Assembly (NCBI GenBank): GCA_964247055.1
Contig: OZ176050.1
Location: 13,082,001 to 13,146,000 of the forward strand
Reading direction: 5' to 3'
From: Paragordius varius
Taxonomy: Eukaryota; Animalia; Nematomorpha
DNA length: 64,000 bases
Notes under the pieces: generated by a model
What the model saw: the letters and a program-made list of their open reading frames with translations, nothing else
Databases searched by the model: none
What the model was told of the DNA's origin: nothing
Program-made: the position numbers and the translations under genes
In this document: piece after piece, positions 1-64,000 of the stretch
Layout: the number at the start of each line of letters is the position of its first letter
Numbering within the stretch: position 1 is the stretch's first letter

Positions 1-3000
1 AATTCAAAATATGTAACATATTTTAAATGATGAAGAATTATCTCATTGTTGGAAATATATGGTTGAATGAATTTTAGTTCAAAAATTATCAAATGCTGAA
101 AATACAGGGATTGTATGAAACACCAAAATATTAGGATGTATATATTGATTTTTGAATTTATAAAAATGATTTTTAGGAATATAGGGTATAATGTTGAAAA
201 TATCTAACTGTTTGTATAAAAAGTATGATTGATTGTTGGAAATGTATGGCTGATTGTTGGTAATGTAGGGCTGATTGTTGAAATTTCTGGGAAAGTATGA
301 CTGATTGATGATGTGAATTATTGTTGGAAGGTATCAGTGATTGTTGAAAATGTATGGTTAATTATTTTAAAGTAGAGTTGATAGTTTAAAAGTATGGTTG
401 ATTATGGGAAATATGTATAATTATTGAAATAATGGTTGATTGTTGAAAATGTATGGTTCATTGTTGGATAATAGGTTTGATTGTGGGAAAGTATATGTTG
501 TTGGCTATGCATGGCTGATTTGGGAATGTATGGTTGATTGTTTCAAAGTAGGTTGATAGTTGAAAAGTATGGATGATTGTGGGAAATATGGCTGATTGTT
601 GGGAATCTATGGTTGGAAATGTAAGATTTATGACTGGGAAAGTATAGCAAATTGTTGAAATGTATGGATAATTATTTGAATGTAAGGCTCATTGTTAATA
701 ATGTATAGCTAATTGTTGGAAATGTATGGTTGATAGTTGCGAAAAAATGGCTGATTGTTGGAAATGTATGGTTGATTGTTGGAAATGTATGGTTGATTGT
801 TGAAAATGTTTGATTGTCGGGAAAGTATGAATAAATGTGAAAATTTAAGGTTGATTGTTGGGAAAGTATGGCTGATTGTTGGAAATGTATAGTTGATTGT
901 TTCAAAGTAGGGTTGATATTTGAAAAGTAAGAATGATTGTGGGAAAGTATGGTTGATGGTTTAAAAGTATGGTTGATTGATGGGAAAGTATAACTAATTG
1001 TTGATAATTTCGGGTTGATTGTTGGGGAAGTATGGTGGATGGGTGGAAAGTATGGTTGATTGTTGGGAAAGTATGGTTGATGGTTAGGTATAGTTGATAT
1101 TTGGGAAAGTTTGGCTGATTGTTGAAAATCTATGGCTGATTGTTTGGAAAATACGACTGATTGTTGAAAATGTGTGGTTTATTGTTGGTTAAGTATGATT
1201 GATGGTTGGAAAGTATGGTTGATATTTGGGAAAATTTGGCTGATTGTTGAAAGTTGATTGTTGGGAAAATATGATTAATTGTTGAAAATTTTGGGTTGAT
1301 TGTTGGGAAAGTGTGACAGAATGGCTGATTGTTGAAAATGGGTGGTTGATTGTTGAGAATTTATGGTTGATTGTTGGGAAAGTATGACTGATTGTTGGAA
1401 ATGTGTGGTTGTTGCGAAAGTATGGTAGATGGGTGGAAATGGTTGATGGTTCGGAAGGTATAGCAGATTGTTGAAAATGTGTGGTGGTTTGTTGGGAAAG
1501 TATGGTTGATTGTTGGAAATGTATGACTCATTGTTGAAAATGTGTGGTTGATTGTTAAGAAAGTATGGTGGATGGGTGGAAAGTTTGGTTGATTTTTGGG
1601 AAGGTTTCGCTGATTGTTGAAAATGTGTGGTTGATAGTTCGGAAAGTATGGTTGGTGAAAAGTATGACAGATTGTTGAAAATGTGTGGTTGATTGTTGGG
1701 AAAATATGATAATTATTGATAATTTCGGGTTGATTGTTGAAGAAGTATGGTGGATGGATGGATATGGTTGATTGTTGGGAAAGTATGACTGATTGTTGTA
1801 AATGTGTTGTGGATTGTTGGAAAAGTATATTTGATTGTTAAAAATGTATGGTTGATTGTTGGGAAAGTATGGCTGATTGTTGAAATATGGATAATTATTT
1901 GAATGTAAAGCTCATTGTTGATAATGTATAGCTAATTGTTGGAAATGTATGGTTGATTGTTGGAAAAATTTGACTGATTGTTGAAAATGTGTGGTGAATA
2001 GTTGCGAAAAAATGGCTGATTGTTGAATATGTATGGTTGATTGTTGGAAATGTATGGTTGATTGTCGGGAAAGTATAAATAAATGTGGAAATTTAATGTT
2101 GATTGTTGGGAGAGTATGGCTGATTGTTGGAAATGTATAGTTGATTGTTTCAAAGTAGGGTTGATATTTGAAAAGTAAGAATGATTGTGGGAAAGTATGG
2201 CTGATTGTTGGTAATGCATTGGTGATTTTTGGAAATGTATGGTTGATTGTTGGGAAAGTATGGCTGATTGTTGAAAATGTGTGGTTGATTGTTAGGAAAG
2301 TATGAGTAATTGTTGAATTATGGTTGATTGTTGGGAAAGTATGGTGGATGTGTGGAAAGTATGGCTGATTGTAAGGAAAGTATTACTGATTGTTGAAAAT
2401 GTATGGTTGATTGTTGGGAGTATGGTTGATGGTTGGAAAGTATGGTTTATATTTGGGAATGTTTGGCTGATTGTTAAAAATGGTGGTTGATTGTTGTGAA
2501 ATTATGGTGTATGGTTTAAAGTTATGGTTGATTGTTGGGAAAGTATGACTGATTGTTGAAAATGTGTGGTTGATTCTTGGGAAAGTATGGTGGATGGGTA
2601 GAAAGTATGGGTGATTGTTGGGAAGGTATGGCTGATTGTTGAAAACGTGTGGTTGATTGTTGGGAAAGTATGACTAATTGTTGAATTATGGTTGATTGTT
2701 GGGAAAGTATGGTGGATGGGTGGAAAGTATGATTGATTGTTGAAAATGTGTGGTTGATTGTTAGGAAAATATGGTTAATTGTTGGGAAGGTATAACTGAT
2801 TGTTAAAATTTCCGGTTGATTGTTGTTAAAGTATGGTTGAATGTTGAAAATTTATGGTTGATTATTATGAAAGTATGGTTGGGAAACGGTTGATTGTTGG
2901 GAAAGTATGTCTGATTCTTAAAAATCTATGGTTGATTGTTAGAAAATATGGTTAATTGTTGGGAAGGTATGACTGATTGTTAAAATTTGCGGAGGATTGT

Positions 3001-3170
3001 TGGGACAGTATGGTTGATAATTGGAAATCTATGGTTGATTGTTGGTAGAATATGACGATTGTTGAAAATGTGTGATTGATTGTTGGGAAAGTATGGTTGA
3101 TTGTTGAAAATGTGTGGTTGATTGTTGGGAAAGTATGGTTGATGGTGGAAAGTAAGGTTCATGTGGGTGA
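1..3170. repeat. G/T-rich minisatellite, ~21-bp degenerate unit (GTTGATTGTTGGGAAAGTATG / GTTGATTGTTGAAAATGTGTG)
   Basis: Unit visibly repeated throughout; most degenerate in the first ~300 bp. Block ~665-950 recurs at ~1890-2200 (higher-order duplication). May extend left of the window. Confidence 0.95.
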
Positions 3171-3960
3171 TTGTCGGAAATATCTCAAACATCAGAAATC
3201 GTAACCATATTACTTGATCAAGGTTATAAAAAGCATTGGATAACAGATTCAATAAACAATATATTAAACCCAAGAGAAAAACAAAATCCGCCCGAAAAAT
3301 GTATTTGCCTGACTTATAACAATACATCCAAAAAAGTTAACAATATTATTACAAAAAAGGATGTACGTGTTTATTACAAACCACCAAAGAATTTATTAAG
3401 TTTGTTAAGACCACGCCGAGAACCAAAAAACGAATGTACAGTCTACCACAAAAGATGTAATGATTGTCCAGCACACTATATTGGACAATCTAAACGCCCT
3501 ATAAATATTAGAGAAAAAGAACACAACAGAAAAGGTTCGGCCATCTACGACCATTGCAACAATACAGGTCACACCTTCGGCCCAGCATCCATTGTAGCAC
3601 AAGCCGATAAATTGTCCGATAGGTTGATTTTGGAGGCTTGTTTTATCCATTCAAACAGTATACACCTCATCAACAGAAGAGAAGAAAGGAAAGATCTTAA
3701 CAAAGTCACAAAAGACTTCCTAAAAGAAACAGACTATTTCAAAATATTTACCACACCAAAGAAAAAACAATAACACATGCACACCACTTTGCATTTTTAT
3801 GTTACTATAATTTATAATTATATTTTTCAAATTTTGTTTTAATTAATCTTATTATTATTTTCTTTTATTTTAGTTAATCCATTGAAAAAGATACTCTCAT
3901 GTATCGAAAATTTTGGATATAGTTTGAATTCAATAAATTTTACGAGAATACAAATTATTA
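3171..3960 (+). mobile_element. 5'-truncated Penelope-like retroelement (GIY-YIG endonuclease end plus AT-rich 3' region)
   Basis: ORF 3171-3773 has TVY..CNDC..HYIGQSKR...REKEH...IYDHC..TGH...DRLILEA, the GIY-YIG domain with CCHH motif typical of PLEs. The TTG start is a truncation junction, not a true start. No RT domain present. Confidence 0.85.
3877..3918 (+). ncRNA. Minimal type-I hammerhead ribozyme-like motif (U3-A8 core variant) in the PLE 3' region
   Basis: ATCCA-TTGAAAAA-GATAC(tctcat)GTATC-GAAAATTT-TGGAT: stem I ATCCA/TGGAT, stem II GATAC/GTATC, GAAA, palindromic AATT stem III. Confidence 0.55.
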
Positions 3961-4200
3961 TTTTAACAATGACTGAATCTTGGGAAAAATTACTAAAAAT
4001 GTATGTTTGATTGTTGGCATATGGTTAATTGTTGGAAATGTATGGATTGTTATAATATGGTTAATTTTTGGAAATGTATACATGACTGTTAGAAATAAAT
4101 GCTGAATTTTGGAAATGTATGGTTAATTGTTGGCAACAACAAAATATGACAAATGACTTATTTTGATTTTGGAATTATATGGATGATTGTTGAAAACCTA
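3961..4200. repeat. Degenerate continuation of the 21-bp minisatellite
   Basis: Units such as ATGGTTAATTGTTGGAAATGTATGG resume after the PLE fragment. Confidence 0.7.
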
Positions 4201-4723
4201 TCAGAAAAACATTGATTCTGTGCATATGAAATCAAATTTTTCAGTGGAAGATGCCATCTTTAAGTTTTGGAATCCAATATGATTGAATATGTTATATATT
4301 TTTCAATTTTAAATGTTAAATTTTTGTGTGAATTAATTTGAAACGTAATAAAATAGGAACCTTCAAGCGGACATTCAATTATTTTCTGCATTTAATGCAA
4401 AGAACCTTGTCTGAAATAATACCAATCAAAAATAAATAAAAGATAAAGGCTAAGCATTTTGGAATAGAAGACATGTCTCCCAAAATATTGCATATATCCA
4501 ACTTTTTTTATTTTGTCAACGGTCGTACATTGACTATTAAAATTCAATAAATTATTAATCTTATATATATGAACATCAAATATACAATATTGAGTAATAT
4601 TTATTTAATATTTTTTGAAGATTATTTATAGAAACGAAATATTTACAATTCAATAAAATATTGAAAAATTCCAATTAATTCAATCAATATATTCATTAAT
4701 GTGGGCCACATTAGTCAAAAAAT

Positions 4724-5416
4724 CTAGCTATTTGGTTTCCATCTATAGATAATAGGAAAAAGTTTATCGCCACACTCCACATCATCTGGTGTGATATTAA
4801 AATATTCCTTTTTCCAGATGCAAACTTTAGCTTTAAGTTCATCAATTATCAGATTAAGGAGTTCAGAAGATCCAGTTCGACGGGGAGTAGAAACAGCTAC
4901 TAATATACTAGGTTCATTTTTATCTGTGTACACATCACCTATTCTATGTACAAGTGCGACATTACATACATTGTTGGTATGTAAATTATCCGCAACTTTA
5001 TAGTTATCATATAATTTTTGAGCATTTTTAGCAATATCATACATTTGTTTAAGAGCCATTGGCACATAAGCTTCATAATACAGACGAAAACATGTCCAAT
5101 TTCTCATATTTCTATTCGGAATTATGTACCTATTTATCATATCTTTTATATGTGTACAATTAATATTAGACATGTTGGATGTTTCATTGCAACAAGGGCA
5201 AATAATGTTATTTTTGATAGATATTTGAGATGTGGATATTACATCCGCCCTCGGATAGCCCAAAAACACAAATTGCGCACCACACGTAGGTGTGTTAAGT
5301 AATGCCAAAGTTTGATTAACATTAATAGGGTGAGAGGTTAATTTGATATAAATGTTATCTTTAAAAATTAAATCTTCGCTCTGACAATCGTCATTCATCA
5401 TCTTCATTATGTTCAT
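4724..5416 (-). CDS. MOCS2B: Molybdopterin synthase catalytic subunit (MOCS2B/MoaE family), intronless
   Basis: 230-aa ORF with CGAQFVFLG, LYYEAYVPMALKQM, HRIG, IIDELKAKVCIWKKEYF motifs. The start could be any of the ATGs at 5416, 5407, 5401 or 5398. Confidence 0.92.
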   Translation of the reverse strand: MNIMKMMNDDCQSEDLIFKDNIYIKLTSHPINVNQTLALLNTPTCGAQFVFLGYPRADVISTSQISIKNNIICPCCNETSNMSNINCTHIKDMINRYIIPNRNMRNWTCFRLYYEAYVPMALKQMYDIAKNAQKLYDNYKVADNLHTNNVCNVALVHRIGDVYTDKNEPSILVAVSTPRRTGSSELLNLIIDELKAKVCIWKKEYFNITPDDVECGDKLFPIIYRWKPNS

Positions 5417-6068
5417 CCACTAAATGATTCAAACTAATTTGATTTCCAGGTTTATTAAATGGAGTAACCTTATTCTCAAGTGTATTAGGTTCATTTATTT
5501 CAGTTTCCTCGGATAATAAAATACTAGAGGGTATAATTTTATTTTGTCGTCTGCTGCTACTTGTATATGAGCCTTTCTTAAAAATGATCGGCTTTTTAGC
5601 ATTGTTATTAGGGAAATCTTTTATAATGTTATCAAAATCATCAATAACGGAATCTATTTGTTTTTCCCGCAAACTTTGAATCAAAGCATTAGCCGCTCTG
5701 GTATTTTGCTCATTACTCATTTCATCAATGTTGGATAAATCATATTTGACGCTAATGGATTTAGATACGGAATAGTTAATTATGTCTTCAGTTATGGCGG
5801 CCTCATCAACATAATGATTCTCTTGTGAATTTAACACATTTTCTGTTTCTATGGTATCTTCATCAGGTTGTTTACGTTTTTTAAGTATGGGTTTGAGATT
5901 TACATTGGGTTCGGATGTTAATATGGCTGGTATTTCTATTTCATCATCACTCAAAAATTCTTTATCAAGGGTATTTTTGCTAAGATTTTCATTAATAAGA
6001 TTTCCAAAAATATTATGGCAACGGTTTGTAAAAGCTTCTTTATCCCAAACATTGGAAGTTGAATCCAT
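5391..6068 (-). CDS. TSSC4: TSSC4-like U5 snRNP chaperone, intronless
   Basis: 225-aa, largely low-complexity ORF with FTNRCHNIFGNL, VKYDLSNIDEMSNEQNTRAANALI and a C-terminal LNHL+acidic tail. These resemble recalled TSSC4 motifs ([36 protein letters not shown]). Confidence 0.7.
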   Translation of the reverse strand: MDSTSNVWDKEAFTNRCHNIFGNLINENLSKNTLDKEFLSDDEIEIPAILTSEPNVNLKPILKKRKQPDEDTIETENVLNSQENHYVDEAAITEDIINYSVSKSISVKYDLSNIDEMSNEQNTRAANALIQSLREKQIDSVIDDFDNIIKDFPNNNAKKPIIFKKGSYTSSSRRQNKIIPSSILLSEETEINEPNTLENKVTPFNKPGNQISLNHLVDEHNEDDE

Positions 6069-6078
6069 AATTTATTAA

Positions 6079-6369
6079 CTATCCACCACCGACTGGAGGT
6101 ATTAATGCGATTTCATCATTATCGGATATGGTGAACAAATTATCGGTGTGAGATTCCAAGTAATTTTGATTGTGCACAATTAGAAATGTGTAATCAGACA
6201 AACACGGAAAATTTGCGTATAAAATTGATTTTAATTCAGCTAAAAATTACTAATTTTAGGTACTATATCGTATCCGTGAAGGTATTGTTAATTCTAACCC
6301 ACTCCCAATAATTTCTTTGATGTTTGCAAAAGTTAAAATATTAACATGAACAAATTTAACATCTGACAT
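6079..6369 (-). CDS. MOCS2A: Molybdopterin synthase sulfur carrier subunit (MOCS2A/MoaD), 2 exons; absent from the ORF track
   Basis: Exons 6369-6264 and 6239-6079 around a 24-nt GT-AG intron containing three in-frame stops. Product (88 aa): MSDVKFVHVNILTFANIKEIIGSGLELTIPSRIRYTELKSILYANFPCLSDYTFLIVHNQNYLESHTDNLFTISDNDEIALIPPVGGG*, ending in the diagnostic EIALIPPV-GG. Confidence 0.88.
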
Positions 6370-6425
6370 ATATATGTGGTGCGTTTTTAAGTTAGTCAGT
6401 TATACGTACCTGTAAAAAGGTAACA

Positions 6426-6687
6426 ATGCCGGTATTTTTTGATTTTAAATATTTAGGTTTACAAATTTAAGGTAGATATGACATGTCAAGGATGTGTTAA
6501 TCCGATTCGGAATGTTTTGTTAAAGCTTGAAAGTAAATTCATAATTACATTATAATCGTAAGATATTAAGGAACAAGATATTCAAATCAATTTAAACGAC
6601 AAAACTGTTACGGTTAAAACTGATCTTTCACAGGATGTTGTGCGCAATCAAATCGCAAAAACAGGGAAAACACCCATATCTCTATGA
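6426..6687 (+). CDS. ATOX1: Copper chaperone ATOX1 (HMA domain), 3 exons; absent from the ORF track
   Basis: Exons 6426-6431, 6457-6532, 6563-6687; introns of 25 and 30 nt. Product MPVYKFKVDMTCQGCVNPIRNVLLKLENIKEQDIQINLNDKTVTVKTDLSQDVVRNQIAKTGKTPISL* with MTCxxC and KTGK motifs. Confidence 0.92.
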
Positions 6688-6775
6688 AAATATCTCAATG
6701 TTTCTTATAATATCGGCATTATTACAATACACCAAAATAGCAAATAAATTATTAATTTATTTATAAATCTTAATT

Positions 6776-9700
6776 TTATTTTTGTTTTGTATCTTGGTTA
6801 TTTGTGGCCATATTTATGGGAACCGAAATAATTCCATCTGATATATCCGTCATTCTAGGGAAGGATATTTTCTTGGATATCAAATCAGTTTGACACCATA
6901 ATAAAAATTTAAGGATGTGACTCAAACTAGATTCTTCTTTGTCGTAATGTGAAAATTGGGCTGGCGTTGAATTTGAGGCTATTAAGTTTATATAAAATCT
7001 TAAAAAATATTCAAAGTTCATAAAACTCACTGTTTTTATAATATTAATTTTAGGAGATATGTTTAAACTTGTTAAAAATAAAAATATTTGCCTAATTTCT
7101 TAATAGGTCATTTTTAAGATAATTATTTATTTTAACCATTACAATATGAGAAAAAACTTTTAAATATCTCAATAATTATATTGATCAAATATTAAAAATT
7201 GAAAATATTAAAACATAAAAACTAAAGGATAAAATTGTTTTATAAGTACAGCCATAATTTTTAACCCATTTATTATAAAATGTATAATTGAGTCTTTAAC
7301 CAATTTACATCTTTATTCCATATTTTGCAACCGAAACATTTGGTTATTCTAAAATAAATCGAGGTTTAAAGGAAGTAGTTGTCTTTATACAATATTTGTT
7401 TCATTTAGTTTTGATAAGTTTTATATATGTAATTTTAGCTTAAAAAAAATTTTTAATATAAAAAATACCGGAATTTTGAATAGCAGTATTTAGGGTTGTG
7501 TTTGGGATTAAGGGTGCCGTTGATTCAAGCAAGGGGGTAGGCGGTGTTTCAAAACTCGAAATCGCATGTACAATGTTACTTGCAATCTGGGAATAGAATG
7601 GAAATTTTAAAATATTTTTAACAATAAAATATTGTTAAAATGGCTGTTATTCCAATTAAATTTATTTCATCTTAGATTGGACAGTATTATCATTTAAAGT
7701 TTTTTTGAAAAATAATAAAGAAGATACTTGTCCTAAAATTAATATAATTAAGCATTACGTGTGTGTATGAAATGTTTAATGACATTTTTGACTTATTAGT
7801 AGCGTTTATTATTTCCGAATTCGTTTGAAAACATATCAAAGAAAAATGGAAATTCAAAAAAGTTAACATTATATATACATAATGTCTAAGCCTAAATGGA
7901 GTTCACTACGAATATTTGCAATATAATGTTATAAATAAGTTCTAATAATTATTATGTCTTAAATTTACAATCTTATAAGATATACCATAAATAAAGGGTT
8001 CGATTGAAAACACCAACCGATTTTATCGTGAATATTCCTCTATATTATCAAATTATATTTCTATTCATTCTAAATCGAATGAAATCAAATACTCATGTTT
8101 TACAGTACTTATACAATCATTCCTTAGATTTTAAGTTAAAGGAATGCTATATGGCCTTAACAATCTTTTATACTTTTTTAACGTAATGTTTTAATAAAAT
8201 ATGTAATACAGTTTAACACTCGGGTGGATATATTTTTTGTTTTTGTATTAACACTGTCAACCATAGATAGCAAATATTTTTTAAAAATAAAAAATATAGC
8301 AAAATGATTATGTCTTTGATTGTGTTCCTTTTTTTATTATTAGGGTAAAATAGATAATCTATTAGTAATTTAAATACTTCTTATCATTTGAAAACATTTT
8401 TTTACCATTTCTCCTACATCTGTTAAAGGCTATCAAAAACAAATCTTATAAATCATTTAATATAGGAATGTTTTATTATTGCAATTATAATACAGCCAAA
8501 ATTGATGAATGATTTAATTAGAGTAAGTTTTCGATTACTACAAGTAATCTATCTTTGTCAAACGTAAAAAACAAAATTAAAAACAAAAGATAAAAACTTT
8601 TTGTCTATGATTATGGTGCAACAATTGACCAAAGGGACATTTGTCTGGATCATCGAAAGCCATGAGAGCCAACGTTTTTTCCACCTGATCCATCATATGG
8701 GCATTGAGTTCGCCATATTCAGCCAAATTATTTTGGGCAAATAGAAGGGCTTCCTCAATCTTACGATTCCGGATTAATTCAATCAATTGTTGTTGCTAAA
8801 AAATGGATGAAAAACAATTACGATATTTTTTAAACTTAAATGTAAAATTGTAACTAACATGCCGACTTTTAGTTGGGATTTGTTTTAAAAGAAACTCTGA
8901 TTTTTACTTTAAACTTTACTGTATATAGCTAATTTAATGATCTGTTGCGAAAATTTTATAACTTAGTCTACAATATTAAAACATCAATAATTTATAACCA
9001 ATCCAATCTTTCAAAATGACAAAAATATTAAAAAAGAGGTATTCACTTGTAATTCAAAATAGAGATTTCGATGGTTATCAAACAGTTCAGGGTAATGTTC
9101 ATTTATCCATTCCACAGCCTGTGGAATATTACCAGATTCAATAAGAGTGCGTATTTCTAATTTCTCTTCCAAACATTTTATATCAACGTCTGGTACAAGT
9201 CCGGATTCTTCAACAAAAGATTCGGCTGCATCTTTGTAACCCTCTGAAATGAAATAATAAATTTAATTTGAGTTTTAGGTGTGATAAATTAATTGCTATA
9301 AACGATGGGTGTCTAACATGCCGCAAAAATTTAATTGTTATATACAGAATCAAAATTCTAACTCTACAAAAATATTTTTTATCAAACATAATTAAATTCA
9401 AATTTAAAATTAATACTATTATTAATATTCCCTTTGAAATATTATTTTGAATATTATACTTATTCTCAAAAATTGGCTTTACATCATTGATTGTTAGATA
9501 AATGGTCATTTAGTTTGGTTGTTAAATAATTATTATCACATTTTATCCTTTCATTGGATATAAAGTAATATGGGTTTTAAAGGGCAAAAATTGATATTTG
9601 CAAGATATTTAGACAAAAATGCGGCCCTCTAAGCCATTTATGTTGGTGATCCCTATTATAAACTACATTAAACTAACAATTAAAATACAAGTCCCTTTTT

Positions 9701-10207
9701 ACGGCTAAATTTTCTATCTAAAATCACGGAATCAAATAGTACCGATTACAATTCAAGGAAATATTTGATGGTGTCGTATATTTAGATTGATTTTTGTAAA
9801 TTAACTTTTTTTGGAGTTTATGGAAAAGTAGATAATACAACCATGTATATTTTTTGTAAAACGATCACATATCTTCTAATTTCGATAAAAAACGAAATAT
9901 TGGAAATTAAGAACGGAATGTGAACCTAACATAAACTTTAAAATGTCTTTAGAAAACTAAATATATATGCAAAAAATTTATATTATTGATATCAACTTAT
10001 TAGGTGTAGATAAAAAATCAAAAAATTATTGGTCCTTTAATTTTTATACATAAGCTAATTACCTTTAATAAAATAATCCATGATAAGTTTATTCATATCT
10101 TTCCGCAAAATTTTGTAATCTTTCATGATGGATTGAACCCATTCCTCCCCATTTATATCATCGGATGATTTGTCTTTGGTTTGAACTACTGATGTAGGAA
10201 CGCTCAT
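6776..10207 (-). CDS. GID8: Glucose-induced degradation protein 8 homolog (GID8/TWA1; LisH-CTLH-CRA), 5 exons
   Basis: Exons 10207-10063, 9243-9047, 8795-8598, 7586-7469, 6978-6776; all GT-AG and phase-compatible. Motifs DMNKLIMDYFIKEGYKDAAE, LYFELQQQQLIELIR, TLALMAFDDPDKCPFG, LKFLLWCQ..FPRMTDIS. Confidence 0.92.
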
Positions 10208-10281
10208 ATGACGGATTAAAAATCCGATGTTTGATTGAATGTACCCTTATTCAGTTGTTTTGCGATTTTGAATTTTTTTAC

Positions 10282-11315
10282 ATGCAAGGAAGTTTTTATC
10301 CCACGGAATACCCACTAAATAAAGATGGATATCGTTATATTCTAGCCGAACCGGATAGAAATGCACCTTTTGGAACAAAATATCATCACCAAGATAGTAC
10401 ATGGTTGGCTGGAAAGCCTATACCACCTTTTTTATATCGAATGTATGTTCCCACCAATTTAACCCTATCTCTAAATGATCGAGGTATAGTGTTAATATTT
10501 ATTTTATATTAAAAAATAATTAAACATTAAATGAATTTTTGGCTGTTTGAATCCTAAAAATGTTGTTACTAATCTAAATATTTATATCTTTTTAAAACAG
10601 ACTAATTTTTGATAGTTTCATATATTACGCCGTTTAAGTAGAATTTTAATCAATGCATGTTGTAATTTCTGAATAATTGAAAATAATTACCATTTTTGAT
10701 TTTCGTTTCACCAATTATATATTAGTATTTTTAGTTTTTTTTATAATTTAAAAAGTTAACTGCTTATTACTAAATATTTCATATATATATATATATATAC
10801 TATTTGTAAATTCCACAAATCAAAACATATTTTATTTTTCAGCTCATCAATTACGTGTTGGGGATAAACGTTTAAGCGTTACGGGGGAAAAGGGTTACTG
10901 TTTAATACGCGGAACACATGGAATCAATTATGGAACTTGGTATTTTGAATGCAAAATTGATGATATGCCTCCGAATTCAGCCGCCAGAATTGGATGGGCC
11001 CAACAATACGGTTCCTTATAAAATATTTAGTTTTTAGGCGAAAATTCGTTTTTTTTACCAAAATAATGTGTCTCAAAAAAATTTTTTACCGGATAAAAAC
11101 TGAGTATAATAATTTTTTAGGGAAAAAACTACATATTTCTTAAATTTAACTTTTAAAATTGTACTTAATTTTTGAAAGATGGTAACAATGTGATAAACAT
11201 TTTAATCTATCTGACTCTTACACTTATACAAGCGTAAAAATTATTATTAATATTAGCTGTCTATTTCCAATTTTTTTAACCATAAATATCAATTCAATAA
11301 TCACATACTATTATT

Positions 11316-11358
<43 letters not shown>

Positions 11359-14300
11359 TTTAGCCAATTTACAAGCACCACTAGGTTATGATAAATTTGG
11401 ATATTCTATAAGATCAAGGAAGGGAACTTTGTTTCATGAATCCCGTGGATATCATTTCAATCGACAAGCTAAATTTGGCACAGGTTTTTATATGTGTCTT
11501 TTTTATTTAATTTTTTTTAAATAATTTTAATTAGATTAAAAAAAATTATAGTTTGTTCCCAATATATCGTTTATTAACACAGTGGGCAACAAATTTTCTT
11601 AAGATATCACACCTAGCTTAATATGACCGTTGTGACATATACATCTCAAAAATATAAGGATAAAAAATTGTCAATGTTGAAAAATATATTTCCATTTTTT
11701 CCATATATGGTTATAATCGGTAAAAATCAATTTATTTGCATAATACTTGATCAAAAATTATAAAACTTATATATAATATAAATAATATTGATTAAATATT
11801 TGCAAGTTTTGGCCCGATTTGAATGGATAGATTTTAAATAAACTGCAATTTCGTAATTCCAAAACTTAGCCCTTTATATAAGTAACATAAATAATAATCG
11901 ATAAATTTTTGATATTTTTATTTTACTAAAAACAATTATAATTTTAATATAAATCTTCGTTTGATCATGTTTAGTGATATAATTCTAGTCATATGTAATG
12001 AGATATTGAAGCGTGCAGGATGAAACTCTCAAGTTAGATAAAAGAACCCAGATACTCATAGAATAATTTATAATAATTTTAGGAACAAGAATCTGCAAGT
12101 CGTCACAAGAATAACAAGCTAGGTCTGCTGTAAAATGTAAAAAAACAGGCAATTTTTAATCAAATCGATAATTTACATTATGTTCTTTGTGTAAAAAATT
12201 TATTTTTGCTATACATATAATATATTCACTATTCTTAATCTAAAAATTGATAAAAGTTTACTTCTTTTCTTAGCCAAAACTATCTTTTTAATTCAAGAAA
12301 AAATGGTTTTAATTTCACATTTTTTATTTTAGACAACAAATTTTTCTGCCACTCGAGCAATTTGCATTTTCTGATAATTACTATAATTTTAACACTAAAT
12401 CTAAAATAAAAATTATAATTCGACCTAAGAATTTTTTAAAATTGATTCTTTAGAAAATGCGCCCTCTTCATCAATATTTTTCTAATTGTTTTTCTTTGAA
12501 TACAAATGCCCATTTGTAATATATCATTCGAAAGAGTAATAAAAATCCTTTAAAATGCATACTAATATGTTTTACATCGATATTTAATATTGGACATAGA
12601 GAGCGACAAACGCGCAAAGCAAGAGCGTTTTTCCTAATTAATAAATTTTCAAAACTAATAATTTAAAATAGCTCAAACTTTGTCTAGATCGTGTTGAATG
12701 TCCGAAAAAGATCAAGAAAGTTTTTTTAATTAGATAGTTTCTTTACAAGGCTTTTAATTTCAAAATTCTAAAGACTAAAACAAAGTTTAAGGTATTTTTT
12801 ATCTTTTATAGCCATTATGTAATAATTTACAGTTATAACTATGCATTTAAATTATCCAATAGGTAAAATAATTATGATGAGAATAATTTTTAATAAAAAC
12901 GCAAACCAAAAGCCTTTTCAAAGATTTTTTAATTAAATTATATAACCCTATTAATTATATTAAAATAATTATATGATTTTCAAATTAGTTTGTCTATGAA
13001 AATTTTTGACATATTTAAGGGTTGAAAATTTCGACCATATAAACCCAAATAACTTTTACATACGATTGACTTAAATGACAAATTACCATTTGAAAGATAC
13101 AGTTTTTCGCGCTCTTTCGAATGATATAAAATACATGGCTTCATATCTAAAACTTTTAATTTTTGAAATTTAAAATTTAATGTTAAATCGGGGCCAAAAA
13201 TTATCGATAAAATATTTAAAAAATTCTTAGGTGGTAGGCCAATTTTCTTTTCAGATATACTATTTCTGTACTTTAATGAAATAAATTTTAAATTTACAAG
13301 AATGGCAAAAAAAAGTAAAAATTTGTTGTCTAGTGTTATGATTAGTGTATATATATAATTGCAATTGTCTGGCTGATACAACAAGGACGAAACGCGTCTC
13401 ACACTATGACACGTGATAAACACTGTCCTCTTTAAATTTATGTTTCATAAAGCCACCTATTGCTTGATATGAATATGACTTCTGATTGCAAAGGTAGGCT
13501 AAGATCTCCATAACATCTTTTATATTTATTATGAAGATGGCGTCTTATGCCAAAAATTAAATCAATTTAAAAAATTTTCCTTATTTGCAAATCAAAAAAT
13601 GTATCAGTTACCTAAAATTATTATAAGTTATACTATAAGTGTCAAGGTTAAACCTTTTATCTAACTTGACAGTTTCATTCTGCACACTTTAATATTTCAT
13701 GTTAATTCATATGACTAGATTTATAACACTAGACATGATCAAACGAATTTTTTTATTAAAAAATTTATAACTTTGTGTATATGTAATATTTATTATATAT
13801 AATAACATTAATATTAACAAATAAAGTTAAACTTAAAATTTGGCACATATTATATTGAACTTCATCGAGTATTTTTTATATTATCAAGGTTTTGATCCTC
13901 AGAGTTGAAGGAAATTTTATTGTTGTTTTCCAATTGGTTCTATTTTCCATATCTTCTCTTTTTAGTTTGGCCTCAGTAAAATCATCATATATAGATCCAG
14001 CTATTGAAGACTCCACAGGTTTTCAGCTAGTTATGGAGTAGGACATCATTATATGTATATTGGTGATCTACGATGGATGTGACCCGCCCATCTTAGTCTT
14101 TTGGCTCTTAAAAAGGGGTCAACAGCAATGATTTTGAGGATTTTATATGGATTAAATTAATTATTAAAGTTATAGAATTTTGGATTATGTACAAAAACGA
14201 TTGTTTTGAGTATTTAGGTTTCTGAGATTTGGAATTTACCAAGGTTAGTCAATGGGCCAACATTCCGTGCCGAGGTTAGTGCAGGACGGATAATGACGGA

Positions 14301-17300
14301 ATATAGCTGCGATTTCGTTTCAAGATTGATGTATTTATTATTAATTATGCGTTTTAGTCCATGGTATTTTTTCCATGCAGATGATCTGTGTTTGAGGCCA
14401 TCACTGATATCTCCTTTGGCGGATGTTTGAAGTGACTAACAGTTTCGTAATTGCAGTTATTAGATATTGCGTTTAAATTTTTTTCTAGTATGGGTAGATT
14501 GTCGATGCGACTTGAGCAAGTAAAGGCATCAACCCTAAGTCATAAATTTGAACATTTTTTATGGATCCAGAAGTTAGATTTAATAAACATTATAGTTGCC
14601 TTTACAGCTAGGCTGCAAATACATGGGTACTTAATGGGCTTCATTGGATTATCCTGCATTAGTTTTGTTTTGCTGGGATTGATTTTGCAAAGAATTCTCC
14701 ATTTGTCAATAGATAAGATGAGATCGTCTTTGGATGAGTCCATTATTACCAGGTCATCTGCAAAGAGCAGTTCCCAGGATAAACCCTTGCGAATATTCTT
14801 TGTAATTTCATCATTTATTATGATAAACAGTAAGTTACAGGACAGAACATGGTGCAGCCTTGAGTGGATACTGATTGAATCGGGTAGGCCATAAAAAGTT
14901 TTAATTTGGGCTTTGGAGCCGGAATATAGCAGCATTACGCTTTGAATAATCCATTCTTTGAATTCATTACTTCTTAGAGCCCATGTTATCATCGATCTTG
15001 GGGTCAAAAGCCTTTTCTAGGTCGAAGAAGCATAATAGGGGTGTATTTCTTAGATGGGCTGCTTGCATTTGGCGGAGTATGAAAATCGCATCAATTGTGT
15101 TTTTGCCAGATTGGAAGCCAAATTAAATGTCGTCTAAATAAACTTTTAAGTTTAATCTTATTGTATAGAATGAGCTCAAAAATTTTATAGATGTTTTCCA
15201 AGATTTAATAGGCCTGAAAGAGCTAAGTAAAAGTGAATCACCTTTTCCCTTGTAGACGGGTATGCACACTTGATAAACTACTATCGAAAAATGAAACATC
15301 ATCTAAATGTAATTTAAAATAATATAAAAGCTATAAGCGTCAATAGTCTAGATTCTTTGGTTGTTCGCTTAGAGCATAATCGGCGGATTCCTTCGACCCA
15401 CAACTGGTGGTGGAATAAAGACATCCAATTGACTCAACTCAAACGCAAAACCAGAGGAAAAATCCATCGACCAAAAATAAAAACAGCCATTTATCCCCAA
15501 AAAGAAATTCGCAAAGCTATAAATGTTAAGCCCTTGAAGTTGCAGAAAATATTGACGAACACAATAAATAACAGAATATACAATTACATCAAACATTTAA
15601 ACCCTAACAACATCACCACATATATAAAATCGGTGAGAACAGACAATAACAACATCTGTCAGATTCCTTTCATAGTCAATAAAACTATCTCTAACTACAT
15701 TAAAAGTCATTTAAATCAATCTAATGACACAATTCTACCATATTTACCAATATTACAGTGTCCGTAATTCATTGATGCAAATCGCATTCGATCGGCGATT
15801 CTAAAATTAAAAAACGGTAAAATACGAGGATTATCGGAAGTTACCGTCGACATTCTTAAACCCATTGATACAATAAGTGATTTATCAAACGTTTTTAACC
15901 TCATCAACAAACGGAAGCCATCCCTGAAGACTGGAAAAACACCATCATCATAACCATCTGCAAGGGAAAAGGGGATTCGCTCCTACCTAACTCTTTCAGG
16001 CCCATTAAAATCTTGGAACACACCTATAAAATTTTTGAGCTCATCCTATACAATAAGATTTAACTTAAAATTCATCTAAACGACATTCAATTTGGCTTCC
16101 AATCTGGAAAAGCACAATTGATGCGATTTTCATACTCCGTTAAATGCAAGCAGGCCCATAGAAATGCACTTCTCTATTATGTCTTCTTTGACCTTGATAA
16201 GGCTTTTGACTCGATCCCAAGATCGATGATAACATGGGCCCTAAGAAGTAAGGGAATCGAAGAAGATTATCCAAAGCGTAATGTTGCTCAATTCCGGCTC
16301 CAAAGTCCAAAGCAAAACTTTCTATGGCCGATCCGAATCAATCAGTATACACTCAGGGTGGCACCAAGGTTCTGTCCTGAGTCCCTTACTGTTTATCATA
16401 ATAATTGATGAGATTACAAAGAACATTCGCAGGGGTTTACCCTGGGAACTGCTCTTTGCACATGACTTGGTAATAAAGGACTCATCTGCAGACTCATCTT
16501 ATTTATTGACAAATGGAGAAATTGCTTGAAAAGTCATGGCCTCAAAATCAGTCATAGTAAAACAAAACTAATGCATGATAATATAATAACAATTAATAAG
16601 TACCCATGTAGAATTTGCAGCCTAGCTGTAAAGGCAAATTCTATATATGTACTAAATGTAACCTCTGGATACATAGAAAATGCTCCAACCTAAAATCACT
16701 TAGGTTGATGCCTTTACTTGCTCAAGTTGCATCGACAAACCACCCATATTAGAACCAAATTCAAACGCAATCTTTAATAACTACAATTATGAAACTGTTA
16801 TTCACTTCAAATATCTGGGTGACGACATATCCGCCAAAGGAGGTATCAGTAATGGTCTTAAACACAGATCATTTGAAGCTTGAAAAAATACCATGGATTA
16901 AATAATTAATTATAAATACATGAAACTTAAAACGAAATCGCAGCTAAATTCTGCCATTATCCGTCCTGCGCTAACCCAAAGCACGGAATGTTGGCCCATG
17001 ATAACTAACCTTGGTAAATTCCGAAACTCATAATCTAAAATACTCAAAGCAATTCTTTTTGTACATAATCCAAAACTCTATAACTTTAATAATCAATCCT
17101 TATAAAATCCTCAAAATCACTGCTCTTACCTCTTTCTAAGAGCCAAAAAACTAAGATTGGCGGTTCACATCCATCGTAGATCACCAGATAAATATATACA
17201 TATAATGATGTCCTACTCCACAACTAGCTGAAAGCCTGGCAGACCCTTCAATAGCTGGATCAGTACTATATATAATGATCTTACTGAGGTCAAACAAAGA

Positions 17301-20300
17301 AGATGCGGAAAATAGAGCCAATTGGAAAACAATATTAAAAATTTATCTCAAATCATCTACCTTTAACTCTGAAGATCAACAGCCTTGATAATATAAAAAA
17401 TACTAGATGAAAATCAAAATAATATGTGCCAAAATTTAAGTTTAACTTTATTTGTTAATATTAATATATATAGAATAAAAATTACATATACGCAAAGTTA
17501 TTAATTTTTTAATATAAAAATTCGTTTGATCATGTCTAGTGATATAAATCTAGTCATATGAATTCACATGAGATATTAAACTCCGTAGAATGAAACTGTT
17601 AAGTTAGATAAAAGGTTTAACCCTGACACCTATAGAATAATTTATAATAATTTTAGGTAACTGAAACATTTTTTAATTTATAAATAAGAATTTCGAATTA
17701 TATCATATAAAATTAATTACATAAAACGCCATCTTTATAATAAATATAAAACATGTTATGATGATTATTTTTTTAGCCTACCTTAGCAATTAGAAGTCAT
17801 AGTACTTCCGATTAAGCAATAGGTGGCTTTATGAAACGCAAATTTAAAGAGGACAGTGTTTACCACATATCATAGTTTGAGACGCGTTTCCTTTTTGTTG
17901 TATCAGCCACACAATTTCATATATATATATATACGCTAATCATAATAATATAGTATTAATCACAGTTACATGTTTTAATGGCTTTTAAGGTGCATTCCTC
18001 AAATTAGATATTTGAAAATAAAATAATCTTTAGATTATGCCCCATTTTTTCTTGAATTTTTTTAAAAGACTGTTTTGGCTAAGGAAGTAAACTTTAATCT
18101 TTTTTTTAGATTGAGAAGAGTGAATATATTATATGTACACCATAAATATTTACACAAAAAACATAATGTAAATAATCAATTTGATTAGGTCTTTTTTATG
18201 AATTTTACAACAGAAGTAGCTCAAAATTCTCGACAACTTGCAGTTTCTAGTTTTACCTAAAATTATTATAAATTATTCTATCAGTGTCTGGATTAAACCT
18301 TTTATCTAACTTATTTCATCATGCACGTATCTCACTACATATGACTAAAATTATATCACCATACATGATCAAACGAAAACTTATATTAATAATTTTAATT
18401 TTATTTTAGTAAAATAAAAATTTTAATAAAATTATAACTTTGTATATATGTAATTATTATTGTTAAATAATATTAACAAATAAAGACTTTAATTTTGGCA
18501 CATATTATATAGTTCATCAAGTATTTTTTATGCTACTTATATGAAGGGCTAAATTTAGCTCGAATTACGAAACTGAGGTTTTTTAAAATCTATCCATTCA
18601 AATCGAGCCAAAATTTGTAAATAATATCTATATATACAAGTTTTATAATTTTTTAAGTATTATGTAAATAAATTGTTTTTTTCGAATATAACCATATATG
18701 GAAAAAGTCGGAAAAATTTTTTCTACATAGACAATTTTTTTATCCCATTTTTGAGATATGTCACAACGGTCATATTAAGCTTGGAATGACATTCTCAGAA
18801 AAAAATTTACCCCAATTTTGCACACTATGTTAATATATATTAATTAAGAGGTTATATTTTTTTAGTTTATTTTTTATTTTTATACTATTTCTGGTATTTT
18901 ATAGGTGATGTTATTGGATGCTATATTCATTTACCCATGCTAGGTAATGACAGATTACACATGAGTAATGGCCCAAAAGCTAAAACTTTGAATAATAACT
19001 TTAAATTGTTGGAACCGAGTTGCAAGAATAGTGTAATACATTTTATTCATTTTTACTCAACTGATTTATAAAAGTCAAGTGTATGTTTAAAGAAATGAAA
19101 ATTGGTTTTTTATTTAAAAAAAATTTAATGTGTAAATAGATCGGCGCTAATATATCACTGCTCAACAAGGTTTTGCAGCACCCCATTATTTTTGCATTTT
19201 CTGATACCTAATGGCATGGAAAGGCCAAAACAAAAAAGAAAATTGAGGCCACCAATAAGATTTTTCCAAAATTTAATTTTTAAATTTGTATTTAATTCAA
19301 AAATAACAATCATTCCTCGTGTACATATGTTTAAATATTCAAACAAGCAAGTCGATACAAGTAATATTCCATGCATGGATAACAAATTCTAGGCATTAAA
19401 TAAGATACTAAACAAGCTAAGAGCCAAAGTATTAAAAATCTAAAAGGGGCTTATGTATAGTGTGATAGATCCGGGCGGCTGCACAAGCTCTGCATATCCC
19501 CCAAGCGATCCTATAATTATGCCAGATGTGGCAAAGATAACAATAAGTAATCGTAAAGTCCGATAAGAGAGACTTGCAAGCAAAATCCAGGCAAATTGAC
19601 ATGTCAAATTAACCAATTTACAGAATAAAGTTAGAAAAATTCTACAATTAAATTGAATTTAAATTAGGTAAATACAAATGGTCCAATCTCATAACAGTAA
19701 ATTCTACTAAAAGTGGCTACACAACATCCATCTGAAATTCAAAATACAAAACAACCAATAATTTTTAAAAAAATAAGGTATATCCACTAGGTATAAATAA
19801 AGGATTTTTTATAAGAATCAACTCAAGAGAAAAAGTCTAATAAGTACTCAAAAGAACGAAAACTAACAAAAAATATAGCCTATCCGAAAGCCGAAGGTTT
19901 AAACCATAGAATGCCTTTTTTAGTATTTTTTTAAAAAAATTTTATATGTGTTAAAAATTCACTTGAAAAAAAAGACTAAATTTTGACGTTTAAGTCCGTA
20001 CTATTTTTTTCTCTCTGATATTTAAATGACATATTTATATTCAAAAGATAGAGTTTAAAACGCTTTATTAAATAATATTAAGTTTATAATATAATAACAT
20101 TTTATTATAAAGTTATATTTAATTTTCTCTCGATTTTCTCTTGTTTTTGAAAAATTGAAAAACCTATAAAATTTCAAAATTCTTATTGGCGGTATCAAAA
20201 ATTTTTTTAAATTCGGTTTTAAAACACTGAAATTAGTCATAATTTAAAAAGTTTGAGTGGTGGTGCTTAAAAATGTCCAAATTTGTCGACTAATGTATAC

Positions 20301-21582
20301 CATTTACAATTCAAATGCACCCTTAAACAATGAAGATTCACCCTCGAACAATTCAATTCACCCTAAAAATAAATTATGTGTTATCAGGATAATATTCATT
20401 AATATAAAGTATATTTTTACGACATAGTTTAATTTTTTTCAGCAATGTATATTTTATACAGAATTTCATATTTTAAAAATACTATAAAATAAAGGTAATT
20501 ATTAAGCATAAAAAACACATGATTTATTTTAGTGAGAGTTTGATATGTTCGAGGGTGAATTGAACTGTAAAAGGTATAAATTAGTAAAATTATCAAATAA
20601 TCCTCAGGGATTTGCCATTAGTTTTTTTCAAAGTTTATTCATACCTGTTAAAAATTATGCACTAACGTGATAAAAAATTTAATTTTATTATTTTATATCA
20701 TTTTAGCCATTGATAAAGTTCAAGGGTTACTTTTATTTCGAAGAAAAGGATGATCTTGAACAACAAATACGTTCGCTGCGCCGTTTACCGGGAAGTTATG
20801 TCAGTAGTTTCTTATCTCAAATATCATGTTAAATTTATTGTATAAACTATTTTGATTTTAATTTTTAGTATAAATAAATCAAAACAATTTAGGCTTTGTA
20901 ATTGTTTGGAATGAACCCATTATTTTCAATGAAACACAGAATTTTTTGCAAGCTTAAGTTAGGGCAAGAAATTATTAAATATGCGTTGTTCTAAATATAA
21001 ATGCGACTTTTATTATTATACAGACCCTTGTTTTTTAAGGTAAAAATCGTGATATTTTGATCATTTTTCCCATGATGTTTAAATGGGTATTTTTCAGATT
21101 GGATTACGATTATCTAATGGGTTTTTATAAAACTATTTTATCATTTAATTTTCTAAACTTTTTTTTTACAGATTGCATTTTACAAAAATGGAGTTTTACT
21201 TGAAAAACGAACCCTGGCTCAAGATTATCCCAATCATCACATGACAAACCACCATGCAAATTCTGAGACTAAAATAACCACTGCTGGAAATTCTCAAAAT
21301 ACCAATCCATTTTATGCATTTGAAAATGTTTATTTTGGAACATATTTTCCTGCCATATCTCTATATTATGGAGCGACAGTTACACTTAACCCTGGACCAA
21401 ATTTTTGGTATCCCCCCACGGTTCAGATTGAAAATTGCCCAGAAAGCAAATATAAAACAAAGATTGAAAATTTACATTCTCCCCTACCTGTTTCAGATCT
21501 AATCTATTACAGTGCAGCACAACAAACTGTGAATGATCTCATATATTTCATATGTAATCAGGATAAATTGATAATTGGTTAA
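10282..21582 (+). CDS. ASH2L: ASH2L/Bre2 COMPASS subunit (SPRY domain plus DPY30-binding tail), 6 exons
   Basis: Exons 10282-10483, 10843-11010, 11364-11483, 18905-19032, 20707-20799, 21172-21582; phases compatible. Motifs [66 protein letters not shown]. First in-frame ATG used; an in-frame TAG lies at 10195-10197. Confidence 0.92.
11575..12310. repeat. Outer inverted-repeat arm (left), pairs with 18035-18835
   Basis: e.g. GCTTAATATGACCGTTGTGACATAT (~11617) is reverse-complementary to ATATGTCACAACGGTCATATTAAGC (~18756). Boundaries approximate. Confidence 0.8.
13335..15290 (-). mobile_element. Inner inverted-repeat arm (left): decayed RTE-type LINE RT fragment plus 3'-attached repeat modules including a deleted hammerhead motif
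   Basis: Reverse complement matches ~15945-17950 along its length. ORF 14540-15007 has SMITWALRS and [11 protein letters not shown]. Hammerhead remnant at ~13367-13404. Confidence 0.85.
15300..17330 (+). pseudogene. Decayed RTE-type non-LTR retrotransposon (RT region, many stops and frameshifts)
   Basis: [52 protein letters not shown], a Cys/His-rich insert, FKYLG, and a 3' GRP...W...RANWK end. Confidence 0.88.
18035..18835. repeat. Outer inverted-repeat arm (right), pairs with 11575-12310
   Basis: Reverse complement of the left arm. Boundaries approximate. Confidence 0.8.
20300..20574. mobile_element. MITE family A (TA-CCATTTAC...GTAAATGG-TA; subterminal 21-bp repeats)
   Basis: TIR CCATTTACAATTCAAAT; degenerate right end GAACTGTAAAAGG; flanked by TA. 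Confidence 0.75.
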
Positions 21583-22448
21583 CTACAATGAATAAATATG
21601 TATTTATGACTTTTTTATGTATATTGGCTTTTTAATCTCAAACTTCTTTTAGTTTTTTTAAATTTACATAAAAAGTTTTTAAACTGTGGACAGTTTTATT
21701 GAAACCGTTTTTGGATGATTACAAAGCTTAAATACATTCCAAATCCATCAAAAATATATTAATTCAATTTTTTCCATAAAATTGCCAACATATTTTGGAT
21801 GGTCGATCAACGCAAATTTGCTGTGGCTAAAATAGTTGAAAGCAGTAATAATAGGATAGAGAAATATGATACTGACAAAAATATTCATTTTAAGTCTAAA
21901 ATAAATTATTAAAAGGATTGCGTGTGGGTTTTGGGCACCTTGTTCAAAATTCTACGCTTTGAATGAAATTTGAAACTCCAATAATCATATCCAAAAAATT
22001 TGGCCTTAAGTTTTTCAAAAAATAATCTAGTCCTTTCCATGTTTAAAAATGGTTCATAAGTATAATTTTTAACAAACTATAGAAACATAATGCTAAATTA
22101 GATGAAAATTTTTTGCCAAATAAACTTTTAATATTTTGAATTTGTACCAAGTAATATAAATGAGTAATGAGTATGATATCCGGTAAATTAGATAAAAAAG
22201 ATTAATTACGCTTAAATTGGAAATACAATTTTAGAAGTTCATATTTATATTTAGTACGCACCTGTATAAAACTATCCGTGTCCAAAAAGTACCTCTCTCA
22301 AAAGGATGTATAGTATTAGCCAAATTACGTCAATTTCAAGGTTAAAATATATCTTGTTTGCTGTTTCGAAATAACCGGGACAACACCACTAAAAAATTAT
22401 CAAAAAGCAATCTTTAACTTAATGACTCATAATATCCTCTAAAAAGGG

Positions 22449-22456
22449 TATAAAAG
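22449..22456 (+). promoter_or_regulatory. Candidate TATA box of the Cys-rich peptide gene
   Basis: TATAAAAG ~90 nt upstream of the ATG at 22543. Confidence 0.45.
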
Positions 22457-22542
22457 CCATTATTTACATCGAATACCGTCATTTATCGATTTTTTTCAAT
22501 TTTTTAAACTCTCTTGCTTGAAAATACCGATCCGTTATCACA

Positions 22543-23448
22543 ATGAATCGTGTTCCCTTAATATCTTTAATGCTGATTTTCAGTTGCTTTACTGTGGGAA
22601 AAATTACATCTCAAGAAGATAATAGTGTTAATAATACTTCAGAAGTTGCAGCGATTGATGGGAAGCCCAATCCTTTACAGGTACGCCCATGTTGGGAAGG
22701 GCCTTGTAACCGATTAATTTGTGAAAGGTGTTATGTCAACTTCTTTGGATACCTTACATCGGAATGTAATCTCATAATTTTATTTGATACAATCTGTAAA
22801 ATAGGCAAAAAATGGAGTTTTTAGAGAAAGTTAAAGCCTAATAAAGCCTTACTGTTAGTATGTCTTCAGATAATTTTAGTATTAAAAGAAAAGCTTGCCA
22901 TAATTGAAGTTTTATCCAAAGTTTAAAGCCAAATTTTGGACAATCCCTAAATAAACAGACTCGATTTAATACCGTTGAATCTGAATTTAACCTAATTTAC
23001 TTTTTTATGTTTTATGATTTTTGTGTTATAATTTAATAACTCATAATTTTTTGGCGTTTCATTTAATATTTTATAGATATCAATTTATTCACTAGTTAAT
23101 GCATTTTGGTTTTGAGATTTGTTTTGTCTTTTATAATGCAAAAGCTCACCTTTAAATCTATATGTAATTTACGCAATGAGAATCTAAAATTATATTATAT
23201 CTATTTTTGTATATTAGGTTGTCCACCTTTCCCTACATTTTGTCCAGTTTATCGTCGTTACATATCCCAAAACTGTGTTTTTTGTGGTAATGAATTTATC
23301 CAATTTTTGTATTTGTAAAAAGATATAAACTTTTAGACATTAAAAAATTTGGTTATATATTTTTTTATTTCTCTTAGGACGTGGAGATGGTGATTATTTA
23401 GAATCTCAAAATGCCGACATATCTACCGATTCTTCTCAACCAATTTAA
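22543..23448 (+). CDS. Unknown secreted cysteine-rich peptide precursor (~120 aa), 3 exons
   Basis: Exons 22543-22765, 23218-23286, 23378-23448, phase-1 GT-AG junctions. Signal peptide MNRVPLISLMLIFSCFTVG, then CWEGPCNRLICERC...ECCPPFPTFCPVYRRYISQNCVFCGRGD and an acidic tail. Confidence 0.65.
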
Positions 23449-25872
23449 AGTCAATTGCTGAATATTTAAAAAAATAACTATTGTATTGCCTAATTTGTCA
23501 AATTCTAAACTACGATAATAAATAAATATTTTTTGTTATACATATTAATAGATTTATATATATATATATATGAGAGTTTTTTAAGGTTATTCACAATAAT
23601 AACATAATCGGAACCTAGATTAATATTCGGGAAATAATTTTTATGTAATTACTGGAATTACTGGTCCATATTTTATAAAAATTAAATTTTATAAATAATT
23701 TTAAAATGAATTATTAATAATTATTGTTATCAAAATATAATAATATTATAAACTCTGGATGTTATATATAGAATATTTAAAAAAATATATATAATAATTC
23801 CTTCAGCTATTAACTATTTCTAGTTATTAAAATTAATATTGAAATAATATAAATTATGACTTGATTTTCAAATGCTGTATAATATCAAATCTTTTGAACA
23901 TTTAGCTAAAAACACTTCTAAATATTTGAGCATTTTAAATTAATAAAAAGGTAAGAGTTTTTTTTTGCAAAAATATGATTATCACATTATAATATTGGAT
24001 TTAAAAATCCTCTATTTTTAACATTTCCTAATTTGCCCAATCATTGAATACTTTGATTCAATTTGGGGTATCTAAATACCTCAGACTAAATTTGAGTTAG
24101 GATTTTTTAAAAACTACTGAAGGAAACGGTCGCAATTTAAATTTATGCTTCTATCCTAATAAAAATTATATAAATATGCCAAAATATCTAAATTTTGTTT
24201 TGAAAAAAAAGTTCCATGTCCTACTTCGACGCTATTTTTATTTTACAATATTTTTGCAAAATATCGTCCTCATTTAATTTTAAGGGTAAAACTAAAGCTA
24301 TTTTTTATTTAAATTACATCTAACTTTGATATAAATAGAAAAAGCGGTTTATTCCGTAGTATTTTACAATTTTACCATTCCACACATGTCACGTTACGAA
24401 ATTTCTACCTCTCAGTTTTAGCTAAAAATAAGTAATGTTAAGTATTTTTAAATAAATTTTTTTATATATTTCGGTTTATTAATGTTATATAAGTGCACAA
24501 TTTTGCCATGGTTTCAATTAATTCCATATTAATTTAATTTTAAACAAGCCTGGGGTATTTAACTACCCCAATTTGAATCGAAGGACTAAAATGAATCTAT
24601 TGTATTCAAGTGTTCAATAGTACCCAAATAATCCACTGAAATATATATCTCATTTTAAAATCGATAAACGGCTGTTAAAATCCAATCAAAAGTATTTTAT
24701 ATATTTTAACAGTTATTTTAACGTTTTTTTGCAAAAGGGCAGGAAATATTTGATACAATTATACATATATTAAAATATGTTTTTTAATAATGCGTTTGAA
24801 AGGCCATAAAATACTAACATGTTAGCGTATTTATATTTTTCAAATCACTCTGGAAAAAATACCCAAAACTTAATAAAGTGTTATGTAAATTATTTATATT
24901 GCTTGTATAGCCATTCAGGTACATTGGTCAAAAAATAATTAAATTTTGTAAAATACACACAAAATTCGCCAAATATTAAGATATTTTAATAAATCCCTAA
25001 AAACTCTCACTTTAATATATTTATGATTGAAAATAAAAATTATTTTTAAACCATATCCAGCAAAATATATTACGCAGGTTGATTTAATTTTTTGAAACTA
25101 TTTAAATTATAAATTGAAGTTTCAAACTGTCAATACATTAGTCGTTTTTATTTTTTATTATTTTGATACACAGGCCCGGACATATAAACTATCTAATTTT
25201 GTGTCAAAGGACATTTAAATTTTATATTATAAAATATTTTGATAACATAATTTTTTTTAATTATTGATTTTACCAGTTTTTTTAAATTAATTTTGACTTC
25301 ATTTAATCTAACTTTATAAATAAAGCTGTTTATCTTTTATCTAATAAGATTGTTATAATACGTTTATAATACCTTTTAATGCCCCAATACTCCTTAAAAA
25401 CTAAAAAAAAATCTTCACATTAGAAATCCCACAAAAATATTGACTGTAAAAAGTTTTAATATTTTAAACTATTTTGTAAAATATATATGCCCATAGCATA
25501 TTTTAATTAAACCCCAATTAGAGGTATTTTTGTTTCATCAAATAAATGCCCTAAATAAAAAAGCAATAAATGAACATAAATTTCACAAATTATTAACTGG
25601 TGCAATATGATAAACGATGCGGTATTTTCAATTTCGCATATAAATTCTCTTGCTTTTTCACAAGTTTTGTATTGGAGAGACGATATTATAATATTCTTGA
25701 AACATTTAAGAATTATTATAATGGTATGTTATTTATAATATTTTTCAAGAAATTATGCCTGAAACCATGCAGCAAAACCATAGGACCTATCTTAATGACA
25801 TTTAACATATTTATACAGCTAAAAAAATCACCAGAATCCAAAGTTTTTTTTGTTATAAAATATAGAGTTTAG

Positions 25873-28800
25873 ATTTACCTCTCATAGATCGAATGTTAAC
25901 TTCCAAAGATTTTTGTGTTTTGGATAATACTTTATTAAAATTTGTGTACGGAAAAGTTGACAATATGTAAATTATATTATCTATTTTTTAGACCAATTTT
26001 TATTACTGAAACTGTAATCTATAAGCTAGATGCATATGTTTTGAACTATGGAACTCTCAAAGCAGATAAGGTAAGTTTTCATAATAGATTTGAATTCTTA
26101 TTTTTTATAACTGATGTTTATTTAATCCAAATAAAATTTTTAATCAGTTTTTAAATATAAAATAAATGACTAAGGTTTTTTATGGTTAAAGCGCAAATTT
26201 TGTCTTTTTATCTGCAAAAATCTTAATATATTTCTCTCTATAATTTCTTTTCAAATATTTTTCTCCTTTATAGATTTTTGAATTTTCCATCAAAGAACAT
26301 TTACCCAAATCATCATCATCATTGCTAATAAAAACGTTACAAGTTTTATCGGCAAACAAACATTTTAATTCCGAACACGATGTCGGTTTAATCAATATGG
26401 TCAACATTGTAGTTCAACGATATAATGATATATATACTGGTAAAATGTTAAAAAATTTTTTTTCTTAATACAATTCGAATTGTAAAAAGACTTACTGTAA
26501 TAACAAATGGCATTTACTAATGCAGAAAACACCATATTATTGGTTATAACGTTATGGTTAATAGAGTGTATGTAAAGATTTGCAAGAAAATATTATTTTA
26601 ATCATCTTTTACTCATTAAATTGTCCATATTTAAAACAAAAACATAAAAAAATTTATTCATTTCACTTTGTTTTCCTCAATTTTAACCTATTAAAAGACC
26701 CACATAACAACCAATAATTGTTGGTATCTCATATATTTTTGCAGATGATGAAATTGTAAAAGGTTATCAAGGGTATATTTAAAAATTTTGGTGATTTTTT
26801 ACATGGCAGATCATAGGTTTTCATTTTTGAAATTATTATCACTAAATACTGTTTAACGCAGAGTTAAAATGTGATTTTGTTTGGAGCCCCTATAAATAAA
26901 AAATGTTACAGATCAATCTTACTAAATAAGTGTTAAAAGCAATTAAATATTTGAGAATTTGAGTTAAATTTGTTTTTTTTTTTTGAAAATTAAATTTAAT
27001 TATAATTGGTTAAAAATTCACAATAAATAATTATATAGATCATTTAAACTTCAGGTCAATTCATCTTTATTTTAATATATCACTTTGCGAATAAATTTAT
27101 TTATAGCAAATAAATCATTTTATTATATAGCAATGTGTTGGATAACTCAATGTGGTCAGTATACACCCTATTTTGTTACTATTACTGCCAGTGGTCACAT
27201 ATATATTTGGGAATTTCAAATCACCAAGCTCAATGAAACACATCAAATAAATGGGGGACAGGAAGAAAAAACGATAGGTGACAAAAATTGCGACGACCAC
27301 AGGATAAAAATTACACCATATTTGGGATTTATGCACGTTGCACCTTACAAATGTAATTCCGTTCATTTGGAGTTTTTGGAAAATAATGTTGCGGCGATCA
27401 ATAACGGTATTATATAATTAGTTTTTGTACATGCATTTTTTAATATTAGTAAAATTGATGTATGTTTTTTAATATTGCTCTGTTTTCCATTTTAGTCAAA
27501 TTTTTGTTTTTCATAAATATGATTTAAACTGAAACTTGACAATTTTTCACGTCCTCAAACATAAAATCCTTTATTTAATTATTTAAAATTAAAAAAGTTT
27601 TTATACATCAATTTTATGAGTTGTATATTATATTTTATGTGATTAAAATGTAGAACATATCATGTTTGGACTATTTTCCTGCATGTATGGTAATGTTTAT
27701 GCCGGCTTGTGGAGTTTACCAGTGAGAATTGGTATTTTTAACTTTATATGATATTTTAATTCGAATTTTGAATAAAAAATTTATCATGCGATCTCATATC
27801 TATAAATAGTTGTTTAAACAAATTTTTTTCATACATATAAAACAAAATGTAAACTTATTTAAAATTAGATAGGTAAAAATTACTTTTTATATTATATAAA
27901 TATTTTATGACATTTCTAAGATAGGAACCCAAAAGTTGCGGAAATCGTGCCCGAACAAAAGTTTAATTTGATTGAAAATGTGCCCAATTGCTATAGTCAA
28001 TGTCTGCTCTTTCAAACAGATGATATGATGCCTGCTGATAATTTTATTGTCAAAAGGATTCAAGTGAATTTTTTGGCTTTAATTTATGAATTAGTTATAT
28101 TATTTGTAATTTAATTTTCTGATAAAATTTTTTTGATAGTTTTAGGAAAATATGATGAATCTCATTTTTTAAAAGGGAAATTATGGTTATTAGATTTTTA
28201 ATTTTTAAATCAATTTTCTAAAAAACTCAAATTTTTTTAACAAAATCATTCGAGATTTTCGTTGAAAGAAACAGGTCAAATTAATAGGGATATATTGTGT
28301 TTATTAATTGATATTTTCATTAATTGCGCTGGTGTTTTGAGCATTTTAGTTTGATTTTAATTTGGATCTAGTCAAATCACATAATTGTTGCTCTTCTATA
28401 ATAGTTTGAATTTTTCAAGTTATATAAGAATGTGATTTTATATCAATTTTTTATTTTGTCATAGCTTTATATGACAAAATCCGATAAAAGTCATTGAAAT
28501 CAATATGATTAAAAATTTATTATTTTCATCGATATTTAGAGTTTTTACAAAACCCCACATCATCTTTACCTAATATTTTTTTGTAAATCTGGTCATGCAT
28601 TCTTTTACATTCTCAAACTGGACCCTAATTTACGCAATGGTGAAAGAACTGAAAATTTGGATATGAAAGATAAAAATCTCACAAGTTGCAATAATAAAGA
28701 AAAAATCATCATACTTAATCAGTTGTATGTCCCTATGTTGAATAAAGCCAATATTACCGGTATAATTAATTTTTAAACGTAAATATTAGGCATTTTTTTG

Positions 28801-31566
28801 GAATTTTAGATATTTTTTGCTTCTTGTAATATAAAAATATAAAGCGCAAAAAAATAATGATTTGAAAAAACACTTTCGAAAAAATTGATTATATTGACCG
28901 TTTCAATATTTTTAATCATTTATATTATTATAATATTTTAATACTGTTAACTGATAAATGACTAATATTTTCAAGGTTACATTTGTGCATTTTAACTGTG
29001 TTTTTCTCAATAAATTAAGAGTTAAATTTGTTAAAACACTTAATATATATCACACTATCAAAAATATTCTTATTTTAGGGTTGAGCTTAGTATCCGAAAG
29101 TCCGTGTGATGATAATGTTAAAAATTGGGAATTACAATTTGATAAAATTTACAGTTTATATCTCAGTTCTCAGGATGGTGTTTTACAGACCCTTAAATTT
29201 AAATTATCCATCGAAAAAAATAGTAATGTAATAACTTTTTTCAGCATAACCATTGTTGAATTTTATATTTTTCAATTCTGTATTTTATATATGAATAGAA
29301 CAAAATTAATATTAACATAATTCAAAATCCTACTCAAATTGATGTGAAGCACACTTGGACAAAATCTGAAAAAGAAATGAAATCGGCATTTTTCAAAGGT
29401 CGCAATACCCAAGATCTAAATGGTAAAAATATAGATTAAAAAGCTATATAATTATTACATTTTTTTAAAATTATAATATTTTTTATGGAAAATAATAATA
29501 ATTATTATTAGCGTTTATTCAAAATTTATATTTTTTTACAAAAATTTCATGATTTCTGGAAATATTGCGAAAACTAATCTAGATGCTGAAATTAATCGAA
29601 TACTTACCCCTTATGAAACGAATGTTGTCTCCTATAGAGGCATGAGTATATCAACTCAAAATGCTGCATGCATGGCTCTTTGTTACAGGTGGTTAAATTT
29701 AAATTTTTTAATTTTTTTAAAAAATATAAAAAATTATATTCTATATTTGAAAGCATAAATATTTAAAAAAAGAAAATTTTTTTTATATATTTTTTAAAGT
29801 AGCTATGCCTAAAATGTTTGTCCTAAGGACGTCTAAGTTTGGTTTTAAAAATAGAATGCATTAGTATTTTACAATATCATTTGACCAGAAAATAAAAAAA
29901 TTTAAATATATAAAAATGGGTAAAACAATTCATGGAATAATATTTTGACTGGCTAGTATAATTTTTTAAACAATCACATATCTGAGAATAAATTTATCTA
30001 GTATATGTGAGCTTTTTTTATTTTTATGTATATTATTTCTTTTATATTTTTGATTGAGAAATGTTTAATTAACAATGTGTTTTATCTCGAATTAATTATT
30101 CTACTCAGCTCCACGATATTTTACCATTACCGTAATAATATCAATATTATCATAGGATTTGCAAAATGAATTTTATTTTTACATGCGTACCTGTAGCCCA
30201 AATATCTATTTTGAATACAAAAGCATACCACAACCTATAAAGTTGGCTTTTTATCCCCTCACTCATAAAATTGATACGGTGTTTGATTGTTTTATAAACT
30301 CCCAAAGTAATTCATTATATTAATACATTGTTTGTAAAATCTATTTTATTTTATATATATATATATATATACGGGATAAATTGGCTAAAAACTAAAATAA
30401 CACTTTTTTATCTAAAATGAATTGGTATTTTTTATACAAATTTGATATCAATGCTTAAAAATTTTTGTATTCAATACGCGGCCCTTTGAGACTCTTCATT
30501 AGTAAGGCCCACAAAAAATTTGAATTCCAAAATTTCCAAAAATATCCTCACAAAAAATTTTTTAAATTGATATTTTTTAAACAATTATTTCTCGATAAGT
30601 CTATTTAAATAGTAAGAAAACTCGAAAAAATTGTTATTTATAGGATTATTTTTTATTATATTAAATCAAAAAAAACTTAGATCTAAATCTCAAATCTTTA
30701 TGTTGCCATTTGTTTTTTAGAACCGTTGTATAAATGCCTTGATTTTGCCCTTATCATACAATCCTTAACATACAATGATTTCCTACATTACTTCAAACTT
30801 ATTCAACTGAATTTTGAGCTAATCAATGATGATTTACACAAGGACGCTTTTTTCACCCTTGACAATGATGATTTGAAATTAAAGAAATATTTGTAATAAT
30901 TTTTTCTTACGCTAGATATTTTAATTACATTTTTCGATGGAAAATTTAAAATATTATGCCATATATTTCTATTAGTTTGGCTTTGAAATACATACTTATT
31001 TGTATCATGAAGGATTGAATATTATACATATATTATTGGATTTTTTTATTTTTACCATTTCCTATTATAAAAAATTGAACCATAATCATAATTATTATCG
31101 AAAAAATGGGTGTTTATAAAAAAATACTTATAAACGAGTTTTAGTTCAATAATTAATTGTTTTATATATTAAGATATTACAAACAGCCAGGATTTTTGCA
31201 AATTTAAAATGTAATTCTCAAAATAATACATTATTACTTTCTTTACATTTTTTTTAATTTTTTTATTTTTAAATATCATGCTATATCTTATAAAAAAAAT
31301 TAAAGTAAGACGTGATATTCGAAAGGTTGCTTAATTCATTTAATCGGTTCAAAATGCTAATTTATTGTTTGCACATCGTTTAATTTTGTAAGTAAAATAT
31401 AAATATTAAAATATTTTTTAGATTTTTTGAATAATTTTTTAACTTGGTCTTTTATTTGCATAGATATTTGTTGGAAATATTATTAGCGAAAGATTGCACT
31501 TTACCTATTACTCTATGTCCAAAGGAACAAATTGAAGCTCTTAAACTCATACTTCCTAATACCAAG

Positions 31567-31597
<31 letters not shown>

Positions 31598-32688
31598 ATA
31601 TTATTACACGGCAACATTTTTGAAAAATCACAATTTTAACCTTTATTTTTTTAATAAGACCTATCTAGGTATATAAATAAATATCGATTATAATTATTTA
31701 ATAAGTGAACATCATAGGCTAAAAATATTGGTGTTTTATAAAATTTATTACAGAAATTTTTTAAGGGAGAAAATTATATTTTATACCTCGATTTTTAATA
31801 TGATCCATCGTTTCAGGAAAATAGAATAGAGAGGTAAATTGGTACTAGCCTTCAATTTTATAAACATATAGTTTTAGTCAAAAAAATTGATTCATATGTA
31901 TTATAATCATATTAATTTTAATTTCTATTATACTTTTGATTTTAGTAATTTTTTGGCGTGATTTAGAAAGCATTTTATTGGTAATATTATTTATATTTTT
32001 TTTGTTTTGGACAGATTGGATGATGATAAATTGTTGCTACAAGATTTAGTATCCCAAATCCGAGAATCAATTTCACTTAAATTATTTTCTCAAAGGGTCA
32101 TCCATTTTATGGAACTATTGAGGTATATTTTATACATATTATTATAATTAAAACGTGCAAAAAAACAGTAAAAATTGATTATTTTTTAAGGTACAGTATG
32201 CATTTTAATGGTTGCTAATTTCACGCTATAAAAAGTAGGGCGATTTGCAAAACACAGTAGTGTATGGAAAAAAACAACGGAATGTTGAATAATAAACAAT
32301 TATTTCCTTTCTTTTTTCCATACACTCCTGTGTTGCAAATTACCCTACTATAGTGTAAAATACAACCATCAAAATGCACACTATATATATAAAATCTATG
32401 ATTAATATTCTACAAATACGTATCTAAAAAAATTGAAAGATTTTATACTTCTTTTATTGTTTTAACCAAGGCTTCTCCAACCGGTTCCTGTTAAAATTAA
32501 AAATCTTATAATAATATTGTTTTATATATATTTATATAGTGATGTGCTAAATAATTCAATAAATGATGTTGGCCAATCCCAAAATCTTAAGTCTATTTTG
32601 GAGTGTCTATATAAAATCTTTCCATTCATATTTCAACCATCAATGTGTTCCAATATCTTTCATCGTTACTCCAAAGTAGATATTATAT

Positions 32689-32733
<45 letters not shown>

Positions 32734-35388
32734 TATCATGCGCTAAAATTATTGATTATCAATTATCTGTTTTGGGAGAATATCTTTAAAACAATTATTT
32801 TTGTAAATATGTTAGGGGGATTTGTATAAGTATTTAGTTATCAAATTTTTTCAAGTATTTGAATTCAATAATTATAATTTCCAAATCCTTTCGTTTTTAA
32901 CGAATTTTTTTATATCTTTGCTCAACTATTTTATAATTCTTATAATTAATTCATATTTTGCCTTTAATTGTATTGTACGAATTTTGCATTTCCCTTTTTA
33001 TCACTGCCTAGTATGTAATACTTTTATAGACTTTGGCCACCTTTTTATTATAATATAATTAACTTTAATCCTTTCAAATGATATATCATTATATTGAACA
33101 TCTTGCAACTAATCGACAAACAGTTAATGATATGTGATCATTCTTGAAAAACAATTCAACTATTTGACACCTTATTCATCAAAAAAAAATTAAGAAAATA
33201 CCAGAGATTTTAAAAAGTATTTTAAATAGTTCATACACAAATAAAAGAGTAAATGCAGAATCATAAGGAATCGTTATAAAAATAATTAGTAAATATGTCA
33301 AACCATGGCGTATTTAACATTAATTTTAAAAGGTGGAAAGTTGAGTTTAGATATTGTGTTTGTAGAATATTAATATTACATTGATTGAAAATAGAGAATT
33401 TTTGCATAATTTTGTTAAAATTTTTAAATGTATAAACAAAAAATAATTTTTTTAATTTAACGATAAATAGACAGATGAATTGGCCAAATACATGAAATTG
33501 TATGAAGCGTTTAATAATAAATTTAAACTCAAGGAAACAGAACACTTACCAAAAATTGATGAAACCATATCCGATACAATTAAAGATCTTAGTACATGTC
33601 CATACTGTTTACAAGGTATTAATATGCAAGAATATTCATTTAATAGTAACCCGATTTTATACATATTGGTTTAATTATTAAGCTCAGATATAAAAATATT
33701 TAATATACAGTATGCACATATATGGTCGCTTATTCACAATATAGTTGATTAATTTCCAGGACAGTAATGTGTGGAAAAAAACGACAAAATGTCCAAATTA
33801 AACAATTATTTCCCATCTTACATTATTATCTTTATATTATTATGGACAAAATTTGTTTATTAGTACACGTTACTGTATCATAAATTGACCAACAATAATG
33901 AAAATAAGCCATTATAAAATGTGCATACTGTATTTAATATATATATATACCATTTACAATTCAAATTCACCCTAAAAATAAATTATGTGTTTTCGAGCTA
34001 ATATAACTCATTATTAATATGAAATATATATTTATGGAGTTTATTATTTTTTCAATATTATTTAAATTTAAAACATAATTTTATTTATATATAAAAATAT
34101 AGGAAATTTTAATTTTAAAAAAAACATAATTTATTTGAGGGTGAATTTAAATTGTTCAAGGGTAAATTTGAATTGCTTAAGGGTGAATTCGAATTGTAAA
34201 TGGTATATATATATATATATATATTCTATAGAAACACAATTTAACAGCCTGTACGAATTGAAATGTCACAATGGACATACTATTGGTATATATTCACAAT
34301 TTTTTGAAGAATCATCGAATTTTAACGTAATTTCGACTTGAATTTAAATAGATAATTAATCAAATTCGTAATATCGGAGAACATTAAAATAGATTAGACG
34401 AGACAAACATTGATGTTAAATTTCATTCATATACAAAAAATATGTATATTTGTAATATGTATTATTTTGTAGTACGTTGCCCTTATACCCTGAAACCATG
34501 CGAAAGTTTACCAACCTTCATTTGTGACACTTGTAATACACAGGCTCACGTATCTATAATAGGTAAATTTTTTAAAATTATTGATTAATCTTTAATATAC
34601 CATTTACAGTTCAAATTCATCCTTAAACAATTCTAATTCACCCCAAAAATTAAATATGTGTTTTTTAGGAAAATACCTATATTTTTTTGATATTTTAAAA
34701 AAAATAAAACTTTTTCTAAAATTAATATAATACTGAAAAACTAATAAACTATGCCATAAAGATATGTTACGTATGAATGATGAGTTATATTAGCCCGAAA
34801 ACACATAAATTATTTTTGGGGGGAATTCGAATTGTTCAAGAGTCAATTTGAATTGTAAATGGTATATATTTTTCAGTTATAAATCGGTTTTTATATTTTA
34901 TTTTTAGATGGTTTGTTAATTTTTAAAATTTTCTAGAGTGAATATAAATATTTATAAAGTAATTTTGAAAATATTTTAAAAGTCATCCGTGAATTATGAT
35001 GCAAATTTACACCGCTTTACCTAAATATATTGATATTTTAATTATAGCCTTAAGTGATTTACTCGATAAAAAAACTTATTTTCAAGAAAACTAATGTTAA
35101 CTTTTCCGTTATTTAAAAAATTTTAAGCCATAATTTTTTAACCCTTTGTTTTCCTCGGTTTTTTATTTTTTCATAATTTGTAATTAATAAATCATTAAAG
35201 ATTTATGGGCACCAACATTAAAACCTCTACGAGATGTTTTAATTCCAGTTCCAAATGCAGAAAAAATTGAATCAAAAAATTCTAATTATAATGTTCAAGG
35301 GTCTAATGATTTAACTTTACCTTGTTTATACTGTGGTTCCAATTTTAGGTATGCCGATATGCATGAAATCGCACCTCTATTTTTATAA
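25873..35388 (+). CDS. GTF3C4: General transcription factor 3C polypeptide 4-like (TFIIIC90/tau60), multi-exon; 5' end not resolved
   Basis: Phase-compatible exons (e.g. 26274-26439, ~27131-27409, ~27654-27733, ~27921-28064, 28540-~28759, ~29079-29229, ~29583-29688) encode WD-like segments (LYLSSQDGVL; YRGMSIS). The 3' exons encode the TFIIIC Cys-rich finger CPYC...CHNGH.IVRCPYT..PC...CDTC...CLYCG. Start codon and some middle exons not determined. Confidence 0.75.
32194..32383. mobile_element. MITE family C (CAGTA(T/G)GCATTTT..ATGGTTG TIR, TA flanks)
   Basis: TIRs pair; homologous to 56968-57150 and to a disrupted copy near 33705-33935. Confidence 0.7.
33950..34203. mobile_element. MITE family A
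   Basis: CCATTTACAATTCAAATTCACCC ... GGGTGAATTCGAATTGTAAATGG, TA flanks. Confidence 0.8.
34600..34862. mobile_element. MITE family A
   Basis: Same TIRs and TA flanks. Confidence 0.8.
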
Positions 35389-36310
35389 AATTCATTTTAC
35401 AAAATATATATATTATAATATTTAATAAATTTTATATATATATATTATAATTTTTAATAAATTTTCTAAATATATTATAATTTTTTATGTGTATATATTT
35501 ATTTAAATAAAAAAAATGTTAAGTACACACCTCCATTTTTTGACATTTGAAAAAAAAATATTTCACATAATGCAAAAAATTTGGATGTTGTTCTAGATAT
35601 ATGATATTTAAATGAAAATGGCTTTCTTTGTCTTACACATATTTGAAACTATTTTTCAACATTCGTAAAATATTTTTTGAATCTATTTTAAGTAACAAAT
35701 ATATGCGTATATGATAAGTGTAGATAATTAGCACAACAGGTAAGTTTAAGATTTTATATTATATATATAGCTTTAAGGTATACAACTAACTCTGCTAAAA
35801 ACATGAAAATAAAAATTCCCTATCTTATATTTATGATTAATGAAATTTGAAAACTGTAAAACATTCAACAAATTTGAGAATATTTTTTTGTTAAATTATG
35901 CTACAAAAAAAGGTGTGTCGCAAATTCCGAGAAATCGCGTGATATGTAGGCGTGTCCCTTTTTTTCTTATAAAATTTAAACTTTTTTATATATGACAAAA
36001 CAAATTTAAGTTGTAAATTTTGGATATATATATAATTTTTCTCGAATATTTAGATTAGGTGACTATCGAATTTAAGATGTAGGCAGCTGTATCTCTTTTT
36101 ATTTTAATGAATATTTTTAGATAATTTTTTTAACATGTATATAACAGGAATATATATATATATATATATAAACTCACGACGGTGTCACGCGGACTGTTCA
36201 AAATAATATATAATTGATAATTATACCACATGACTGAGTTCCAATAAAATATTCTAATTTTATATTCTTTTTTATAAATTGTTTTTCAAACGTTAATAAT
36301 TTATATAAAG

Positions 36311-38271
36311 CAGTGGTCCAAAAGGGGGGTGCGAAAAATGTGGACAAAAAATCAGAAACGAATTGAAGAATTTCAAGTGCAAATTATCAAGATTTGTCAC
36401 CGATATGGAAAAAATATTTCAATAAGTCAGGATTGATATTTTTATAATATTACTAGCTGGTCCTGTCACGCTTCGCTGTGACGTAGTCTCACCGATAATT
36501 ATTCGTATTAATTGGCAATAAATAGAGGACATGGAGAGATAAAAATTATAAAAAACATATTTTATACTATTACGGGTTTTTGCATAGGCTTAAATATTGT
36601 TCACTCGAAATCGACCATATATAAACTGTCCCTTATTAAAGGTAATATTCAACTATCATTGGATTTATTTTTTAAGATATTCGTTTTACGAAATCATGGT
36701 TAAAAGTTTTATTTTGAAATTGTGTTTACACAGTTGGGATCAAGGAATATAAAAGGTATATCATTTGTGGTCCATTTTTAAAGGAAAAAATGATATTATA
36801 CACCTTCCCCAGAAATGTGTTTAACTGAATTATTATGGTTTTTTAAGTTTTGAAATTTAGCTTCAAAACTATGCCATTTTTTTATGGCGTCTCGGTTTTA
36901 AACCGGTAGACCCCTACCAATAGATCTTTATGGAAAAAGCGCTGAGTTAAATTCTTTGCCTTTATAGGGCAAATATTTGGAATCATCTTTGATACCATTG
37001 TCTCATGAGTTATCCGAAAAAATACCTCAATACTACATAATCGTTATATGATGGCGTATTTTTAGGGCAAGGCCCCAAATTAACGGCTAATAAAAAAACT
37101 CCTGGCCTTTTTTACCTAGTTAAGGGGTAATATTTCAAGCTTTTAATGAGCTCATATGGCATTTTCTGTAAATTAGCTCCAACGCGATTTCTCAGTTTTT
37201 GGCGGGTAGCTCCTAACCCAGGGCCAGGTAAAGCACTGGGCAAAATTTTTGCTTTATATGGGGCATATCTGGAATTATGTTCCTATCATATTCATAGGTT
37301 TTCTGGAATTCGGCTCCAAAGGCATGCTGTATCGATATGGTGACGCAGTTTTACGCGGGTAGCCCCCTAACCAGGGGCGAAATAAAAAAGCGCTCGATTA
37401 AAATTTTAGCCTTAATTCGGGTAATATCTGGAACCATGATTGATTCTATATGCTCTCGTGGGATTTTCGAAAAATTGCCTCAAAACCAAAAAGTCACTCT
37501 ATGGTAGCGCATTTCAAGGGCCTAATTAAAGTGTAATTTAATAAAACCTTACGACCTAAATATTTGCCTTGTTACGGGTAACATTTTAAGCACCTATTGA
37601 ACTCATGTGGCTTGATAAGTTTTTTAAAAATTGCCTCCAACAAGCTGTATTGATATGGTGGAGGAGTTGTAGGCGGGTTACCCCTATCTAGAGGCCATTA
37701 TAAAAAGAAGTTCGATAAAAAAATTTTCATTATAGGGGAATATCTGGAATCCTCATTAAATTTTTACCGTCTCATACCCTGGGCGAAAATAGATTAAAAA
37801 AATTTTTGTGGACTTAGTTTTCTTGAAAAAAATGGCATTTTACGGGGGGAGCGGGTAAAAAGAAGGCCTAAATTAAAAAAGCGAGCCGACTATGTTTAAC
37901 ACAATCGAAAATAAGTAAAAAAATATATTTGAAATCGATTAGTCCAACACGTTTTCTGCATTGTCTAAAAACACGATTTTTGTGGACTTCTTTTTAAAAA
38001 AAACATATTTTAACACGGGGTGGGCCCGAACTGGGGGCCTAATTCAAAAAAAGCGCGATTCTATTGTCGGGGCATTCATTATGATTATATTTTTTTCGAC
38101 ATTTGGATTTGAATGGGTCTACCGGTTTTCCTGTACCAGATCACAAAGCCAGCATTTTCTAATTTTATAAATATATAGATAATATATATCTTGGATTTTT
38201 TTAATATGGGGCGCAAGAATTTTTATTTTCAATTTTGTGGGGCGTGAACAAAAAAAGGTTGGGAACCACTG
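36311..38271. mobile_element. hAT-like non-autonomous element ends (host of the Helitron insertion)
   Basis: CAGTGGTCC at the left and GGTTGGGAACCACTG at the right; no clean 8-bp TSD. Confidence 0.45.
36453..38179 (-). mobile_element. Non-autonomous Helitron with internal ~150-170 bp tandem units
   Basis: Minus strand begins A|TCTATATATTTATAAAA and ends hairpin GTCACAGCGAAGCGTGAC ... CTAG|T. Degenerate tandem units at ~36870-37760. The 5' ~430 bp is shared with 44195-44620. Confidence 0.8.
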
Positions 38272-39335
38272 TGGTTTAAAGTGTTACTCTATGATTTATA
38301 CCGCACTCATAAACAATGAATTAATTGGTAAATTAATTTGGTATTTCCAAATCTAAAATAGCTATCGGAGTTGTACCATATAACTTTAATTAGTGTTATG
38401 CATTTTAAGTTACTCTATTTTCTATAAGGTTAGGAATTTAAGAATTTAAACGTAGAGGTAAGGTCCGAAAGCTTAATAATCTTGATATGCCTTGGTCCTT
38501 ACAGGGAGCTTGAATTGTAACTTACACCCATAAATGGTCGATTAATAATAGCTTATTCGAATTTTCTGTATTCATTTAAATTAATTAAAATTTAATTTTA
38601 GTTAACAATTATAAGTCAATGAATGCCAAACATAATTTAAATGTAAGTAAAAATCAAAAACTTGTAATGCTGCACACCTTAATCAGCTAATATTAAAAAT
38701 ATGCATTGTACATGATTTTTTTTAATTTAATTAATTACGTGTTTTAAAGTATTATTGAATTACAACTACATTATAAATTTGCCCTTGATTTATTTCATAA
38801 TAATTATTAATTTTTATGAAATTTAAATTAATATTTAAATATATGCATACACAATTCAAATTAAGCCATTTGATTACGCTTTCGGCCAAATTCCCATTAG
38901 AAAATGTGCCAAAAAATTAAAATGCTTAGTCATGATTTATAAAGCACACCTCAACCCGCAATATATTATCAATGTATTATTTAATAACATAAAATCTTTT
39001 TTTGCAATTTTGCATTAAACAATTAATCAACAAAAATTGAGAATATACAAAAACACACAGCTATAACTGTTCTAAATTTGCTATATAAATTCTGTTTTTT
39101 TATTTTTCATAATAAAATAAAATATATTTAAACTAACCACTCTGTATTACAGCCAAAAAAACCTTCAAAAATATTACATTCCTCTTTTTTTATCAATAAT
39201 TTTTTTAATATTTTTGCCATATACACACCTACCTACCTTGCTACATATATTTATGCGATTGCAATAAAAATATTTATTTGTTTCATAAATACATAAAAAA
39301 AGCACATCTCACTTTTATTTTTCGCATTTTTTTAA

Positions 39336-54161
<14,826 letters not shown>

Positions 54162-54400
54162 GATCAAAATTGCAAAAAATCTCAACAAATTTTTAATTTA
54201 CACATTTTTTAAATATCTCCTAGTCATAATCTCAATAGGTGCAAAAAACATTTTTAAATTGATATAAATATTTTTATGTATATTTTTGAATTTTAATTAA
54301 CCAATAATTTTTTGCTCATAACTTCAACTTAAATTTTTAGTAAATATATATAGAATATGTATTGCTCCATAATGTGATAAATATTACACAATATGCTCAT

Positions 54401-54436
<36 letters not shown>

Positions 54437-54762
54437 CATTCCTTCCAATTTTTAGTTTTCATATATTTGTCCATTATTTTAAACAAATGGCTATCTATTT
54501 ACCTCTATAATGCAATAATTTTATGATATATATTAATTTTTAATAAATTTTTTTAAATTTCTGTAATTTTATTAAATAATTAATTCAACAAATATTTAAT
54601 TCGAATATAATAAAAGTTTGATTTAGATTACTCAAAATATGTACATCCATAAATGATTTAAACATTCCTAAATCAACATAAATTAAAAAATAATAACCAA
54701 TCTGATTGCCTATGAATGTAGTCATTCTGGTCAATAGTCTATAAATAAATATTGGAAATATA

Positions 54763-55022
54763 CAGTTAAAACTGAAATTATACGGACAAAACGTAAAAAT
54801 ATAAAGACAAATATTTTTTTCTAAAATACAACCATACTTTTTAAATCTTGATTTATTTCAATATAACTCATTGTTTTAAATGCAAAGTGATATAAATTAC
54901 TAACAATCAATTCAATATTTTACAATTGTGTCTAAATAGCTTATATAGGATAAATTAAGGTTTATAAAAGTATGGTTGTCTTTTATTGTTACGTTTTGTC
55001 CGTATGATTTCAATTTATACTA
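54763..55022. mobile_element. MITE family B
   Basis: Both TIRs, TA flanks. Confidence 0.75.
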
Positions 55023-55264
55023 TATATTAAAAATAACTGATAAAAGGATACAGTTGATTATATCTTTATAGATATAGATCAAAATTTATATTTTTGCTTG
55101 GACAAATTTTATTCAATCATTATATATTTATTTTATTTGACGTAATTAAAGCATGTTCGGAAAATAACTAACTATTATTATAAGCGGACACATACATGGT
55201 TTGGAAGCATTTATATATACATTAACCTATCAGACCTAATAGCAAGAGAAATGAAAAAAAATAA

Positions 55265-55537
55265 AATTGAAATCATACGGACAAAACGTTAAAATATAAA
55301 GACAAATATTTTTTTCTAAAAGGCCATACTTTTTAGATCTTGATTTTTTAACATTTAATTAATTGTTAAAAATTTGAAAGTATGGAATAGAGATGTATAT
55401 TGGTAACAAAATAACTTATATATTTTATAATTGTAAATAAATTATTAATATGGGATTTTAGATTCAAAAAAGTATGGTTGTCTTTAGAAAATAATTATCT
55501 TTATAACGTTTTGTCCGTATAATATCAGTTTTTACTG
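55265..55537. mobile_element. MITE family B
   Basis: Left TIR eroded, right TIR ...CAGTTTTTACTG-TA. Confidence 0.7.
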
Positions 55538-56967
55538 TAATTTTTTGCCTAATAACTGTTTACGCATATATACTAGTGAGGTTTATACATTTTAAAAATG
55601 ATCATGAGTAATGTTTTATGGCGTTTAATTCCAGTTGGAATGGATTTTTTAGTCATTTGAGGCTAAAAAAATTTGATTCCTTTATACAATAAAATAAAAT
55701 ATGTAATATCCCCTCATTAACTTGATTGATATGAGCATAATTTGCCGACAGATTAGTAATTATATCTTTATTTTAACTTTAATGTAAATTTGCCATCATT
55801 CTCCCATTATATATATTAAATTATAATTGGGAATTGTTTGTTTTATACATTAATGTACTTATTATAATTGCTTTTGTTTTATTATTATGCCAAAGATGGA
55901 ATTTAAAGTCACCGAAAAAGTTTTATAAATGTGGTAGGCGTGCTTGGGTTTCATCAAAACAATCGAAAAATACTCAATGACATTTTTATTTCATTTTAGC
56001 ATCAATATTTTGCGGTTTGCGTGTCAAATCTAATTAAGTTACAGTATAGTATCATTTTCATTTTTTGGCTATATTTTAGTAAATAATATTATTATTATAT
56101 AAAAATTAAATTGTGATATAAAAAATAAATTTAGATTGACTTGTTTTAATGAGCTTGACTAACAAACTATTTAACTTGTTATTAGTTAATATCATGCATG
56201 CTTCACAATAAATAAAGCACAATATATGGGAAAAGCTTAATGGTACACTAATTTAAAGCTTGGAATTTGTTTTGGAAAAAATTTTGTTTAAACTATAAAA
56301 AAAACATTTTTTAATCATCATAAAATTTCGTTATTGGTTCACATAATACTAATAATTACTTAAAGAAGTCATTTTATTTTTAACATCATAAAATTTGACA
56401 ATAAATTATCTGGCGTGGGAGTTCATTAAAAAAAGAATGTTAATTAAACCAAAGAAATTCTCTTACATTGTAACATTTTAATTTTGAGTAGCCAAGTATT
56501 TAGAGATTTTAATAAAAAAAATTTTTATTAGATACCCATAAAATTGTTTGGGAATCATTATTATTATGTAAAAGCTTTGAAAAAACTTAAAAAAGTCTCA
56601 TTAATTTTAAGTTATAATTGGTACGCGGAATAGTTTTTAAATAATTTTTAATATAAGTTAACTTTATGTAAGTCTGTACGGCTCTTTCATAACTCGAGAA
56701 TCAAAACTATTTAATGCTTGGATGTAAAATAGGAAATATTTAATAAAATTGTTGGTTACGTAAGGATACTTTGACACTTTCAAAAAACTGCTGCCTTGGT
56801 CTTAAGAAAAGGGCAACAGATTTTAGCTTTATAACTAATACCAAAAAAATACGGTTATCCGATTATATAAAATTTTGGAATTATGATTGCTTAGCTTAAT
56901 ATAAAAAATACAGTTTAAAACAATGGTACTCAACAAAATATTTCGCGGGCCCCTATTTCGTATATTA

Positions 56968-57150
56968 CAGTAGGCATTTTCATGGTTGCTTATTTCACAC
57001 TATAGTAGGGCAATTTTCAACAAAGTAGTGTATGGAAAAAAGAAACGAAAAAATTGTTTATTTAACAATTTTTTGTTTTTCCATACTAGACTACTGTGTT
57101 GCAAATTGTCAACTAGAGTGTGAAATAAGCAACCATTAAAATGCTTACTG
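56968..57150. mobile_element. MITE family C
   Basis: CAGTAGGCATTTTCATGGTTGC ... GCAACCATTAAAATGCTTACTG, TA flanks. Confidence 0.8.
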
Positions 57151-59989
57151 TAATACCGAATACTTGGCTGTTTAACATATATAAATATATTAAATTAACT
57201 TTTATTATAATTATTTATGCTTTCCCAAATTATGAATACAAACATAGCTAGGGAATTTTGTCATTTGAGAAGTTTAAGCATAATTTTTCCGATCATGCGA
57301 CAGAAAAAGATCATCACCTAGATGAAATCATAGTTTTAAAGTTTTTTACCATCATTTTCAATTGATTTATGACTTAAATTTTGATTACATTTTATTCATC
57401 CATTACCTTATTAATTACTATAAATCACAATCCTAATTATTCTTTGATTTACACATTTACTATTTCAAAGCAACTAAATACATTTTAATTACACATATAG
57501 CACCATAAAAACACAATGGCTTATGATAAAAAAATTCCAATTTACAAGATGAGTTTTTTTTGTAAAATATAAAATTACCTTAAATTACATCACCCTTTAA
57601 TAATTTAGTAGTATTTATTAGTAAATTTCATGTGACATTTAACAGAATTAAATTATCGTAAATAATAAATAGCCCGCGCATGTGTCATTGACTAAAACAA
57701 ACAAAAAAATTTTTTTTGAAAAAAATGCATGAAACCATAAAAAAAGTGTGCAAAAATCAAATCCTCTCATCATTAAATCCATTATATCCATTTACTTTAT
57801 TACTGTCTTTTTAGCGCGCCAGTATATATATGAATTTCCCTAAAGTGACATTAATACTTTATGTTTTAGGATACTCTTTACTAATAATTATTGCGAAAAA
57901 TATTGAAAAAAATAACTGAAAACATCCTCCATAGATATCACATTTTAGTATATAAAGAGACAAAACTCACCAGGATAAAAATCATTTCTAAATATTTCTT
58001 TGATATTATGAAAGCGAAAAACGGTAGAGGAGTTGTGTATCATCCATAAAAATTTTATATTAGTAAAAAAGCAAACAAAAAATCACATTCTTTTTAAATA
58101 GATGCGTATATGATGATACTAAGTTGAATCAAAATAGTTTAGAAATTTTCTTCCTGTTAAATGATAAAAGCACACTTTGAATGTGTAAAACTTTACCATA
58201 ATAATATAATACATACACTTTAAAAATTCTTCTTCCAGACATACGCAGTTAGTGTTAATTTTGGGAATTTTATAGCTTTTTTTCTCCCTTAAACCTTTCA
58301 ATCCCATTAACACTACTCTTTTATCGCAAAATTAATTATCGCTACAAACGGGATGAGATGTTTTATTAACATTAGAGAATTATATATTTTAAAAAATTTT
58401 TTGTGTCTCTTTTTGACGTTTATGAACCTGTTAAAAAAGGAAGAAACATAGTGTAAAAGCGGCAAATTATCAAAAGATTTTTACCATATAAAAATTTAAT
58501 TGGTATATTTTATCTCATAAAAGATTATGTGTAACTTATAACATATTTGGAACTACTAATTATATATAATGAAGAACATAATCTTAAATTATCAAAATAT
58601 TTCAACATTAATAAAAAAACGTCCAATGTCCAACACAGTAAACGAAAAAGAATCCTCTGCATAACCCTTAAAATCGTTAAAATGTAACTGAAATAAGAGT
58701 TTTAAAAATATTGGTACCAGTTGGGTATTAAACATGTTTTTGAATTTAAAATTCTGCGCTTAAAAAGATCTAGACTATAATATAAAGTCCTGCGAATCAT
58801 AGGTTGTTGAAAACCATGCAGTATTTCATGGTGATATCTCAACCACGCAAAGGTGATAAAAGTTGATAAACTTTTAAAAATATTCTGAATCGAGAAAATC
58901 ATTAGGATTTCATGGTTTTGGTTTTGGGGGTTACGAGTCACTTAAAGAGATGTATTATTTATCCAAAATCAAAGTTTTTACAAAAACTTCGTACAAATTA
59001 TGTTAATCAAAAATGTTTTAGCAGCTGATGCATCTGGTAAAATTTGTTAATATGGTCCATATGTTTTTAAACATTTCCATTAGCTCATGACTTTAATTGC
59101 AAACGGTATTGAAGCCTTAATGAAATTAGCATTATAAACCATGAATATTTTTATTTTTTTGGGAAGGGAAGTATACATTAATATGGTCAATTTTATGAAT
59201 CGATAATCCTTTTAATTATCTGCCATCTTATTTCTATAAAATTCACTAATGTTAAAAAAATAAAATTACATAAAAATTTACATACTAATTCCATATTTAA
59301 TTGAAAATCATTTTAAGAAAATCTCTATAATACAACATTTTTTATATTTAATTGACAAATATTGTAAGCTGAATTCTATTCCTAAAAATATAGGGCTGGA
59401 GTAATATTTTAGGTTTCGATTTACGTTAATAAATTCATTACATAGGACATAATCCACAAATATTTTCATGGGTTTCTATATTCATTCTTCTACATTAAAA
59501 TATGTTGCATATCTGAACGTTTAATATAATTGTATCATTTTGTTTTTTTCGACAATTTTTAAACCATGTTTTAATAAAAAGCAACATATTTTTCACAAGC
59601 AACATTTTTTCAACCAAGCGCAACATTTTTTATCCAAACAATTTTTTTAAGCTAACGCAACAATTTTTCAAGCAGAAACAATAGAAAAAATGTTGCCATT
59701 TTTGGCTTAGAGTCTCTCAAAACCCGTTAAAATGGGCTAGTTTTTGTAAAAGAAAAAACTTGGGTTCGGTAAGAATTATATTTTATGATGTTGAAAACTG
59801 TAGTACCATTTAAGTACATTTAACTATCTTAAACCCAAATTTAGCTAAAATTTAATTGGACAGCAAAGTGTGCGTTGATTAAATATGACCTTTTAATTTA
59901 GAAATCAAAATCTATATCGCACATTATTTAGGATTTAGATGGGGACTTCGGACTCCTCAAACTTGCTTTGACGTCAACTCTGTAAGAGA

Positions 59990-60250
59990 ATCATGTCCGG
60001 ATGTGATTCTGTCAAGAAAACCGTCTCAATGCGCACTCATATATGTTATGTAAAATCACGATCGCTCATTAAAATTTCTGTGCATAAGTGAAAAGGAGGG
60101 GTAAAAAAACACATCCTTGTCTCACACCTCTGAGGATAGGACAATGATTTTAGCTTTTGTATGATTACGATAGAAGTTAATTATACTTTCTTCGATTTGT
60201 CTCCTCTGTAAAACATTTAAACAATATATTTTATCAGGTTTTCGTATGCA
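59990..60250 (-). pseudogene. Short LINE RT remnant
   Basis: Minus strand reads ILRGVRQGCVF.PLLF (RT domain 4 motif) with surrounding decayed frames. Confidence 0.55.
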
Positions 60251-62301
60251 CTTTTCATAATATATTATTGATAATAATATGACAAAAAATTTGGAAGTTA
60301 ATAATAAAAGAGGTGAACAACGGCGGTATACTTTTATCAGTGCCCAATCTTAACAAAATATGTATTTTTGTTTGAAATAGTTATTTATTATTTCATCAAG
60401 AAAACAATATATTGTCAATTAGTCACATATAATTTAGAGATTATTGTAATTTAAAGTCTATAGTTTAAAATTTAAAGCTTATACACTCATAATTATATAC
60501 AAACTGGAAACTTTAAAGAGATAATAGAAAATTTGTTTTGGATAACATGCAAAAAATAAAAACATATAAAAAAGTTATAATTAACGGTTTATATTTATAC
60601 AATTAACACATTAAAAAAATAGTTGAATCAGGAGAGATATGATGTGGCTTGCACGTAATATAATTAAATTGATATAGTACATAAAGGTTACTTTTTGGAT
60701 TCTCTGTTAAAATAACAAAATATCAAAGGCAAATAACTTAAATTATATTATCAGCATTAAGATAAACAGACAAATTTTTGGATTAATTAAAATTGAATAA
60801 TAAATTAGAATTTTTTTTGGATTTATAACCATATATTTCAGTTTTTCTTTGCATTCTATATACCGTTATAGTTAAAACTTTTTAATAAATCATATTTCGA
60901 AAGAAAAATACTATTATGGTAATACAACCGTTGTCGGCCTCTTTGCATCTATAGGGAAAAAAACTAAAGGGCTTAATTTCTTTGAGTATACGAAGATAAC
61001 ATCATTTTCCCCAAAATATCTTTAAAGTATTACCCACCAACAGCCTTTTTGCCGCCAAGTTATTAAATTATTATCATGCGTGGTATTAACATTTATTATT
61101 AGATTTATATCTATATATTTATCTAATATGTAAAAAAAGATTTAGGATTCAAAATTAAAAACAGAATGTTTAATTTTAGAAAAAAATCTAAAAACTTTTG
61201 TTGGTTCTTTTCCATGTGACAATTTAATCACATTCCGATAATCTGCCGCCATATACACACAAACATTCAAAAAACTTAATCAAATTTTACTTTTTTGGTA
61301 ATATCTTTGGGTGCCTTTCATAGTTTACATTAATTTTCCAGCGTAAAATCCTCTTGTTGGGATTATTTTATCATTTTATAATTAAAGCAGAATTATAGTT
61401 AACTTTTTAGGATTGCAATATTTAATTTTTTTTTGAGTATAGGTATTTAGGGTCATTTAAGTTCATAAATTTTGGATAATATTCCACATTTCTAAAGTAT
61501 CCAATATATTGATAAAATAAAAGTTTTTGCCTTAACAAAAGAAAAAAATCCCATTTTTTACGCTTAATTATGTAAATCCATTCAATAAATAAAAAAACGG
61601 TCTATAATTTTAAACTAATTAAAGTGCGATTAGAATAAAAACTACAAAAGAGTGATTATATTAATCAAGCTTTAAAAAAATGATTTAAATATTTGTAAAA
61701 AAATCAAATAATTAACCACCAATTATAAAGTACAAAATATCCAATAAATAAAATATCATAAAATATAATGAATGCTTTTATTTGAGTTAATCCGATTTAA
61801 ATGACATTTTTTCGTACATTTTTTTACTTAAATGATTTATGATACATCTATATAATAATCAATTATTTTGTTAAAGGTTTGGTTTTGAAAATAATTAAAC
61901 AATACACACAGACATGTTTGTTTTAAAATTATCTCTTTGATGTTCATTTAAGCAATCAAGAGTTTAGTTTGGTTATTTATCACCTTAAATGAACTCTCAA
62001 AGATTGTTACAGGTGAATGCGCGGCATAAAATCCGTTGTTTAAAGATTATTTTTTGAAAAAAAGCCATTTTGATCACTTAATTATTTAATGGTAATATCT
62101 TTTTACTTATATACACCAATAATAAACATAGTTTATGAAATTTGTTAATAATAGATTTGCTTGTTTTTTCTTAAAACACCGAAAGACTAATTACAAACCA
62201 TTTACCTTTCCTAGGGTTTATATACAGTTTAAACGGTCAGCGCTCGCTTAATCCATAATAATCAACACAAAAGATGAAATCAAGTTTTATCATTTAAAGC
62301 G

Positions 62302-62550
62302 CTGGGATGTTCAACATACGGCCCTCCAAAATATAAATGCAGTTTGCGAGAAATTTCATATAGAAAATTATACACGAAATTTAAATAAAATTCATTTTAT
62401 TAAAAATAAAAGTATTTCCGAATTTTAGCAATAAACTAGGAAAGATTTTTTTTTAGTTTTATGTTTGAAATCTAAAATATTTATTAAGGCTTCCTGTTGG
62501 ATTTTTGATGCGAAAATGCGGCCCACGAAGCCATTAGTGTGATACCCCTG
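62302..62550. mobile_element. hAT-like MITE
   Basis: CTGGGATGTTCAAC ... GTGATACCCCTG ends with GCGGCCC subterminal motifs; near-match flanks ATTTAAAG / ATTTAGAG. Confidence 0.5.
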
Positions 62551-63015
62551 ATTTAGAGAGTTATTTTATCAATACAAAGTGGATACTGTAAAAATGTTTG
62601 TTTTACAAAAATATTAACTTATTTTAATTTGGATGAAAATAAAAAGTTTACGGAGTCAATATAAAGAGTTAAAGGCTAATTTTTTTCATAAAATGGCGTT
62701 AGCTATTTTCTATATAATCTATATAATTATAGTTAAAAAAAATTGACTCTGTTTGCTAACTATTTACAACCTAATCATATTGAATGAAAAACAAAACTCA
62801 CATAATCATCTGTTTTATGTTAATGCTTTGAATAAACCATAAAAATTGAAATTACAATGTGGTTGTTTGGATTTATATTGATAGAAGGCAAAGCTTACCT
62901 AGTCGATGTGCCTGTTTTAAAATTGAACCAAACGATTGAAATGGTAATAACGGTTTTATCGTTTTTAGTGTTTGTGATATGTGTTTCAGTTAGTGTACAA
63001 ATCTATTATTATTTA

Positions 63016-63162
63016 CAGTAAAAATGATATACAAACAAACGTAAAAATGTAAACAATTTTTTTCAAAAGACAACCATACTTCATACCTTAATATGGTTGT
63101 TTTTAGAAAAAATTATTGTTTTTATAATTTTACGTTTTGTCCGTATATTTCAAGTTTTACTG
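63016..63162. mobile_element. MITE family B (short)
   Basis: TA-CAGTAAAA ... TTTTACTG-TA with the ACAACCATA internal motif. Confidence 0.75.
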
Positions 63163-63498
63163 TAATAGACAACAAAACATATCATTTGCACGATTCTATG
63201 TGCTACCTCTCTCTCTGAATCATTTAAAAATATACTGTTATGTCTCAAATTCATAATGTTGTAAAAAATCGTATTTCGAACGGTGGGGGGACTTTAAATG
63301 ATTCATGCACCAATAAGATAAATGACCATACTTTACGGTAAAAATTTCAGAGTTAGCAATACTTAATTTAGTTGGCCAAAAAAGCCTCTTTTGAAATTTA
63401 CAGTATTCTCTTGACTTTTTAACCCATAGACATTAAACATACGCAAAAATTATCATAAAAGCTAGTTAAACTGTTTTAGAAGTTAATTGGATTTTTGA

Positions 63499-63549
<51 letters not shown>

Positions 63550-63552
<3 letters not shown>

Positions 63553-63745
63553 TATGAATAAGTATACATTGCTATAAAAGTTATTAATTATTGCCAAGTT
63601 GCTTCTACAACAAAGGGAAGTATTATTGGTTTACAGTTATTTTTTCCCTTTTTACTATTATTAGCCAATAATAATTCTCTTTGTTGCATATACTATTTGG
63701 TAATAATTAGTAACTTTCTATCATTATATATACTTACTCATGCTG
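63550..63745. mobile_element. MITE family D
   Basis: TA-CAGTATGAATAAGTATA ... TATACTTACTCATGCTG-TA. Confidence 0.8.
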
Positions 63746-64000
63746 TAAAAGGGGTAATCCTGTTTCCTATATATTTATGGGTAAATAAAATTTATAAGCT
63801 TTTTGCAAAATTGTAAGCATTTTATCTATACAACATTTCCAATCCTTAGCCTATATTTTGATGCAACGTGTATGTTATCTATAATAATAATACACAAAAG
63901 GTTTTTTTACAAACACTAAAAATCAATTTAATTAAAAAAACGTAATTAAATGAAATACTGAGGCACAGAAGCGCTCAAATTTTAAATTTATTTTTTTGTG

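Follow-up and report, generated by a model that had tools for sequence, protein, structure and literature searches.

A TSSC4-like gene between the MOCS2A and MOCS2B genes in a compact hairworm locus

Gene order and structure at the locus

The window (the whole stretch of DNA analysed, 64,000 nt) contains three genes that lie head to tail on the minus strand, in the order MOCS2A, middle ORF (a predicted TSSC4 homologue), MOCS2B, and that are separated by no more than 10 nt or overlap. The initial annotation had described three same-strand ORFs with almost no spacing, and every coordinate of this arrangement is confirmed: the first junction is a 10-nt spacer and the second is an overlap of 8-26 nt. 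MOCS2A is the gene for the small subunit of molybdopterin synthase and MOCS2B that for the large one. Because the spacing does not exceed 10 bases, the genes must share transcribed DNA.

MOCS2A comprises exon 1 (6264..6369, minus strand; ATG at 6369), a predicted micro-intron of 24 nt (6240..6263, minus strand; GT..AG, from GTACC to TTTTTAG; 21% GC), and exon 2 (6079..6239, minus strand; stop codon TAG at 6081..6079). Read-through of the micro-intron brings in three stop codons, and its excision is predicted to restore a gap-free MoaD protein: the 88-aa product of the two exons aligns with MoaD domains from residue 7/8 to residue 88, and the alignment runs unbroken across the exon junction. 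Exon 2 alone matches Pfam ThiS (PF02597) with E = 3.3e-6 and 28 bits (cut-off 22.5), placing it in the ThiS/MoaD family, and the C-terminus, ...PPVGGG directly 5' of the TAG, has the C-terminal Gly-Gly that bears the thiocarboxylate in the MoaD/ThiS small subunit. The context of the MOCS2A ATG is weak (T at -3, T at +4). A 47-nt GT..AG segment across this ATG was rejected, since no in-frame start would remain.

Between the MOCS2A stop and the ATG of the middle ORF lies the 10-nt spacer TTAATAAATT (6069..6078, minus strand), which holds a canonical AATAAA at 6076..6071 that the initial annotation had overlooked; one haplotype lacks one base of the spacer, at 6069 (a 1-nt deletion). Direct reading of the DNA upstream of MOCS2A gives a non-coding region of 56 nt (6370..6425), bounded on one side by the ATG of MOCS2A (minus strand) and on the other by that of ATOX1, which runs divergently on the plus strand from 6426. 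The region contains a TATA-like GTATAA together with, about 42 nt 5' of the MOCS2A ATG, a pyrimidine-rich CAG; it is the sole non-coding DNA upstream of the unit. None lies inside it: as had been claimed, the junctions consist only of the 10-nt spacer and the overlap, leaving no non-coding room for internal promoters.

MOCS2B, the MoaE gene (4724..5416, minus strand; stop codon at 4726..4724), is intronless and encodes 230 aa. The product belongs to Pfam MoaE (PF02391; E = 1.8e-16, 60.8 bits, cut-off 23.4), and W201, K202, K203, and E204, in the IWKKE motif with the active-site lysines, are invariant in an alignment with six MoaE relatives. The closest relatives in a protein search are only about 30% identical, and residues 57-100 form a lineage-specific, Cys-rich insertion of 44 aa. 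An explanation of the insertion as an unspliced in-frame intron was rejected: the GT..AG candidates across it do not keep the phase, and an 18-nt candidate that does would take out six residues only.

The start of MOCS2B lies within the end of the middle ORF, in a dual-coding overlap (5391..5416, minus strand) in which one frame encodes the acidic tail and TGA of the middle ORF and the +1 frame contains the MOCS2B ATGs. In-frame ATGs at 5416, 5407, 5401, and 5398 give overlaps of 26, 17, 11, and 8 nt, respectively, the last of which is ATGAATGA; the start/stop overlap of up to 26 nt noted previously is thus borne out by four ATGs that fall in the final 26 nt of the middle ORF.

The three ORFs are shown to be intact, constrained protein-coding sequences. 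Codon-position GC follows the order GC1 > GC2 > GC3 in all three. The junction of the middle ORF with MOCS2B is crossed by independent DNA contigs from each of three runs (X1, X2, and X3, which are possibly the very samples behind the assembly), and the spacer between MOCS2A and the middle ORF is crossed by a contig from X1.

Identity of the middle ORF

The middle ORF (5391..6068, minus strand; ATG at 6068, stop codon TGA at 5393..5391) is intronless, encodes 225 aa, and starts at an ATG in strong context (A at -3, G at +4). A chance ORF or a non-coding spacer is excluded by ORF length, codon-position GC, and SNP pattern: a stop-free frame of 225 codons has a chance probability of about 6e-9 at the local base composition, of the six SNPs listed, five leave the amino acid unchanged, and the indels (-3 and +3) preserve the reading frame.

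For the two subunits, the identities proposed previously follow from Pfam; for the middle ORF, the proposed TSSC4-like identity follows from BLASTP and a shuffle test. HMMER places the ThiS and MoaE matches above their cut-offs, but leaves the TSSC4 profile below threshold, although it is the best match: Pfam TSSC4 (PF15264) scores 15.3-15.9 bits (E = 0.015-0.025; gathering score 27) and covers profile positions 77-106 only. The sole other Pfam match, SIMPL, is far weaker (E = 0.56). In BLASTP, residues 13-179 of the middle ORF align with residues 60-202 of P0076, itself a genuine TSSC4 protein (PF15264 at 9e-35), with E = 1e-6 and with three colinear shared motifs: FxxRxHxIFxxL, KYxLxx[VI]xExSxxxNxxAAxA, and [VI][VI]FxK. 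The alignment has z = 9.1 against 1000 shuffles. The profile used to retrieve P0076 contained a motif of 31 aa that was only later confirmed (human TSSC4 residues 163-189, PDB 7px3); the part of the alignment outside this probe is matched by only 5 of 1000 shuffles.

Other searches with the middle ORF gave no match in a word-indexed protein search or in a phmmer search of the PDB, and nothing above 0.73 in the ESM Atlas. Exhaustive phmmer over 1.8 billion representatives returned only one repetitive protein of 2285 aa, with 17 matching stretches, which we dismissed as a composition artefact. No identical protein is on record for the middle ORF or for MOCS2B. We conclude, from the colinear BLASTP similarity, that the middle ORF encodes a diverged homologue of TSSC4, and we refer to it as TSSC4 hereafter. 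A bona fide TSSC4 is a splicing-assembly factor that would be expected to bind the U5 snRNP proteins PRPF8, BRR2, and EFTUD2.

Transcription and translation of the three genes

The gene order bears directly on how MOCS2B could be translated. MOCS2 is a textbook conserved bicistronic gene of animals, and in the human-type arrangement a single mRNA carries overlapping or adjoining A and B ORFs, and leaky scanning gives access to B; at this locus, the MOCS2A stop is separated from the MOCS2B start by 662 nt that hold an ORF of 225 codons. Because 18 ATGs intervene within the TSSC4 ORF, leaky scanning to MOCS2B is ruled out, in agreement with the initial annotation. Leaky scanning to TSSC4, which that annotation overlooked, is plausible from the arrangement of start codons: the four ATGs between the MOCS2A and TSSC4 starts open ORFs of only 4-9 codons, all of which close before the TSSC4 ATG.

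Poly(A) signals constrain the 3' ends. A scan of the minus strand for AATAAA and ATTAAA finds none between 5456 and 4609. Downstream of TSSC4, the first canonical signals are an ATTAAA at 4609 and an AATAAA at 4605 (4600..4609, minus strand), about 115 nt past the MOCS2B stop. An mRNA that carries the whole TSSC4 ORF and ends at a canonical signal must therefore carry all of MOCS2B. Four of the five sequencing runs in which the locus occurs give even coverage of introns and intergenic DNA, with a satellite covered about 200-300 times as deeply as single-copy sequence, and are therefore DNA; sampled words of the locus are absent from all labelled RNA runs.

Our favoured, still tentative reading of the sequence (probability about 0.4) is that the three genes form a unit co-transcribed from the short region 5' of MOCS2A, in which TSSC4 separates the two subunit genes. 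One primary transcript would span MOCS2A, TSSC4, and MOCS2B, and MOCS2A and TSSC4 would be translated from the same mRNA. Ribosomes that skip the weak MOCS2A ATG, which is probably near the 5' end, would meet four tiny ORFs and then the strong TSSC4 ATG. MOCS2B would most likely be reached by termination-reinitiation, with ribosomes restarting in the four-ATG cluster where the two ORFs overlap; these ATGs lie 3 to 21 nt 5' of the first base of the TSSC4 stop, a spacing of the kind expected of a termination-reinitiation cassette. Some transcripts may finish just past MOCS2A, at the AATAAA of the spacer. After an ORF as long as 225 codons, reinitiation is normally poor unless a dedicated element assists it. 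RNA folding detects no unusually stable structure at the overlap (z = +1.33 relative to shuffles), and folds at both junctions are no stabler than shuffles. A frameshift fusion of TSSC4 with MOCS2B was also considered and rejected, as the frames share merely a 26-nt window and a supporting signal is absent. The broader proposition that this animal routinely makes polycistronic mature mRNAs, the one at this locus being tricistronic and giving three separate proteins, with TSSC4 captured in the MOCS2 bicistron of ancient origin and with termination-reinitiation serving the third cistron, appears to us doubtful.

The spacing of the neighbouring genes speaks against the co-transcribed unit. Genes in other orientations are also very close: the divergent ATGs of ATOX1 and MOCS2A are 56 nt apart, the convergent stops of GID8 and ATOX1 are 88 nt apart with interleaved AATAAA signals, and the ATGs of GID8 and ASH2L are 75 nt apart. 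Promoters here thus need very little room, and with neighbours so tight, promoters and 3' ends can sit inside adjacent genes, which weakens the argument for a shared mRNA. These distances would suit three independent, overlapping, hyper-compact units, with the TSSC4 promoter inside MOCS2A, the MOCS2B promoter inside TSSC4, very short 5' UTRs, and 3' ends that extend into the next gene. The AATAAA immediately after the MOCS2A stop, which would end a MOCS2A mRNA within the first TSSC4 codons, likewise tells against co-transcription and would suit a separate, short MOCS2A mRNA. Even with independent promoters, however, a TSSC4 mRNA would still cross all of MOCS2B before any canonical poly(A) signal, and we consider independent units unlikely.

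Sequences 5' of the start codons are relevant to a further possibility, namely an operon resolved by spliced-leader (SL) trans-splicing, in which a single pre-mRNA would be made and TSSC4 and MOCS2B would receive leaders at AG acceptors within upstream coding sequence. No single pre-mRNA could then give rise to every product, since each mRNA would end past the acceptor of the one that follows. Acceptor-like sequences are present 24 nt 5' of the TSSC4 ATG (ATACCTCCAG), 3 nt 5' of the first MOCS2B ATG (ATCATTTAG, which is similar to the acceptors of the micro-introns, ATATTTAG and ATTTTTAG), and 42 nt 5' of the MOCS2A ATG (TTACCTTTTTACAG); like motifs precede the ATGs of ATOX1 and ASH2L, and Nematoda, the sister phylum of hairworms, uses operons with SL trans-splicing. 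T-rich AG motifs are, however, common at 25% GC, the CCAG ahead of TSSC4 is largely dictated by conserved Pro-Pro-Val codons, and GID8 has no such motif. The lineage has no known SL RNA and no known transcripts that bear a leader, a literature search on trans-splicing in Nematomorpha returned no paper, and Rfam gave no matches, hence no SL RNA, in the 64,000-nt window, a result that says little for a single window. We regard SL trans-splicing at this locus as unlikely.

Enumeration of in-frame GT/GC..AG pairs identifies a feature of the TSSC4-MOCS2B junction that the initial annotation overlooked: a candidate 40-nt GT..AG segment (5381..5420, minus strand; GTGGAT to TGTCAG) that begins directly past the last TSSC4-like motif, ISLNHL. 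Were this segment an intron, its removal would delete the TSSC4 stop and create a TSSC4-MOCS2B fusion, such that the locus would still be bicistronic and MOCS2B would never be translated alone; MOCS1A/MOCS1B splicing and the Drosophila Mocs2B-MBIP fusion would be precedents. The segment differs, however, from the three micro-introns seen here in donor (GTGGAT vs. GTA) and in GC content (38% vs. 12-21%), and its 40 nt place it outside the 21-35 nt intron class of this genome. Moreover, the right phase is expected for one in three GT..AG pairs, the four in-frame ATGs that head MOCS2B would serve nothing, and a 49-nt alternative (5468..5420) would remove a TSSC4-like motif. A fusion by splicing thus seems quite improbable.

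Relation to known systems and significance

Human MOCS2 is bicistronic and read by leaky scanning, with A and B ORFs that overlap by 77 nt (Stallmeyer et al. 1999, reviewed in PMC9607355), and Drosophila Mocs2 is bicistronic with Mocs2B fused to an unrelated MBIP domain (PMC5817353); both sources uphold the bicistronic status that the initial annotation had given as established. The locus described here resembles human MOCS2 in having the small-subunit ORF 5' of the large-subunit ORF on the same strand of one locus, in the Gly-Gly end, and in an upstream ATG weak enough to permit leaky scanning. Nothing lies between the human ORFs, however, whereas here 662 nt are filled by a third, unrelated ORF. 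Drosophila Mocs2 is likewise an ecdysozoan locus with both subunits and an attached unrelated nuclear-complex protein (in the fly, on one transcript), but the fly module is fused in frame to Mocs2B, whereas the extra gene here is a separate ORF that has its own start and stop and lies between the two subunit genes, provided that the 40-nt segment is not a genuine intron.

Expression of MOCS1B depends on alternative splicing that joins it to MOCS1A (Gray and Nicholls 2000, cited in PMC9607355). As in MOCS1, the downstream ORF here has no obvious independent translation, and splicing out the upstream stop would provide a way around this; in contrast to the documented splicing of MOCS1, such a splice is here a possibility of the sequence, with an atypical donor. 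The SL operons of nematodes and tunicates share with this locus same-strand, unrelated genes with minimal or no spacer, co-transcription being putative here; they differ in that no SL is known for this organism and that the ORF overlap would interleave 3' ends with acceptors. Termination-reinitiation at calicivirus VP2 and influenza B BM2 resembles the present case in using start codons a few nt from the upstream stop (cf. ATGAATGA), but the viral cases need an upstream rRNA-binding element. At the present locus, no RNA structure stood out.

A literature search found no published description of MOCS2 and TSSC4 as neighbours, consistent with the initial annotation, whose author knew of none, and no published report of operon-like or polycistronic expression in Nematomorpha. 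A third gene between the MOCS2 cistrons breaks the leaky-scanning solution, such that reinitiation, trans-splicing, internal promoters, or splice fusion is needed instead, and the locus accordingly offers a small natural experiment on the ways in which ribosomes or RNA processing in animals gain access to a distal cistron. How this locus is expressed would also bear on the timing of the origin of SL trans-splicing and of operons in the lineage of nematodes and their sister group.

Layout of the locus and identity of the outer ORFs

Re-reading of the sequence yields three minus-strand ORFs within positions 4724-6369, in exactly the layout claimed in the initial annotation. MOCS2A starts at 6369 and, after removal of a 24-nt GT..AG segment that contains three stop codons (micro-intron, 6263..6240), encodes 88 aa, with a C-terminal end, PPVGGG, followed by TAG (6081..6079). 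A 10-nt spacer, TTAATAAATT (6078..6069), separates this stop from the ATG (6068) of a middle ORF of 225 codons that ends at TGA 5393..5391. The third ORF, MOCS2B (230 codons; stop codon 4726..4724), has in-frame ATGs at 5416, 5407, 5401, and 5398, all within the final 26 nt of the middle ORF. DNA contigs from three public sequencing runs span the middle-ORF/MOCS2B junction, and one contig from public run X1 spans the spacer. Upstream, the divergent ATOX1 gene has its ATG (6426) only 56 nt away from that of MOCS2A, which leaves MOCS2A room for no more than a very short 5' UTR unless this overlaps ATOX1.

Profile searches bear out the assignment of both outer ORFs. On its own, the second exon of MOCS2A scores 28 bits with the Pfam ThiS/MoaD profile, above the threshold of 22.5, and the spliced protein aligns with MoaD domains from residue 7/8 to residue 88 without a gap at the exon junction, which supports the 24-nt micro-intron. 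The third ORF matches Pfam MoaE with 60.8 bits (cut-off 23.4) and, in an alignment with six MoaE relatives, keeps the invariant WKKE motif. It is strongly diverged: its closest relatives in a protein search are ~30% identical. A 44-aa Cys-rich insertion (residues 57-100; 5117-5248, minus strand) with the pattern CPCC...C.H occurs in none of the six aligned relatives and may be a metal-binding loop. Further, smaller insertions lie at residues 138-149 and close to the C terminus. About 600 nt downstream of MOCS2B is the end of a satellite array (320-4133) with a 21-nt unit, ATTGTTGGAAAGTATGGTTG, a GC skew of ~+0.8, and, in DNA runs X1, X2, and X4, a word depth ~200-300 times that of single-copy sequence.

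The middle ORF

The middle ORF is a real gene. At local composition, a stop-free stretch of 225 codons has a probability of ~6e-9, and GC content declines over codon positions 1, 2, and 3 (0.41, 0.28, and 0.23), as it does in both neighbours. Among the listed haplotype differences in the DNA runs, five of six SNPs in this ORF are synonymous, the sixth changing N127 to T, and the two indels are -3 and +3; in the spacer, a 1-nt deletion at 6069 is tolerated. Within the ORF, at 5739-5963, local heterozygosity is unusually high, two haplotype contigs from runs X1 and X2 differing, ungapped, at 12 of 225 positions (~5%).

The evidence that this gene is TSSC4, as initially proposed, is mixed but positive overall. 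TSSC4 ranks first for it among 24,736 Pfam families, but the match, confined to residues 107-135, falls below the curated threshold (15.3 bits vs. 27; E = 0.025), and four further searches with the ORF found no usable relative. As a probe for genuine TSSC4 we used a profile of the ORF aligned with a 31-aa motif. The probe matched residues 163-189 of human TSSC4 in PDB 7px3, showing that the motif is real, and retrieved a single database protein, P0076, naked mole-rat TSSC4 (PF15264 match, 9e-35). Queried by itself with BLASTP, the middle ORF aligns with P0076 at E = 1e-6 (residues 13-179 vs. 60-202), with three motifs colinear, and the local alignment score is 9.1 standard deviations higher than that of 1000 shuffles. 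Outside the probe motif, the C-terminal part of the alignment was matched in score by just 5 of 1000 shuffles; taken by itself, the N-terminal part was not significant (84 of 1000). A fourth motif was aligned by eye (ISLNHL vs. VELTHL, acidic residues following each). We conclude that the middle ORF is a shortened, fast-evolving TSSC4 homologue, albeit one that scores below the curated family threshold.

Expression of the three ORFs

Four sequencing runs cover introns, intergenic DNA, and satellite, and are thus DNA-like; sampled words of the locus gave no match in the species' labelled RNA runs. Expression was reasoned from sequence. Human MOCS2 uses leaky scanning (PMC9607355). Here, the MOCS2A start codon stands in a poor context (T at -3, T at +4), each of the four ATGs that follow it ahead of the TSSC4 ATG opens an ORF of 4-9 codons that closes before 6068, and at the TSSC4 start codon positions -3 and +4 are A and G; leaky scanning could therefore serve TSSC4. 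For MOCS2B, the initial view that leaky scanning is inadequate is upheld: 18 ATGs (12 expected) intervene after the TSSC4 ATG, and scanning cannot get as far as MOCS2B.

A canonical minus-strand AATAAA lies inside the spacer, making a separate short MOCS2A mRNA possible. The TSSC4 ORF itself contains three more canonical signals ahead of its stop, and there is none between that stop and 4609/4605, so an mRNA with the whole TSSC4 ORF and a canonical signal must include all of MOCS2B. The reading we tentatively favour (probability roughly 0.4) is that the three genes would be transcribed together as one unit, with MOCS2B translated by termination-reinitiation where its ATG cluster overlaps the TSSC4 stop. 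RNA folding at both junctions was no better than for shuffled sequence.

At the same junction, splice fusion of TSSC4 to MOCS2B remains as an alternative: removal of a 40-nt GT..AG segment (5420..5381) would take out the TSSC4 stop and join the frames, and there are precedents in the expression of MOCS1A/MOCS1B through splice fusion (PMC9607355) and in the fusion of fly Mocs2B to MBIP (PMC5817353), but the segment is unlike the three micro-introns seen here in donor, GC content, and length. SL trans-splicing likewise remains: acceptor-like pyrimidine-AG motifs lie 3-42 nt 5' of all three ATGs and also of the ATOX1 and ASH2L ATGs, but such motifs come cheaply in DNA with a GC content of 25%, and this lineage has no known spliced leader. 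TACC-(Y/A)n-CAG pyrimidine-rich motifs occur at 6092-6101, 6411-6424, and 10246-10260, 24-42 nt 5' of the TSSC4-like, MOCS2A, and ASH2L ATGs, and a TTTTTAAG/TTAG/TCAG run lies upstream of the ATOX1 ATG; these may be acceptors for trans-splicing or for introns in the 5' UTR, on a very small sample of genes.

With neighbouring genes packed extremely closely whatever their orientation, independent promoters inside coding sequence are credible: 88 nt lie between the stops of GID8/TWA1 (minus strand; 6778..6776) and ATOX1 (plus strand; 6685-6687), which converge, and 75 nt between the ATGs of GID8 and ASH2L, which diverge. ATOX1, a copper chaperone gene (6426-6687, plus strand), has micro-introns of 25 nt (6432-6456) and 30 nt (6533-6562). 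Its AATAAA signal (~6745) interleaves with that of GID8/TWA1 (minus strand, ~6752), so their 3' UTRs must overlap.

A literature search found no paper with MOCS2 and TSSC4 as neighbours, in keeping with the initial statement that the arrangement is without known description, and no account of operons or trans-splicing in Nematomorpha. A horsehair worm origin of this genome is consistent with the GC content of 26.9% reported for Gordionus. We rate the locus as a variation on the bicistronic MOCS2 gene or on an animal operon.
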